A stretch of 64,000 bases of DNA. It comes from an uncultured Verrucomicrobiae bacterium (GTDB lineage: Bacteria; Verrucomicrobiota; Verrucomicrobiia; Chthoniobacterales; Chthoniobacteraceae). The stretch covers positions 352,001-416,000 of the forward strand of contig CAVYKI010000010.1 of NCBI GenBank assembly GCA_963769025.1. Direction: 5' to 3'. The position numbers and the translations under genes are program-made. A model generated the notes under the pieces. The model worked only from the letters and a program-made list of their open reading frames with translations. It made no database searches and had not been told where the DNA came from. Shown one piece after another: positions 1 to 64,000 of the stretch (positions are counted from its first letter, which is position 1; every line of letters begins with the position of its first letter).

Positions 1-147
1 CGGCGCGGGCTCGTCCACGATGTCATCCACGAGCCGGCAGAACGCGTAGAACGTGCTCATGTCGCGCCGCCGATCCTTGGGCAGCGCGGCGAAGGCGAGC
101 GCGAGGTTCGACTTGCTCGCGCGGGTGATTTTCTCTGCTTCCGTCAT
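1..147 (-). CDS. Squalene/phytoene synthase family protein (HpnD-like), 5' part only, runs off window
   Basis: Manual translation from ATG at 147: MTEAEKITRASKSNLALAFAALPKDRRRDMSTFYAFCRLVDDIVDEP; YAFCRxxDDxxD is the first Asp-rich motif of squalene/phytoene synthases. Confidence 0.8.
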   Translation of the reverse strand, partial: MTEAEKITRASKSNLALAFAALPKDRRRDMSTFYAFCRLVDDIVDEPAP

Positions 148-252
148 GGCAGGGATGTAACGCAGCCAGCCGCAAGGAGGGCAAGCAAAGGCAGGGCGCG
201 GCAGCCGGGCGACAACCCGATCGTTCCAGTGGGGAGAACCGGGCAGATGAGT

Positions 253-279
253 GGGCGCTTTCGGCGAAAGCGCCCTACC
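253..279 (-). repeat. GTAG-type REP-like hairpin
   Basis: Minus strand reads GGTAGGGCGCTTTCGCCGAAAGCGCCC: GTAG followed by an 11-bp perfect stem. Confidence 0.55.
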
Positions 280-281
280 AA

Positions 282-321
282 ATGCGACGCCGCATCCCCT
301 CGCGAGGACGCGGCGTGCATT
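282..321 (-). terminator. Possible hairpin terminator downstream of nrdJ
   Basis: ACGCCGC...GCGGCGT stem about 120 nt after the nrdJ stop; U-tract is weak. Confidence 0.35.
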
Positions 322-441
322 GGTTGGGCTGAGCTTTCTCCGGCTGACGCGCGCGTCAGTCAGCGAGGACGGGGCCGGAGCCTTCGTCGCGAATCTGTGT
401 CTTGTTCTTGTCGCTCATCGGGTGGTTCGGGCGTTTGGAAA

Positions 442-3400
442 CTAGCTGCAGCCCTGGCTGGTGCCGCACTCGGTGCAGCAGCCACAGGCGCCGGCGCGGA
501 TGACTTTGTTGCTGCCGCAGTTTGAGCACGGTGATGTCCATGAACATGTGGCCCAGCGCCGCTTTCAGTTGGTCGGCATGCGTGTTGCCGGGGACCTTGA
601 TTTGCGGATGCCCGTCGTTGCCGCCGGAGTTTGTGATGATGTCGATCACCCCGGTCTCGCCGGTGCGTTCGAGTTCGGGCACGGGGCGGTTCAGGGATTG
701 TTTTTCGATGCCGGCCAGTTCCTTGAGCGGCAGTTCGGCCTGCGCCTTGTTCGGCGAGGTGGCCTCCTTGTAGCCCTTGATGAACTGGCAGCCGAGCCAG
801 CGGAACACGTAGTCGGTGATGCTGCTCGCATTGCGGATGTCGGGGTTCTTCGTGAAACCGCTCGGCTCGAAGCGCGAGTAGGCAAACTTGCTGACCATGC
901 TCTGGAGCGGCACGCCGTACTGCAGCGCCATCGAGGTGAGCGCGCCGACGGTGTCCATGAGGCCGCCAATGGTGCTGCCTTCCTTTTGCATCTGGATGAA
1001 CAGCTCGCCCGGCTGGCCGTCCTCAAACATGCCGACGGTGATGTAGCCCTCGTGGCCGGCGATGTCGAATTTGTGCGTGAGCGAGACGCGCGTGTCGGAC
1101 ATGCGGCGGCGCACAGGCTGGTCGGCCTGTTTGCGGAGTTCGGTCATCTCGTTCTCAAGGTCGATGATGCGGGTTTCGAGCTGGGCCTTGTCGTTGAGGA
1201 CCGCCTCGACATCGGCGAATGAGCCGTCGCCGCTGGCTGCGCTGGCACTCACATTGTTGCTGCCGTGCTTTTTCTTGTCCGCGGAGAGCGGGGCGCTGCG
1301 CTTCGAGCCGTCGCGGTAAATCGCGATGGCCTTCAGCCCGAGCTGCCAGCCTTCGATGTAGGTGTTCATGATGTCCTCGACGGTCGCGGTCGAGGGCAGG
1401 TTCACCGTCTTGGAGATCGCGCCGCTGAGGAACGGCTGCGCGGCGGCCATCATCTTGATGTGTGCACGGTAGTGGAGGCTGCGCTGGCCTTGATGCGGCT
1501 TGAAGGCGCAGTCGAACACCGTGAGGTGCTCCTCGCGGAGGCCGGATTTCACGACCTGGCCGCTGTCCTCGTCCTGCACGTCCTCGATGGTGTCGTACTT
1601 TTCAATGTGGGCGACGATGCGCTTCGATCTCGTCGGGGGCGTAGCCGAGGCCGCGCAGCGCGGGCTTCACGGTCTGGTTCACGATTTTCAACATGCCGCC
1701 GCCTGCGAGCAGCTTGTATTTCACGAGCGCGATGTCGGGCTCGATGCCCGTGGTGTCGCAATCCATCAGGAAACCGATGGTGCCGGTCGGCGCCAGCACG
1801 GTGACCTGCGCATTGCGGTAGCCATGCTTTTTGCCGAGCGAAAGTGCGGAGTCCCACACGCGGCGCGCTTCGTTTTTCAGCTCGGCGAAGCCGTTGCTCG
1901 CGCCGATCTGTTCGACGCTCTCGCGGTGGAGCTTCATGACTTCGAGCATCGGCTTCACGTTGTCCTTCGCGAGCGGCTTCGGGATGCCGCTGCAGCGCGC
2001 GTCCTTGTAGCCGGGGAACGGCCCCATCGCCTGCGCCATGCGGGCGCTCTGCTCGTAGGCGTGGCCGGTCATGATGGACGTGATGGCGCCGGCGAGCGCG
2101 CGGCCCTCGTCGCTGTCGTAGCCGAGGCCGTAGCTCATGATGAGCGAGCCGAGGTTGGCGTAGCCGAGGCCGAGCGTGCGGAAGATGTGCGAATTCTCGG
2201 CGATTTCCTTGATGGGATAGCTCGCGTTATCGACGACGATTTCCTGTGCGGTGATGAAGATGCGCACGGCGGCCTTGAAGCGCTCCACGTCGAATGCGCC
2301 GTCGGCCTTCTTGAATTTCATCAGGTTCAGCGAGGCGAGATTGCACGCCGTGTCGTCGAGGAAGAGATATTCCGAGCACGGATTGGTGCTGTTCTGGCGG
2401 TCGGTGCCCTTGCAGGTGTGCCACTTGTGAATGGTCGTATCGAACTGCATCCCGGGGTCGCCGCAGACGTAGGTGCCCTCGGCGATCTTGCGGAGCAGCG
2501 TGCGCGCGTCCTTTTTCTCGGCCGGCTTGCCGTCGGTCACGCGCTTCGTCCACCACTCGCGGCCGGCGATGGCGGCGTCCATGAATTCGTCGCTCACACG
2601 CACCGAGAGGTTCTCATTCTGGAACATCACCGAGCCATAGGCGTCGCCATTGAACGAGCCGTCGTAGCCGGCCTCGATGAGCGCCCACGCCTTTTTCTCC
2701 TCCTTGGTCTTGGCCTCGATGAACTCCTCGATGTCGGGATGCCAGTCCTTGAGCGTGTTCATCTTCGCCGCGCGGCGCGTCTTGCCGCCGGACTTCACGA
2801 CGTTCGCGACCTGGTCATAGACCTTCAGGAAGCTGAGCGGTCCGCTCGGGCGTCCGCCGCCGGAGAGTTTCTCGCGCGTCGAGCGCAGCGAGGAAAGGTC
2901 GGTGCCGGTGCCGCTGCCGAACTTGAACAGCATCGCCTCCGAATGCGCGAGGTGCATGATGGACTCCATCGTGTCCTCGACGCGCTGGATGAAGCACGCG
3001 CTGCACTGCGGGTATTCGTACTGCGTGGGGGCGCGGCGCGCGATCTTGGTCTCGCGGTCGATGAAGAAATTTCCCTCCCCGCGCCCGGCACCCGTCCCGT
3101 ATTGCTGGTAGAGCCCGCAGTTGAACCACACGGGCGAATTGAACGCGCCAAACTGATTCACGCACAGCCAGGTGAGTTCGTTGTAAAAAGTGTCCGCCGA
3201 GTCCTTGTCGGCGAAATAGCCGTCCTTCATCCCCCAATCGGTGATGGTGCGCGTGACGCGATGGATGAGCTGCTTGACCGACCGCTCACGGCCGCCCTTG
3301 TAGGGATCGGTGCCCTTCGCGACGTCGCCGTAGAAATACTTCGAGACGGCGATTTTCGTCGCCAGCGCCGACCACGCCCGCGGGAACCTCGATGTCTTCC

Positions 3401-3618
3401 TGCTTGAAGATCGCCTTGCCCGTGTCGTCGGTGATTTCGGCCGTGCGGAGCACCCACTCGACCTGATCAAACGGCGCGACGGCCGGGTCGCTGAAAACCC
3501 GGTCAAATTGGAGACCTTTTGGAGACAAACGGACCGCCGAACGGCGGTTGGACGGAGCGGCGGGACGGACGCTTTTGGAGCGACGGGAGGACATCAGTTT
3601 GGGCGTAGTGGTTGGCAT
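442..3618 (-). CDS. nrdJ: Vitamin B12-dependent (class II) ribonucleotide reductase; three apparent frameshifts (~3385, ~1610, ~530)
   Basis: Joined ORFs 3286-3618, 1602-3506 and 356-1579 give FNSPVWFN, QCSACFI, TNPCSEY (radical Cys), APTGTI, AISKTVN, YRDGSK and a TSCPD-like region; a shifted frame at the end reads CSNCGSNKVIRAGACGCCTECGTSQGCS* (stop 442-444). Confidence 0.93.
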
Positions 3619-3694
3619 TGTGAGTAACTTGGTGAGAAGTGTGGGAGCACCCGACCAAGAACCGGTGAATTGCTAGGGGTAAACCTGTGAACAA

Positions 3695-3742
3695 CCACAC
3701 TATCTTGGGCGCGGGGTGAGATGAAACCACAACCAGTAGGGG
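3695..3742. promoter_or_regulatory. Tandem NrdR-box-like operators upstream of nrdJ
   Basis: ccaCACTATCTTGggc (3695-3710) and ccaCAACCAGTAGggg (3727-3742) resemble the acaCwAtATaTwGtg consensus and are 32 bp apart. Confidence 0.6.
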
Positions 3743-4006
3743 TATCCAAGAAAAAACTACGGCAGTCCGAAGAAAAGATTTCAGGCGTGAATTTATGCTT
3801 GCCAGCAGCCCCATCGGCCGCTCCCCAAGACAAAAAAACGCTTCCAAGACGGGCCCACCGTGGAACCCGCATAAACCGCCCCATTCGCGGGGATCGAGGC
3901 CCGCAAAGCGGCATCATCACACAGTGGAACGCGCGCATGGAAATCCGGTTAATTCCGGTGACGAAAGCCTCGTGCTCGCGACTGCGAAAATCAACCGCTC
4001 CGCCCG

Positions 4007-5216
4007 CTAAATCTTCCATCGCTTGTGCATCCAGATCCACTGCTCGGGATGCCGCAGCAGCGCCCGCTCCAGCGCGGCGTTGAACGCCCGCGCAGTCAGC
4101 CGGATCGCCTCGCTCGTATTCTCGTGTTCGACGACAGGCACCGGGTCCTCGAATCGCAGCACGTGCGTGCCATCCGGCTCGCGCCAGCTCGTGGCGGGAA
4201 TCACCGGCGCCCCCGTATCCATCGCGATGATGGGCAGGCTGCGGAAGGTGTTCGCGGGCTTGCCGAGAAAGTCCGCGACCACGCCCTCGCGCATCGTCGC
4301 GTGCTGGTCGTAGATGAAGACCACGATCCGCTGCTGCGCGAGAAGATCGAGGATCGTGTCGAGCGAACCGCGCTTGGCGATGGTGCCAAATCCCGCTCGA
4401 CGGAACCGCCAGGTCACATACGCGTTCAGCGGCGCCGGCTTCAGCGGCCTGCGCACGAAGTGGAACAGCCCCTTGAACTGCGAAAACTGCCCGATGCCCG
4501 CGACGGTCGCGACCTCCCAATTTCCGAAGTGCCCCGTGAGCAGCAGCACCCCCTTCCCCTGCGCGTGCGCGCGCTAACGCAGCCTCCATGTTCTCCACGC
4601 GAATCATCGCCCTTTTTCGTTTCGCGGACATCCACGGCAGCCGGAAAAATTCGCCGAGGAAACGCGCGAAATGCCCGTAGTAGGCCTGCGCAAGCCGTCG
4701 CAGATTTTCCTCGGAGAGCACATCACCGAAGACGCGCCGCATGTTCGCCATCACGGTGCCTCGCTTGATCGGCAGCAGGTGGTAAAAGAGCTTCCCGAAC
4801 CACGGCACCTCGATCCGTTTCGTCTCCGCGACCGCGACCGCCGATGCGCTTGTGTCCGTGTGCGTCAGCGACAGCCGGATCTCGCTGATGAATGCACGGT
4901 TCATCGCAGTCCGTGCAGCGGGGCTCGCCTCGATGCCCGGCGCGCCGTAGCCGTCCTTGCGGACGGAAAAATCATACGGCTCGATGGTCCCGAGAGCCGT
5001 CTCGCGCGGGAACAGCTTGCAGCACGCCTCCTTCGCCGCAAAACGCGCCGCAAGGCTCGCGGCGCGACCCGGACCTTCGCCGGCATCCGCGAGCTCCTGT
5101 TCGCTGAAAAATCTCCGCAGGTCCGCCGGCGATGTGTCGCGCAAGAGCTTCTCGATCCGCGCGACCTCGACCGTGTCGATCCCGCACCGCGCCGAGGGCG
5201 GCGGCTCCGGATTCAT
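4007..5216 (-). CDS. Fusion of holo-ACP synthase (AcpS-type PPTase) and lipid A/lysophospholipid acyltransferase (HtrB/LpxL family); one frameshift ~4575
   Basis: N-part CGIDTVEVARIE...SLAARFAAKEACCK...LSLTHT (AcpS) runs in frame into an acyltransferase N-terminus; ORF 4007-4549 has HFGNWE, DQH and PEQWIWMHKRWK. Confidence 0.8.
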
Positions 5217-6499
5217 CACGGCTGCGCCGCGCGGACCACGAGCGCGACATTCATCCCGCCAAAGCCACGGCAAATCACCAGCGCCACGTCGCTGCGCGGC
5301 TTCTGCGCATCGCGCGAGACGGGCAGGCCGGAAAATTCCGGGTCCACGGCATTCAGCGTCGGCACGCCGGGCACCACGCCGTGCCGCAGGGCCTCCAGCG
5401 CGAGGACGAGATCCAAAATCCCCGACGCTGCGAGAAGGTGCCCGACGCACCACTTGAACGCCGTAACAGGCGGCGGATTGCCGCCGAATACCCGCAGAAT
5501 TCCTTTCGCCTCCGAGGCGTCGGATGCGGGCGTGCCGTTGCCGTGCGCGACGATCATGCCGACCTGTGCTGGCGTGATTCCCGCATCCGCCAGTGCGAGC
5601 GCGATGGCGCGCGCGGGACCGTCTCCATCCGGGCGCAAGTCCACGACGCCGGTCCCCTCCGTCACGCAACCGTGGCCGAGAAACTCGCCGAGGATCGCCG
5701 CCTTGCGGGCCTGCGCACCGTCGAATTTTTCCAACATCACCGCTGCGGCGCCCTCGCCGAAAACCGTCCCCGAGCGGTCCCGGTCAAACGGCCGCAGCAC
5801 GTCCGACGAAGCCAGCCCGAGCGTATGGTAGCCGAGCACCGTCTCCGGCTCGATCGGCGTGTCGTGCCCGACCGCGGCGATGCGATCCGCCTCGTCCGCG
5901 CGCAGAGACTCGGCGGCTTCCGCGACGGCGAGCACTCCGCCGGCGCATTGGTTCGTGATGCACGCGTTCGTGCCCTTGAACATGTGCCGGATGCCCACGT
6001 GGCAGAGCACGTTGTTCGGGAGATTTTTCAGCAGCCACATCGGATTCACGGACGCGCCGAGTTCCCCGCCGAACTTCCGCATGTCGCCGCCCGCCTCCGT
6101 CATCAGCGGGAAGTATTCGTAGTTGCTCCTGAAGGTGCCGCCGCCCGAGCCGATCACGAGTCCGCTGCGGTCGTTGAAATGCGGCACCTCCGTCGCGTCG
6201 AGTGTCTCCCGGTAGGCCGGAATGCCGGACGATTTGATCGCCTCGCCGCCCGCGTAGATGCCGAAGAGGTCCGTGCGCGAAATGCTCTTATGCAGCTTGC
6301 GATCCTCGACCAGTTCCTGGTTCTTCACGCCGTTCACGGCTGCGGCCACTTTCACGGGCCAGCGTTCGGCGTCCCATTCCGCGATCGGCGTCACGGCGGA
6401 CTGCCCGTTGAGCACTGCAGCCCAGATTTTCTCCACGGCGAGGCCCGCGCCGCAGACTGCGCCGCTGCCGGTGATGGCGATGCGAGGTGAAGTGCTCAT
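5216..6499 (-). CDS. Beta-ketoacyl-ACP synthase (FabF-like, divergent second KS)
   Basis: TNQCAGG, RPFDRDRSGTVFGEGA, AHGNGT, GHLLAASG, GFGGMN. Confidence 0.88.
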   Translation of the reverse strand: MSTSPRIAITGSGAVCGAGLAVEKIWAAVLNGQSAVTPIAEWDAERWPVKVAAAVNGVKNQELVEDRKLHKSISRTDLFGIYAGGEAIKSSGIPAYRETLDATEVPHFNDRSGLVIGSGGGTFRSNYEYFPLMTEAGGDMRKFGGELGASVNPMWLLKNLPNNVLCHVGIRHMFKGTNACITNQCAGGVLAVAEAAESLRADEADRIAAVGHDTPIEPETVLGYHTLGLASSDVLRPFDRDRSGTVFGEGAAAVMLEKFDGAQARKAAILGEFLGHGCVTEGTGVVDLRPDGDGPARAIALALADAGITPAQVGMIVAHGNGTPASDASEAKGILRVFGGNPPPVTAFKWCVGHLLAASGILDLVLALEALRHGVVPGVPTLNAVDPEFSGLPVSRDAQKPRSDVALVICRGFGGMNVALVVRAAQP

Positions 6500-6502
6500 C
6501 CG

Positions 6503-7801
6503 TCAGGCCTCCACGAGATCGGGGTGGCGGAATGCGAGGCAACTGTTCGAGCCTCCAAAGCCGAGCGAATTGGAAAGCGCGGCGCGGATGCGCATCGGGC
6601 GCGACTGGCCGGTCACGAGGTTGATGTTGCTGCACTGAGGGTCGGGCGTCGCGAAGTTTGCGTTCACCGGCGCGATGCCGTCGCGGATCGCGAGCGCGCA
6701 CACCGCCGCCTCGGCCGCGCCGGCGGCGGCGATGAGGTGCCCCATGCAGCTCTTCGTCGAACTCACGGCGACATTTGGAAGATGGTCGCCCATCACCGCG
6801 CCGAGCGCGACGCACTCGCTGCGGTCGTTCATCATCGTCGAGGTGCCGTGCGCATTCACGTAGTCCACGTCCTCGGGGTTCATGCCCGCAAATGCGAGCG
6901 ATTGGCGGATCGCCTGAATGGGCCCGTCGCCATCCGGCGGCGTGTCGGTGATGCGGTAGCAGCTCAGCGAATTCCCGTCGCCCGCGAGCTCTGCATAAAT
7001 TTTCGCGCCGCGCGCGCGCGCCGCGTCCCATTTTTCCAGCACGAGAAATGTCGCGCCCTCGCCGAGCACGAAGCCGTTGCGCGTACCGTCGAACGGCCGG
7101 CTCGCGCGCTGGGGCGTGTCGTTGTCCGTCGAGAGCGCGCCGAGCAGGCAGAAGCCTGAGAGGCCGATCGGGTTCAGCATCGAATCAAAGCCGCCCGCGA
7201 GCATCGCGTCCACATTGCCACGCTGCATGACCTTCAGCGCGGTGCCGAGCGCCTGACCGCCGGACGAACACGCGGTATGCACCGCCGTCGCGTAGCCGCG
7301 GATGCCGAAATTCTTCGTGAGCAGCGCAAGTCCCGCGTTCGTCTGGCTGCGGCAGAACGCGACGGGGTCCGCGGGATAGCCCGGGGAGAGCAATCCGTCG
7401 GGGTGAAATTCACCGTCCGCCGCCGCGTGACGATGCACGCTTTCGAGTTGCTCGTACGTCACGCCCATCATTCCTGCGCCAACGACAAAGCCCCAGCGCT
7501 CGGCAGTCCCCGCGCTCGGCCGGATGCCCGCGTCGGCGAGCGCCTGTTCGGCGGCGTTCAGCGCGAAGCGGTGCGAGCGCGACGCGTACTTCAGCAGCCG
7601 TCGATCCGCGATCGCATTCTCGAAATCGAAGCCCTTCACCTCTGCGCCGATGCGTGTCGTAAAGCCGCTCGCGTCGAAAATCGTGATCGGTCCCGCTCCC
7701 GGCTTTCCGGCACGGAGCGCGTCCCAAGTCGCCGCCGTCGTGTTGCCGACGGGCGTGACCATGCCGATGCCTGTAATCGCGACGCGCACGCGCTGGTTCA
7801 T
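6503..7801 (-). CDS. fabF: Beta-ketoacyl-ACP synthase II (FabF-like)
   Basis: TACSSG, SRPFD..RNGFVLGEGA, NAHGTST, GHLIAAAG, NSLGFGGSN. Confidence 0.92.
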   Translation of the reverse strand: MNQRVRVAITGIGMVTPVGNTTAATWDALRAGKPGAGPITIFDASGFTTRIGAEVKGFDFENAIADRRLLKYASRSHRFALNAAEQALADAGIRPSAGTAERWGFVVGAGMMGVTYEQLESVHRHAAADGEFHPDGLLSPGYPADPVAFCRSQTNAGLALLTKNFGIRGYATAVHTACSSGGQALGTALKVMQRGNVDAMLAGGFDSMLNPIGLSGFCLLGALSTDNDTPQRASRPFDGTRNGFVLGEGATFLVLEKWDAARARGAKIYAELAGDGNSLSCYRITDTPPDGDGPIQAIRQSLAFAGMNPEDVDYVNAHGTSTMMNDRSECVALGAVMGDHLPNVAVSSTKSCMGHLIAAAGAAEAAVCALAIRDGIAPVNANFATPDPQCSNINLVTGQSRPMRIRAALSNSLGFGGSNSCLAFRHPDLVEA

Positions 7802-8670
7802 GCCGCGGCCTCCGGGGTGAGTTCGACGCGCGCCGCACCGAGCCGGCCCCTTTCGTTCCGCGTCTCGACGGAAATTTTCAACTCCTCGCCCTCATGGCGC
7901 ATCACCTTCGCCTCGAGGCCCAGCAGTTCGCCCGGCGAGATGAAATCGCGCAGCTTCATGTCCACGACCGCACGCGGCACCCACCGCGTGGCAGCACGCA
8001 CGGGCACGCTCGCGGCGAGCGCGGTGACGAGCTTCAGGTTCATATTCATGAGCAGGGTGCCGGGAAACACGGGACGTCTTGGAAAATGGTCGCCGAAGAA
8101 AGCAGCGTCCGCGGGAACCTGCAACTTCGCGCGTGCCTTCATTTGCGGCCCCTCCTCGACCGCCAGCCCCTCGAGCGAAAACACCGGCACGCCCGTGGCC
8201 GCGAACGCGCCCGGCACCGCGCCTTCGCCGCGCAGCAGAGCGAGGCGAGCCCGGAGCAGCTCGGGATCGTCAAATTCACCAATCGGCACCATCGGTCCCA
8301 TGCAGTGATGCAGCCGCAGCACCGGCTCGCCGTTCACCGACGCGCAGCCGCCGTAGGCCACGTCGCTGGTGTCCGCGTTTTCGAGTTCGGCGGAAAGTTC
8401 GAGCGTGTCGCCGGGCCCCACTTCGCGCAGCAGCTCGACGCGGCCCGCAAGCCCCGCGACTGGACGGTGCGAAAAATCAATCTTCGCCATCGCCGCCCAC
8501 GCCGCGAGCTGCCCGGTCGCCTCCGCCACAAGGGACAGCGGAAACGCCGTGTGCGACATCGGAAACTCCGCAAGCCCCGCCGGGATCGCGTAGCTCCCGG
8601 AAATCCGCACGCCCGGCTCGATTGCAGTGATGCGATCGACAAACGAGAATGCGCGGAAATGGTGGTCCAT
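7798..8670 (-). CDS. Double-hotdog 3-hydroxyacyl-ACP dehydratase (FabZ/FabA-like)
   Basis: FSFVDRI and LVAEATGQLAAW in the first domain; FFGDHFPRRPVFPGTLL in the second. Confidence 0.78.
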   Translation of the reverse strand: MDHHFRAFSFVDRITAIEPGVRISGSYAIPAGLAEFPMSHTAFPLSLVAEATGQLAAWAAMAKIDFSHRPVAGLAGRVELLREVGPGDTLELSAELENADTSDVAYGGCASVNGEPVLRLHHCMGPMVPIGEFDDPELLRARLALLRGEGAVPGAFAATGVPVFSLEGLAVEEGPQMKARAKLQVPADAAFFGDHFPRRPVFPGTLLMNMNLKLVTALAASVPVRAATRWVPRAVVDMKLRDFISPGELLGLEAKVMRHEGEELKISVETRNERGRLGAARVELTPEAAA

Positions 8671-8918
8671 CAGTGTGTGCGGTCAGTTAGCCGGAACGAT
8701 GCGGTGCAAATCAACCGCGAAGAATGCGAAGCTCACCTGCCCGGCGCAATCGGCCGCAACCGCGCAAACACTCCGCCCGCCGCTCCCAATGCGGAGATCG
8801 AAACACGCGCACCCACCACCACCACAGACGAGGCCGGCGCCCGCCACGGGCACAGGCACCTTGCCCTCCTCATGGAAAGTGCTACTGGGTGCAATGTCCT
8901 CGCGCCTTTCTCCCTCCG

Positions 8919-9866
8919 GTGATCAGTAAATCTCTTCCTCTTCCTGCGACGGTGGATCGCAGGCACATCTTCTGGACTTACGGCATCACCATCCTCGTGG
9001 GGCATCTGCTCGCCTGCCTTGCTTTCGTGCCGTGGCTGTTCAGTTGGTCGGGGCTGGTTCTGCTGCTCTTGGGGCACATCGTCTTCGGCATGCTCGGCAT
9101 GACGCTCGGCTATCACCGGCTGCTGACCCACCGCGGCTTCACCTGCCCCCGCTGGCTCGAACACACCTTTGCCATTCTCGGTGTCTGCTGTCTGCAGGAC
9201 ACCCCGGCGCACTGGGTGGCCGTCCATCGCATGCACCACCAGCATTCCGACGAGCAGCCCGATCCGCACAGTCCACGGGTCACGGGTTTCTGGAGCCACA
9301 TGGGCTGGTTGTTTGTGAAAAATCGGGGTCACGGCCTCGAGATGCTCGATCGTTACGCCCGGGATCTTTTGCGCGACCGCTTTTACTTCCGGCTGGAACG
9401 CAGCCATTCTTGGATCGGGTATGTGCTGCTGCAATGGGTGATTTATTACGGGGCCGGATTCGCCGTGGGCTGGCTGACCGGGGGTGGCCCGGCGGCAGGC
9501 GTCCAGTTGGGGCTCAGCTGGCTCGTCTGGGGCGTCTTCGTGCGCACGGTCCTCGTCTGGCACATCACTTGGGCGGTCAATTCCGCCAGCCACATCTGGG
9601 GCTATCGCACCTACAAGACGGGGGAAAACAGCCGCAATAATTGGTTCGTGGCGCTGATCAGTTACGGCGAAGGCTGGCACAACAACCACCACGCCGAGCC
9701 GCGCTCCGCCGCCCACGGCCATCGCTGGTGGGAATTCGACATGACTTACGCGACGATCCGGCTTCTGCGCCTTCTTGGGCTGGCACGGAACGTCATCGAA
9801 CCCACAGGTCGGAGGCGTCCTTCCGTGAACGAAAGCAAAAGCAGTGAGATGGCAGACACGGACTGA
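8919..9866 (+). CDS. Membrane fatty-acid (delta-9 type) desaturase
   Basis: Three His boxes HRLLTH, HRMHH, HNNHH plus DPHSP and GEGWHNNHH; start at GTG 8919 is an estimate. Confidence 0.9.
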   Translation: MISKSLPLPATVDRRHIFWTYGITILVGHLLACLAFVPWLFSWSGLVLLLLGHIVFGMLGMTLGYHRLLTHRGFTCPRWLEHTFAILGVCCLQDTPAHWVAVHRMHHQHSDEQPDPHSPRVTGFWSHMGWLFVKNRGHGLEMLDRYARDLLRDRFYFRLERSHSWIGYVLLQWVIYYGAGFAVGWLTGGGPAAGVQLGLSWLVWGVFVRTVLVWHITWAVNSASHIWGYRTYKTGENSRNNWFVALISYGEGWHNNHHAEPRSAAHGHRWWEFDMTYATIRLLRLLGLARNVIEPTGRRRPSVNESKSSEMADTD

Positions 9867-9904
9867 GCGCCTGGAGCGCCGATTCGGAGCAGTGCCGGCG
9901 GAGG

Positions 9905-10330
9905 TTACGCCGCCGGCGTCGCCTTCTGCTGGCGGATGACCATCTTGGCGAAGGTCTCGACCGTGAAGAGCTTCGCGATCTCCGCAGCCTTCACCGGGGA
10001 CTTGATGCGGTCGGCGGGGACTTCGCTGAGGAATTCGCGCAGGCGCTGCTCGCCCGCGGGCGTGAGCGTGCCGCCTTTTTCAAACTCGGCCTCGGACAGC
10101 GGGCCGCGTGCGTCCTCGATGATTTTGCCGCGCGGGATCTTCACTTTGAACGCGCGCTCGAGGCGGAAGACGATGTCGAGGAAATCAATGGACTCCGCGC
10201 CGAGGTCGCCGATGAGCGACGAGTCGGGCTTCACATCGGCGGCGTCGCAGCCGAGCGCGTCGGCGATGGTGTCGGCGACCTTCGGGAGGATGGCGGAGAT
10301 TTCTTCGGTGGTGATGTTGGTGTTGCTCAT
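9905..10330 (-). CDS. Acyl carrier protein, extended form (141 aa)
   Basis: DLGAESIDFLDIVFRLERAF phosphopantetheine-site motif followed by an insert before LFTV. Confidence 0.88.
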   Translation of the reverse strand: MSNTNITTEEISAILPKVADTIADALGCDAADVKPDSSLIGDLGAESIDFLDIVFRLERAFKVKIPRGKIIEDARGPLSEAEFEKGGTLTPAGEQRLREFLSEVPADRIKSPVKAAEIAKLFTVETFAKMVIRQQKATPAA

Positions 10331-10336
10331 AAATTT

Positions 10337-11113
10337 TCACTCCATCTTGAATCCACCGTCCACGGACAGGATCTGGCCGGTGATGTAGTCGGAATAGCGC
10401 GAGGCGAGAAACCACACAGCGTGCGCGATGTCCCCGGGCTTGCCAATGCGTTTCAGCAGGATGCGCGAGGTGATCTGGTCGCCCGCGAGTTCGCGGACGG
10501 TCTTGGACATCTCGGTGTCGATGACGCCCGGCGCGACGGCGTTCACGCGGATGTTGCGCGAGGCAACCTCGCACGCGAGCGAGCGGGTCATGCCGTTGAT
10601 GGCTCCCTTGCTCGCGGCGTAATTCGTCTGGCCGCGCCCGCCCTTTTCGCCCGAGACGGAGCTGATGTTGATGATGCGCCCGCGGCGTTTGCTCATCATG
10701 AACGGCACCACCGAGCGGCACATGTTGAACGCGCCCTCGACGTTCGTCGCGAGCACGGTGCGGATGTCGTCGTCGCTCAACATGCCGAGCAGTCCGTCGC
10801 GGATGACGCCCGCGTTGTTCACGAGCACGTCGATGCGCTCCGTGCGGTCCGCGACTTCCTCGGTGAACGCCTGGCACGCGGCGGAGTCGCGCACGTCCAC
10901 GGCCTTCGCGGAGACTTTTGCATCGGGCAGCGCGGCGGTGATGGCGGCGATCCCTTCCTGCGCCGCAGCGGCATTTCCGAGATAGGTGAAAATGACCTCC
11001 ATTCCCGCAGCCGCGAGCGTCTCGACAATCGCGCGGCCAATGCCGCGGCTGCCCCCGGTGACAATCGCCACGCCACCGGCGAGGCCTGAATCTGCGAGCG
11101 AAGGAGCGGTCAT
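10337..11113 (-). CDS. fabG: 3-oxoacyl-ACP reductase (SDR)
   Basis: TGGSRGIG, NNAGVIRD, NYAASK, VNAVAPGVIDT. Confidence 0.88.
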   Translation of the reverse strand: MTAPSLADSGLAGGVAIVTGGSRGIGRAIVETLAAAGMEVIFTYLGNAAAAQEGIAAITAALPDAKVSAKAVDVRDSAACQAFTEEVADRTERIDVLVNNAGVIRDGLLGMLSDDDIRTVLATNVEGAFNMCRSVVPFMMSKRRGRIINISSVSGEKGGRGQTNYAASKGAINGMTRSLACEVASRNIRVNAVAPGVIDTEMSKTVRELAGDQITSRILLKRIGKPGDIAHAVWFLASRYSDYITGQILSVDGGFKME

Positions 11114-11865
11114 CCGGAGATGCAGTAGCCGCCGTCCACGACGAGCGTGTGGCCGGTGATGAGCGCCGCTTCGGGCTGGCAGAGGAGATAGACGGCGTCC
11201 GCGACGTGCGCGGGCGTGAGTGACTCCTGGATCGGCGTGCGGCGCATCGACTCGGCGAGGAGTTCCTCGCGGTTCGGAAAATGTTTCAGCGCGTCCGTAT
11301 CCACGACGCCGGCACTGACGATGTTCACGCGGATGCGGCGCGAGCCGAGTTCCTGCGCGAGTGCGCGGGCGAGCGATTCGAGCGCGGCCTTCGACGCGCC
11401 GATGAACGAATAGTGCGGAATCGCACGCAGCGAACCGAGGCTGGAAAGGCCGATGAGCACGCCGCCATCCGTCATGAGCGGCACCGCCTGCTGAGCGAGC
11501 GTGTTCAGCGCGAGGGCGTTCGTCTCCATGCAGCGGCGCCAGTGCTTGAGCGTGAGTTCCATCGCGGGCTTCAGCACGCCGATGGCCGCATTGCTCACCA
11601 CGATGTCCACGCGGTCGAACTGTTTCCGAAATTCCACGAACGCCTCCGCGATGCTCGTCGGGTCGCTCACATCCGCCTGCAACGCCATGGCGCGGCGTCC
11701 GAGATCGCGGATCGTTTTGCAGAGCGCCTCCGCCTCCTCGTGGCTGTTGAAATACACGATCGCGACATCACAGCCGGCGCGGGCCAGCTTGAGCGCAGTC
11801 GCGCGCCCGATGCCGCGCGCGCCGCCGGTGATGAAGGCAATCTTGCCTGAAAGCGTTTCGCTCAT
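11110..11865 (-). CDS. Enoyl-ACP reductase, FabL-like SDR
   Basis: TGGARGIG, SNAAIGVLKP, SSLGS, YSFIGASKAALESL (Yx6K spacing), VSAGVVDTDALKHFPNREE, matching the FabL pattern. Confidence 0.75.
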   Translation of the reverse strand: MSETLSGKIAFITGGARGIGRATALKLARAGCDVAIVYFNSHEEAEALCKTIRDLGRRAMALQADVSDPTSIAEAFVEFRKQFDRVDIVVSNAAIGVLKPAMELTLKHWRRCMETNALALNTLAQQAVPLMTDGGVLIGLSSLGSLRAIPHYSFIGASKAALESLARALAQELGSRRIRVNIVSAGVVDTDALKHFPNREELLAESMRRTPIQESLTPAHVADAVYLLCQPEAALITGHTLVVDGGYCISG

Positions 11866-11967
11866 TTGATAAATGGGCGCGGAGTGTGTGGGCGCTGCGG
11901 AAAAAAATCAACAGGCGGCGTCAGGAAATGCGAAGCGCGGAATTCGGAGTGCGGAATGGCGTATTCC

Positions 11968-12080
11968 GTAGCCACCGAGGGATCACGACGACCTTGCTCT
12001 GCCTCGGGTCTGGTTCGGAACGGCTCGTGCGCTGCGAAGGCGGCGGCGAGATCGGCCAGCCTCCTGCCTTCGGTGGTTAC
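11968..12080. repeat. Inverted REP pair (GTAG family)
   Basis: GTAGCCACCGAGG ... CCTTCGGTGGTTAC; the right arm reversed (GTAACCACCGAAGGCAGGAGGCTGG) matches the 41647 element. Confidence 0.6.
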
Positions 12081-12709
12081 AGCTTTGGAAACAACCGTCC
12101 CGTCCTCACCAGATGCGCGCGGTAGCTCTCGCCGTGCGTCGCGATGAGGTAGGCCTCCTCGTCCGCAGCCTTCAGCCACACGCAGGCGAGGTGAAACGCG
12201 AGCAGCAAGAGCGAACACACCGTGGGCAGCAGCAAGAACGCGCCGGCAAGCATCACGACCTGCAGGGCGTAAATGGGATGCCTGACCCGCGCAAACGGCC
12301 CGTCGGTGACCAGCACATTTTTCTCCTGCTGGTTCACGCCGATGCGCCAGGAACTGCCCATGATCGCGTAGCACCACAGCGTGCCCGCGTAGCCCGCGAC
12401 GACGAGCGTGAGCCCGAGAATCATCAGCCCCCGATGCTCGAGCAGCGGCCAGAGCCGCACGAAGGTCCACGCGTTTTCCCCGACAAAGAACGGCTGGCCA
12501 ATCCACACGGCGATGGCCAGCAGCCAGCCGAACCAAAGCACGCGCTCCTTCGTCCCGCTGGGCGTCATGTTTGGCGAACGCCCGATTTTCTTCCGCACCC
12601 GTCGTGCCTGGATCAGCACGCCAGCCCAGTAAACCAGCCCCGAGCCCGCGACGACTGCCTTGCGCAGCAGCAGTTCGTCAACGCCCATGGCCTTGGGCGC
12701 GTCGTGCAC
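12077..12709 (-). CDS. Isoprenylcysteine carboxyl methyltransferase / PEMT-family membrane methyltransferase
   Basis: Several TM segments; LVTDGPFARVRHPIY, EEAYL, YRAH..RTGRLFP. Confidence 0.8.
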   Translation of the reverse strand: MHDAPKAMGVDELLLRKAVVAGSGLVYWAGVLIQARRVRKKIGRSPNMTPSGTKERVLWFGWLLAIAVWIGQPFFVGENAWTFVRLWPLLEHRGLMILGLTLVVAGYAGTLWCYAIMGSSWRIGVNQQEKNVLVTDGPFARVRHPIYALQVVMLAGAFLLLPTVCSLLLLAFHLACVWLKAADEEAYLIATHGESYRAHLVRTGRLFPKL

Positions 12710-13745
12710 GGATCAGCCGCTGGAGTTCGATCACCCAGTGGCGTTTCACGCTCTTCCACACGTCCGCGCCGAAAATGATGCCCTCCGGATTTTCGATGTC
12801 CTGCGGTTCCGTCGGCTTCGAACTGGGCACGTAATTGTTGATCCACGCGATCGCGCGCGGGTTTGAGAGCAGGCGCTCGATCTCGGGCGTGACGGCATGG
12901 GTGCGAAGGCTGTGGGCCGGCAGCTGGACGTTGCGCACTTTCGCGCGGCCAAGCGAGCGGTAGTGGTTCGCAGAGCCGTAACCGAGGAAGTCGCCACCGA
13001 GCACATCCATGGGGACGTAAAATCCGGTGAACTCATCGACCGTGTCCGGGATCGCACGCAGCGAGAGCATGATGTCCCATTGGTTTGGAAGCATGCGCCC
13101 CGCGCCTCCGCCGCCGAGCGCCGCGATGTAGGAAACGCTCAGCCCCACGACAGGTCGCGGCTTCCCCGTGAGCGGGTCCGTGATTCCCGTGCGCTCCTCG
13201 GGCTTCCAAGTCAGCGGGCTCCACACCGAAAGGCGGCTGGCGCCCTGCCCGGCGAGGAGCTGCAGCGTTTTCACCGCCTGCATGCAACCCTGGCTGTGCC
13301 CGATGATCATCGGCCTCATCCCCTCCTGTTCGTAATACCAAGCGACGATCCCGGCGAACAGCTCCGCCTCGTAGTAGCAGCTGATCGTGTATTGGCCGCC
13401 CGGCTGCCGGACGGCGCGATCCGGATAGCCCATGCCGACGAGGAATTTTGAAAACGACGTCAGTCTCTTTTGCACGGGCGCGATGCCGCCGTGGATATTG
13501 ATGAGGTGCGGCGCGGGCGCGCCGGCGAGGACGTTGCGCACGTCCGACTCGGTCACGCGCTCCGGGTTCAACGCGAGGATCCGGTTTTCCTGTTCGCGCG
13601 ACATTTTGCCAACTGCGCCTCGGAGGCCCTGCTCGATTTCGGCCGCCGTCGCCGGACCCGCGGGGACGAGATCAAACTTCGCGCATCCTGCAGCCATCAG
13701 CATCACGGCGAGCACCGCGAACATGGATGAAAGTCGGCGCTTCAT
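12678..13745 (-). CDS. Lipoprotein with alpha/beta-hydrolase-like GHSQG motif
   Basis: Signal peptide ending MAAGC (lipobox); IHGG and IIGHSQG nucleophile elbow. Confidence 0.6.
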   Translation of the reverse strand: MKRRLSSMFAVLAVMLMAAGCAKFDLVPAGPATAAEIEQGLRGAVGKMSREQENRILALNPERVTESDVRNVLAGAPAPHLINIHGGIAPVQKRLTSFSKFLVGMGYPDRAVRQPGGQYTISCYYEAELFAGIVAWYYEQEGMRPMIIGHSQGCMQAVKTLQLLAGQGASRLSVWSPLTWKPEERTGITDPLTGKPRPVVGLSVSYIAALGGGGAGRMLPNQWDIMLSLRAIPDTVDEFTGFYVPMDVLGGDFLGYGSANHYRSLGRAKVRNVQLPAHSLRTHAVTPEIERLLSNPRAIAWINNYVPSSKPTEPQDIENPEGIIFGADVWKSVKRHWVIELQRLIRARRAQGHGR

Positions 13746-15076
13746 ACAGCGGCCTCCAATCCGCTGACCGCCGCGAGAAACCTCTCGCGCATCGCGGATA
13801 TCTCAGCGCGCGAGAAAACCGACGTGCGATACGACATCGCGAGATTCACGCCCTTGGAAAATGTCGTGACCGAGAGCACGAGCGGCGTTACCGGCCCCGT
13901 GGACACGGTTCGCAAGTAATCCAACGGCTGCACCGACGATGGTACGGATGGAAGTTTCTTGAGGTTCATATTCGTGAGCCCGCCCCAGAGCGGATAGTTC
14001 TTCGGATAGAATCGCCGCCGCTGGTTCGTCGAGAACAAAGACATCAGCCGCAGGACGAGCCCCATTTCGAGCGCGTTCGCAAGGTGGAGTCCGCCGCGCT
14101 TGAACCGCTGCGTCTGGCCCGCAATCGAGCGCGCCAGTTGCGAAATGCCGGCGGTCTCGGCGATGCGGCAGGTCACGGAAAACGAACCGAGTACCAGCCC
14201 GAACGCGTCGTCGTCCTTCATGCCGAGATCGCGCCGCGCGTTCACGATGCAACCGAGCGAAATCCGGTCGCGGCCCGGGCGGCGCGCGGCCTCGCACAAT
14301 GGCGCGAGCGACCACATCAGCAGCGCGAGCAGCAGATCGTTCACGGTGACACCGAGCCTCCTGGCGGCGCCAATCAACGTCTCCAGCTCGCTATTGCCGA
14401 GCGTGAAAAGCTCCAGCCCGTTTCGGAAATCGTCGCCGTCCGTGCCGCCGGGGCGAATCGCCTTCCGCATGGCGTGAAACTGCGCGGGCAGCGCCAGCAG
14501 CTTGCGCACCCAGCGATCTGGCCGCCATCGCGCGCCTTCGCCAGTCGCGGGCCGGCAGTTCCAACGTTGCTTCGGCACCGTCGCCCCGGCCGCGCAGTAG
14601 TCCGCAGCCAGTTCGCACGCGAGCCGCACGATCGGCTCCGCATCCGCGATCGCGTGGAAATAGACGATCCCCAGCCAGCACGAATCGCCATCCGGCAGCG
14701 CAAAAAACCGGAACGGCGTGAACTCTCCGACCCGGGCGAATCTCACGTTAATCTGCCGCTCCATCTCGGCACGCAGCGCGGCGGCTGAATCGCCACCTGG
14801 CGGAATCACCGTCAACTCGACCGCCGCAGGCCCACCGCGAAATTCAAAGCTGCGACCCTCCGGCCCGATGGACAATCCGGTCAGTCCGCGCGCTTCCAAG
14901 GCCCCCGCGATCGTCTGCCGCAACCGCTCCGCATCGCACGCCGCGGGCACGCGGATCCCATGCACCGCATTGTATGGGTGCATGTCGTCCCACAGCAGCA
15001 TCGTGCGTTGGAAAGTGTTGAAGCGGCCTGTCACAGACATTCCGGCGAGACTGGCGGAGTCGCGCGCGGGGTTCAA
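13742..15076 (-). CDS. Condensation-domain / CoA-dependent acyltransferase-like protein
   Basis: FNTFQRTML..HPYN start, FHAIADA (HHxxxDG variant), ARRLGVTVNDLLLA, NARR. Confidence 0.65.
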   Translation of the reverse strand: MNPARDSASLAGMSVTGRFNTFQRTMLLWDDMHPYNAVHGIRVPAACDAERLRQTIAGALEARGLTGLSIGPEGRSFEFRGGPAAVELTVIPPGGDSAAALRAEMERQINVRFARVGEFTPFRFFALPDGDSCWLGIVYFHAIADAEPIVRLACELAADYCAAGATVPKQRWNCRPATGEGARWRPDRWVRKLLALPAQFHAMRKAIRPGGTDGDDFRNGLELFTLGNSELETLIGAARRLGVTVNDLLLALLMWSLAPLCEAARRPGRDRISLGCIVNARRDLGMKDDDAFGLVLGSFSVTCRIAETAGISQLARSIAGQTQRFKRGGLHLANALEMGLVLRLMSLFSTNQRRRFYPKNYPLWGGLTNMNLKKLPSVPSSVQPLDYLRTVSTGPVTPLVLSVTTFSKGVNLAMSYRTSVFSRAEISAMRERFLAAVSGLEAAV

Positions 15077-15172
15077 TCGCCGCGTGACGCGGACTCGCCT
15101 GTCCGCGGCTCACGATGCGTCCTCCAAGGTTCCGTCCGCCTCCCGGGTTATCCCCTGCGTTCCCCATTCCCC

Positions 15173-16732
15173 ATGAACAAGAAAGCAAAACGCGCTTCGA
15201 CCGGCGCATCCGACATCTCCCGCCGCGGCTTCCTGAAATCCTCCGCCACCGCCGCGCTCGGCGGCACGCTGACGGCGGGCGTTTCCGCAGCCGCGGAATA
15301 TCGCGGCATCATCGCGGAGGAAAACGCAAAACCCGGCTCGGACGACTGGCAGCTCACCCGCGTGCGGCTCGACAAGAACGGCGGCTTCCGCGCGCCGGCC
15401 ATCGAGGGCTACTGCTCGCGGCAATCCGTCCTCGCGGGCGAGACGCTCGACATCATGGTGAGCACGAGCCCGCCGGTGCAGTTCACCATCGAGATTTTCC
15501 GCACCGGCTACTACGGCGGAAAGGGCGCGCGGCTGATGACCGTGCTCGGGCCATTCGCCGGGAAAAAGCAGCCCGATCCCGAAATCGGCGAGAAGCGTCT
15601 GCGCGAATGCCAATGGGAGCCGAGCGCTTCGCTGAAGATCCCCGGCGACTGGCCGAGCGGCGTCTATCTCGGGCGGCTCACGACGATTCCCGAGGCGACG
15701 GACAGACCGTATTGGCAGAGCTACGTCGTCTTCATCGTGCGCGACACGCGCAAGGCCGACATCCTTTTCCAGTGCAGCGACAACACCTGGCAGGCCTACA
15801 ACAGATGGCCCGACAACTGGTCGCTCTACACCGACCCGCGCGGCGCACAGGCACGCGACGTGAAGGTGAGCTTCGACCGCCCCTACGCGAAGTACGCGCA
15901 AATCTACGACAACCCGCAGTCGCTCGGCAGCGGCGAGTGGCTGTGCTTCGAGTTCCCCGCCGCCTACTGGCTCGAGCAGCACGGCTACGACGTGACGTAT
16001 TGCTCGAACAGCGACTGCCTCGACGCCTCGCAGCTCACGCGCTGCAAATCATTCATCAGCATCGGCCACGACGAGTACTGGGACGTGCGGCAATACGACG
16101 CGGCGAAGAGCGCAATCGAATCCGGCGTGAACATGCTCTGGCTCTCGGGAAATTCCGTCTTCTGCGTGTCGCCGTTCACGCCATCACACGACGGCCGGGC
16201 GAACCGCATCATCGAGCGCACCGGCCATTTCGCGGGGCTCAGCAACGACGAGGTCGCAAAGGAAAAGGCCGTGTTCACGGAAAACTATTTCCGCGCCGGG
16301 CCGGACGAGAGCCTCATCATCGGCGCGCGCAGCATCGTGCCCTTCAACGGCGGCGGCGACTGGATCTGCACGAAACCCGACCACTGGATCTTCGCCGGCA
16401 CCGGCATGAAGCACGGCGACAGCATCCGCGGCCTCGTCGGCTGGGAACACCACGGCGCTCCGGCGAAAATCCCCGGCCTCGAAGTCGTCGCCGAGGGCAC
16501 CGCATGGCGCGGCGGCACCACGCCCGCGCACTAGACCGCGACGATTTTCCCCGGCCCGAAGAACAACTTCGTCTTCAACGCCGCGACGATCTTCTGGGCG
16601 CAAGGCCTCGGCAACCCGCCCGGCCACATGCTCCCATGGTCGCACTGGTCCCGCCCGCACGGCCCGGACGAACGCGTGCAGCGCATCACAAAGAATCTCC
16701 TCGACCGCGCGATTCCCGGCGCGGCGCGTTGA
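15173..16732 (+). CDS. Tat-exported N,N-dimethylformamidase beta-subunit-like protein, interrupted by an in-frame TAG at 16532-16534
   Basis: SRRGFLK Tat motif; [21 protein letters not shown]; the frame continues after TAG as [25 protein letters not shown] to TGA 16730-16732. Confidence 0.72.
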
Positions 16733-16738
16733 AGTCGA

Positions 16739-18106
16739 CTACCCGAGCGTCCAGCCCTTGCGATATTCGCGGCGCAGGAATTGCTCGGCGTCCGGCGCGT
16801 TCGGGAAGCGCATCGTCGGCGGCGTCCCACTCGAGCTTCTTTGCCGGCGCGATAGGCGACGTTGCCGAGGTGGTTCGCCTCGGTGAGCGGGCCGCTGTAG
16901 CCGAAGTTGCACGTCGTCGGCGCGCCGGTCTTGCAGGCGTGGATCCATTCCGGGTGATGGCCGATCGAGTGCGGGATCGTCTGCGGCGGGCGGCACGAAG
17001 CCCTCGAACTGCTTCTCCGGCAGCAGCACGTGCTTGCCGTAGTCGGAGAGCAGCATCCCCTTGTCGCCGACGAAGAGCACGCCGTTCGGCCCACTGCGGG
17101 ATCACCTTTTCCGTCCACTGCGGCGGCTTCATCTGGCCCTGATACCACGTGAGCTTCACCGGCGGCATCGCGCCGCGCGCGCCGTACGCGTAGGTCGCGC
17201 TCATCGTCGCCGGCGCGATCTCCGGATGCGGCGGCGGGCCGCTCGCCTCGATGGTCAGCGGCGCGTCGAGCTTCAGCGCCCAGAACGGCAGATCGTTCCA
17301 GTGCGAGCCGAGGTCGCTCATCGTGCCGTTGCCGAAATCCCACCAGCGATACCACTTCGGCCCGGGGAAATAGACGCTGTTGATACGGGCGCATCGGCGC
17401 GGGGCCGATCCACAGGTCCCAGTCGAGCCCCGGCGGCACGGGCTCCTCCTCGGTCGGCCGTTCGAGCGACAGTCACGATGTCCTTGTACGTCGCCGCGTC
17501 CTCCGCGCGACTGCCGGCCCCACGTGCGGTCCACCCACACATGCACTTCGCGCACCGGGCCGATCGCGCCGCCCTGCACGAGCTCGACGACGCGGCGGTA
17601 GTTGTTCGCTCGCGTGGATCTGCGTGCCCATCTGCGTGGCGACGCCCGCGGCCTTCGCGGCCTCGGTGATGATGCGCGCCTCGTGCACGTCGCGCGTCAG
17701 CGGCTTCTCGCAATAGACGTGCTTTTTCCGCCGCAGCGCCGGCAGCGTGGCAAAGGCGTGCGTGTGCTCGGTCGTGCTGACGACGACGGCGTCGAACTCG
17801 GAGTCCTTCAGCTCGTCGTACAGCTTGCGGAAGTCGCGGAACTTTTTCGCGTCCGGCGCCTTCAGCGCGGCGGCGTTCGAGGTTCTTCTCGTTCACGTCG
17901 CACAGCGCGACGATGTTCTCGCTCGAGCATCGCCCGCCATGTTCGCCGCCGCCGCGCCCGCCGCAGCCGATGATGGCGATGTTGAGCTTACTGTTCGGCG
18001 AAGCGGCACGCAGGATCGCGGGAAAGCCGAGCACCGCACTCGCGGCTGCGGTGGTCTGGAGGAAATGGCGGCGTGTGAAGCGCTGGGGATTTTGCGTGGG
18101 GTTCAT
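16739..18106 (-). CDS. Tat-exported Gfo/Idh/MocA oxidoreductase; multiple frameshifts
   Basis: TRRHFLQ Tat motif, [56 protein letters not shown] spread over several frames. Confidence 0.82.
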
Positions 18107-18228
18107 GGGGTGGAGTTCTTCGGGGTTGGGAAATTCGGCGGCGTTGCCGGGTTGGGTCGGCGCGCAACTGCAGAGCGTCAATTTTGAAGCGCACTGTTTC
18201 TTTGAGTGCGTACGGAAACTCTTTTTGG

Positions 18229-18334
18229 CGCACAGGCGCAGAGACGCGGAGGAAACAGGCAGAAACGCGGAGCGGTCTCTGAGTTTCCCGTCTGCGCGAC
18301 TTCCTTGTTTTCTCCGCGTCTCTGCGTCTCTGCG
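18229..18334. repeat. Inverted repeat element (CGCAGAGACGCGGAG family)
   Basis: GCGCAGAGACGCGGAG ... CTCCGCGTCTCTGCGTCTCTGCG; second copy at 63794-63920. Confidence 0.65.
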
Positions 18335-18364
18335 TTTTAAAATCTGCCGGCGTATGCTCTATGG

Positions 18365-19735
18365 TCACCCCACCGCCTCGTCCGTCGCCTCCGCGAGCAC
18401 GGCGATGCCTTCCTCCAGCGCGTCGCGCGGAATGGTGAGCGGCGGCGCGATCTTCACCGTCTGCCCCCACGCGCCCACGGGCGCGAAGAGCAGCAGCCCC
18501 TTCCACATGCAGCGCTCGATGATCGCGTGCGCGAGATCGTGGTCGGGCTCCTTCGTGCCGGGCTTCACGCGTCTGCATGCCCGCGACGAGGCCGCGCGCG
18601 GTCACGTGGCCGATCACCTGCGGATGCTTCGCCTGGATCTTCTTCAAGCCCGCGAGCAGCACCGGCTCCAGCGCGGCGGCGTTCTCCGTCAGTTTTTCGC
18701 GGATGATTTTCCGCACGCTCGCGAGCGCGGCGGCGACAGCACACCGGATTGCCCGTGTGCGTGCTCGTCATCGAGCCGGGGCCGAATTGATCCATGATGG
18801 ATTCGCGCCCGATCACCGCGGAGAGCGGCAGCGAACTGCTGATGCCCTTGCCGCAGCAGATCACATCCGGCGACACGCCGTAGTGCTCGAACGCCCAGAA
18901 TTTCCCCGTGCGCCCGAAGCCCGCCTGCACCTCGTCGAAGGTGAGCACGATCTGGTGCTCGTCGCACCACGCGCGCAGCTGCTTCACAAACTCCACCGGC
19001 GCGAAGTCCGGCCCGACGCCCTGATACGTCTCCATGATCACGCCCGCGACATTCTCCGGCTTCATCCCGCGCGCGGCGACCGCTTTCAAAAACGCCTCGA
19101 AGCTCGTGTCCGTCTGCCAGTAGCCGTCGGGAAACGGCGCGGTGATGATCGCCGGGTCTTCGTTCACGATCCAATTCTTCTGCCCCGCCATGCCGCCCGC
19201 CTGCTGCGAGCCGAGCGTGCGCCCGTGAAAGCCGCGCTCCCAGCCGATGATGCCGATCTTCTTGTTCCCGCCGACCTTGATGCCGTGCGCGCGGCTGAGC
19301 TTGATCGCGCACTCCGTCGCCTCCGATCCCGTCGTGAGCAGGAAGACTTTCCGCAGCCCCTCCGGCGCGAGCCCGGCGAGAAACTCCGCGAGTTCCGCGC
19401 GCTCCTCGCTCGGGAAAACATAGTTGTGCAGCAGCCCGCTGTTCACCTGGTCGAGGATCGCCTGCTTCACCTCCGGCGCGCCGTGGCCCGCATTCGTCAC
19501 GAGCACGCCGCTCGACCAGTCGAGCCAGCGGTTGCCGTGCTTGTCGAAAATGGAAATGTCCTCCGCGCGATCCCACACGATCGGCGGCTGCCCGCGCATG
19601 GACTGCGGCTCGAACGTCGCGCAGTTTCTCCAGCGTCGCGACCGAATCCGGATGCGGAATCGGCGTGGCGATGCGGCGATACTTCGTCTCGACGTGCGGC
19701 ACGTCGCGAGGGGTGATGCTGAATTCTTTGCCCAT
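18365..19735 (-). CDS. Class III PLP aminotransferase (4-aminobutyrate aminotransferase-like); frameshifts ~19620, ~18740, ~18570
   Basis: TGSEATE, GFHGRT, FDEVQAGFGRTG, CGKGISS, THTGNP, VKIAPPL. Confidence 0.85.
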
Positions 19736-19841
19736 GGTTGGTGAGGATTGAGCCGCACTTCCTATCGCACATCGGCCCGCGCCGACACGCACTTTGTCAC
19801 GCATCCCGGTACTTCCCCGCCGCACACGGGTGGCGCGCAGC

Positions 19842-22487
19842 TTACGGGCCGTTCTTGACCTGCACGCGGTAGAAGCGCCGCGGCGCCGCACTCGGCAAGG
19901 AGCCGGTGACCGTGCCGTCGTCGATCCACAGCTTCGTCGTGCCGTCGCCGGAAACTTCTGCGGAGCCGGGATGCCAAGAGAGCAAATCGTCGCTCCACAA
20001 AACCTGGTACACGCGCTGCGGCAGCGTGGGGAAAGTGACCTCATGAAACCCAGTCGTCTGGTTGCGCGTCGCAGCCCAGCCGTAGCGATCCGACACGTGC
20101 GGATTCAGACCGAAGAGGTACTCGGCGAGCGCCGTGTTCCCGTCGCCGTCCGCATCCAGCACCGCATCGGCGGGATCGAAACGGTTCATCCCATTCGCAG
20201 TCTCGAATGCATCCGCCACGCCGTCGCCGTCGCTGTCGGCGGCGCCCTGCTTGATGATGGTGAACGTGTCCGGCACCGTCACATTTTCCCGCACGAACGT
20301 GCCCGTGAGCGTCGTGCCATTCACGTCGAGCACGAGCGAGCCGAGGTTGTTCAGCGAAATGAAATGCGCCGGGTGATTCAGCGAGCCGCCGGTGGCTTGC
20401 CCCGCCGAACCCGCGACCGAGTACACAGCGCCGAAGTGATCGCGCGGCCCGGTGAGCGGCTTGATATAGGCGCCGTTTCCACCGGGCGCCCGTCGCCGGC
20501 GTTCTTCTTCATCGCAGCCGTGAGCGTGGTGGAGATGCCGTAGTGCCCATCGAGCAGATACGAGCGCTCGTAGCAATGGCTGTGGCCGCTCAGCACGAGG
20601 TCCACGCCACCGGCCTCGAGGATGGGCAGGATGTTCTGCCGCATCTCGGCCATCGCTCCGCCGCTGTCGGCCACGCTGTCGGAATCGTGCGAGCCTTTCG
20701 TATAAGGCGGGTGGTGGAAGAAGCACACGATCCACGTCGCAGTGGTGCTCTGAAGATCGTTCTGAAGCCACGTCGCCATCGCGCCCGCCGGCGAGCGGCT
20801 CGCCGTCATCGAGTCGAGGCTGATGAAGTGAATGTTCCCGTAATCGAACGAGTAGTAGTGCTCCGTGCCCGACGCCACGCCGCCGCATTCGCCCGCCGTC
20901 GGAAAGGTGTAGATGTCGAAATACGGATACGTGTCCACGAACGCCGTTGGACTGCGCGGTCTCGTGATTGCCGAGGCACGACCAGAACGGCGTCTTGCGG
21001 AGCATCGTCCCGTACATGTTGAAGACGGCGGCCTGGAATTCCGCGTCAGTGCCGGTGTTGTAGGCGTTGTCGCCGAGTTGCAGCACGAGGCTCGGCGTCC
21101 GCGCGCCGGTCCACGTGTAAAATGCGTCGCGCACGGCGGTCTGGTTGGCCGTCGCGGTGCCGGCATCGCCGAGCACCCAAACACGCGTGCTCACCGCAGA
21201 GCCCGCGACGGGCGGCGTGGTGAAGACATGATCCACACCACTCGCGAGTGTGTCCGACGCGGAGCCGACGCTGTAGTAGTAGGTCGTGCCCGCGGAGAGA
21301 CCGGCCAGTTCCACGACATGCTCGGTCGTTGCGCCGGACTCATCCATCGTGAACGTGAGACTCCCCGCGCTCGTCCCGTAGCTCACCCGCCCCGCCACTG
21401 CCTGGCTGCTCCGCCAGCGGATCGTCATCCGGTCCGGCGCTGCCTTTTGCAAATACGGCCCGCGCGTGAGCGTCCCGCCCGGGCCGGCACTCACCGTCAC
21501 GGCGATCGGTGCCGAGGAAGTGGTGTTGCCGGAATTATCCGTGGCACGTGCGGTGATCCCGTAGCTGCCTGCCGCGACGCCCGTCCACGCGAATTCGTAG
21601 GGCGCAGTCGCATCCTCGCCGAGTTTGGTGGCGCCTTCGAAAAACTCGACCTTGGCGATGCTGCCATCCGTGTCCGATGCCGCGGCGGCGAAATGGATCG
21701 TCGAGCCGGCGGCATACGCCGACCCGTCCGCGGGCGACGTGATCGCGGCCGTCGGTGGCTGCCCGATTGGAAGATCGATGACCACATTATCGAGACCGAG
21801 GATCTGGTCGGGGGAAGTCTCGGTGGCATTGTCATCGACCCAGCGCAGGAGCAATTGCGTGCCCGCGCCCCAGGAACCCGCAAGCGAGACCGCGGTCGCC
21901 GGCACTGTCGTCACACCCGTGGTGCCCGGGACGATCACGCCTGCGGGACCGGTGAGGGTCGGATTGAGCGCGGCGACATTCTGCCATGTCGTGCCGCCAT
22001 CCGCGCTGTAGAAAAGCCAGTAGCCGGGGAGTTGATTCGCCGCGGGCGCGGTGAAGCGACGGATGTCGTAACGGATGCGGACCGCGTTGATTGCGGAGCC
22101 GGTGCCGTTCGTGAGGGCCAGCTGCCACACGAGACCCTGCCCGGAAGTGGGCGACGTTCCGATGGCACGATCGCCAGTGGATGCGGGGAGCGCGTAGTTG
22201 AATCCAGCGGTGTTGCTGCTGGCGGCAAATGACGTCGTCGCGGCCAATGCGTTGTTCAGCGTGCCGCCGCCCACGCTGCCGGCGGGGATTCCCGTGGCAT
22301 TCGTCCACGTCCCGTTGCTGCCGCCGAGCGCTCCGAAGAAGGACCATCCCGCAGGCGGCGCGGTGCCGGTCGTGCCCATGGCATCGAAGTCCTGAATGTA
22401 GCTTCCGTTGAAACTGACCTGCGCGACTGCGCCTTGCGCCAGCAGCGCGAGAAGGACCACGACAAGGAGACGGATGTGGTGCTTCAT
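19842..22487 (-). CDS. Secreted multidomain metallophosphoesterase (purple acid phosphatase-like) with Ig-like domain; two compensating frameshifts (~20950, ~20480)
   Basis: Signal peptide; Ig-like segment AAASDTDGSIAKVEFFEG; LTRGPYLQ, LGDAG, LGDNAY, GNHE, HHPPY, SGHSH; DSDGDG acidic repeat; C-terminal RRFYRVQV. Confidence 0.8.
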   Translation of the reverse strand: MKHHIRLLVVVLLALLAQGAVAQVSFNGSYIQDFDAMGTTGTAPPAGWSFFGALGGSNGTWTNATGIPAGSVGGGTLNNALAATTSFAASSNTAGFNYALPASTGDRAIGTSPTSGQGLVWQLALTNGTGSAINAVRIRYDIRRFTAPAANQLPGYWLFYSADGGTTWQNVAALNPTLTGPAGVIVPGTTGVTTVPATAVSLAGSWGAGTQLLLRWVDDNATETSPDQILGLDNVVIDLPIGQPPTAAITSPADGSAYAAGSTIHFAAAASDTDGSIAKVEFFEGATKLGEDATAPYEFAWTGVAAGSYGITARATDNSGNTTSSAPIAVTVSAGPGGTLTRGPYLQKAAPDRMTIRWRSSQAVAGRVSYGTSAGSLTFTMDESGATTEHVVELAGLSAGTTYYYSVGSASDTLASGVDHVFTTPPVAGSAVSTRVWVLGDAGTATANQTAVRDAFYTWTGARTPSLVLQLGDNAYNTGTDAEFQAAVFNMYGTMLRKTPFWSCLGNHETAQSNGVRGHVSVFRHLHLSDGGRMRRRGVGHGALLLVRLREHSLHQPRLDDGEPLAGGRDGDVASERSSEHHCDVDRVLLPPPALYERLARFRQRGRQRRSDGRDAAEHPAHPRGRWRGPRAERPQPLLRALVSARWALRHLHHAHGCDEEERRRRAPGGNGAYIKPLTGPRDHFGAVYSVAGSAGQATGGSLNHPAHFISLNNLGSLVLDVNGTTLTGTFVRENVTVPDTFTIIKQGAADSDGDGVADAFETANGMNRFDPADAVLDADGDGNTALAEYLFGLNPHVSDRYGWAATRNQTTGFHEVTFPTLPQRVYQVLWSDDLLSWHPGSAEVSGDGTTKLWIDDGTVTGSLPSAAPRRFYRVQVKNGP

Positions 22488-23347
22488 CGGGGAGAAAGGC
22501 TGGCGAGCGACTCCAGTGCGAATCGCGCCTGTTCGAGCAATCGCGACATCGCGTGCGAACCGCGCTCCAGCGGCGGCATCGCGAGGATCCGCTCCTGAAG
22601 CGCCTTCCACCCGGCGATGCAGTCCCGGGTCCTCCCCGCCCGGGCCAGCAGCGACGCGCGTTTCGCCAGCAAAGGTTCCTTGATGCGTGCTCCCTGAATC
22701 ACCTCATCCATCCGGTGGAGCGCCGCATCGTGGCGCCCGAGTTTCATCTCGATCTCCACGGCGCGGTCCACCAGCGACTGGAGACCGCGCATCCGGGCCA
22801 GCGCCTCGTCAATTGCAGCCAGCGCGTCCACTTCTCGACCGGCGGCGCGGAGGAAGGCGACCAGTTCAAACACGTGATCGGGCTCCGGTTGCGCGACGTG
22901 CGACATCGCGCGCAAAAATTCATCGGCCGCCTCCGCCTTCTCGTCCAGCGCGCCGAGCACCCGCGCCCGCTGCATCAGCGCCGGTGCGCTATCCGGATGC
23001 GACGCCACGAACGTGTCGAGCACCGCCTTCGCCTCCGCAAATCGCCCGCCCGACGCCAGCGCGCGACCTCGCAGCAGCCCGGCGCCGACATCCTGCGTCT
23101 GCCGTTTTTCCGCCTCGTCCACGTCGAGCAGGCAGGCATTCCAGTCCCCGTGTTCGAGGTGGAGAAATGCGCGCCGCAGATACAGCGCGGCATCCTCCGG
23201 CTTCTCGATGATCGCACGGGTGGCGGCATCGATCATTTCGTGACTCGTGCCGTGGGCCAGCGCGGACGCTCCGGGCAGCAAGCCGGCGATTACGGCACAA
23301 AGAGGCGCCGCGATGAGGATGAGAGTTCTGGTTCTGCGGGGATTCAA
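22484..23347 (-). CDS. Secreted tetratricopeptide-repeat protein
   Basis: Signal peptide, Ala/Leu-rich TPR-like helical repeats; stop overlaps the phosphatase ATG (ATGA). Confidence 0.68.
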   Translation of the reverse strand: MNPRRTRTLILIAAPLCAVIAGLLPGASALAHGTSHEMIDAATRAIIEKPEDAALYLRRAFLHLEHGDWNACLLDVDEAEKRQTQDVGAGLLRGRALASGGRFAEAKAVLDTFVASHPDSAPALMQRARVLGALDEKAEAADEFLRAMSHVAQPEPDHVFELVAFLRAAGREVDALAAIDEALARMRGLQSLVDRAVEIEMKLGRHDAALHRMDEVIQGARIKEPLLAKRASLLARAGRTRDCIAGWKALQERILAMPPLERGSHAMSRLLEQARFALESLASLSPR

Positions 23348-23417
23348 ACCACCGCCACGATACGAGGCATCCTATCGTTGTCCACCGGCAGACCGTATCA
23401 GGCCTTCATCCGCACAC

Positions 23418-24323
23418 TCACCGCTTCGGCAGCTTCGGGCGCGTCTTGATTCCGTCGCGGATGATCTTCAGCACGCGCTTGCGCTCGTCGCCGGCGATGG
23501 GTAGGCGCGGCTCGCGCACCCACTCGGAACCGAGGCCCGTCTCCTGCGCGCACAGCTTGATGTACTGCACAAAGTGCGGGTGCGTATCGAGCTTCATGAG
23601 CGGCTGGAACCAGCGGTAGAATTTCCGCGCCTCGTCCCATTTTCCCGCACGCGTGAGCTCCCAAAGCCGCTGATTTTCCGCGGGGAATGCGACGCCCGTG
23701 CCCGCAACCCAGCCATCAATCCCGACGATGCTCGCCTCCATGATGAGATCGTCCACGCCGGTGAATACCGCGTAGCGCCCGCCGATGGCGTTGTGGATTT
23801 CCGTGATGCGCCGCGGGTCGCCCGAGCTTTCCTTGAGCGCGACGAACGCCGGCTCATCCGCCAGCTCCGCGAACATCGCGGGCGTGATGTCGTTCCCGTA
23901 GCTGATCGGGTTGTTGTAGATCATCACCGGCAGACCGCCGCCGCGCGCCACGGCGCGGAAATACGCGAGCGACTCGCGCGGGTCGCCCTTGTAGCTCATC
24001 GGCGGCATCAGCATCACGCCGGCCGCGCCGAGCTTCCCCATGTCGCGCACGTAATGGACCGCGACCGCGGTGGACGACTCCGCCACGCCGCTGAGCACCG
24101 GCACACGTCCGGCAGCCACCTCCACCGCGCAGCGCACCACCGCGCGCTTCTCCACGGGTTCCAAGGTCTGGTTTTCCCCGAGCGAACCGCACACGACGAG
24201 TCCGCTCACGCCGCTCGCAATGAGCGCCTCAAAGTGCCGCGCCGTCGCGTCGAGATCGAGCGACTGGTTGCGCTTGAGGTGGGTGATGCATGCGGGGAAT
24301 ACGCCGGTCCAGAGGGGTTTCAT
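23418..24323 (-). CDS. Dihydrodipicolinate synthase family protein (possibly pyrroline-hydroxy-carboxylate deaminase type)
   Basis: GSLGE, MIYNNP, KESSGD, GVDD. Confidence 0.85.
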   Translation of the reverse strand: MKPLWTGVFPACITHLKRNQSLDLDATARHFEALIASGVSGLVVCGSLGENQTLEPVEKRAVVRCAVEVAAGRVPVLSGVAESSTAVAVHYVRDMGKLGAAGVMLMPPMSYKGDPRESLAYFRAVARGGGLPVMIYNNPISYGNDITPAMFAELADEPAFVALKESSGDPRRITEIHNAIGGRYAVFTGVDDLIMEASIVGIDGWVAGTGVAFPAENQRLWELTRAGKWDEARKFYRWFQPLMKLDTHPHFVQYIKLCAQETGLGSEWVREPRLPIAGDERKRVLKIIRDGIKTRPKLPKR

Positions 24324-24376
24324 CCGTCCTGTTCAGCGCGAAACCGACGCCGCGTCACGCGCTTTCGCGCGCCCGC

Positions 24377-26374
24377 CTACTCGTTGCCGGCGACCGAAAC
24401 CTCGTCCACATCGATCCGCCCGCCAGCGCCATCCGGCGTACGGATGATTACCACTTTCCCGACGTGCGTGATCGTGTCCGTCCATGAAAACGCCGTCGCG
24501 GCGGGCACCCATCCGGCTGCCTTCGCCTCCGCATCCGTCCAGTCATAGCGCAGCTTCGCGCTCGCTTGCGTCCAGCCGACGCCGAGCGGCTCGGCCAGGA
24601 ATGTCCACTGCGCGACATCGCCGGCAAAAATCTCGAACTTCACGCGGCCGCCCGGCTGCGGCGTGCGGACGGATGCCGTGATGGTCGCGCCATGTCCGCC
24701 AAAAATCTGCGACCAGTCTCCGGCGAGCGGCGAGTCTTTCGCAAGCACCGGCGAGTGGACGAACGGCACAAGCCCCTTCCCGCGCTTCGCCGTGATGTAG
24801 CCTCCCTTCGCGCCGCCTTCCGCGTGATGCTCGATTTCCTCCACGCCCTTCCACCCCTGCGCGTCAGCGTCGAAAGTGATGCCCTGCTTCGCAATCGGCG
24901 CCGCCGGGCGGGAACGCAGCGGATTCGCCACCTCAGGCAGCTTCGTGTCGCGGAGAGTGACGCCACCGAGCGCGTAGAGTTTCGCATGGTGCAATTCAAA
25001 ACGAAACCGCACCGACTTCCCCTTCGTCGCCGCGAAGTCGCCGCGCTTCCAGTTCACCGGAGCGTCCGTCACGTTCGCCGTGATCGGCTCCGACTCAGCG
25101 ACCACTTTCTCGCCATCCAGCGCCCGGACACGCACGCTCCCTCCTTGCGCATCCGCGCTCACGCGCAGCGGCTCACCGCCGGTGGTGAAAGCCCCGCTCT
25201 CGAGCACCGCAGCCTTCCCCTTCTCCACCGGCTCGTAGCCCGCAAAGCGATCCAACGGCAGCCGCGCGAGACTGAGCAGGCAATGGCGCTTCCAGCCCGT
25301 GTGCGGGAAATCCGAGCCGCCGTAGTAGATCAGCATGTCATTCCCCTGCGCGATCGCCGGGCCGGACATCGCGTAGATGCATTCCGAGTCGTAGCTGCCC
25401 TTCGGCCCGCGCGGGATGAACGCCACGCCGGGCGTCACGCGCCGCCACGTGATGCTGTCCGGGCTCCACGCGAGTTCGCAATCCACCGTGCGCCCCTTGC
25501 CGACATTGTAGATCATCGCGTAGCCGAGCCAGATGTTCCCGTAGCGGAAAGGCGTGAGCGCATATGTCTGGCTCGCCTTCCCCTCCTCCACCGATGAGCG
25601 CAGCACCATGCCCGAGTTTTTCCAGTGAATGAAATCATCACTCTCGAAGCGCGCCACCGTGCGCTCGCCGATGTAGAGCTTAGTGAACCACAGATACTTC
25701 TTCAGCCGCCCGTCCCACATCGCGTTGTTGTGTGTGTCGCCGTTCTGCGCGCCGAAGCCCACCACGTCCACCGGCTCGCCCCAATGCACGCCATCCGCGC
25801 TGAACCGCACGTGCGGCTTCCCGAGCCCCGTGTCGTACACCATCTTGTAGCGCCGCGCCGGGTCCGCGTCGTGCGGGTCCTTGAAGACGCCCACGTTCGG
25901 CGTGTCGCGAGCCACGATGTTGTTCCCGCCGCGCCCGTCGAACTTGTGCAAATCCAGCGCCGGCCGCTCCCACGCCACGCCGTCCTTCGACGTCGCGTAA
26001 AGCAGATACCAGCCGACATCATGCACCGTGCTCGGCCCGTCCATCTTCGCGATCACCTCCTTGTCCGAGAGCACGCACTTGTACCACATCTTGAAGACGC
26101 GCTCCTCAGCATCCCACAGCACATTCGGGTAAAGGTTGTTCGTCGCATTCTCCCAAGGCTGGTCCGCGCGCAGCAGCGGATTGCGCGCTTCCTTCACCAG
26201 CGTCCCCGGCGCGAGCCGCGCATTGCTGGAGGAAACGATCACGCGCGAATCCAACACGAGATGCTTCTTTTCATCGGGCATAATCAACCTTGGCGAGTCC
26301 GCCACAGGCCGCGGCTCCACCGCAAAAAGACGGGCACCGAGAACCAACACCAACGCAAGCAGGGGGGATTTCAT
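24377..26374 (-). CDS. Secreted beta-propeller protein (glycoside hydrolase clan GH-J-like) with C-terminal extra domain
   Basis: Signal peptide MKSPLLALVLVLG; repeated Asp-box-like motifs SKDGVAW, SADGVHW, SDDFIHW, SPDSITW; IYYGG. Confidence 0.6.
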   Translation of the reverse strand: MKSPLLALVLVLGARLFAVEPRPVADSPRLIMPDEKKHLVLDSRVIVSSSNARLAPGTLVKEARNPLLRADQPWENATNNLYPNVLWDAEERVFKMWYKCVLSDKEVIAKMDGPSTVHDVGWYLLYATSKDGVAWERPALDLHKFDGRGGNNIVARDTPNVGVFKDPHDADPARRYKMVYDTGLGKPHVRFSADGVHWGEPVDVVGFGAQNGDTHNNAMWDGRLKKYLWFTKLYIGERTVARFESDDFIHWKNSGMVLRSSVEEGKASQTYALTPFRYGNIWLGYAMIYNVGKGRTVDCELAWSPDSITWRRVTPGVAFIPRGPKGSYDSECIYAMSGPAIAQGNDMLIYYGGSDFPHTGWKRHCLLSLARLPLDRFAGYEPVEKGKAAVLESGAFTTGGEPLRVSADAQGGSVRVRALDGEKVVAESEPITANVTDAPVNWKRGDFAATKGKSVRFRFELHHAKLYALGGVTLRDTKLPEVANPLRSRPAAPIAKQGITFDADAQGWKGVEEIEHHAEGGAKGGYITAKRGKGLVPFVHSPVLAKDSPLAGDWSQIFGGHGATITASVRTPQPGGRVKFEIFAGDVAQWTFLAEPLGVGWTQASAKLRYDWTDAEAKAAGWVPAATAFSWTDTITHVGKVVIIRTPDGAGGRIDVDEVSVAGNE

Positions 26375-26494
26375 GCCCCTAGCTAGACGGCAGCGCAGCC
26401 GCCCGGCAACACCTGCCTCGCGGGCGGCGCGTCCCGCACGGGCAACACTCCGGGATTGCGCGGCGTTGCGGGCTTGCGCAGCCTGCGCGCACGG

Positions 26495-26956
26495 ATGCCT
26501 TACGAATTCACCCTCTCCCATCGCGTGGAGTTTGCCGAGACGGACATGGCGGGCATCGTCCATTTCGCGAATTATTTCCGCATGATGGAGAATGCCGAGC
26601 ACGCGTTCTTCCGCTCGCTCGGCTTCACGGTCCACGGGCACGATGCCGGGACGACGATCGGCTGGCCGCGCGTGAACACGGCGTGCGAATTCCTCAAGCC
26701 GCTGCGCTTCGAGGAGGTCGTGGACATCCAGCTCCTCGTCGCCGAGGTGCGCACGCGCAGCATCCGTTACGCGTTCCGCTTTTGGAAAGACGAGGAAGGG
26801 CAGCGCACCGAGGTCGCCCGCGGGAGCGTGACCGCCGTGTGCGCGACGGTGAAGGCGAACGGCAAGCTCGGCGCGGTCGAGATTCCCGAGGCGCTCCGCG
26901 CAGCCATCCAGCCCGCGCCGGCGGAACTGCTCGCCGATTTGCAGAGGCAGGCCTGA
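26495..26956 (+). CDS. Acyl-CoA thioesterase (4HBT/YbgC family)
   Basis: VEFAETDMAGIVHFANYFRMME. Confidence 0.88.
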   Translation: MPYEFTLSHRVEFAETDMAGIVHFANYFRMMENAEHAFFRSLGFTVHGHDAGTTIGWPRVNTACEFLKPLRFEEVVDIQLLVAEVRTRSIRYAFRFWKDEEGQRTEVARGSVTAVCATVKANGKLGAVEIPEALRAAIQPAPAELLADLQRQA

Positions 26957-27013
26957 CGCCTCCCACTTTTCACTTTTCACCTTTCACTCCGCGCCTCTCA
27001 CTCGCAGCACGCA

Positions 27014-27580
27014 ATGTCCAACCCGCAAACAAAGTCTATGACCTGGATTCTCTACGCATTCCTCACCGTCGCCTGCTGGGGCGTCTATGGCGTCTATCTC
27101 CACCGCGGACAGACCGAGATGGCCGACATGGCGAACGGCCGATGGAAGGCGTTCCTGTTCGTCGGATTCGCGTATTTCCTCGTCGCAGTGATCGCGCCGC
27201 TGATCATGCTGCGGCTCAACGGCAAGCCCGGCGACACGAACTTCCTCGCGTATCCGATGAAGGGGCAACTCTGGTCGCTCATCGCGGGAATCGTCGGCGC
27301 GATTGGCGCGTTCGGCGTGCTGCTCGCGTTCGGCGCGGCGCCGCAGCCGAAAGCGGCCTACATCCCGGTGGTGATGTCCATCATCTTCGCCGGCGCGCCG
27401 ATCGTGAATGCGGTCGTCTCGATGCTCTACCATCCGCCGCACGGCGGGCTGGGCGAGGTGAAGTGGCAGTTCTGGGCCGGCATCCTCGTCGCCGCCGTCG
27501 GCGGAAGCATGGTCGCGCTTTACAAACCTGATGCCCCGGCGCCCCCCAAGCCGGGCACCGTGCAGGCGGCAAAGCACTGA
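27014..27580 (+). CDS. Membrane protein (EamA/DMT-like, about 5 TM)
   Basis: Hydrophobic helices; WGVYG, AGIVGAIGA, FAGAPIVNA. Confidence 0.6.
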   Translation: MSNPQTKSMTWILYAFLTVACWGVYGVYLHRGQTEMADMANGRWKAFLFVGFAYFLVAVIAPLIMLRLNGKPGDTNFLAYPMKGQLWSLIAGIVGAIGAFGVLLAFGAAPQPKAAYIPVVMSIIFAGAPIVNAVVSMLYHPPHGGLGEVKWQFWAGILVAAVGGSMVALYKPDAPAPPKPGTVQAAKH

Positions 27581-27596
27581 TGCGCGGCGCGCAGCG

Positions 27597-28796
27597 ATGA
27601 GCACGCTCACGAAGCTCCGAGAGCTGCTCGCTGCGATCGCGGGCAACCGCTTCCAAGCCTCACGGCTCGCGGGCCTCGGCGCAATCGCGAGCGTGGAGGA
27701 TTTCACGGCGCGCGTCCCTTTCACGACAAAGGCCGACCTTGTCGCCGACCATGCGGCACATCCGCCATTCGGCACGAATCTCACTTTCCCGCGCGCCGCC
27801 TATACGCGCTTTTGCCAGACGAGCGGGACGACCGCGCAGCCGCTCGCGATCCTCGACACACCGGAGAGCTGGGACTGGATGCTCGGGAACTGGGCGCGCA
27901 TCTATCGCGAAGGTGGCGTCGCACCGGGCGACTGCGTTTACTTCGCATTCTCGTTCGGGCCGTTCCTCGGCTTCTGGACTGCGTTCGAGGGCGCGGCGAA
28001 ATTTGGCTGCCTGTGCATCCCCGGAGGCGGGCTTTCCAGCGCGGCGCGCATCCGCGGCATCATCCGCCACGGCGCGGGCGTCCTGCTCTGCACGCCGACG
28101 TACGCGTTGCATCTCGCAGACGTCGCGGCGCGTGAAGATGTGAGCCTGCGGGATTCGGCGGTGCGGAGAATCATCGTCGCGGGCGAGCCCGGCGGAAGCG
28201 TGCCGGCGATCCGCGAGCGGATCTCCGCCGCATGGAACGGCGCCGAGGTGCTGGATCACTACGGAATGACGGAGACCGGCCCCGTGGCATTCCAGCGAAC
28301 GGGCGAGGACGGGACGCTCCACGCGATCGAGGAGTCGTACTTTTGCGAAGTCGTGGATCCGAAAACCGGCGCACCCGTGGGGCGCGGCGAACTCGGCGAA
28401 CTCGTCCTCACGCCGCTCGGGCGGACGTCCAATCCCCTGCTCCGCTACCGCACCGGAGATTTCGTCCGCCGGCGCGCGGGCGAAGGCTTTGCGCTGGAAG
28501 GCGGAATCCTCGGGCGCACCGACGACATGCTCGTGGTGCGCGGCGTGAACATTTTCCCGAGCGCGGTGGATGCGGTCGTGTGCGGCATCGGCGCGGTCAC
28601 GGAGTACCGCGTGCACGTGCGGCGCACGGGCGAAATGGCGGAACTCGCGATCGAGGTGGAATCCGACGACGACCGCGCGGCCGACCGCGTGGAGACGGCG
28701 CTCGGCGAGGCGTTTTCACTGCGCATCCCGGTCACGCGGGTCGCGGGCGGGACGCTCCCGCGCTTTGAACTGAAGGCGCGCCGCTGGCAGCGCTGA
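27597..28796 (+). CDS. Phenylacetate-CoA ligase family adenylate-forming enzyme
   Basis: QTSGTT, GEPGG, DHYGMTE, LRYRTGD, GRTDDMLVVRGVNIFPS. Confidence 0.88.
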   Translation: MSTLTKLRELLAAIAGNRFQASRLAGLGAIASVEDFTARVPFTTKADLVADHAAHPPFGTNLTFPRAAYTRFCQTSGTTAQPLAILDTPESWDWMLGNWARIYREGGVAPGDCVYFAFSFGPFLGFWTAFEGAAKFGCLCIPGGGLSSAARIRGIIRHGAGVLLCTPTYALHLADVAAREDVSLRDSAVRRIIVAGEPGGSVPAIRERISAAWNGAEVLDHYGMTETGPVAFQRTGEDGTLHAIEESYFCEVVDPKTGAPVGRGELGELVLTPLGRTSNPLLRYRTGDFVRRRAGEGFALEGGILGRTDDMLVVRGVNIFPSAVDAVVCGIGAVTEYRVHVRRTGEMAELAIEVESDDDRAADRVETALGEAFSLRIPVTRVAGGTLPRFELKARRWQR

Positions 28797-28800
28797 GCCA

Positions 28801-29628
28801 CTACGCGCCCGCGCCGATGAGCACCGGGCGTGGTGCGAAGATCGGCCCGATCCAGTTCCAGAGCTTCCCACGGGAGACCGGCGGCCGAGCGACCTTGACG
28901 CGCGGTGCGGCCTTCGTCTCCCGGGTGGAACTGCCAACCGGTACCGAGACTGCAGCGGAGACCCGCAGCGTCCCCGGCGTGTCGCGCCTCGTAAACATCA
29001 CGGACGGTGAAGGAGGTGCAGTGATGACCACCCAGTAATGCCGGTAGGGGCTCGAGGGGTCGGAATACACGCCGACGCCAAAGTTCGTCTGGTCGCGGTA
29101 AAAGGAACTCCGAGCGAGCAGGTGCGTGCGATGGGATGCCGAATGCATCCAGGTATCCCATGCCGCGGCTGCAGTCGGCTGCCCGGCGCTGATGGACTCG
29201 ATGAAATTCCCCGAGCGCGAATTGCTCCAAAACGAGGGGAGTTCGTAACCCGCGGACCGGGCGAGGAAATTCGGGCCGTACCCATCGGGGTTCGTGTGGG
29301 AAAAGTAATGCCGCCTCGCCATGTCGGCTGCGCGTGACCGCGCGACGGCAGTCAGGATCGGGTCCAACATCATCCGTCCCCGGTCGCGCTGCTGGCCGCG
29401 ATCCTCCGAGAGAAACCTCGCGAGTTCCTGCTCCTGCGTGTTCAGCGAGACGGCGCGCGCATCCGGCACCAGCGGGGACAACGACGCCAGCGCGATGGCG
29501 GCGGCAGACAAGACACCACGCCACCGGAATCGCCGTGCGGCAGCAGGATGGTGCGAGGTGCTTTCGGTGGCTGGACGGCGCTCCAGAATCCGCGATGCGG
29601 TGGGAGCCTCGGAAATAATGCGGGTCAT
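28801..29628 (-). CDS. CAP/SCP domain secreted protein
   Basis: AADMARRHYFSHTNPDG, ESISAG, WMHSASHRTHLL, YWV; start uncertain. Confidence 0.78.
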   Translation of the reverse strand: MTRIISEAPTASRILERRPATESTSHHPAAARRFRWRGVLSAAAIALASLSPLVPDARAVSLNTQEQELARFLSEDRGQQRDRGRMMLDPILTAVARSRAADMARRHYFSHTNPDGYGPNFLARSAGYELPSFWSNSRSGNFIESISAGQPTAAAAWDTWMHSASHRTHLLARSSFYRDQTNFGVGVYSDPSSPYRHYWVVITAPPSPSVMFTRRDTPGTLRVSAAVSVPVGSSTRETKAAPRVKVARPPVSRGKLWNWIGPIFAPRPVLIGAGA

Positions 29629-29816
29629 GGAAAAAATGCGGGGTTGCCAGTACGCTGAATCACGATCCGTGCCACCGGAATGTACGACCCTTCGGATCGG
29701 CGGAAATTTCCGCGACCTCAGACAACTCCGGCACCCACTTCGCGACAGCCCGCCCGCTCGCGGCATCCCTCCGGGCCCGGCAGGAAAAGGCGGGCCCCGG
29801 TTCCGGAACCCCGCGC

Positions 29817-30473
29817 TTACGCGGCTCCCCGGATCGCCCGGATCGCAGCCGCCATGTCTTGCGCGGCGAACACGCTCGTCCCGGCGACCAGCGTGTCGGC
29901 CCCGGCCTCGATGCTCGTCCTTGCGGTGGTCGTGTTGATGCCGCCATCCACCTCGATGCGATACGCGAGACCCCGCTCCCTGCGAATCGCTCGCGCAGCG
30001 CGCACCTTTTCCATCATTTCCGGGATGAACGGCTGGCCGCCGTATCCCGGCTCCACCGTCATGACCAGCACGAGGTCCACATCACCGAGGAAGGGCTCCA
30101 GCTTGGAAAACTTCGTGCCCGGCTTCAGCGTGATGCCGCACTGGATGCCCGCCCCACGGATCGCGCGGAGCGTCGCGGCGACATCGCAGTCCGACTCCGC
30201 GTGGATGGTGATGTTCTTCGCCAGCTTCGCAAAGCGCGGCCAGAACGTGTCGGGCCGCGTGATCATGAGATGCACGTCGAGCGGCACTTTCGCGACCTTC
30301 GCGACCGACTCGCAGAATGCCGGGCCGAACGAGATGTTCTCCACAAGGTGGCCGTCCATCACGTCAAGGTGCAGCCAGTCCGCCCCCGCGGCCTCGACCT
30401 GCCGGATTTGCTCGTGCAGGCGGCCCCAATCCGCCGCGAGAACCGAGGGTGCGATGATGGTCTGGTGCGTCAT
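29817..30473 (-). CDS. rpe: Ribulose-phosphate 3-epimerase
   Basis: IAPSVLAAD, HLDVMDGH, DVHLM, MTVEPGYGGQ, EVDGGIN. Confidence 0.95.
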   Translation of the reverse strand: MTHQTIIAPSVLAADWGRLHEQIRQVEAAGADWLHLDVMDGHLVENISFGPAFCESVAKVAKVPLDVHLMITRPDTFWPRFAKLAKNITIHAESDCDVAATLRAIRGAGIQCGITLKPGTKFSKLEPFLGDVDLVLVMTVEPGYGGQPFIPEMMEKVRAARAIRRERGLAYRIEVDGGINTTTARTSIEAGADTLVAGTSVFAAQDMAAAIRAIRGAA

Positions 30474-30591
30474 GCCCGCGAGGAAAGCGCGCGCGGACGT
30501 GCGTGGCAAGGCGGAGCGCTCGCGCCAACCGACGGAGAGCATCCGGCAATTGCGCCCTTGTCGGCATCGCGGGATTGCGGGACATTTCGGC

Positions 30592-31203
30592 ATGAAATCC
30601 CTCCTGCTCGCCCTCACGTTCGGACTGGCGGCAACCAGCCTCATCGCCGCCGACAAAAAAACCGCAGATGAAGGCGCTCCGCCTCCCGGAAAATATTCCG
30701 AGAAATCCATCTATCAGGTGACATCCACCTGGACGACCGACACCGGAAAGGAGTTCCAGCTCGACAGCCTTCGCGGAAAGCCCGTGGTGCTCGGCCTCTT
30801 TTTCACCCACTGCGACCATTCGTGCCCGGTCCTGGTCCGCGACATCAAGTCACTCCAGACCCCGCTGACTCCCAAGGCAGCGGGAAACGCGCAGTTCGTC
30901 CTCGTGAGCATCGATTCCGAACGCGACACGCCGGCCACGCTCAAGGAGTTTCGCAAAAAGTACCTGCTCGCGGATGAACGCTGGATTCTCGCGAGGGGCG
31001 ATGAGGACGCCGTGAAGCAACTGGCGGAGAAGCTGGGATTCGCCTACGCGCCCGGCTCGAAGACGCAATTCGGCCACTCGGTGCTCGTCACCATTCTCGA
31101 CGAAAAAGGCGTGATCAAGCACCAGCAGGCGGGCCTCGGCGTGGACCGCAGCGGAGCCATTGCGACGATCGAGAAACTCGCCGGCGCGAAGAAGCCGGAG
31201 TAA
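30592..31203 (+). CDS. SCO family copper chaperone
   Basis: Signal peptide, FFTHCDHSCP (CxxxC), VSIDSERDTP, conserved His in FGHS. Confidence 0.88.
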   Translation: MKSLLLALTFGLAATSLIAADKKTADEGAPPPGKYSEKSIYQVTSTWTTDTGKEFQLDSLRGKPVVLGLFFTHCDHSCPVLVRDIKSLQTPLTPKAAGNAQFVLVSIDSERDTPATLKEFRKKYLLADERWILARGDEDAVKQLAEKLGFAYAPGSKTQFGHSVLVTILDEKGVIKHQQAGLGVDRSGAIATIEKLAGAKKPE

Positions 31204-31289
31204 GACCGACGTAACGGACGGCCCTCGCCGAACCCTGCGCGGGCGGCGCTTGCCTCGCCATTCGCGGGACGGTTTGCTGCCCGGCTCAC

Positions 31290-32522
31290 GTGTCCACGCC
31301 CGCACCCACATCGCCCCCCGCTCCGCACCCGCGAGTCTTCGCGCGATTCATGATCGCCGAGTTCGTCTCGATGGTCGGCGCGTGGATGCAGATGCAGGCG
31401 CAGCAGCTCGTGGTCGAGAGCCAGGCGACCACTTCCACCGCGCAGGCGCTCGTCAGCTTCGCCACGCTCATGGTCATCCCGCTCTTCGGCCCGTGGGCCG
31501 GGAATGCCGCGGATCGCCACGACCGTCGGCGCATTCTCATCACCGTGATTTTGATCCAGGCGCTGCTCGCCATCTTCGTCGGCTGGAAAGTGCAGACCAG
31601 CACGCTGCTGCTGTGGCACCTCGTGAGCATCGGCTTCATCATGGGCGTCACGCACGCCTTCGAGGGTCCGGCGTATTCCGCGTTGATTCCGGAGCTCGTC
31701 CCGAGGGAAAGGATCGCGCGCGCCTTCGCGCTCGACCGCTCCGTTTTCCACACCGCGCGGATCATCGGCCCCGCACTCGCGGGCCTCGCGGTCGCGCACT
31801 ACGGCCTCGCGTCGGCGTTTTACGCGAATGCCGTCAGCTTCATCTGCCCCCTCATCATCCTTTTCACCATTCCGCCGCGTCCCCGCGGGACGGAAGCGGA
31901 GGAAAAGCTCCGCCGCACGGGATTCATGGACGGCTGGCGGCACGTGCGCTCCGACGCGCCGACCTTCCGCATGGTGCTCATCTGCACGGCGAACGCCCTC
32001 TTCTGCTCGCCCTTCGTCATCGTGATGCTCACGTGGTACGGCAAGCGCACGCTCGGGCTCACGTCCGGCCAGGTCGGCTGGCTCATGGCGCTCGCCGGCG
32101 TGGGCGCGCTCACCGCATCGGTCTCGCTCATCATGCTGCCCCATTCACGGCGCGATCTCTTCGTGCGCTTCGGCGCGCTGCTCAGCGTGCTCTCGATGCT
32201 CCTCCTCGCCGTCGCGCCCGGCTTCGCGCCCGCCGCCGCCGGCATCCTCCTGCTCACCCTCGGCCTCAATTTCCTCTACGGCATCGCCAACCAGATCGTG
32301 CAGGAACGCGCGCCCGACGCGTTGAGGGGCCGCGTCTCCGCCGTCGCGGCGTTCAGCTTCGTCGCTGTCATCCCATTCTCCGGCCTCATGACCAGCGGCC
32401 TCGACCGCCTCTTCGGGATGCGCGCCACGCTCGTGATATGCGCCTGCGGCTACCTCGTCGCCTCCGCCGCCCTCCTCTTCCGAAAATCACCCGCCGACCC
32501 GAATCCCGCCGCCACAGCCTAA
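31290..32522 (+). CDS. MFS transporter
   Basis: 12 TM pattern, GNAADRHDRRR motif A, PDALRGRV. Confidence 0.88.
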   Translation: MSTPAPTSPPAPHPRVFARFMIAEFVSMVGAWMQMQAQQLVVESQATTSTAQALVSFATLMVIPLFGPWAGNAADRHDRRRILITVILIQALLAIFVGWKVQTSTLLLWHLVSIGFIMGVTHAFEGPAYSALIPELVPRERIARAFALDRSVFHTARIIGPALAGLAVAHYGLASAFYANAVSFICPLIILFTIPPRPRGTEAEEKLRRTGFMDGWRHVRSDAPTFRMVLICTANALFCSPFVIVMLTWYGKRTLGLTSGQVGWLMALAGVGALTASVSLIMLPHSRRDLFVRFGALLSVLSMLLLAVAPGFAPAAAGILLLTLGLNFLYGIANQIVQERAPDALRGRVSAVAAFSFVAVIPFSGLMTSGLDRLFGMRATLVICACGYLVASAALLFRKSPADPNPAATA

Positions 32523-32561
32523 AGTCGCACGACGCATAGCGTACGCGTTTCTGCAGGAGAA

Positions 32562-32632
32562 TTGGCCGACTAGGATTCGAACCTAGACTAGGGGAGTCAA
32601 AGTCCCCTGTGCTACCTTTACACCATCGGCCA
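32562..32632 (-). tRNA. tRNA-Gln(TTG), CCA not encoded
   Basis: Minus strand TGGCCGA acceptor stem, GGGGA-CTTTGAC-TCCCC anticodon arm, GGTTCGAATCC T-loop, TCGGCCA-A end. Confidence 0.95.
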
Positions 32633-32706
32633 GTGTGCGCGTGGGCGCGAAAAATTGAGGGCGGGAAACTACCGGGCGCGACGGATGGCGCAAATGCAAA
32701 CTGCGC

Positions 32707-33156
32707 TTACGGCGTCCGCCGCTTCAGCGTGATGCGCTTGATGCGGGCGTCGTCCTGCGGGCTCCATGTCATCACATCGGGGTCGTCCTTGAAGGCGTTG
32801 TGGATGACGCGGCGCTGGTAGCTGTTCATCGGCTCGAGCTGGTAGGGGCGGCCGCTGGTGCGCACGACGTCGGCGATCTGGCGGATGCGCTGGACGAGCG
32901 TGTCGTCCTGCATTTCGCGCCAGTGCTCGATGTCCACGACCACGCGCGGTGAGTCCTTGTCCTGCGATTGGAGCATGCGGTTCAGGAGGAACTGGATGTC
33001 CTCGAGCAGTTCGCCGCGGCGGCCGAGGAGCCGTTCGCGCTCGGGCGAATAGACCTGCAAGGTGAGCCCCTTGTCGTTGGGGAATTCCTTGATCTCGAAT
33101 GAGAAATCCAGGTGGCCGAGCATCGTGTCGAGCAACTCCTTGGGGTTCGCATTCAT
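32707..33156 (-). CDS. jag: Jag/KhpB-like KH-R3H RNA-binding protein (short form)
   Basis: LLGRRGELLEDIQFLLN (KH), LEPMNSYQRRVIHNA (R3H); downstream of yidC. Confidence 0.82.
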   Translation of the reverse strand: MNANPKELLDTMLGHLDFSFEIKEFPNDKGLTLQVYSPERERLLGRRGELLEDIQFLLNRMLQSQDKDSPRVVVDIEHWREMQDDTLVQRIRQIADVVRTSGRPYQLEPMNSYQRRVIHNAFKDDPDVMTWSPQDDARIKRITLKRRTP

Positions 33157-33185
33157 GGCTACGGTCGTTTTGGGGTCGAGAGGGT

Positions 33186-35006
33186 TTACGCGGAGGTCGG
33201 CACGAGCTGCGCGGCGGCCTGGCGCTTATTAATCTGCAACTGCACGATCGAAATCAAGTTTTGGATCGTCCAGTAGAGCGCGAGCGCGGATGCGAAGTTG
33301 TAGCACATGAAGATGAAGATCAGCGGCATGAACATGAACAGGCGCCGCTGGGCCGCATCGCCGCTCTGGGGCGAGAGCTTCATTTGCCAAAGCATCGTGA
33401 GGGCCATGAGGAGCGGGAGCGGATTGAGCGGAAAGCCCGCGATGTGCGCGATGGTGTCGGGCTGCGAGAGATCCTTCACCCACCAGAAGCCGTGATGGCG
33501 GAGTTCGACCGCCTTTCCGAGCATGTTGTAAAAGCCGATGAAGATCGGGATCTGGATGAAGATGGGCCAGCAGCCGCTGAGCGGATTCACGCCGGCCTTC
33601 TTCCACATCTTGCCCATCTCCTGCTGGAATTTCGCCGGCTCTTCCTTGTACTTCTCCTGGAGCCGCTTCATCTCCGGCTGGAGGGCGGACATCTTCTTCA
33701 TGTTCTTGTTCGCCTTGTTTTGCAGCGGCCAGAGCAGGCCCTTCACGCAGATGGTGAGCAGGATGATGGCGATTGCGTAGTTGCCGGTCCACGCGTAGAG
33801 GCCGTTCATCGAGTTCAGCAGCAGCCGGCTGAAAGGTCCGGTCGGCAGGCCGAGGAAGCTGCCGTAGTCGAGCACGTCCTTCTCCTTGTCGTTGAGCAGG
33901 CGCAGGCGGCGGTATTCACGCGGCCCGGCGTAGATGCGCAGGTGCTTCGTGGCGGAGTCGCCGGGGTTCAGCGCAAAGCCCGGCATCGCGAGCGCGCCGT
34001 CCACCTTTTGGATCGGCTGCTTGGAATTATCCAGCGTGTGCCCGGCTTGCCGCCACGTGTCGGGCGAAATGTCCGCGCGCTTCGCCCACACGGCGATGCC
34101 GAGATTCTTCAGCATGTCCTGCGCGTTCCCATCGCCGTATCCGAGGATGGTCACCATCGTGGTGAAGTACTGGTTCGTCACCGCGGCCCAGCGGATGAGA
34201 TCGCTGTTCTGCCGGAAGACCGGCCGCTCCGGGTGGCTCCATGCGAGGATGCCGCCGGCGGAAAACCAGTCCACGCTCTGGAAATTGTTCGTCCCGTCGC
34301 GCCACCAGTCGAAGCCCTGGTACTGCCGCGTCTCGGCGATGTTCACCGGCGCGGCGCTGCCCGCGTGCACGAAGAGCGGCGGCACCATCATCGCCTGCTC
34401 GCCGACATTCGTGTACGTCACGTCGAGTCCCACGACGTATTCCGCGCTCAGGCTCCTGTCGCGCGGGAGCACGAACGTCTTCTTCATCCTGATGCGCCGC
34501 GCCTCGTCGGTCCGCTCGAAGGTGACCATGCGTTCGGTGTCGTTCACGGTCATCTTCCACGGGAGCTTCTGCAGCGCCTCATTGTCCGGATCCTCCGTCA
34601 TCGCGCCGATCGGGATGGCACCGAATTCGTTGATGATCACCTGCGTGCCCGTCGTCTTGTCCTTGTAGTGTTCCTGCAGCGTCCCGCGGATGATTCCCCC
34701 GCCCTGCGTGGTGAATTCATACGACACCGTCCCCGGAACGCTCGAGACCACCTTGCGCTCCTCCGGATCCGAGGCGGGCGCCGGCACGGGCGTCGCGACT
34801 GCTGCCGGTACGGTCTGCGTGGCCGTCGCCGTCGCCGACGCGACGGAAGCCGGCGCGGGCTCGTTCAGCCTTTTCAACGCGTCCGCCCTCTTTGCCTCCT
34901 CGTAGGCCTTCCGGTTTTTCTCCGCGCGTGGGGCGTAGTAGCCGAAATGCCACCCGAGCATGAGCCCGGCGGTGATGAGGAGGGTGATAAGTGTTTTTCG
35001 GTCCAT
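33186..35006 (-). CDS. yidC: Membrane protein insertase YidC
   Basis: YAGPREY, GNYAIAIILLT, NPLSGCWPIFIQIPIF, WVKDLSQPD, LALYW. Confidence 0.95.
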   Translation of the reverse strand: MDRKTLITLLITAGLMLGWHFGYYAPRAEKNRKAYEEAKRADALKRLNEPAPASVASATATATQTVPAAVATPVPAPASDPEERKVVSSVPGTVSYEFTTQGGGIIRGTLQEHYKDKTTGTQVIINEFGAIPIGAMTEDPDNEALQKLPWKMTVNDTERMVTFERTDEARRIRMKKTFVLPRDRSLSAEYVVGLDVTYTNVGEQAMMVPPLFVHAGSAAPVNIAETRQYQGFDWWRDGTNNFQSVDWFSAGGILAWSHPERPVFRQNSDLIRWAAVTNQYFTTMVTILGYGDGNAQDMLKNLGIAVWAKRADISPDTWRQAGHTLDNSKQPIQKVDGALAMPGFALNPGDSATKHLRIYAGPREYRRLRLLNDKEKDVLDYGSFLGLPTGPFSRLLLNSMNGLYAWTGNYAIAIILLTICVKGLLWPLQNKANKNMKKMSALQPEMKRLQEKYKEEPAKFQQEMGKMWKKAGVNPLSGCWPIFIQIPIFIGFYNMLGKAVELRHHGFWWVKDLSQPDTIAHIAGFPLNPLPLLMALTMLWQMKLSPQSGDAAQRRLFMFMPLIFIFMCYNFASALALYWTIQNLISIVQLQINKRQAAAQLVPTSA

Positions 35007-35009
35007 AGG

Positions 35010-35279
35010 TCAGCTTGAAATTTTCGGCGATTCGTTCGTGGCGGTCTGCACCGGGGGGACAGGGTCAAAGCCCGGTGCGCACCACGGATTGCAGCGGCAG
35101 ATGCGCACCGCGCCGAGGCGCGCACCGCGGAAAAAACCATGCTTCTCCACCGCCTCGGCAAAATACTCCGAGCAGCTCGGCTCAAAGCGGCAGCCCGCGC
35201 CAGGCCCCGCGATCCAGTGCAGCATCGGCGACACCGTCAGCTTGTAGAGCCGCAGGAGCAGGCGGATGAATGTCTTCAT
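35010..35279 (-). CDS. yidD: Membrane protein insertion efficiency factor YidD
   Basis: CRFEPSCSEY, RICRCNPW, GFDPVP. Confidence 0.93.
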   Translation of the reverse strand: MKTFIRLLLRLYKLTVSPMLHWIAGPGAGCRFEPSCSEYFAEAVEKHGFFRGARLGAVRICRCNPWCAPGFDPVPPVQTATNESPKISS

Positions 35280-35680
35280 GGCGCGATTTCGCGCAGGATC
35301 GCGCCGCGCCGCGCCAATTGCGAACATTCCTCGGTCAGCGCCGCGAAGGTCGCCTTGGCCGCGGGCGATTTCGCCACCACGACCAGCCACAGCCCGGGGA
35401 TCAGCCGTGGCCGCATCGCACGGAAAACCTCGCGCAGCCTGCGCCGCACACGGTTGCGGACCACCGCACCGCCGACGCGTTTGCTCGTCACGATGCCCAC
35501 GCGCCCATCCGCCTCGCCGCAGCCCTTCAGCACGCCGAGCACGAGCATCTTGCCGTGCACCGGCTTGCCCTCCGTCCGCACCCGCGCAAATTCCGCCGAC
35601 TCCTTGAGCCGGGCTGCCTTCGGGAATCTCAGGCGCGGCTTCCGCCCGCCCGGTCCCCCGGTCGTGGCGTCATCGGGCAC
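35276..35680 (-). CDS. rnpA: Ribonuclease P protein component
   Basis: RLKESAEF, RVGIVTSKRVGGAVVRNRVRRRLRE; GTG start estimated. Confidence 0.92.
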   Translation of the reverse strand: MPDDATTGGPGGRKPRLRFPKAARLKESAEFARVRTEGKPVHGKMLVLGVLKGCGEADGRVGIVTSKRVGGAVVRNRVRRRLREVFRAMRPRLIPGLWLVVVAKSPAAKATFAALTEECSQLARRGAILREIAP

Positions 35681-35691
35681 TGGATGGAAAA

Positions 35692-35865
35692 TCAGGCTTC
35701 GGTGTGACGCGCGAAATGCACCTCGACGCCCTTCGGCATGAGACGCTTGCGGCCACGCTGCCGGCGACGGGCGAGAATGGCGCGGCCATTCTTCGTGGTC
35801 ATCCGTTTGCGGAAGCCGAATTGCTGTTTGCGAGTGCGCTTGGATGCCTGATAGGTGCGTTTCAT
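35692..35865 (-). CDS. rpmH: 50S ribosomal protein L34 (not in the ORF track)
   Basis: Manual translation [57 protein letters not shown]. Confidence 0.95.
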
Positions 35866-35955
35866 GGTTGGAAAGTGTTGTCAAAAAGAGCGCGCAGCTT
35901 AGCGGGCAACCCTCCCCTGTCAACCCATCGGAGCGAATTCCCGAAAATACCGCAC

Positions 35956-36711
35956 CTACTCGACGCCGACGGTTTCCTTCGCCCCGGCGACGGCGTATTC
36001 GCGGTTGAGCTTCGCGATGACGGTCGCGGGGATTTCCGCGGGGCAGACGGCTTCGCACTCGTAGTAGTTCGAGCAGTTGCCGAAGCCTTCCTTGTCCATC
36101 TGCGCGACCATCGCGAGCACGCGGCGCTTCCGCTCGGGCTGGCCTTGCGGCAGCTCGGCGAGGTGCGTGACTTTTGCGCCGACGAAAAGCATCGCGCTGC
36201 CGTTCGGGCACGCGCCGACGCATGCGCCGCAGCCGATGCACGCGGCGGCCTCCATGGCGAGGTCGGCGTTCTGTTTCGGCACGAGGATCGTGTTGCCATC
36301 CGGCGCGCTGCCGGCGCGCGCGGTGATGAAGCCGCCGGCCTGCTGGATGCGGTCGAATGATGCGCGGTCCACGCAGAGGTCGCGGATGACCGGAAACGGC
36401 TTCGCGCGGAACGGCTCGATGTAAATCGTGTCCCCGTCCTTGAACTTCCGCATGTAGAGCTGGCAGGTCGTCGTCTCGCTCGGGCCGTGCGGGATGCCGT
36501 CGATGGTCAGCGAGCAGGTGCCGCAGATGCCTTCGCGGCAGTCGTGGTCGAATGCGATCGGCTCGTCGCCCTTGCGCGTGAGTTCGTCGTTCACGATGTC
36601 GAGCATCTCGAGGAATGAGGCCTCGGGCGGAATGCCGTTCGCGGCGATGTCCACGAGCCGGCCTTCGCTCTTGCTGTTCTTCTGGCGCCAGACTTTGAGT
36701 TTCAGGTTCAT
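35956..36711 (-). CDS. sdhB: Succinate dehydrogenase/fumarate reductase iron-sulfur subunit
   Basis: [33 protein letters not shown]. Confidence 0.93.
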
Positions 36712-36730
36712 TGCGCGGTCTAGGTAAAAA

Positions 36731-38746
<2,016 letters not shown>

Positions 38747-38747
38747 A

Positions 38748-39455
38748 TTATTTGCCCCCCTTTCCGGCGATGTGGGCCTTGTCGTAAAAGCCCGCCATCA
38801 CCGCCACCGGGATGCTCACGTAGCCCGCGCAGATGACCCACGCGAAAACCTGCGCGCAAAGCCCGAGACAACACGCCAGCCGTTTCGTCCGCAGCCCGAG
38901 CGTCTGGAAAAGGCTCGCCGCGCCGTGGCTCAGGTGCATCGCGAGCAGCACCATCGCGACGATGTAGAAAATCGAGATCCCGATGTTGCTGAACCCCGCG
39001 ACAATCATCCGGTACACGTCGTGATCCTCGCCGTCCTTCCAGTTCGCGTACGCCGGGTTGACGGTGTGCGTGGTGAAATGCAGCAGGTGAAACACGATGT
39101 AGCCCAGCAGGAGGATGCCGCTCAGGGCCATGAGCCGCGTCGCGATCTTCGCCTGCACGTTCGCCTTGAACTCATACCCCTTCCCCTTCGCCGCCCGGTT
39201 TTCCTTCACAAGCAGGATGGTCGTCACGATGTGCAGCAGCACCGCCGCCAGCAGCCCGATCCGCACGATCCACAGCCCGCCGAAAGGCAGATGCCGCAGC
39301 TTCGTCCCGTATTCATTGATGACCTGCGGGCCGGCGAAGAACTGGAGGTTCCCGATGAGATGCCCGACGACGAAGAGCACCAGCACCACGCCGGTCAGGG
39401 CGACCATGAACTTTTTCCCAATCGAGGAACGAAACAACGAGCAGCAGCTATTCAC
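38748..39455 (-). CDS. sdhC: Succinate dehydrogenase cytochrome b subunit (5 TM)
   Basis: SSIGKKFMVALTG, HLIGN, heme-ligand His residues, HLSHG..S.FQTLG. Confidence 0.92.
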   Translation of the reverse strand: MNSCCSLFRSSIGKKFMVALTGVVLVLFVVGHLIGNLQFFAGPQVINEYGTKLRHLPFGGLWIVRIGLLAAVLLHIVTTILLVKENRAAKGKGYEFKANVQAKIATRLMALSGILLLGYIVFHLLHFTTHTVNPAYANWKDGEDHDVYRMIVAGFSNIGISIFYIVAMVLLAMHLSHGAASLFQTLGLRTKRLACCLGLCAQVFAWVICAGYVSIPVAVMAGFYDKAHIAGKGGK

Positions 39456-39687
39456 GTGTGGTTTTCAAAATGGAGATTCTTCCAACAACTGCTGACAGAC
39501 GCGCCGAAAACCGGAGGGGTCCGCGCTGTCATCCGCCTGCGTTGGCGGCAAGCGGCGCGGCATTGATATGCGGAAACGCCCGCCCATGGCAACTGGCACG
39601 AATGCCAAATTTTCAAAACAAGTCTCCCGTCGGATGGTAGGCGGTAGGACGGTTTAACTGTCTGACCGCCTGACGGTCCGGCCGCCA

Positions 39688-40278
39688 CTACCGCCGCAGC
39701 GCCGCGATCAGCTCGTCGAGCTTGTTGGCCACCGCCTGCACCTCCGCCTGCGTCGGCGGGTCGCTCACCGTCATGCCGAGCAAGGCCACGCCATTCGAGC
39801 CGTTCGAAGTCTGCGCCAGCACGCCATTGATGGCATTCCCCAGGTCCGCATTCGTCACCTCGCCCGGCACGCCTTGGATGCCCTGCTCGCCCGGCATCCC
39901 GCGCGGGATGCCAAAGCTGAAGTGCACACTGCTCCCGTCGAAGCTCACCGACACCGTCGCATTCTCGCCCGGATTCAGCGTCCCCACGCTGTCGATCACC
40001 GCATTGGCAAATGGCGGCCCCTGCGCGCCCTGCTCCCCGGTCGCCCCCGGCTGCCCGTCATTGCCCCGCGGGATGGCAAAGCCCAGATGCAGCACCGTCC
40101 CGGCGACGGACACCGACACCGTCGCATTTTCCCCCGGCCCGACCGTGCCCACCTCGTCCACCACCGCCGAGGTGATGGCCGGCAGCGCGTCGATGAGCTC
40201 CTTCAGCCCGTTGAACTGATCGCGGACGACTTGGGATTGCAGCGGGGAACCGGCGGCGGGAAGGGATGGGTCGAACAT
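39688..40278 (-). CDS. Collagen-like / fibre-like protein
   Basis: Two ~35-aa modules ending IPRG, each followed by Gly-X-Y runs; C-terminal heptad DPPTQAEVQAVANKLDELIAALRR; ATG 40278 preceded by an A/C-rich leader. Confidence 0.72.
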   Translation of the reverse strand: MFDPSLPAAGSPLQSQVVRDQFNGLKELIDALPAITSAVVDEVGTVGPGENATVSVSVAGTVLHLGFAIPRGNDGQPGATGEQGAQGPPFANAVIDSVGTLNPGENATVSVSFDGSSVHFSFGIPRGMPGEQGIQGVPGEVTNADLGNAINGVLAQTSNGSNGVALLGMTVSDPPTQAEVQAVANKLDELIAALRR

Positions 40279-40353
40279 GGGATGGTGTGGGGTCGGGATT
40301 GCGGAATGTGAAGAGGGAAAAGGAGGAAGTGTGGCGGGAGGGGCGGAGCCCTG

Positions 40354-40477
40354 GGACTGCGGCGGCTTGCCGCCGCTTTGGGTCGGCGAGCCTTGGCGAG
40401 CGCGGCGGGGCAACCGGAGCACCACCCCCTTCTCGGCAAGCCTCGAATCCAAAAGCGGCGGCAAGCCGCCGCAGTCC
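40354..40477. repeat. REP-like doublet with perfect 26-bp inverted arms
   Basis: GGACTGCGGCGGCTTGCCGCCGCTTT (40354-40379) and AAAGCGGCGGCAAGCCGCCGCAGTCC (40452-40477); each arm is itself a hairpin. Confidence 0.8.
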
Positions 40478-40540
40478 AGGGGCACCCATCCGAGGCCGGT
40501 GATCCGCAGCATCGAGGCTCCCGCGCCGCGCGTCCGAGGT

Positions 40541-40782
40541 GGCTCGCCGAACCCTGCGGGCACCCGCTCGCCACCCCCGAAGCTGCGAAGCGGCACCCCA
40601 CGAGCTCCCGCTCGCCACCCCGGACGGTCCCGATGACCGCCCCAAAGGCTCCGACGAACCACCCCGAAGGCTCCGACGAGCCACCCCAAGGGCTCCGATC
40701 GACCACCCCGCAGGTTCCGATCGACCACCCCGCAGGCTCCGATCGACCACCCCGCGGGCTCCGATCGACCACCCCAAGGGGT
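40541..40782. repeat. Tandem array of 11 units of 22 bp
   Basis: Units start at 40541, 40563, 40585 ... 40761 with no indels; consensus CCGATCGACCACCCCGCAGGCT. Confidence 0.88.
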
Positions 40783-40915
40783 CCCCCTTCGAGCCATTCA
40801 AGATGCTCACTGGCATTGGTTTCTGAAGGACGGAGCCTTTCACGCTCCAAAAACCCCGGTTTCCCCATCCGCCCGGTCGGGATTTCGCGTCGAAAGAAGC
40901 GGTCCGCGCCGGGAT

Positions 40916-41515
40916 TTACGGCGTCGGCGGCGTCGGCGGCTCCTCTTCCGGGTCGCCGGCCACGCCGGGGAAGCGCTGTTTCAATTCGTCATACACGGTG
41001 TCCGCGCCGGCCACGTCGCGGCGCGCGGCCTGCCGCACGGTCTGGTAAAAGGATAGATCCGCCAGCCAGATCTCGCTGCCCACCAGCAGCAGCGAGTCGT
41101 CGAGCTGTTCGCAGAGCTTCTTCACTTCGCGGAAGATGTCGGCCAGCACCACGCGCAGGGCGCGGTCCTTGGTCACCTCGGCCGGGTCCACGAAGGGCGG
41201 CACGAGGTTCGGCGCGCTGGCCATGTAGCTCGCGCACTGTTCATCGAAGAGGAGCGACGCCGCGCCCAGCTTCGGGAGCTGGATGCGCTCGTCCTTGGTC
41301 AGGTTGATGAGGAACGGCAGCAGCGCCTTGATCTCGGTGAGCTTGGTCAGGATGGCGGTCCTGTTCGCCGCCGTCACTTCGGTGGAAATGCGATTGTCAT
41401 TAGGCATGGGTGGGTGGGGTTGTGGGTTGTCGGGCGCCATGCCATCCCACGTGAGCCCCGGCGCGTCCCATGTCAGGGCGGCGTCCGGGGAATCCCATGT
41501 GAGCGGCTGTGGCAC
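40916..41515 (-). CDS. Uncharacterised all-helical protein; alternative start ATG 41407; N-terminal LTWD x3 leader
   Basis: NRISTEVT..ILTKLTEIKALLPFLINLTKDERIQLPKLG...LDDSLLLVGSE...FYQTVRQAARRDVAGADTVYDELKQRF; GC-biased codon usage like host genes. Confidence 0.78.
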   Translation of the reverse strand: MPQPLTWDSPDAALTWDAPGLTWDGMAPDNPQPHPPMPNDNRISTEVTAANRTAILTKLTEIKALLPFLINLTKDERIQLPKLGAASLLFDEQCASYMASAPNLVPPFVDPAEVTKDRALRVVLADIFREVKKLCEQLDDSLLLVGSEIWLADLSFYQTVRQAARRDVAGADTVYDELKQRFPGVAGDPEEEPPTPPTP

Positions 41516-41646
41516 GGGCGGACATTAGCCGCCCACATTTCCGCGCCTCCAAGGAACAAGTGTTCTTCGCGGGAGGCACCGCGGCTGCTGGCGGGCGGAT
41601 GTTGAGAGTTGAGCGTTGGGAGAAAGCGGCGAGACCATGGCCCTTC

Positions 41647-41777
41647 GTAGCCGCCGACGGCAGGAGGCGGGCACTTTGAAGACCGGAGAGCGGAACGACG
41701 TTCTTCGGCTGAATCTTCCTTTCCGGGTTCCGATTTCCGCTCTCAGGATCAGCCCGTCTCCTTCCGTCGTCGGCTAC
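41647..41777. repeat. Inverted REP pair (GTAG family)
   Basis: GTAGCCGCCGACGGCAGGAGGCGGG (41647-41671) ... CCCGTCTCCTTCCGTCGTCGGCTAC (41753-41777). Confidence 0.7.
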
Positions 41778-42049
41778 GGGGACGCTCCACACCGGTCCCT
41801 CCGCTCCGCCCGCGCATAGATCCGCGACGGCACCGTCTCCAGCGCGTGCGCCACGCGCGGGAGGGATTCGTTGTTGATGATCCGCCGCCCCATCTCCCAA
41901 TGCTCCACGGCCTTCGGGTCCACGCCCGCCCGCGCCGCCAGTTCCTCCCGGTCCATGCGCTTCTCCTCCCGCATCTCCGCGATCACCGGCCCCAATTGCC
42001 TGCCCAGCGGCTCCGGCACGCTGGGATTCAATGCCCGTCTCTTCTCCAT
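41774..42049 (-). CDS. XRE-family helix-turn-helix regulator
   Basis: IAEMREEKRMDREELAARAGVDPKAVEHWEMGRR...LPRVAHALE; GGAGG upstream. Confidence 0.82.
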   Translation of the reverse strand: MEKRRALNPSVPEPLGRQLGPVIAEMREEKRMDREELAARAGVDPKAVEHWEMGRRIINNESLPRVAHALETVPSRIYARAERRDRCGASP

Positions 42050-42355
42050 GGCTCCGCCTCCCTCCCGTTCCGCCCGTCACATCACGCCGCCCTCGCGGCG
42101 CAATTTTCCAATCCGCCCCCCGGCATCCCTCATCCCGCGTTTGAATCGGTTCATCGCATCCGGGTCCGGCACGGAACAAGGGAAGGAAGGGCCGGACTCA
42201 TCATTGCGTTCACGGGCGGTCATTTCATTTGCCATGGCAGCATCCCACGCTGGGTGACGCGAGTCTTTTCAAGCAAAATCAGGAGGACGACCGCCGGCGA
42301 AAGACACTATTCAGCCCGTCCCTTGTTCCCTCTCCGCGCATCCCGCCATCCGCCC

Positions 42356-42384
42356 AAAGCGGCAGGGGACTGCCGCACTCCAAA
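42356..42384. repeat. Single REP arm of the 40354 family
   Basis: AAAGCGGCAGGGGACTGCCGCACTCCAAA. Confidence 0.55.
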
Positions 42385-42665
42385 ATGCCCGCCCCGCCTC
42401 AGCCGCCGCTTCTCGTGGTCATCGGGTGCTCTGAGTCGGGCCTGCCGCATCGGCGGAAGCGCCTTTGAAACACGGTCGCAAGCACGATAATTAGTCTGTC
42501 CCTTTTCCCGCTCCACCACGCGATTTCCTCGCAACCCGTCACCTTCTCCATCACCCCGTCCCGCTGCGCCTGAGAAGCGCCGCGGATCCACGGCCGGAGG
42601 CTGTGGGACGTCGAACTGACAGGGCACGCTTATCGGCTGTGCCAGCACGGACGGCGTGCCGCGAC

Positions 42666-44147
42666 TCAGGTTCTCGAATTTGCCCGACCAGCCCTCACCC
42701 GACGGAGCGCCGCGGTTCCGATGCACGCAATGCCAACGAGCGCCATCGTGGGCTCGGGCACCGGAGTCGACGCTATCGGGGCAGCGGCGAGGTCCCCGCG
42801 TCCAGCTTCCAGTGGACTGTAAAAATTGGACATCAACGTGGTACGGCTGAACTCCGACGACATATCGTAGGAGTAAAGGTCGTCTCCGCCACTGGACTGC
42901 AGGGTAACCAGGGCTGCCGGTGTGAGTGGGGAGACTGCCACACCGACGTTGTTTTGGCTGCCGTCTGCCTTCTCCAGCAGAAGCGTCCCGGTGAACGGAT
43001 TCAGACTGTAGATCGAATTCCCCACTACCATGTGAAACTCCCCGTTTATGTCCTCTGCCAGATCGACGCTGTTGCTCAGATCAAACGGGGAGCCCGCAAG
43101 TGTCAGGCCCAAGTCCGAGCCGATGACACCTCCGGTTGACGGGTTGATGCGTAGCAGCGAATTCGCCGTCGCATCCAACGCCCACAGGTCTCCGGCAGCG
43201 GAGAAGGTGGCCCCGCGGATATCCCTGCCGGCAAGCACCGAACCCACGAGGGCCGACGCGCCGGTCACTTTGTTGATGGTAATGAGCGCGCTATCGCTCC
43301 CTTGGATCCGGAAGCCGTAGAGTTCCCCGGCGGCCGACATCGCAAGTCCATCCGCATCGATTTCGGCACCGGAGAGCAGGAGCGGAGCCACATCGAGTTG
43401 GGTGCCTAGGGCATCCACGCCGAAGAGTATTGTTGGCGAAGTGCTGAGGCTGCCAGAACTCGTGCTTTTGATACCGTAATATGCTGGAGTGAATCCGTTG
43501 ATCTGGCTTGCAGTGACAGTTCCGTTGAGCACGACATTATCGATCCTCACGCCATTGGTGTCGCCTGAGAGATTTCCTGGGTCTGCAAAGAAAAGTCGGA
43601 AATCGATCGGTGCCACCACATTCTGAAATGCGGCGGTTGAGAGGCTTTTGGACGCAGTCGCCCAACTTAGGGAGCTTGATGTCGTCACGCTCCCTACGTT
43701 CACCGCAAATCCATCGAGGCTCGTCCGCAGGGCGATATTCATGTCGTTGTTGGCTGTGGACATGCTGTGATCAAACGTGAGCGACGTGAGGTCGATCTCA
43801 TACCCGGCGCGGGGTGTGAATGAAAATCCCATGTATTCGCCATTGTTCACGGCAGTGGTGATAGTTGTCGCTGCCACATCCCCGAACGAAATGTAAATTC
43901 CCGGAAGCGGATTTCCCGCGCCGCTCACTGTGGTGAAGTTTGAAACCAATCCCGGTCCGTCGAGGAAGGCCCCCGCAGTGGAATTTGTATTCGTGTCTGT
44001 CGAGGCTGAGGAATTTCCTGTGAATGGATATCGCGCCAGAACTTCAGCTTGTGCGGAGTTCGAGGAAATAGTTGCGCAGAGGGCGACCAAGCCAAGGAGG
44101 GTCGCGACGCTGCGTCGCAGGACCGTTGGATAAGCGTTGAAATTCAT
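42666..44147 (-). CDS. PEP-CTERM sorting-domain surface protein
   Basis: Signal peptide; Ser/Thr/Gly-rich beta domains; C-terminal VPEP + TM helix + RRVR basic tail. Confidence 0.85.
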   Translation of the reverse strand: MNFNAYPTVLRRSVATLLGLVALCATISSNSAQAEVLARYPFTGNSSASTDTNTNSTAGAFLDGPGLVSNFTTVSGAGNPLPGIYISFGDVAATTITTAVNNGEYMGFSFTPRAGYEIDLTSLTFDHSMSTANNDMNIALRTSLDGFAVNVGSVTTSSSLSWATASKSLSTAAFQNVVAPIDFRLFFADPGNLSGDTNGVRIDNVVLNGTVTASQINGFTPAYYGIKSTSSGSLSTSPTILFGVDALGTQLDVAPLLLSGAEIDADGLAMSAAGELYGFRIQGSDSALITINKVTGASALVGSVLAGRDIRGATFSAAGDLWALDATANSLLRINPSTGGVIGSDLGLTLAGSPFDLSNSVDLAEDINGEFHMVVGNSIYSLNPFTGTLLLEKADGSQNNVGVAVSPLTPAALVTLQSSGGDDLYSYDMSSEFSRTTLMSNFYSPLEAGRGDLAAAPIASTPVPEPTMALVGIACIGTAALRRVRAGRANSRT

Positions 44148-44570
44148 ATCATCAGGATGGTTATGTTGACGGGTCGAGCGAAAAACTGCACTGGCAAAGC
44201 AGATCGCTCGGGCCGTTGCGAATGCAGGGCCCGAGGGAGGAATGTTCCCATTCCGTTCCCCGTGAAATCAGGGTCAGAGGCAGAGGTCAACGCGCTCATT
44301 TTCGCAGACGGGCTCGCTGATATCGGAGGCGCTTTTGGACTGTCAACACCGAAATTCATCGCGAGGGATTACGTCTCGCCGCGGTAAAACCCGGCGTTAC
44401 CGCGTCAATCGGGTGCCGGTGTCGATACCCGTTTTGACACGACGAGGCGGACGCCGTTTTTCCGCTGCTGATCTCTGATGAAGCTCGATTCCCGGTGATG
44501 GCGGCGGTCGAAACCGAGGATGGATGGCTTGTCGGTGCGGGACCGGAACTGGGTTGAAAGCCCCTAAAGT

Positions 44571-44636
44571 GGAATAAGGGACCGGGAACAAGCGGGAACA
44601 AGGGACACAGGAAGGGACAGACTGTCCCTTTTTCCC
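44571..44636. repeat. Cluster of GGAAyAAGGGAC motifs and an AAGGGACAG-A-CTGTCCCTT palindrome
   Basis: Read directly; related motifs at 42173-42183, 42318-42330 and 42494-42509. Confidence 0.5.
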
Positions 44637-44740
44637 TCTTTTCCCTCGAGACGGGGCATCGCGCGGGCCTGTCCGCGTCCCTGTCCCGCGGGCAGGATTG
44701 CCCGTGGCACCTCGCACCGCTTTGGTTTTTCGACAGGCTG

Positions 44741-46463
44741 CTAGTGGTCCTCGCTTGTGACGCGGAGCACTTCCTCGAGGGTCGTGATGCCTTCCTTGCG
44801 CCTTGTCGATGCCGACCATGCGCAGCGATTTCATCCCTTCGCTGATGGCCTGGTTCTTGATCACCGCGGCGCTCGCGCGCTTGATGATCGAGCCGGCGGA
44901 TCGTCTCGCTGATGGGCAGCACTTCGAGGATGGGCGCGCGGCCCGACGTAGCCGCGGCCTTTGCACCGGCTGCACCCGGCGCCGCGATAGAGGGTCGAGC
45001 CGTCGTCTTCGATGCCGAGCTTCGTGAAAATCTCGGGCTCCGGCTGGAACTCCTCCTTGCAGTTCGGGCAGATGCGCCGGACGAGACGCTGTGCGCACGT
45101 GAGGATGACCGACGAGGAAATGAGGAACGGCTCGATGCCCATGTCGTCGAGACGCGTGATGGCGCCGGCGGCGTCATTCGTGTGGAGCGTGGAGAGCACC
45201 TGGTGACCCGTGAGCGCGGCCTTCACCGCGATGTCGGCGGTCTCGTTGTCACGAATTTCACCGATCATCACGATGTCCGGATCCTGACGGAGGATGGAGC
45301 GCAGCGCGCTGGAGAAATCGAGGCCGATGTCGCTCTTCACGGCGACCTGGTTGATGCCCACGAGCTGGTATTCCACCGGGTCCTCGACGGTGACGATGTT
45401 GTAGATCGGGTTGTTGAGCTCGCTGAGGATGGTGTAGAGCGTCGTCGTCTTGCCGGAGCCGGTGGGGCCGGTGACGAGGATCATCCCGTGCGGCGCGTCG
45501 ATCGCCTTCTTGAAGATGCCGAGCGTGTAGTCGTCCAGCCCCATGTTCTCGATGCTGCCGCCGAGGGCGCCCTTGTCGAGGAGACGGATGACGATCTTCT
45601 CGCCGTACACCGTCGGGAGCATGCTGATGCGCAAGTCGACTTCCTTGCCCGAGACGCGGATGCGGAAACGGCCGTCCTGCGGGAGGCGGCGCTCGGCGAT
45701 GTCGAGGCCGGCGAGGATCTTGATACGCGAGGCGATGGGCAATTGCAGCGCCTTCGGCGGCGAAGTCGCCTCGATGAGCGCGCCGTCCACGCGGTAGCGG
45801 AGTTTGATCTCCTTTTCAAAGGGCTCGATGTGAATGTCGGACGCCTTTTCCTTGATCGCCTGGACGAGGATGAGATTGACGATCTTGACGACCGGCGCGT
45901 CCTCGCTGTCCACGCGCCATCTGGTCGAGGTCGATCTCCTGCTTGGCGACCTTCACCTCCTCGACCGTGTCCGCGCGCGGCGGCCTCGGCGGCGTGGCGC
46001 AGCACCTGATCCATCGTCGCGCTCGACTGGCTCACGCCGGAGAGCGCCTCGATCACGCACGTCTCCGTGGTGATCATCGGGAAGATTTCGAGCTTCGTGC
46101 GCTGGCGCAGATCGTCGAGTGCGAGCACGTTCAGCGGGTCGGCCATCGCCACGAAGAGCTTGTTGCCCGAGCTTGCAGACCGGCACGAGCTTGTAGGCGC
46201 GCGCCATGTCCTTCGGGACGAGGTTCATCACGTCCTCCGGGATGCGCATCTTCGAGAGATTGATCGGCGGCGTGTCCAGGCAGCGGCCCATCGAGATGAC
46301 CATGTCCTGCTCGGTGACGTACTTGCTTGTCCGTCAGGATCTTCAGCAGGCGTCCGCCCTGCTTTTTCTGGAGCTGCATGGCCTCGTCGAGCTGGCCGGG
46401 CAGCAGGAGGCCGTCCTCGATCAGGACATCCGCGATTCGTTCACCGAAGGATTTGATGCTCAT
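44741..46463 (-). CDS. pilB: Type IV pilus/T2SS assembly ATPase (PilB/GspE); several frameshifts
   Basis: ASDIHIEP, LDIAERRLPQDGR, GPTGSGKTTT, TVEDPVE, LRQDPD, GEIRD, TGHQVLSTLHTND, CxxC pairs, EVLRVT end. Confidence 0.88.
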
Positions 46464-46479
46464 CTTTGGGCTGTAAAGG

Positions 46480-47440
46480 TTAGCGACGGTAGGAATCGAC
46501 GAGCACCTTCGACACCGCCTCGGGCGAGGCCAGGTGCCACTGGATGTTGTAGTCGAGCAATTGCTGCACGGCTTCCTTGCCGACTGCGTCGAAGGGATTC
46601 GCGAGCGCGACCATCATGCGTCCGCGAGATGATGTCGAACGGGACGATGAGGCGCCCGAGCGTGATCGACTCCGGGAGCATTTTCACGATCTGCCGGTCC
46701 ACGTCGTAGTATTCGACGGGAAGATAGGCGAACTTCGACCGGTCGAGGATTCCGCAGAGCAGATTCTCCATGTCCACGCCGCCGCGGGCGACGAGTTCCG
46801 CGATCAATGAAGCCGCGGGCTGTCCGCCCTGGCGCGCGCCGTTGCGCTTGCGCACCGCCATGAGCGCGGGCGTGAGCACGTCATCGGAGACAAGCCGGTG
46901 CTGGACCGAGGAATTTCGCCAGCGCGTCGTTGCCGTCCTCCGCCTTGTCCAGTTGCTGCGGCGATGGCCGACGCATCGACCGAGCCGCGCGAGCGAGACG
47001 CGCTCGGCGGACTGGGTCATCTTCGTCGCCATCAGGTTGCCGCCATCGGTCACGACACTGCGGAAATCCAAATTGATCGCAGCCTGCATCCGCGCCCGCC
47101 TGGGCCTCGGCGTGGCTGGCGCGCAGCCGCTCCTCGACCTCGCCCGAGCGCGGCGATGATCTCCGAGTTATCCGGGTCGTGCTGCAGGATGAATTCGTAT
47201 TCGAGCAGCGCGCCGGAGAATTGGCCGAGTTCCATGTGGGAATCGGCGAGTCGGCGGGCGACCACGAGTCCCTCGGCTCCGCTGGCCGAGTTTGAAGTAG
47301 GCCTCCTTCAGGATCTCCATGCTCTGCGTATCCTGGGGATTCGCCTGCGTGATGACCTCGAACATCTCGACGGTCTGCTGCAGTTGCTCCTGCTCCTCCG
47401 AAGTGAGCGGCTGGGTTGGGCTGGCTTCTATCGCTGGCAT
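46480..47440 (-). CDS. TPR plus GspE/PilB N-terminal-like domain protein; frameshifted
   Basis: QTVEMFEVITQANPQD..LKEAYFKLG, LADSHMELGQFSGALLEYE, YDVDRQIVKMLPE..IVPFD fragments in different frames; directly upstream of pilB. Confidence 0.6.
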
Positions 47441-47725
47441 TTGCGGACCTGAGATAGCGGAAACCGTGCCCCGCCACGCCGTTCCTCACGCTTCCTTAAA
47501 AAAAATCAATTGCCCGCAGGGAAAACGCGCCCTATCTGGGCCGCGCATGAAATTCCTTCCGCATTGGTGGCTCCCCTAGACGGGCCTGCCCCGCCCTGCG
47601 TGCAAAAGCGCGCGCACTTTGGGCGGGGCGGTCGTCGCCACCGTGCGTCGCCTCTTCCGGCCCGATGATTCAGAAAGCGAATCACCGGGCCTTTTCATTT
47701 TCACCATTCACATTTCACACACCCG

Positions 47726-48107
47726 ATGATCAGCCAGTTCAAATACAACGCCGACGGACTCATCCCCGCCATCGTGCAGGACGCAAAAAGCAAGCGCGTG
47801 CTCATGATGGCCTGGATGAACGAGCAGAGCATCCGCATGACGCTCGAGAAGAAGCTCATGGTCTATTTCAGCCGCTCGCGGCAGAAATACTGGGTGAAAG
47901 GCGAGACGAGCGGCAACGTGCAGCGCGTGCGTGAAGTGGGCCGTGGATTGCGACAAGGACACGCTGCTCTTTGAAGTCGAGCAGACCGGCGGCGCATGCC
48001 ACACGGGCTACGAGTCGTGCTTTTTCCAGGAACTCGATGAACACGGAATGCCGAAGCCGATCGACGAGCAGCCGCTCTTCGACGCGGCGAAGACGTACGG
48101 AGACTAA
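47726..48107 (+). CDS. hisI: Phosphoribosyl-AMP cyclohydrolase; frameshift ~47940
   Basis: [26 protein letters not shown]; shifted frame [18 protein letters not shown]. Confidence 0.9.
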
Positions 48108-48110
48108 GTG

Positions 48111-49635
48111 ATGACCACCCATTTCACCCCCGACCTCGCGACCTTCCGCACGCTCGCGCAGCAGGGCAATCTCATCCCCGTCCACGCCGAGTTCATCGCC
48201 GACGCGGAGACGCCGGTCGGCGCATTCGCGAAGCTCGACGACGGCGGATACACGTTCCTTTTCGAGAGCGTCGAGAAAAGCGAGCAGACGGGGCGCTACT
48301 CGTTCGTCATCGTCGGCCCGCGTGTCGTGATGGAGAGCAACGGGCGCACCGTGCGTATCACCGAGGACGGCGCGACGCGCGAGTTTCAGTCGGAAAAGGA
48401 TCCGCTCGCCGATCTGGAGACGTTCATGGCGCGCTTCCGCTACGTCCCGCTGCCGGATGAGCCGCCGGAATTCCGCACGCGCTTCTCGGGCGGTGCCGTC
48501 GGCTTCCTCGGCTACGATATCGTGCGCTTCTTCGAGCCTAGCGTGCCCGTCGCCAAAGCCGATCAGCTCGGACTGCCCGAGAGCCTCTTCGTGCTCGCAG
48601 AGACGGTGCTCATCTTCGACCACCTCAAGCGCCGCCTGCGCATCGTCGCGAATGCGCTCGTCGAAGGCGACGCGGACGACGCCTACGCCCGCGCGACGAA
48701 AACCATCTCCGACATCGCGGAGAAACTCGCGAAGCCGAGCCAGCTCCCGCCATTCCCCATCACGCCGCCGCCGCCCCCGGCGGAGGCCGTGAGCAACACG
48801 ACGCGCGAGGAATTCCACGCGATGGTCCGCAAGGCGCACGAATACATCCACGCGGGCGACATCTTCCAGGTCGTGCCGTCGCAACGCTTCACGACCGACT
48901 ACACCGGCGACCCGCTCACGCTCTACCGCGCGCTGCGCTTTGTGAATCCGTCGCCCTACATGTTCTGCATGAAGTTTCCCGCAGTCGCCGGACGCGGCGC
49001 ATTCAGCTTCGTCGGCAGCAGCCCGGAGGTGCACGTCCGCGCGGTGAATGGAAAAATCGAAATCCGCCCCATCGCAGGCACGCGCAAACGCGGCGCGACT
49101 CCCGCTGAGGACGACGCCAACGCCGCCGAACTGCTCGCCGATCCGAAGGAGCGCGCCGAGCACCTCATGCTCGTGGACCTCGCCCGCAACGACGTGGGCC
49201 GCGCGAGCGAATTCGCCTCGGTGAAGGTGAACGACTTCATGATCATCGAGCGCTACTCGCACGTCATGCACATCGTCAGCAACGTCGAGGGCCGCCTGCG
49301 CCCCGACCGCTCCGCCTACGACGTGATGCGCGCCACTTTCCCCGCCGGCACCGTAAGCGGCTCGCCCAAGGTGCGCGCGATGCAGGTCATCGCCGAACTC
49401 GAAAAATCCAAGCGCGGCGTGTATGCGGGCGCGGTCGGCTACTTCGGATTCGACGGCAACAGCGACTCGTGCATCGCGCTCCGCACCGTCGTGCTTGAAA
49501 GACGGCAAAGCCCACGTGCAAGCCGGCGCCGGAGTCGTCGCCGACAGCACGCCCGAGGGCGAGTACCAGGAGACCGTGAACAAGGCCATGGGCATGATGG
49601 CCGCCATCGCCCGCGCAAAGAACGCCGCCCAATAA
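48111..49635 (+). CDS. trpE: Anthranilate synthase component I; frameshift ~49500
   Basis: [66 protein letters not shown]. Confidence 0.92.
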
Positions 49636-49646
49636 GGAGAACCACC

Positions 49647-50217
49647 ATGCTGCTCGTCATCGATAACTACGACTCCTTCACCTACAACCTCGTCCAGTAC
49701 TTCGGCGAACTCGGCGCGGACCCGCTCGTGAAGCGCAACGACGAAATCACGCCCGACGAAATCGCCGCGCTGAAGCCCGAGCGCATCGTGCATCTCGCCC
49801 GGCCCGTGCACGCCGAACGAGGCGGGCATCTCGTGCGAGGTCATCCGCCGCTTTGGCCCGACGGTGCCGCTGCTCGGTGTGTGCCTCGGACACCAGAGCA
49901 TCGGCCAGGTGTATGGCGGCGATGTCGTGCGCGCAGGCCGCCTCATGCATGGGAAGACGTCGCCCATTCATCACGACGGCACAGGCGTCTTTGCCGGACT
50001 CCCCTCCCCCTTCGAGGCCACCCGCTACCATTCGTTGCTGGTGAAAAGGGAGACATTCCCAGCGAGCCTCGAGATCACCGCGTGGACCGAGGAGCAGGAA
50101 ATCATGGGCTTGCGCCACCGCGAATTTCCGATCCACGGCGTGCAGTTCCACCCCGAGAGCATTCTCACCATGGAAGGCAAAAAGCTGCTGAAAAACTTCC
50201 TTTCGCTGTCCCGTTAA
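49647..50217 (+). CDS. trpG: Anthranilate/aminodeoxychorismate synthase glutamine amidotransferase component; frameshift ~49790
   Basis: [34 protein letters not shown]. Confidence 0.9.
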
Positions 50218-50297
50218 AAGCACCGGCCCGCGTTTCGTGCGCAATTCGGAAAAGACTGGAGGGACTCAAAACCCATTCCGTCTGCGATTAGGAATGC

Positions 50298-51587
50298 ATG
50301 AAACATCCCCGCTTTGCCGGACCGCCGCGATGGACCCATTTGCTCGGTGCCGCGGCCGTGGGCGGTCTTGCCACCATTTTTGTCGCTCGCAACTTCTTCC
50401 CGGCTGAAAAGAAGGTCCGCAGCCGCATTGTCGCGGATTATCATCCGGGCGACGACACCTTCACCCGGACCATGGGGAACGTCCTCGGGCCGCCCTTGCT
50501 GGAGAAGAACAGGATCACGCCGCTTCAAAACGGCGACGAGATCTTCCCCGCGATGCTGGCGGCGATCCGATCTGCCGAGCGGACGATTACTTTCGAGAAT
50601 TTCCTGATGGCCGAAGGCGCGGTCCTGGATGCATTTGCCGAGGCACTGGCGGAGCGCGCCCGGGCCGGCGTAAAAGTGCACTTCCTCCAGGATGCATTCG
50701 GATCCAACTGCGTCCACGGCCGGGCGATCAGGCATCTCGAACGCTCCGGCGTGGAAGTGGAAATCTACCGGTTCGTGCACTTCACCACGGTGAACTTCAG
50801 GACGCATCGCAAGATTTTGGTCATCGACGGAAAACTGGGGTTCGTCGGCGGGGTCGGCATTTCCGACGCCTGGATGGGCGATGGACGGACGAAAGGACTT
50901 TGGCGCGATACGCACTATCAACTGGAAGGCCCCGCGGTCGCGCAATTGCAGCAGGCATTCATCGACAACTGGCTGGAAACCCGGACGGAACTGCTCCACG
51001 GAGATCTGTACTTTCCGAAACTGGAGCCGGCAGGCGAGCAGACCTGCCATGTCTTCAAAAGTTCAGCAACCGAAGGGTCCGACGGCGCCCGGATGATGCT
51101 GCTGGTTTCCATTGCGGCTGCGCGCAAATCCATCCGCATTGCGAATGCGTATTTCGTGCCGGACGACCTTTGCCGGCGCACGCTGGTGGAAGCCCTTGAA
51201 CGCGGCGTGAAGGTCGAAATCATCACCCCGGGCCCCGACTTCGACGCGGAAACGGTGCGTGCGGTGGGGAAGTCGCGCTGGAAGCCGCTGCTGGAGGCCG
51301 GAGCGCGATTTTACGAATACCAACCGGCCCGCTTTCACTGCAAATATCTGCTGGTGGATGACTGCTGGGCGTCCGTCGGATCGGCAAACCTGGACAACCG
51401 ATCATTGTCTCTGAACGAAGAGGCAAACCTGAATGTGCTCGACCGAAAATGGGTCGAAGCCCACGCCCGCATCTTCGACGAAGACAAAAGTCACTCGCGC
51501 GAAATCCGCATGGGTGACTGGGAGCGCCGTCCTTTCCGGGAGAAAATGAAAGGGAACTTGGCGGTGGTCTTCCGGCAGCTGATGTGA
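50298..51587 (+). CDS. Cardiolipin synthase / phospholipase D family
   Basis: Two HKD motifs HRKILVIDG and HCKYLLVDD; WRDTH, GSANLDNRS. Confidence 0.9.
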   Translation: MKHPRFAGPPRWTHLLGAAAVGGLATIFVARNFFPAEKKVRSRIVADYHPGDDTFTRTMGNVLGPPLLEKNRITPLQNGDEIFPAMLAAIRSAERTITFENFLMAEGAVLDAFAEALAERARAGVKVHFLQDAFGSNCVHGRAIRHLERSGVEVEIYRFVHFTTVNFRTHRKILVIDGKLGFVGGVGISDAWMGDGRTKGLWRDTHYQLEGPAVAQLQQAFIDNWLETRTELLHGDLYFPKLEPAGEQTCHVFKSSATEGSDGARMMLLVSIAAARKSIRIANAYFVPDDLCRRTLVEALERGVKVEIITPGPDFDAETVRAVGKSRWKPLLEAGARFYEYQPARFHCKYLLVDDCWASVGSANLDNRSLSLNEEANLNVLDRKWVEAHARIFDEDKSHSREIRMGDWERRPFREKMKGNLAVVFRQLM

Positions 51588-51608
51588 AATCCGCCTGCTC
51601 GCAGAACA

Positions 51609-52409
51609 ATGAATGAAGCGAATGCCCCAACGCTGCGGGTCGCGACCTACAACGTCCACGGATGCGTGGGCACGGATCGCGAGCGCTCCGAGTCGCGAAT
51701 CGCCGACGTCATCGCCGAGTCCGATGCGGACATCGTCGGGTTGCAGGAGCTGGATCTGAGTCGCCGTCGTTCCGCCGGAGTCGATCAGGCCGCGTTGATT
51801 GCCGGGCAGCTTGGCTGGCACCGCTATTTTCACCCCGCGATGCGCATGGGCGATGAGCACTACGGCGACGCCATCATGAGCCGCTTCCCACTGACCCTGC
51901 GACGGGCGGGCGAGTTGCCGGGTGTGGGCGCCCTCCTTTGTCGGGAAAAGCGCGGGGCGATCGCGATGGATGCCGACACCCCTCTCGGCGTCGTGCGCAT
52001 CATCAATACGCATTTCGGTCTGGGCTGGAACGAGCGTCTGCATCAGGCGCGCGAACTCATCCGCTCCGAGTGGCTGGAAATGGGCTCGCCCGACAGTCCG
52101 TTGATCCTGCTCGGCGATCTCAACAGCCTGCCAGGCTCACGGCCCTTTCGCACACTCACGGCGCATCTTCGGGACGTGAGGGGCTTGGTCCATCCCGCCA
52201 GGCCCCTGCGCACCTTCCCGACATTTTTTCCGCTTCTCGCGCTCGATCACATCCTGATCAATTTCGCGGTGCGTCCCCTGCGCGTGGATGTTCATCGGTC
52301 GCCTCTCGCCCGAAAAGCGTCCGATCACTTCCCACTCATCGCGGAACTCGCCCGGGTACCGCTGGAACAGGCCGCGGTGCCGCTTTCACGGAAACCGCCG
52401 AACGGCTGA
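51609..52409 (+). CDS. Endonuclease/exonuclease/phosphatase family (YbhP-like)
   Basis: TYNVH, LQE, GDLN, LDHI, SDHFPL. Confidence 0.88.
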   Translation: MNEANAPTLRVATYNVHGCVGTDRERSESRIADVIAESDADIVGLQELDLSRRRSAGVDQAALIAGQLGWHRYFHPAMRMGDEHYGDAIMSRFPLTLRRAGELPGVGALLCREKRGAIAMDADTPLGVVRIINTHFGLGWNERLHQARELIRSEWLEMGSPDSPLILLGDLNSLPGSRPFRTLTAHLRDVRGLVHPARPLRTFPTFFPLLALDHILINFAVRPLRVDVHRSPLARKASDHFPLIAELARVPLEQAAVPLSRKPPNG

Positions 52410-52438
52410 CGCGGGGGCCGGGATGGAAAGATCGGCCC

Positions 52439-53038
52439 TCATTTCGGCGCCGAGATCGCGATGTCACCGGGCGAGTTCCAATTCGTGAACAGCCGCGTGG
52501 CCGCCGCTTCGACCGGAAAGATGGTGACGAGAGTGCGGGCCGCCAGTGTGCGAACGAAGCCTTCGAGTTTCCGCTCGCCGGCACGCAGGCAATCGTCGGC
52601 CACCGGGAGCGCGGCGCCGGGATAGACGGCGGCAAGCGATTCGAAGCGGGCCGGCCTCCTTCCGTCGGCCGCTACGGATGGGACGATGCCCTTCGCGGAG
52701 CGCCGCGATTCGGCGAGCAGCGAACACAAAAATTCCGCCGTCATCGCGGGCATGTCGACGGCGAGGACGAGGAGGCGATCGCTTTTGCAGCGGCGGAGTG
52801 CGGTGGCGATGCCGCCTAGCGGGCCGCAGTCGGGAAATTCGTCGGCGAGGATTTCGACTCCCGCATTCGCGTACGGACCGTCGCTTTTTCCGGAGATGAA
52901 AAGCTCCGCGGGATCCGTGGCGCGCAAAGTGGCGAGCTGGCGCTGCCAAAGCGGCTCACCGTCCACGGGCAGCGCGGACTTGTCGCGGCCCATGCGCGAG
53001 GATTTTCCACCGGCGAGCAGCACCGCGGCGTGTGACAT
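52439..53038 (-). CDS. mobA: Molybdenum cofactor guanylyltransferase
   Basis: LAGGKSSRMGRDK, GPLGGI, AVDMP, NWNSPGD. Confidence 0.9.
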   Translation of the reverse strand: MSHAAVLLAGGKSSRMGRDKSALPVDGEPLWQRQLATLRATDPAELFISGKSDGPYANAGVEILADEFPDCGPLGGIATALRRCKSDRLLVLAVDMPAMTAEFLCSLLAESRRSAKGIVPSVAADGRRPARFESLAAVYPGAALPVADDCLRAGERKLEGFVRTLAARTLVTIFPVEAAATRLFTNWNSPGDIAISAPK

Positions 53039-53082
53039 GGATTCCGTTTGAGCGCACGCGCCACGCGGCGCAAGCTCCGGAT

Positions 53083-53547
53083 ATGAGCGTCCGCATCCGC
53101 CAAATCTTCATCAGCCCCGGCCACAACTTCGTGGGCCACCACGGGAAGCCTCCCGGCGATAACCTGACCGTCGAGGTCCGCGAAGCACGATGCCTGGAGG
53201 GTCGCGGCATCGAGGGCGACCGGTATCTGGATTTCAAGGAGGACTACAAGGGGCAGGTCACGTTCTTCGCGTGGGAGATTTACGAGCGGCTCTGCGCGCA
53301 GTTCGGCGTGCACGACAAGTCGGCGGGAGTGTTCCGGCGCAATTTCATCACGGACGGGTCGGACTTGAACGCGCTGATCGGAAAGGAATTCGAGGTGCAG
53401 GGCGTGCGCTTCTTCGGCACGCAGGAAAGCGCGCCGTGCCACTGGATGAACAAGGCATTCGCCGAAGGCGCGGAGGATGCGCTGAAGGGAAACGGCGGGC
53501 TGCGGGCGAGGATTCTCTGCGACGGCGTGCTGCGAGTGGACGCGTAA
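53083..53547 (+). CDS. MOSC domain protein
   Basis: GIEGDRY, FRRNFIT, PCHWM, GGLRARIL.DG. Confidence 0.85.
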   Translation: MSVRIRQIFISPGHNFVGHHGKPPGDNLTVEVREARCLEGRGIEGDRYLDFKEDYKGQVTFFAWEIYERLCAQFGVHDKSAGVFRRNFITDGSDLNALIGKEFEVQGVRFFGTQESAPCHWMNKAFAEGAEDALKGNGGLRARILCDGVLRVDA

Positions 53548-53579
53548 AAAAAGCGCCGGGCGGCTGCCGCGTCCGGCGC
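53546..53579 (-). terminator. Intrinsic terminator for the kinase/response-regulator pair
   Basis: GCGCCGG...CCGGCGC stem followed by seven T on the minus strand. Confidence 0.65.
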
Positions 53580-53601
53580 CGCAGAATCGTCCGCGTGCGG
53601 A

Positions 53602-53985
53602 CTAAACGGGGAGGTGTTTGTCGATGAACTCGACGATGGCGTCGGTGCTCGCCGGCTTGGCCAGGAAAGGGTAGCCGCCCAGCACGCCACCGCGCGCATC
53701 GACTTCCGACTTCCTCACCGTCGCCGTGAGGAAAACGATCGGCACCTTGGCCAGCGCCGGGTTTTCCTTGAGCTTCGCCGCGACATCGCCTCCGTCCATG
53801 TCCGGCATGATCACGTCGAGCACGACCAGATCCGGACGGAATTCCAACGCCGCCTCCACCACCTTCGTCGAGTCGTTTTCCGCGCGCACCTCGTACTTCC
53901 CTGTCTGCTCCAAGGTCATCCGGAGCAGGCGCGTCGTCACTTTCTCATCATCGACAATCAGAATCTTGCTCAGCCTGTTGCTCAT
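53602..53985 (-). CDS. Single-domain response regulator
   Basis: ILIVDDE, LDVIMPDMDG, FLTA, KP. Confidence 0.9.
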   Translation of the reverse strand: MSNRLSKILIVDDEKVTTRLLRMTLEQTGKYEVRAENDSTKVVEAALEFRPDLVVLDVIMPDMDGGDVAAKLKENPALAKVPIVFLTATVRKSEVDARGGVLGGYPFLAKPASTDAIVEFIDKHLPV

Positions 53986-53994
53986 GGGTCGTTT

Positions 53995-56043
53995 CTAGGG
54001 AGCATGAACGAGCATGTCAACCGGTGTTGAGGGTTGAGCTTCCCGTTCCGTGTATGCCTTGAAAGTAATCCTCGCCGTGACGCCGGATTCCGGCCGGTTC
54101 ATGAGCTGGAGATTCCCGCCGTGGAGTTCGATGATCTTTTTCGACACCGTCAGCCCGAGGCCGGTTCCCTTTCCTGCCGGCTTGGTGGTGAAGAACGGAT
54201 CGAAAATCTTGGCAATCTTCTCCTCCGGAATCCCCTGCCCGGAATCGCTGATCTCGAGGACGACGACGCTGTCTCCAGCGCGGACCCGTTCGTTTTTCTT
54301 CGCGCCCTCATCACGTTCACCTGCGATGGACGTTTCGACATACGTTTTGACGATGACCTTGCCTCCCTCGGGCATCGCGTGCATCGCGTTGCCGAAGAGG
54401 TTGATCATCACCTGCTCGATTTTGACACGATCCAATTCCACCGGTGGAAGCATCGGGGCAAGGTGCTTCTCGACCGTGACGCGGTTCTTGATGAGTTCGA
54501 GCCTCAGCAAAACCAGCGCGGTCTCGAGGGTTTCGTTCAGATCTTCGGCCCTGAGATCCATCTCGTTCGGCACCGCGTACTCGAGCATTCCGCGCAGAAT
54601 CCTGTCCATGCGCAGGATGGCACCCCGCATGTCGCCCAGCACCTCGGCCCAGACCGTCTCCTCCCGGGGGATCGCCTTTTCGAGAAATTCCGTGCCGAGC
54701 AAAAGTTGGTTGAGCGGGTTCTTCACCTCGTGGGCGATGCCCGCCGACAGCCGCCCGAGTGATTCCAGCTTCTCGGCCTGGATGAGCATCATCTGGGTTT
54801 CACGGAGTTCCGCATTGGAACGCTCGAGATCCTCGACCGCCTTTCTCAGGGCCTGCGCGCTCTGCTCGCGGGCGGCCTCGGCCTGCTTTTTCGTGGTGAT
54901 GTCGCGGCTCAGGCAGACGAGCCCGGCGACCCGCGAGTCGGTGCCCACGAGCGGGATCTTGCTCGTGGAAAGCCACACATGCTCGCCGTGGGGACGGTCC
55001 ACGGTCGGCTCTTCGCGCTCGATGGACGGCCGGCTCGACCGGATCACCGCGAGGTCATCCACCTGGTAGCGCGCGGCGAGGTCGGGCGGGAAAAGATTGA
55101 AGGCGGTCTTGCCGATGATCTCCTTTGGATCTTCGGCGCCCATGAATGCGCAATGCGCCGCATTGCTCACGATGTACCGGCCCTGAAGATCCTTCACGTA
55201 CACGTGCTCGGGAAGGTTATCGATGATGGAGCGCAGCAGATTTCTCTCTTCCGCGAGGCGGTTCTCGGCGAGGACCCGCTGCGTGACGTCGCGGATGATC
55301 AGCCCGAAGTAGCGCAAGTCACCGACCAACCACGTGCTCAACGAAATCTCCACGGGAAACTCGCTGCCACCCGCGCTCACTCCGTAGAGTTGGCCAGCCC
55401 CGACAATGAAGCTCCCCGGTCCTCCCGTCGGAAACCGCGCCATCTCCGCCACGAATTGCCCGCGGCTCCGGCTCGCAAGCAATTCAGTGACCTGCTTGCC
55501 CAGGATTTCCTCCGGTCCGTAGCCGAACATCAGGTTCGCCCCGGTGTTCCACGATGCCACGTTTCCATCCGCGTCGGCCGCGATGATCCCCTCGCCGGCG
55601 GCTTCGGTGATCGACCGGAATTTGAGTTCCGATTCCCGAAGCGCCTCCTGCACGCGGACGCGCTCGATGGCATGGCCGATCGACCGATCGAGCAAGGCCG
55701 GAGTCATCTCATTCTTCGGGATGAAATCGGCGGCTCCGGCAGCCACGGTCTGGACGTCGATCGCCGGATCCTCCAGGCCCGAAAGAATGATCAGCGGGAA
55801 CCTGCAGTCCACGGCCTTTGCCTCGCGCAAGACATCCATTGCCGTGCGCTTGCCGAGTTTGAAATCCACCAGCGCCACATCATACGAATCCCGCAACTGC
55901 CCGATCGCGATCTCGTAAGAAGGCGACCAGGTGAGGTCAAAGTGCCGCCTGGAGATCGACTCGAGCGTCTCTTTGAGCAGATGAAAATCCGCCCGGTCGT
56001 CGTCCACGACGAGCACCTTGACTGGCTTGAGGTCGTTATTCAC
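53995..56043 (-). CDS. Cytoplasmic REC-PAS-PAS histidine kinase
   Basis: N-terminal receiver, two PAS/PAC, AHEVKNPL H-box, NLFGNA, DSGQGI, FFTTK, GTGLGL. Confidence 0.92.
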   Translation of the reverse strand: MNNDLKPVKVLVVDDDRADFHLLKETLESISRRHFDLTWSPSYEIAIGQLRDSYDVALVDFKLGKRTAMDVLREAKAVDCRFPLIILSGLEDPAIDVQTVAAGAADFIPKNEMTPALLDRSIGHAIERVRVQEALRESELKFRSITEAAGEGIIAADADGNVASWNTGANLMFGYGPEEILGKQVTELLASRSRGQFVAEMARFPTGGPGSFIVGAGQLYGVSAGGSEFPVEISLSTWLVGDLRYFGLIIRDVTQRVLAENRLAEERNLLRSIIDNLPEHVYVKDLQGRYIVSNAAHCAFMGAEDPKEIIGKTAFNLFPPDLAARYQVDDLAVIRSSRPSIEREEPTVDRPHGEHVWLSTSKIPLVGTDSRVAGLVCLSRDITTKKQAEAAREQSAQALRKAVEDLERSNAELRETQMMLIQAEKLESLGRLSAGIAHEVKNPLNQLLLGTEFLEKAIPREETVWAEVLGDMRGAILRMDRILRGMLEYAVPNEMDLRAEDLNETLETALVLLRLELIKNRVTVEKHLAPMLPPVELDRVKIEQVMINLFGNAMHAMPEGGKVIVKTYVETSIAGERDEGAKKNERVRAGDSVVVLEISDSGQGIPEEKIAKIFDPFFTTKPAGKGTGLGLTVSKKIIELHGGNLQLMNRPESGVTARITFKAYTEREAQPSTPVDMLVHAP

Positions 56044-56242
56044 ACCGTTTGAGGGTTTGGTTAAGCCGCACGTTGTTCATGAACCAAATCCCGGTGGCAC
56101 GCAAGCCTCGCCGCGAAGATAGAAACGCATCTCGAACGGTGTCCCCCGCCGCAGGACTGCACCGCGCGATTGCGGCCGCATCCGAGAAAACACCCGGCAC
56201 GACTTGACGCTGCAACAGACTGCCGCCACCTTTTCCCTTCTT

Positions 56243-57544
56243 ATGCGAAAGCCTGCGATCATCCAAGCCATCACCGTGACCGCGATCCTCTGCGCGACCC
56301 CTCTGGCCGGTGCGGTGGACATCTTCGGATGGAAGCCGTTCGGCGACAAAAATGCCGGGAAAGCCTCAGCCACTCCCGAGCAGGAATCGGCGGCCGCACA
56401 GGAATTGCGCAGCGGCGAAGCGCTCGAAACCAGCGGTCGGCTGGATTCGGCGCTGAAGGTGTACCGGGGGATCGTGAAATCCGGCCCGGTGACCGCGGCC
56501 TCCGCGAAGGCGCAGTTTCACATCGGCCACATTCTCGAGCGCAAAGGCGACCTGCCGGATGCCTTTAAGGCGTATTCGGAATACACGGCGAAATACCCGA
56601 ACGGGACCGATTTCGACCGGGTGATCCAGTCGCAGTTCGACATCGCGAAGATTTTCCTCGGCGGCAAGAAGACGAAGGTGCTCGGGGTGCCGCTTTCGCC
56701 GTCGTACAAGCGCGCGGAGGAAATGTTCGCCGCCATCGTGAAGAGCGCGCCGTTCCACCGGCTGGCGCCGATGGCGCAGTTCAACGTGGGCCAATCGCTC
56801 GAAAAGCAGGCGAAAGTGCCCGAGGCGATCGCCGCCTACCGCGACGTCATCAACCGCTATCCCGGCGATCCCGTGGCGCACGACGCGCAGTACCAGCTCG
56901 GCTACGTACAATTCAACGAGACCCAGACGGGCAGCTACAACCAGCAGACGCGGCAGCAGGCGAAGGAGTCGTTTGAAGAATACGTGAACCGCCAGCCGAA
57001 GAGCGAAAAAATGGCGCAGGCCCGGGAGAACATCAAGGTGCTGACGAGCGCGGAGCTCAAGAACACGATGGAGATCGCGAAATTCTACGACAAGACGAAG
57101 AACTACAAGGCGGCCGTCGTTTACTATAACGAGGTCATCAAAAGCGCCCCGGGCGGACCGGAGAGCGACCAGGCGCGCAAGCGCATTGAGGAACTCAAGG
57201 CCATTGCCGGCGCGGATGTTCTCCGCTCAGGCCCCGAAAAGGCGGAGAGCGGCGAGATGGCGCTCGCCCGGCGCCGTGCCCAGGCGCGCGTGGATGTCGC
57301 CAGCCGTCCCGACTTTAACGGTCCCTACATCCCGCTGCCGCCGCTGCCGGACGACGGTCGTCCGCGCCTGCGCACGCCGGGGCCGATGGGACCGATCACC
57401 GAGCCTGCGCTGCCGACGACCGATCCGCTGCAGGATCCCTCGCTGCCGAAGCTGCGCCCAGGCGACCCGCTCATCCCGTTGCAACCGCTCCCGCCCCTGC
57501 CGGAGCCCAAGCCCGAGGCTGACCCCGCGAACAAGGCGCAATGA
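56243..57544 (+). CDS. bamD: BamD-like TPR outer-membrane assembly protein with Pro-rich tail
   Basis: Signal peptide, TPR repeats, IAKFYDKTKNYKAAVVYYNEVI; upstream of lptE. Confidence 0.68.
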   Translation: MRKPAIIQAITVTAILCATPLAGAVDIFGWKPFGDKNAGKASATPEQESAAAQELRSGEALETSGRLDSALKVYRGIVKSGPVTAASAKAQFHIGHILERKGDLPDAFKAYSEYTAKYPNGTDFDRVIQSQFDIAKIFLGGKKTKVLGVPLSPSYKRAEEMFAAIVKSAPFHRLAPMAQFNVGQSLEKQAKVPEAIAAYRDVINRYPGDPVAHDAQYQLGYVQFNETQTGSYNQQTRQQAKESFEEYVNRQPKSEKMAQARENIKVLTSAELKNTMEIAKFYDKTKNYKAAVVYYNEVIKSAPGGPESDQARKRIEELKAIAGADVLRSGPEKAESGEMALARRRAQARVDVASRPDFNGPYIPLPPLPDDGRPRLRTPGPMGPITEPALPTTDPLQDPSLPKLRPGDPLIPLQPLPPLPEPKPEADPANKAQ

Positions 57545-58071
57545 GGTTCGTGCTGTCGTTGCTCGCGGCGCTCCTCTGCACGTCGTGCGGCTACCATGTG
57601 GGGCCGGTAAAGCCGACCAAGCTGCAGGACATCCGCCGCATTTGCGTAAAGAACTTCAAAAATGAAACGCTCGAGCCGCGCATGGAGGCGATGCTCGCCA
57701 GCGCGGTCATCAAGCAGCTCCAACTCGACGGCACCTACGAGATCACGGGCGAATCGCGCGCCGACGCCATCCTGCAGGGCACGCTCATGCGCATCGAGCG
57801 CACCCCGGCGCGGGTGGTGCGCGGCAATGTCCTCCAGAGTTCGGAATATCTCCTCACGATCACGTGCAGCTATGTCCTCACGACGGCGCGGACCGGAAAG
57901 GTGCTCGACCAGCGGCAGATCATCGGGACGACGAATTTCTTCGTCTCCGCCGGATCGAGCGGCGCGGACCTGCTCACCGCCGACTCTGCGCGGGACGAAC
58001 GCCAGGCGATCCCGCTCGCCGTCGAGGATCTCGCCACGCGCCTCTCGAGCCTCCTCTGCGAAGGCTGGTGA
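57541..58071 (+). CDS. lptE: LPS assembly lipoprotein LptE-like
   Basis: Lipobox TSCGYH, FKNETLEP, ADAILQG. Confidence 0.75.
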   Translation: MRFVLSLLAALLCTSCGYHVGPVKPTKLQDIRRICVKNFKNETLEPRMEAMLASAVIKQLQLDGTYEITGESRADAILQGTLMRIERTPARVVRGNVLQSSEYLLTITCSYVLTTARTGKVLDQRQIIGTTNFFVSAGSSGADLLTADSARDERQAIPLAVEDLATRLSSLLCEGW

Positions 58072-58079
58072 CGAACGAA

Positions 58080-58222
58080 GTTGAGGGTTGAGGGTCGAGG
58101 GTTGAGAGGCGAAGAATCGGGCGCTTGCACCAACATTTTGCCCTGCCAGAAAAACGACACGCTCGGAGGACCGGCACACGGCTTTGTTTTTTCCTCTCAA
58201 CTCTCAACCATCAACCATCAAC
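58080..58222. repeat. Inverted pair of heptamer tandem repeats
   Basis: (GTTGAGG)x4-like at 58080-58107 and (CTCTCAA)2(CCATCAA)2 at 58194-58221. Confidence 0.7.
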
Positions 58223-58230
58223 TGCCGGAA

Positions 58231-58896
58231 ATGCTCTTCCTCGTCCCCACACCCATCGGCAATCTCGGCGACATCACCGTCCGGGCGCTCGACGTGCTGA
58301 AGGACGCTGACTTCATCGCCTGCGAGGACACGCGGCACAGCATCCACCTGCTCCGGCATTTCGGGATCGAAAAACCGCTCGTGAGCTACCACGAGCACAA
58401 CGAGGCGCGGCGCACGGCCGAATTCATCGAGCAGCTCGCCGCGGGGAAAAAGATCGCCATCATCAGCGACGCCGGGCTTCCCGGCATCAGCGATCCCGGC
58501 CATCGGATCCTCCGCGCGTGCCAGCAGCGCGGGCTGCCCTACACCGTGCTCCCCGGCGCGAGTGCCGTCCTCACGGCGCTGGTCGGCTCGGGCTTTGACG
58601 CGACGAAGTTTTACTACGCGGGATTTCTCCCGGTCAAAAGCGGCGGACGCGAACGCGATCTCCGCGCGGCGGGCGAACGCGAGGAGACCACCGTCTTTTT
58701 CGAATCGCCGCACCGCCTCGTGAAGACGCTCACGGCCGCGACCACACTGCTGCCGGAGCGCCCGCTGTGCGTCGCGCGCGAACTCACGAAAACCTTTGAG
58801 GAATACCGGCGCGGCACCGCCGCCGAGCTGCTCGCCCACTACACCGCGCACCCGCCGAAGGGCGAGATCGTCCTGATCGTCGCCGGCCTCGACTGA
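58231..58896 (+). CDS. rsmI: 16S rRNA (cytidine1402-2'-O)-methyltransferase
   Basis: LVPTPIGNLGDIT, ACEDTR, SDAGLPGISDPG, FESPHRL, ARELTK, KGEIV. Confidence 0.95.
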   Translation: MLFLVPTPIGNLGDITVRALDVLKDADFIACEDTRHSIHLLRHFGIEKPLVSYHEHNEARRTAEFIEQLAAGKKIAIISDAGLPGISDPGHRILRACQQRGLPYTVLPGASAVLTALVGSGFDATKFYYAGFLPVKSGGRERDLRAAGEREETTVFFESPHRLVKTLTAATTLLPERPLCVARELTKTFEEYRRGTAAELLAHYTAHPPKGEIVLIVAGLD

Positions 58897-59303
58897 TGAA
58901 CGCAAACCCCATGTCCCTGCTCCGGCTGCTGCTCCTCCTTTCCGTGCTGTCTTTCACCGCGTGCACCGACCCGCGGAGCACTGCGGCATCGCGCCTCCGG
59001 AACGCCGATGTCGCGGAACTCCGCTCCGATGTCGCAAAGCTTTGCACGCGCCTGTTCCTCTCACCAGGTTCCACCATGGTCGCCGTCCGCCCGGAGATGT
59101 GGCCCGCCAGCGTGCTCAAACTCCGCCCGCTTCGCCTGAACCTCTACCCCGACGGTCTCGCCGTCACGGTCCAGGCCGAGCCCGGTTTCGAATACGGCAT
59201 CCACATTGCCCCCACGGGCCATTCGGAGCCGCCGAAATCCACCGCCCGCACGCAATACGAGAAGCTCCAGGACGGCATCTGCTACTTCGTGCAGAAGCGG
59301 TAG
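58896..59303 (+). CDS. Hypothetical lipoprotein
   Basis: Hydrophobic signal ending FTAC; start may be ATG 58911. Confidence 0.55.
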   Translation: MNANPMSLLRLLLLLSVLSFTACTDPRSTAASRLRNADVAELRSDVAKLCTRLFLSPGSTMVAVRPEMWPASVLKLRPLRLNLYPDGLAVTVQAEPGFEYGIHIAPTGHSEPPKSTARTQYEKLQDGICYFVQKR

Positions 59304-59319
59304 CTTCCCGCTCCAAACG

Positions 59320-59352
59320 AAAAACCCCGACCACTCTCGCAGCCGGGGTTTT
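59320..59352. terminator. Bidirectional intrinsic terminator between convergent genes
   Basis: AAAAACCCCG...CGGGGTTTT. Confidence 0.7.
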
Positions 59353-59372
59353 CGTAAAATGATGTGCAGCGT

Positions 59373-59630
59373 TTAGCTCGCGGACGCGACGGGATCCACG
59401 TTGATACGGCGGCCGCCCTTGTCGAAGCGCACCTTGCCGTCCACGAGCGCCCAGATTGTGTAGTCGCGACCGAGGCCGACATTCTTGCCCGGCTGGAATT
59501 TCGTTCCGCGCTGACGGACGATGATGTTGCCGGCGACGACGACTTCGCTGCCGTATTTTTTCACGCCCAGCCGCTTGCTGACGCTGTCGCGGCCGTTCTT
59601 GACGCTTCCCTGACCTTTCTTATGAGCCAT
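59373..59630 (-). CDS. rpmA: 50S ribosomal protein L27
   Basis: [27 protein letters not shown]. Confidence 0.97.
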
Positions 59631-59660
59631 AAAATTGAGTGGTGAGTGTTGGGTTGAAAA

Positions 59661-59969
59661 TTAGCCGATGGCCGTGACCTTCACCTTCGTGAGGCGCTGG
59701 CGATGACCGACCGTGCGGTGGTAGCCCTTGCGGCGCTTGTAACGGTAGGCGAGCAGCTTTTCGCCTTTCTCCTGCGCGAGGATCTCGCCGGTCACGGAGA
59801 CTCCCTTCGTGTCGCCGCCGACCTTGATATCGGCGCCTGTGCCCGTGAGGAGCACCTCGCTGAACGTGACGGAAGAGCCGACTTCGCCCTCGAGTTTTTC
59901 GATGGTGAGCGTATCGCCTTTGGCGACCCGGTATTGTTTACCACCGGTTTTGATGACTGCGTAAGACAT
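59661..59969 (-). CDS. rplU: 50S ribosomal protein L21
   Basis: YAVIKTGGKQYRV, KRRKGY..GHRQ. Confidence 0.97.
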   Translation of the reverse strand: MSYAVIKTGGKQYRVAKGDTLTIEKLEGEVGSSVTFSEVLLTGTGADIKVGGDTKGVSVTGEILAQEKGEKLLAYRYKRRKGYHRTVGHRQRLTKVKVTAIG

Positions 59970-60115
59970 GGCGTTGTTTTCTTGGAAAATGGGCGCGGAA
60001 ACTGGCACCGACGCCGCACTCTGGCAAGGGATAAAATCGCACGAACTTCAAATGCACCCCCGCCGGGTTTTGCCCGCTTGCCTAAGGAACCCTCGCGTTC
60101 CAAGGTTTTCCCATC

Positions 60116-61144
60116 ATGAAAACCCCCTCCGTCCCCTCCCAGTGCCCCGATTGCGAATCGCCCCGCATCATCGTCGTCCACGAACCGCTCCCGCAGATCG
60201 AGCGCCGCGTCTTTTTGAAAAAAACCATCGGCGCGCTCGCCGCCACCGCAGTCGCGCCGTGGGCGCAGGCCGCGAAGGGCGGAAAGAGCGAGACGCTCGT
60301 GCAGCAGTTCGCCAAGACGCTCACCGAGCAGCAGCGCGCGAAGGTCTGGTTCCCGTTCGAGGACCGCAAGCGCACGCTCGTGGACAACAACTGGCACATC
60401 GTGGACGAGAAGCTCGGCGCGTTTTTCACCAAGGATCAGCAGGCGATGGTGCGCGAGATTTTCCTCGGCCTGCACTCGCCGGAGTACGCGGAGAAAGTGA
60501 TCCAGCAGGTCACGCACGACAGCGGCAAGGCGGGATTCGAGGACTCGTCCGTCGCGCTCTTCGGCGAGCCCGGCACGGGCAATTTTGAATTCGTGCTCAC
60601 AGGCCGCCACTGCACGCGGCGCTGCGACGGCGACAGCGTCGAAGGTGCGGCGTTTGGCGGGCCCATTTTCTACGGCCACGCCGCCGCGGGATTCAATGAG
60701 CCGCCGGATCATCCTGGCAATGCGTATTGGTACCAGGCGAAGCGGGCGAACGCGGTCTTCCAGATGCTCGATGGCAAACAGCGCGAGAAGGCGCTGCTCG
60801 ACCGCGGGCGCGAAGAGACCGGCAACAACACCGTGAAGCTTCAGGGCAAAGGCGCGAACATCGAGGGCCTCGCCGTCGCCGACATGACGAAGGACCAGCG
60901 CGAAGGCGTGCGCGGCGTGCTGAGCGATCTGCTCGCGCCGTTCCGCAAGGAGGACGCCGACGAGGCGCTGAAATACGTGGACGCCGCGGGCTTCGACAAC
61001 GTCCACATGGCGTTCTACAAGGCCGGCGACATCGGCAAGGACGGCGTGTGGGACGTCTGGCAGATCGAAGGACCGAACATGGTCTGGTACTTCCGCGGCT
61101 CCCCGCACGTGCATGTGTGGGTGAATATCGCGGCCAGCGCGTAA
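60116..61144 (+). CDS. DUF3500-like exported protein
   Basis: RRVFLKK Tat-like signal, LTEQQR, FGEPG, GRHCT, WQIEGP..WYFRGSPHVH. Confidence 0.6.
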   Translation: MKTPSVPSQCPDCESPRIIVVHEPLPQIERRVFLKKTIGALAATAVAPWAQAAKGGKSETLVQQFAKTLTEQQRAKVWFPFEDRKRTLVDNNWHIVDEKLGAFFTKDQQAMVREIFLGLHSPEYAEKVIQQVTHDSGKAGFEDSSVALFGEPGTGNFEFVLTGRHCTRRCDGDSVEGAAFGGPIFYGHAAAGFNEPPDHPGNAYWYQAKRANAVFQMLDGKQREKALLDRGREETGNNTVKLQGKGANIEGLAVADMTKDQREGVRGVLSDLLAPFRKEDADEALKYVDAAGFDNVHMAFYKAGDIGKDGVWDVWQIEGPNMVWYFRGSPHVHVWVNIAASA

Positions 61145-61159
61145 CGCCGGATCAGAGCA

Positions 61160-61822
61160 TCACCGCACGATCCCGCTGAGCGCCGGCGGCAACGCCTCCA
61201 CACCGAAGGCCACTTCGCCAAGCATCGGCACCGCGCCGCCCGGCAGCGTGGCGAGCAATTCGCCGAGCACCCCGGCGTTCGTCAGCACCGCCGCATCACC
61301 GTCCGCAGGCGGCTGCGCCTGGTTCAAAATCACGCCCGCGCAACGCAGCCCCCGCGCGTGAATCGCCGCGACGGTGAGCAGCGTGTGATTGATCACGCCG
61401 AGCCGGTTCGCCGCCACGATGACTACCGGCAGCGCGAATTCCGCCGCGAGATCCGCCATCGAGAAATCCCGCGCCACCGGCACCAGCCAGCCGCCCGCGC
61501 CCTCCACGATCACCGTGGCGTGCGCCGCGCGCAGTTGCGCAAATTTTTCGCGCACGAGCGCGAGGTCCACCATGCGTCCCTCGATCATCGCCGCCGTGTA
61601 AGGCGCAACCGGAGGACGCAGCCACACGGGGTTCACATCATTCAGCGCCACCGCACCACCCGACGCCTCCGTGAGCAGTTCGCCATCCTCCCGTCCGCCG
61701 CAGCAGATCGGCTTGAAGCCCACCGCATCGACACCGGTCGTGCGCAACGTCCGCACGAGCATCGCCGCCACGTGCGTCTTGCCCACGTTCGTGTCCGTCC
61801 CGGTGATGAAAAGTCCCGCCAC
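61160..61822 (-). CDS. bioD: Dethiobiotin synthase
   Basis: ITGTDTNVGKT, FKP, VEGAGG, LGVINHTLLT. Confidence 0.93.
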   Translation of the reverse strand: MAGLFITGTDTNVGKTHVAAMLVRTLRTTGVDAVGFKPICCGGREDGELLTEASGGAVALNDVNPVWLRPPVAPYTAAMIEGRMVDLALVREKFAQLRAAHATVIVEGAGGWLVPVARDFSMADLAAEFALPVVIVAANRLGVINHTLLTVAAIHARGLRCAGVILNQAQPPADGDAAVLTNAGVLGELLATLPGGAVPMLGEVAFGVEALPPALSGIVR

Positions 61823-61826
61823 GGCG

Positions 61827-63685
61827 CTACTCCACCGTCACGCTCTTCGCGAGGTTGCGCGGCTTGTCCACGTCGCAGCCGAGGGCGACGGCGGTGTGGT
61901 AGGCGAGGAGTTGCAGCGGGATGGAAGTGAGGATGGGCGTGAGGAAGTCCGGGCACGCGGGGATGCAGATGACGTCATCGGCGACGGCTTCCAGCTTGCT
62001 GCATCCCTCGGTGCCGATGGCGATGATCGGGCCCTTGCGCGCCTTCACTTCCTCGATGTTGCGAGATGTTTTTCTCGAGCACGCTGTCGTCGGGCGCGAT
62101 GAAGACGTGGGCAGTTCGGGCGTGATGAGCGCGATGACGCCGTGCTTCAGCTCCGCGCTCGGGTGGCCGCTCGCGTGGATGTAGGAGATCTCCTTCATCT
62201 TCAGCGCACCTTCGAGCGCGACCGGGTAGTTGAACTGCCGGCCGAGGAACATCATCGCGCTGGCCTTGCGCGTATTTCTGCGCGATGGCTTTGATGTGGT
62301 CGTCTGCGAGGATGCGGCGCGACCTTGTCGGGCATGCGCCTCGAGTTCATCGATGATGCGCAGCCCTTCGCGTGGTGCTCGAGGTGCCGGATGCGGCCGA
62401 GGAGCAGCGCGATGAGCGTGAGGATGGTGACCTGCGAGGTGAAGGATTTCGTCGCGGCGACGCCGATCTCCGGGCCGGCGTGCATGTAGACGCCGCCGTC
62501 GCTTTCGCGGGCGATGGTGCGAGCCGACGTTGTTGCAGATGCCGAGGGTGCGCAGGCCCTTGCGCTGGCTCTCGCGCAGGGCGGCGAGCGTGTCGGCGGT
62601 CTCGCCGCTCTGGCTGATGCAGAAGACGAGCGTGTCCTTCGGCAGCGGCAGATTGCGGTAGCGGAACTCGCTCGCGAACTCGACCTCGACCGGCACGTGC
62701 GCGAGCGCCTCGATGATGTATTCGCCGACCAGCGCCGCGTGGCAGGCGGTGCCGCAGCCGGTGAGGATGATGCGCTCGACCTCGCGCAGCTCCTGCGGCG
62801 TCATCTCGAGGCCGCCGAGCTTCGCGGTGGCCTCCTCGCGCGAGAGCCGGCCGCGCATCGCATCGCGGATCGTCTCCGGCTGCTCGTAGATTTCCTTGAG
62901 CATGTAGTGCGGGTAGTCGCCCTTGCTCACGTCCTCGGCGGTGAACTCGACCTTGCTCACCTCGAAGCCGCTCGCGCCGCCGAGCAGGCTGGTGATTTCA
63001 AACTCGTCCCGCGCCGAGCACGGCGATGTCGAAGTCCTTCAAATAAACCGCCTCGCGCGTGTGCGCGACGATGGCGCTCACGTCGCTCGCGAAAAAATTC
63101 TCGCCCTTGCCGACGCCGAGCACGAGCGGGCTGCCGCGCCGCGCGCCGACGATGACATCCGGCACGTCCGCGTGCATGAGCACGATGCCGTAGGTGCCGA
63201 CGACCTCGCGCAGCGCCTCGCGCAGCGCCTCGACGAGCCGCGCCTTTCGCGTGCGGTCGCCTTCAGCGCGTCGTAGTGTTTGCCGATGAGATGCGCGAGC
63301 ACCTCGGTGTCGGTCTGCGCGGTGAAGGTGTGGCCCTCGCTGGACGAGCTGATCGCGCAGCGTCGGCGTAGTTCTCGATGACGCCGTTGTGGCAGACGCG
63401 AGAGCGCCCGCTCTGGTCGAGGTGCGGGTGCGCGTTTTCATCCGTCACGCCGCCGTGCGTCGCCCAGCGGGTGTGCGAGATGCCGGCGTCGCCGCCCAGC
63501 GGCGACTGCTGGAGCAATGCGGCGAGGTTCGCGATGCGGCCGATGCGCTTGCGCGTCTCGATCGCGCCGCCGGAGATCGTCGCCACGCCCGCGGAGTCGT
63601 AGCCGCGATATTCGAGCCGGCGGAGGCCGTCGAGGAGAACGGGGACCGCCTGGTTTCTGCCGATGTAGCCAACGATTCCGCACAT
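61827..63685 (-). CDS. glmS: Glutamine-fructose-6-phosphate aminotransferase; several frameshifts
   Basis: [65 protein letters not shown]. Confidence 0.93.
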
Positions 63686-63793
63686 GAGAAAAGGAGAGTT
63701 CGAAAATGAATGCCGGGTGAGGCGGCAGTTATGCACACGGTGACGGAAGCGGCAAACCGCTTTCACGGATCGCCGATAATCGGAACACGGCCA

Positions 63794-63920
63794 TTTTGAA
63801 ACGCAGAGAAGCAGAGACGCGGAGGAAGCAGCGCCCCGCGGAAATCCGTGGCCAGCTCACATGGGATCTCTGGCGAGGGTGCCGTTCTTCTCTGCGTCTC
63901 CGCGTCTCTGCGTTGCAAAA
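63794..63920. repeat. Inverted repeat element (CGCAGAGACGCGGAG family)
   Basis: TTTTGAAACGCAGAGAAGCAGAGACGCGGAG ... CTCTGCGTCTCCGCGTCTCTGCGTTGCAAAA. Confidence 0.7.
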
Positions 63921-64000
63921 ATCACGCCCGCGAAAACGGATCGCGATCGGGCGCGCGGGCTGACATGGTCACCGCGATGCCGCGCGCTCCGAAGAAAACC

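Follow-up and report, generated by a model that had tools for sequence, protein, structure and literature searches.

The window, the 64,000-nucleotide stretch of Verrucomicrobiae DNA analysed here, contains a tandem array of 22-bp units just downstream of a gene that belongs to no named family, which raises the question of whether the array is functional and, if so, whether it acts together with that gene. We refer to the gene as p1. On the minus strand the features follow one another in the order XRE gene, p1, a 132-nt leader, the array, a pair of REP-like hairpins and a further gene, p2 (Table 1). The reading that we favor, with a probability of roughly 45%, is that predicted dimers of the p1 protein coat the array as a series of double-stranded DNA sites. 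The p1-array system is apparently undescribed; our literature search, which mostly did not extend to subscription journals, found no published account of it.

Table 1. Coordinates of the cassette and its parts within the window
Feature	Position	Strand	Remarks
XRE-family HTH gene	41774..42049	-	upstream XRE gene present in 9 of 23 close loci
p1, helical gene without a family name	40916..41515	-	199 aa: 163-aa core from 41407 plus a Trp-Asp-rich N-terminal extension
Candidate leader dyad	40799..40823	-	12 of 14 pattern positions matched; offset -40 from unit 1
22-bp array	40541..40783	-	11 clear units plus 2 degenerate ones to ~40499
Inverted pair of REP-like hairpins	40354..40477		51 motif copies across the genome, several near p2 genes
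p2, collagen-like and phage-fibre-like gene	39688..40278	-	8 homologous places in the source genome

The eleven clear units of the array stand in exact 22-bp register, as the original prediction had claimed, and the letters of their variable 3-nt and 6-nt blocks are identical to those listed there. TRF assigned the array a period of 22 with a score of 191, and identity at a lag of 22 was 0.71, compared to at most 0.46 at the best lag in 2000 shuffles. The stretch of lower GC content that was said to separate the array from the p1 stop by about 130 nt measured 132 nt and has 60% GC, below both the array (73%) and the window as a whole (65%). It had also been proposed that units are most uniform near the gene and decay distally. 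This polarity is evident in the window copy, where it is strongest (identity between adjacent units is 0.83 at the proximal end and 0.51 at the distal end), but it is weak across the family (13 of 19 arrays, p = 0.07). Similarly, the alternation of fixed G-rich blocks and variable blocks describes the window copy well, but relatives instead show a degenerate palindrome in which the G-rich block is often swapped for its complement. The variable 3-nt and 6-nt blocks recur within arrays and are recurring alleles, not spacers, and these recurring blocks and the head-to-tail 22-bp units agree with the earlier exclusion of CRISPR. The start given previously for p1 (41407) requires revision, since relatives share an MPQPLTW...W-D extension that makes a GTG at 41515 the probable start.

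We examined the region downstream of p1 homologs to determine how closely the array is tied to the gene. We fetched 47 loci, mostly from Verrucomicrobiota, and retained the 34 in which the p1 end was intact and was followed by over 100 bp of sequence, dropping those that were broken, partial or at contig ends. Wherever p1 was at least 70% identical, which applied to 25 usable loci, an array of the same 22-bp type was present. Of 365 unit-to-unit steps, 320 measured 22 bp, 28 measured 21 bp, 14 measured 23 bp and 3 measured 20 bp; both tallies include a few duplicate or near-duplicate loci. No array of this type was present in the nine loci with p1 at 42-57% identity. Four-fold sites of p1 differ from those in the window by 28-61%, and conservation of the array is therefore old.

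The p1 family is large (at least 3,012 clusters at 50% identity) and patchily distributed within the phylum (7 of 301 genomes), the order (28 of 201) and the phylum of one Bacteroidota locus (32 of 401), with up to 18 copies per genome. Among 113 non-redundant p1 loci, 52 carried a downstream array and six more had one upstream only, as compared to none of 150 random windows. The periods of the 52 downstream arrays were 21 bp (21 arrays), 22 bp (13), 42 bp (10), 43 bp (4) and 44 bp (4). Distant p1 relatives from three phyla have 21-, 21/22- or 22-bp arrays with unrelated consensus sequences, and array sequences differ between p1 lineages even inside one order. Periods of 21, 21.5 and 22 bp fit the helical phase of DNA, not codons. 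Array-motif similarity rises with p1 identity, from about 0.3 below 40% to 0.7 above 70%, a pattern that fits either co-evolution or plain linkage. The unit motif is not scattered independently of the gene, for it occurs at two loci in the source genome and as one single match in 200 other genomes. A solo array with the same leader and no p1 gene lies at C3:1267859-1268056 in the source genome, and 2 of its 8 steps are off register, versus none of the first 10 in the window array.

No recurring motor, NTPase, integrase or Rep gene was found among the neighbors in 47 related loci, and in the comparison of neighbors p1 was the sole gene to keep company with the array across phyla. Between the p1 stop and the array in the window, a consensus scan returned no promoter and no terminator, and a looser scan returned one weak terminator. 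Of 25 21-bp loci, 12 have terminator-like hairpins in the corresponding interval (raw count). In genome G880 we detected no array within the scanned windows for 15 of its 18 p1 copies. These 18 p1-family genes (L130-L147) occupy unrelated sites and form groups of near-identical paralogs with shared hairpin-rich flanks; about six have a C-terminal extension of about 75-120 aa and three have upstream arrays. Their distribution looks like recent spread without a transposase.

At the level of the single unit, the family consensus A-S-C-C-Y-N/N-R-R-G-S-T at positions 2-13 is a quasi-palindrome. In a half-site profile built from 197 units of 21 arrays, the left half and the reverse-complemented right half have the same profile and common top words, and positions C4 and G11 are 98-99% fixed. 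The matching half profiles indicate that a unit is built from a pair of inverted 11-bp half-sites and that dyads recur at 11-bp intervals. Dyad symmetry exceeded that of column permutations in 35 of 44 arrays that were picked for a clear period rather than for symmetry (13 of them, of the 22-bp type, are kin), whereas the mirror control did so in 3 of 44 and a direct half-period in 1 of 44. Taken alone, the window array falls short of significance for symmetry (p = 0.30), owing to the predominance of a single half-site allele in it. There was no excess of pairing either within units (4.46 pairs versus 4.72 after shuffling) or at their junctions (4.70 versus 4.73). Paired positions thus do not covary, which indicates that there is no selection for local hairpins and is what would be expected of duplex sites.

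We compared five close array pairs, which provide 140 cells per position pair, to examine how units change. Positions C4/G11 changed in 4 of 140 cells as compared to 33 of 140 at positions 7/8, and substitution rates on the two sides of the dyad corresponded (rho = 0.67, p = 0.024). Across the five pairs there were 241 substitutions versus only two 1-bp gaps and two whole-unit gaps. Divergence over whole arrays was nevertheless close to that at four-fold sites (0.06-0.23 versus 0.07-0.25), so that constraint appears to fall on the phase and on a few bases. Position-dependent substitution, rare indels and linkage to the gene all accord with the original interpretation, and of the three roles originally offered for it, a binding array fits best.

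The p1 protein is modeled by AlphaFold2 as all-helical (pLDDT 93), with one long helix of 55 residues from 75 to 129. A homodimer model reached an ipSAE of 0.83, versus 0.00 for the best control; of 30 solved dimers 20 attained the former value, as did one of 23 single chains. At least 94% of contacts agreed among the dimer runs, with pLDDT of at least 88, and in the modeled dimer the long helices are antiparallel and cross near residues 95-99. p1 is thus predicted to form a two-fold symmetric homodimer. At 1.5 Å per residue the 55-residue helix would span about 82 Å, as compared to 71-75 Å for 21-22 bp of B-DNA. The protein has a net charge of -3, a set of conserved basic residues (R41, K46, K57, K80, K/R125, K/R129 and R145) and a tyrosine, Tyr121, that is 99% conserved. 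It was unmatched in Pfam, PHROGs, PADLOC, NCBIfam and PDB sequences, in plasmid records and, using patterns from close relatives, in viral contigs. Foldseek searches of PDB and viral structures gave nothing usable, the ESM Atlas returned hypothetical Bacteroidota clusters only, and the best VIA-align result reached Z = 5.0 over 47 residues at rmsd 2.7. p1 has no recognized DNA-binding fold.

The leader between p1 and the array may provide a starting point for assembly. A dyad of the pattern YAA-N4-HTSA-N3-TSAR-N4-TTR (14 scored positions) precedes unit 1 by 40-41 bp in 11 of 17 loci when at least 10 of 14 positions are required to match, relative to a background of 0.3-0.4% per position, with the pattern having been derived from the very loci on which it was scored. 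The dyad resembles a double IHF-type site with head-to-head half-sites, for which we consider it a candidate. One locus matches exactly the IHF consensus given in the accessible portion of PMC5224486. A scan with the strict IHF consensus was not significant in the leaders of 22-bp arrays and found no match in those of 21-bp arrays. The source genome has two HU/IHF genes.

If p1 dimers do coat the array, they would form an end-to-end row that places one dimer on each 22-bp unit and begins at the IHF-like leader site. The 55-residue helix would then set the period like a ruler, leaving the sequence free to change from one p1 lineage to the next. The weakest part of this proposal is that the resulting protein-DNA rod might serve as a cis handle for keeping or moving a small selfish cassette, perhaps in the manner of a centromere or packaging site for which the motor is supplied from elsewhere. 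A bolder version, which we regard as a long shot, would make p1 a widespread class of ruler proteins that build and maintain private arrays, with Tyr121 together with Arg41, Lys46 and Arg145 forming a nicking site unlike those of known recombinases and the cassette amplifying its units and moving without integrase or transposase.

Arrays of similar period are not confined to p1. The source genome carries many further 21/42-bp arrays, several of them next to p2 copies and to other helical or helical+FN3 genes. In one FN3-linked family, an array in which almost all steps are 21 bp lies upstream in 31 of 44 loci, and 14 of 30 such arrays are dyad-symmetric. Only 1 of 16 other arrays in the source genome was symmetric, but the symmetric arrays of the FN3-linked family undid the idea that dyad symmetry is specific to p1. 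Because 21-bp arrays, many of them symmetric, thus stand beside helical families other than p1, a shared host factor is possible. Homology between p1 and the FN3-linked helical domain was not significant, and the similarity of their layouts is one judged by eye. In genome G472 there are at least six FN3-linked arrays (L180, L182, L184, L186, L188 and L189) of 13-24 units, each with a distinct 21-bp unit, and the great homogeneity of several of them suggests recent amplification. At C3:867897-869570 in the source genome, a truncated N-terminal fragment of an integrase adjoins a 42-bp array and a fragment of a helical gene.

The symmetry of the units might instead reflect a role as RNA, with the array transcribed and its self-complementary units pairing in many registers into A-form rods with 11 bp per turn, to which p1 dimers bind or from which 21-22-nt pieces are cut. 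Palindromic units are able to pair with one another, the window region has a folding z of -2.1, and all ten arrays examined were somewhat more stable than their column shuffles (z from -0.8 to -3.4, 12 shuffles each). In addition, a gene followed by an array and encoding a C2 dimer recalls TIGR-TasA, as far as the available description of that system goes. However, covariation is absent at both dyads, unit order mattered in just 2 of the 10 arrays, and the blocks recur, unlike unique spacers. Moreover, an Rfam search of the window matched nothing in the array (a single chance-level match fell outside it), some arrays lie upstream of genes, and terminator-like hairpins often precede arrays. We therefore consider an RNA role unlikely. 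A long fold-back of proximal against distal units likewise gained no support from unit-order shuffles. Lineage-private unit sequences are not what a shared host protein would predict, and this bears on a distinct possibility, that the array is a phased site for a nucleoid protein of the IHF/HU type or for the XRE regulator of the cassette, with p1 as a passenger. XRE proteins are generally dimers that bind palindromes. The IHF-like leader, the HU/IHF genes of the genome and the presence of 21-bp arrays beside several helical families also favor such a role, but an XRE gene was detected in only 9 of the 23 close loci and, by eye, an XRE-like upstream neighbor in only a few of 52 distant ones. 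We regard this possibility as somewhat less probable than an RNA role.

Slightly less probable again is that the array has no function and is a minisatellite or MITE-like by-product of the copying or moving of the cassette, its half-sites being homogenized by slippage and strand switching. Such an origin could account for divergence near the synonymous rate, for gains and losses of whole units, for the solo copy with its leader and for higher-order repeats of 42-66 bp, and it has a precedent in the leader and 23-nt repeats of BrickBuilt, as described in the part of that report we could consult. It does not readily account for symmetric, position-specific conservation, for the scarcity of indels despite many G4/C4 runs, or for a period of 21-22 bp held over three phyla by unrelated sequences, and the unit motif is not dispersed. 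By contrast, the idea that arrays encode heptad-repeat peptides or form G-quadruplexes is largely refuted and appears very improbable. The original argument against coding holds, because periods of 22 and 43 bp break reading frames; moreover, both strands lack an open frame in 12 of 50 arrays, and the heptad score (0.62) is at the null level (0.61), even though several 21-bp arrays can be read as heptads and open frames numbered 50 versus 37 expected in 27 arrays. G-quadruplexes had been one of the roles first offered, and the window copy is indeed G-rich (G4Hunter-type mean 0.68), but G skew flips along related arrays and a canonical G4 motif occurs in just 3 of 17, the window array not among them.

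Compared to known systems, coating of the array by p1 would work most like the array of a centromere-binding protein, minus the motor. The tubC-TubR and parC-ParR centromeres, as presented in the accessible text of PMC6009700, similarly place a small protein gene beside phased short repeats on which filaments assemble. The p1 cassette shares this arrangement in layout only, a filament being no more than proposed for it. It differs from those centromeres in being chromosomal, in lacking a motor NTPase, in having its array mostly downstream and in using inverted half-sites rather than direct iterons, and p1 has no fold match. TIGR-TasA (PMC12045711, consulted in part) likewise combines a small gene without accessory genes, a following array, a C2 dimer built on a long helix (in p1, predicted) and a pseudo-symmetric unit. 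A TIGR unit, however, is 36 nt long with two variable 8-9-nt spacers and box C/D motifs according to the same text, whereas the p1 unit is 21-22 nt, has no unique dual spacers and shows a profile without box C/D. No Nop-domain match for p1 was found by Pfam, PDB sequence or fold lists.

Like the p1 array, the BrickBuilt minisatellite-MITE of Porphyromonas gingivalis lies between genes and is made of imperfect tandem units that span roughly two turns of the helix (23 nt); it too has a conserved leader, and some of its columns are conserved and others variable, to judge from the part of PMC4596501 available to us. BrickBuilt, however, has 19 dispersed copies beside unrelated genes, whereas the p1 array has two copies in the genome and accompanies one gene family across phyla. 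In the type I-E CRISPR leader an IHF-like site is likewise fixed relative to the first repeat, at -9 to -35 (PMC5224486, in the same accessible portion) as compared to -40 to -16 here. The p1 array differs in having no spacers, no Cas1 found and a leader motif that is a degenerate double site. Cas1 (PF01867) had no match in the source genome, which is 83% complete. At L089 and L090, p1 lies between two opposite-strand genes that resemble cas1 and cas4 by eye, and the array at L090 has a 43-bp period. A bioRxiv report (10.64898/2026.10.21.760802), in the sections accessible to us, places its periodic bands at 5, 18 and 60-79 nt, with no band at 21-22 nt, using a filter that drops some periods divisible by 3; its VIPR elements alternate GGY and NN with a period of 5, as opposed to 22 in the p1 array.

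If p1 does read its array, the system would amount to a compact protein-DNA code of a new kind, for which nature supplies many orthogonal pairs, and it would explain common but so far unexplained bacterial minisatellites together with the spurious heptad ORFs on them. A length rule (two helical turns with two-fold symmetry) has been kept across three phyla while sequence is private to each lineage, and the 22-bp clade indicates that this rule is not about codons.

The position of the cassette bears on how it spreads. In two genomes of the same genus, alignment to the window stops at 39613-39616, a short distance upstream of the sdh genes, and in two more it is limited to the sdhC-like gene. 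Because the matches of relatives end by this point and the cassette was matched in none of five loci fetched from related genomes, we conclude that it is a lineage-specific insertion and that its site is variable. Its patchy distribution, its changing positions and the genomes with several copies together suggest that the cassette is selfish. In 14 of the 16 close loci whose downstream sequence extends 1.3 kb or more, p2 lies 3' of the array; p2 has weak matches to phage tail and fibre families. Besides the window, p2 copies are present on source-genome contigs C2, C3, C6, C9 (two), C12 and C13, where they trail various helical or helical+FN3 anchor genes, many of which begin with a Trp-Asp/Gly-rich peptide. 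The inverted pair of REP-like hairpins is a separate dispersed element sitting within the cassette.

Three smaller observations concern gene integrity and insertions. At C13:20242-20880 in the source genome, an anchor gene and p2 are separated by the insertion of a 4-helix-bundle gene (23S_rRNA_IVP/bAvd-like) that has a 16-bp repeat tract. At L034:848-894, p1 is broken near its start by an insertion of about 85 bp. Within the window, at 35704-38733 and 44356-47089, several housekeeping-like genes (sdhA, pilB-like) seem to be split across frames, which suggests assembly frameshifts in the source genome.
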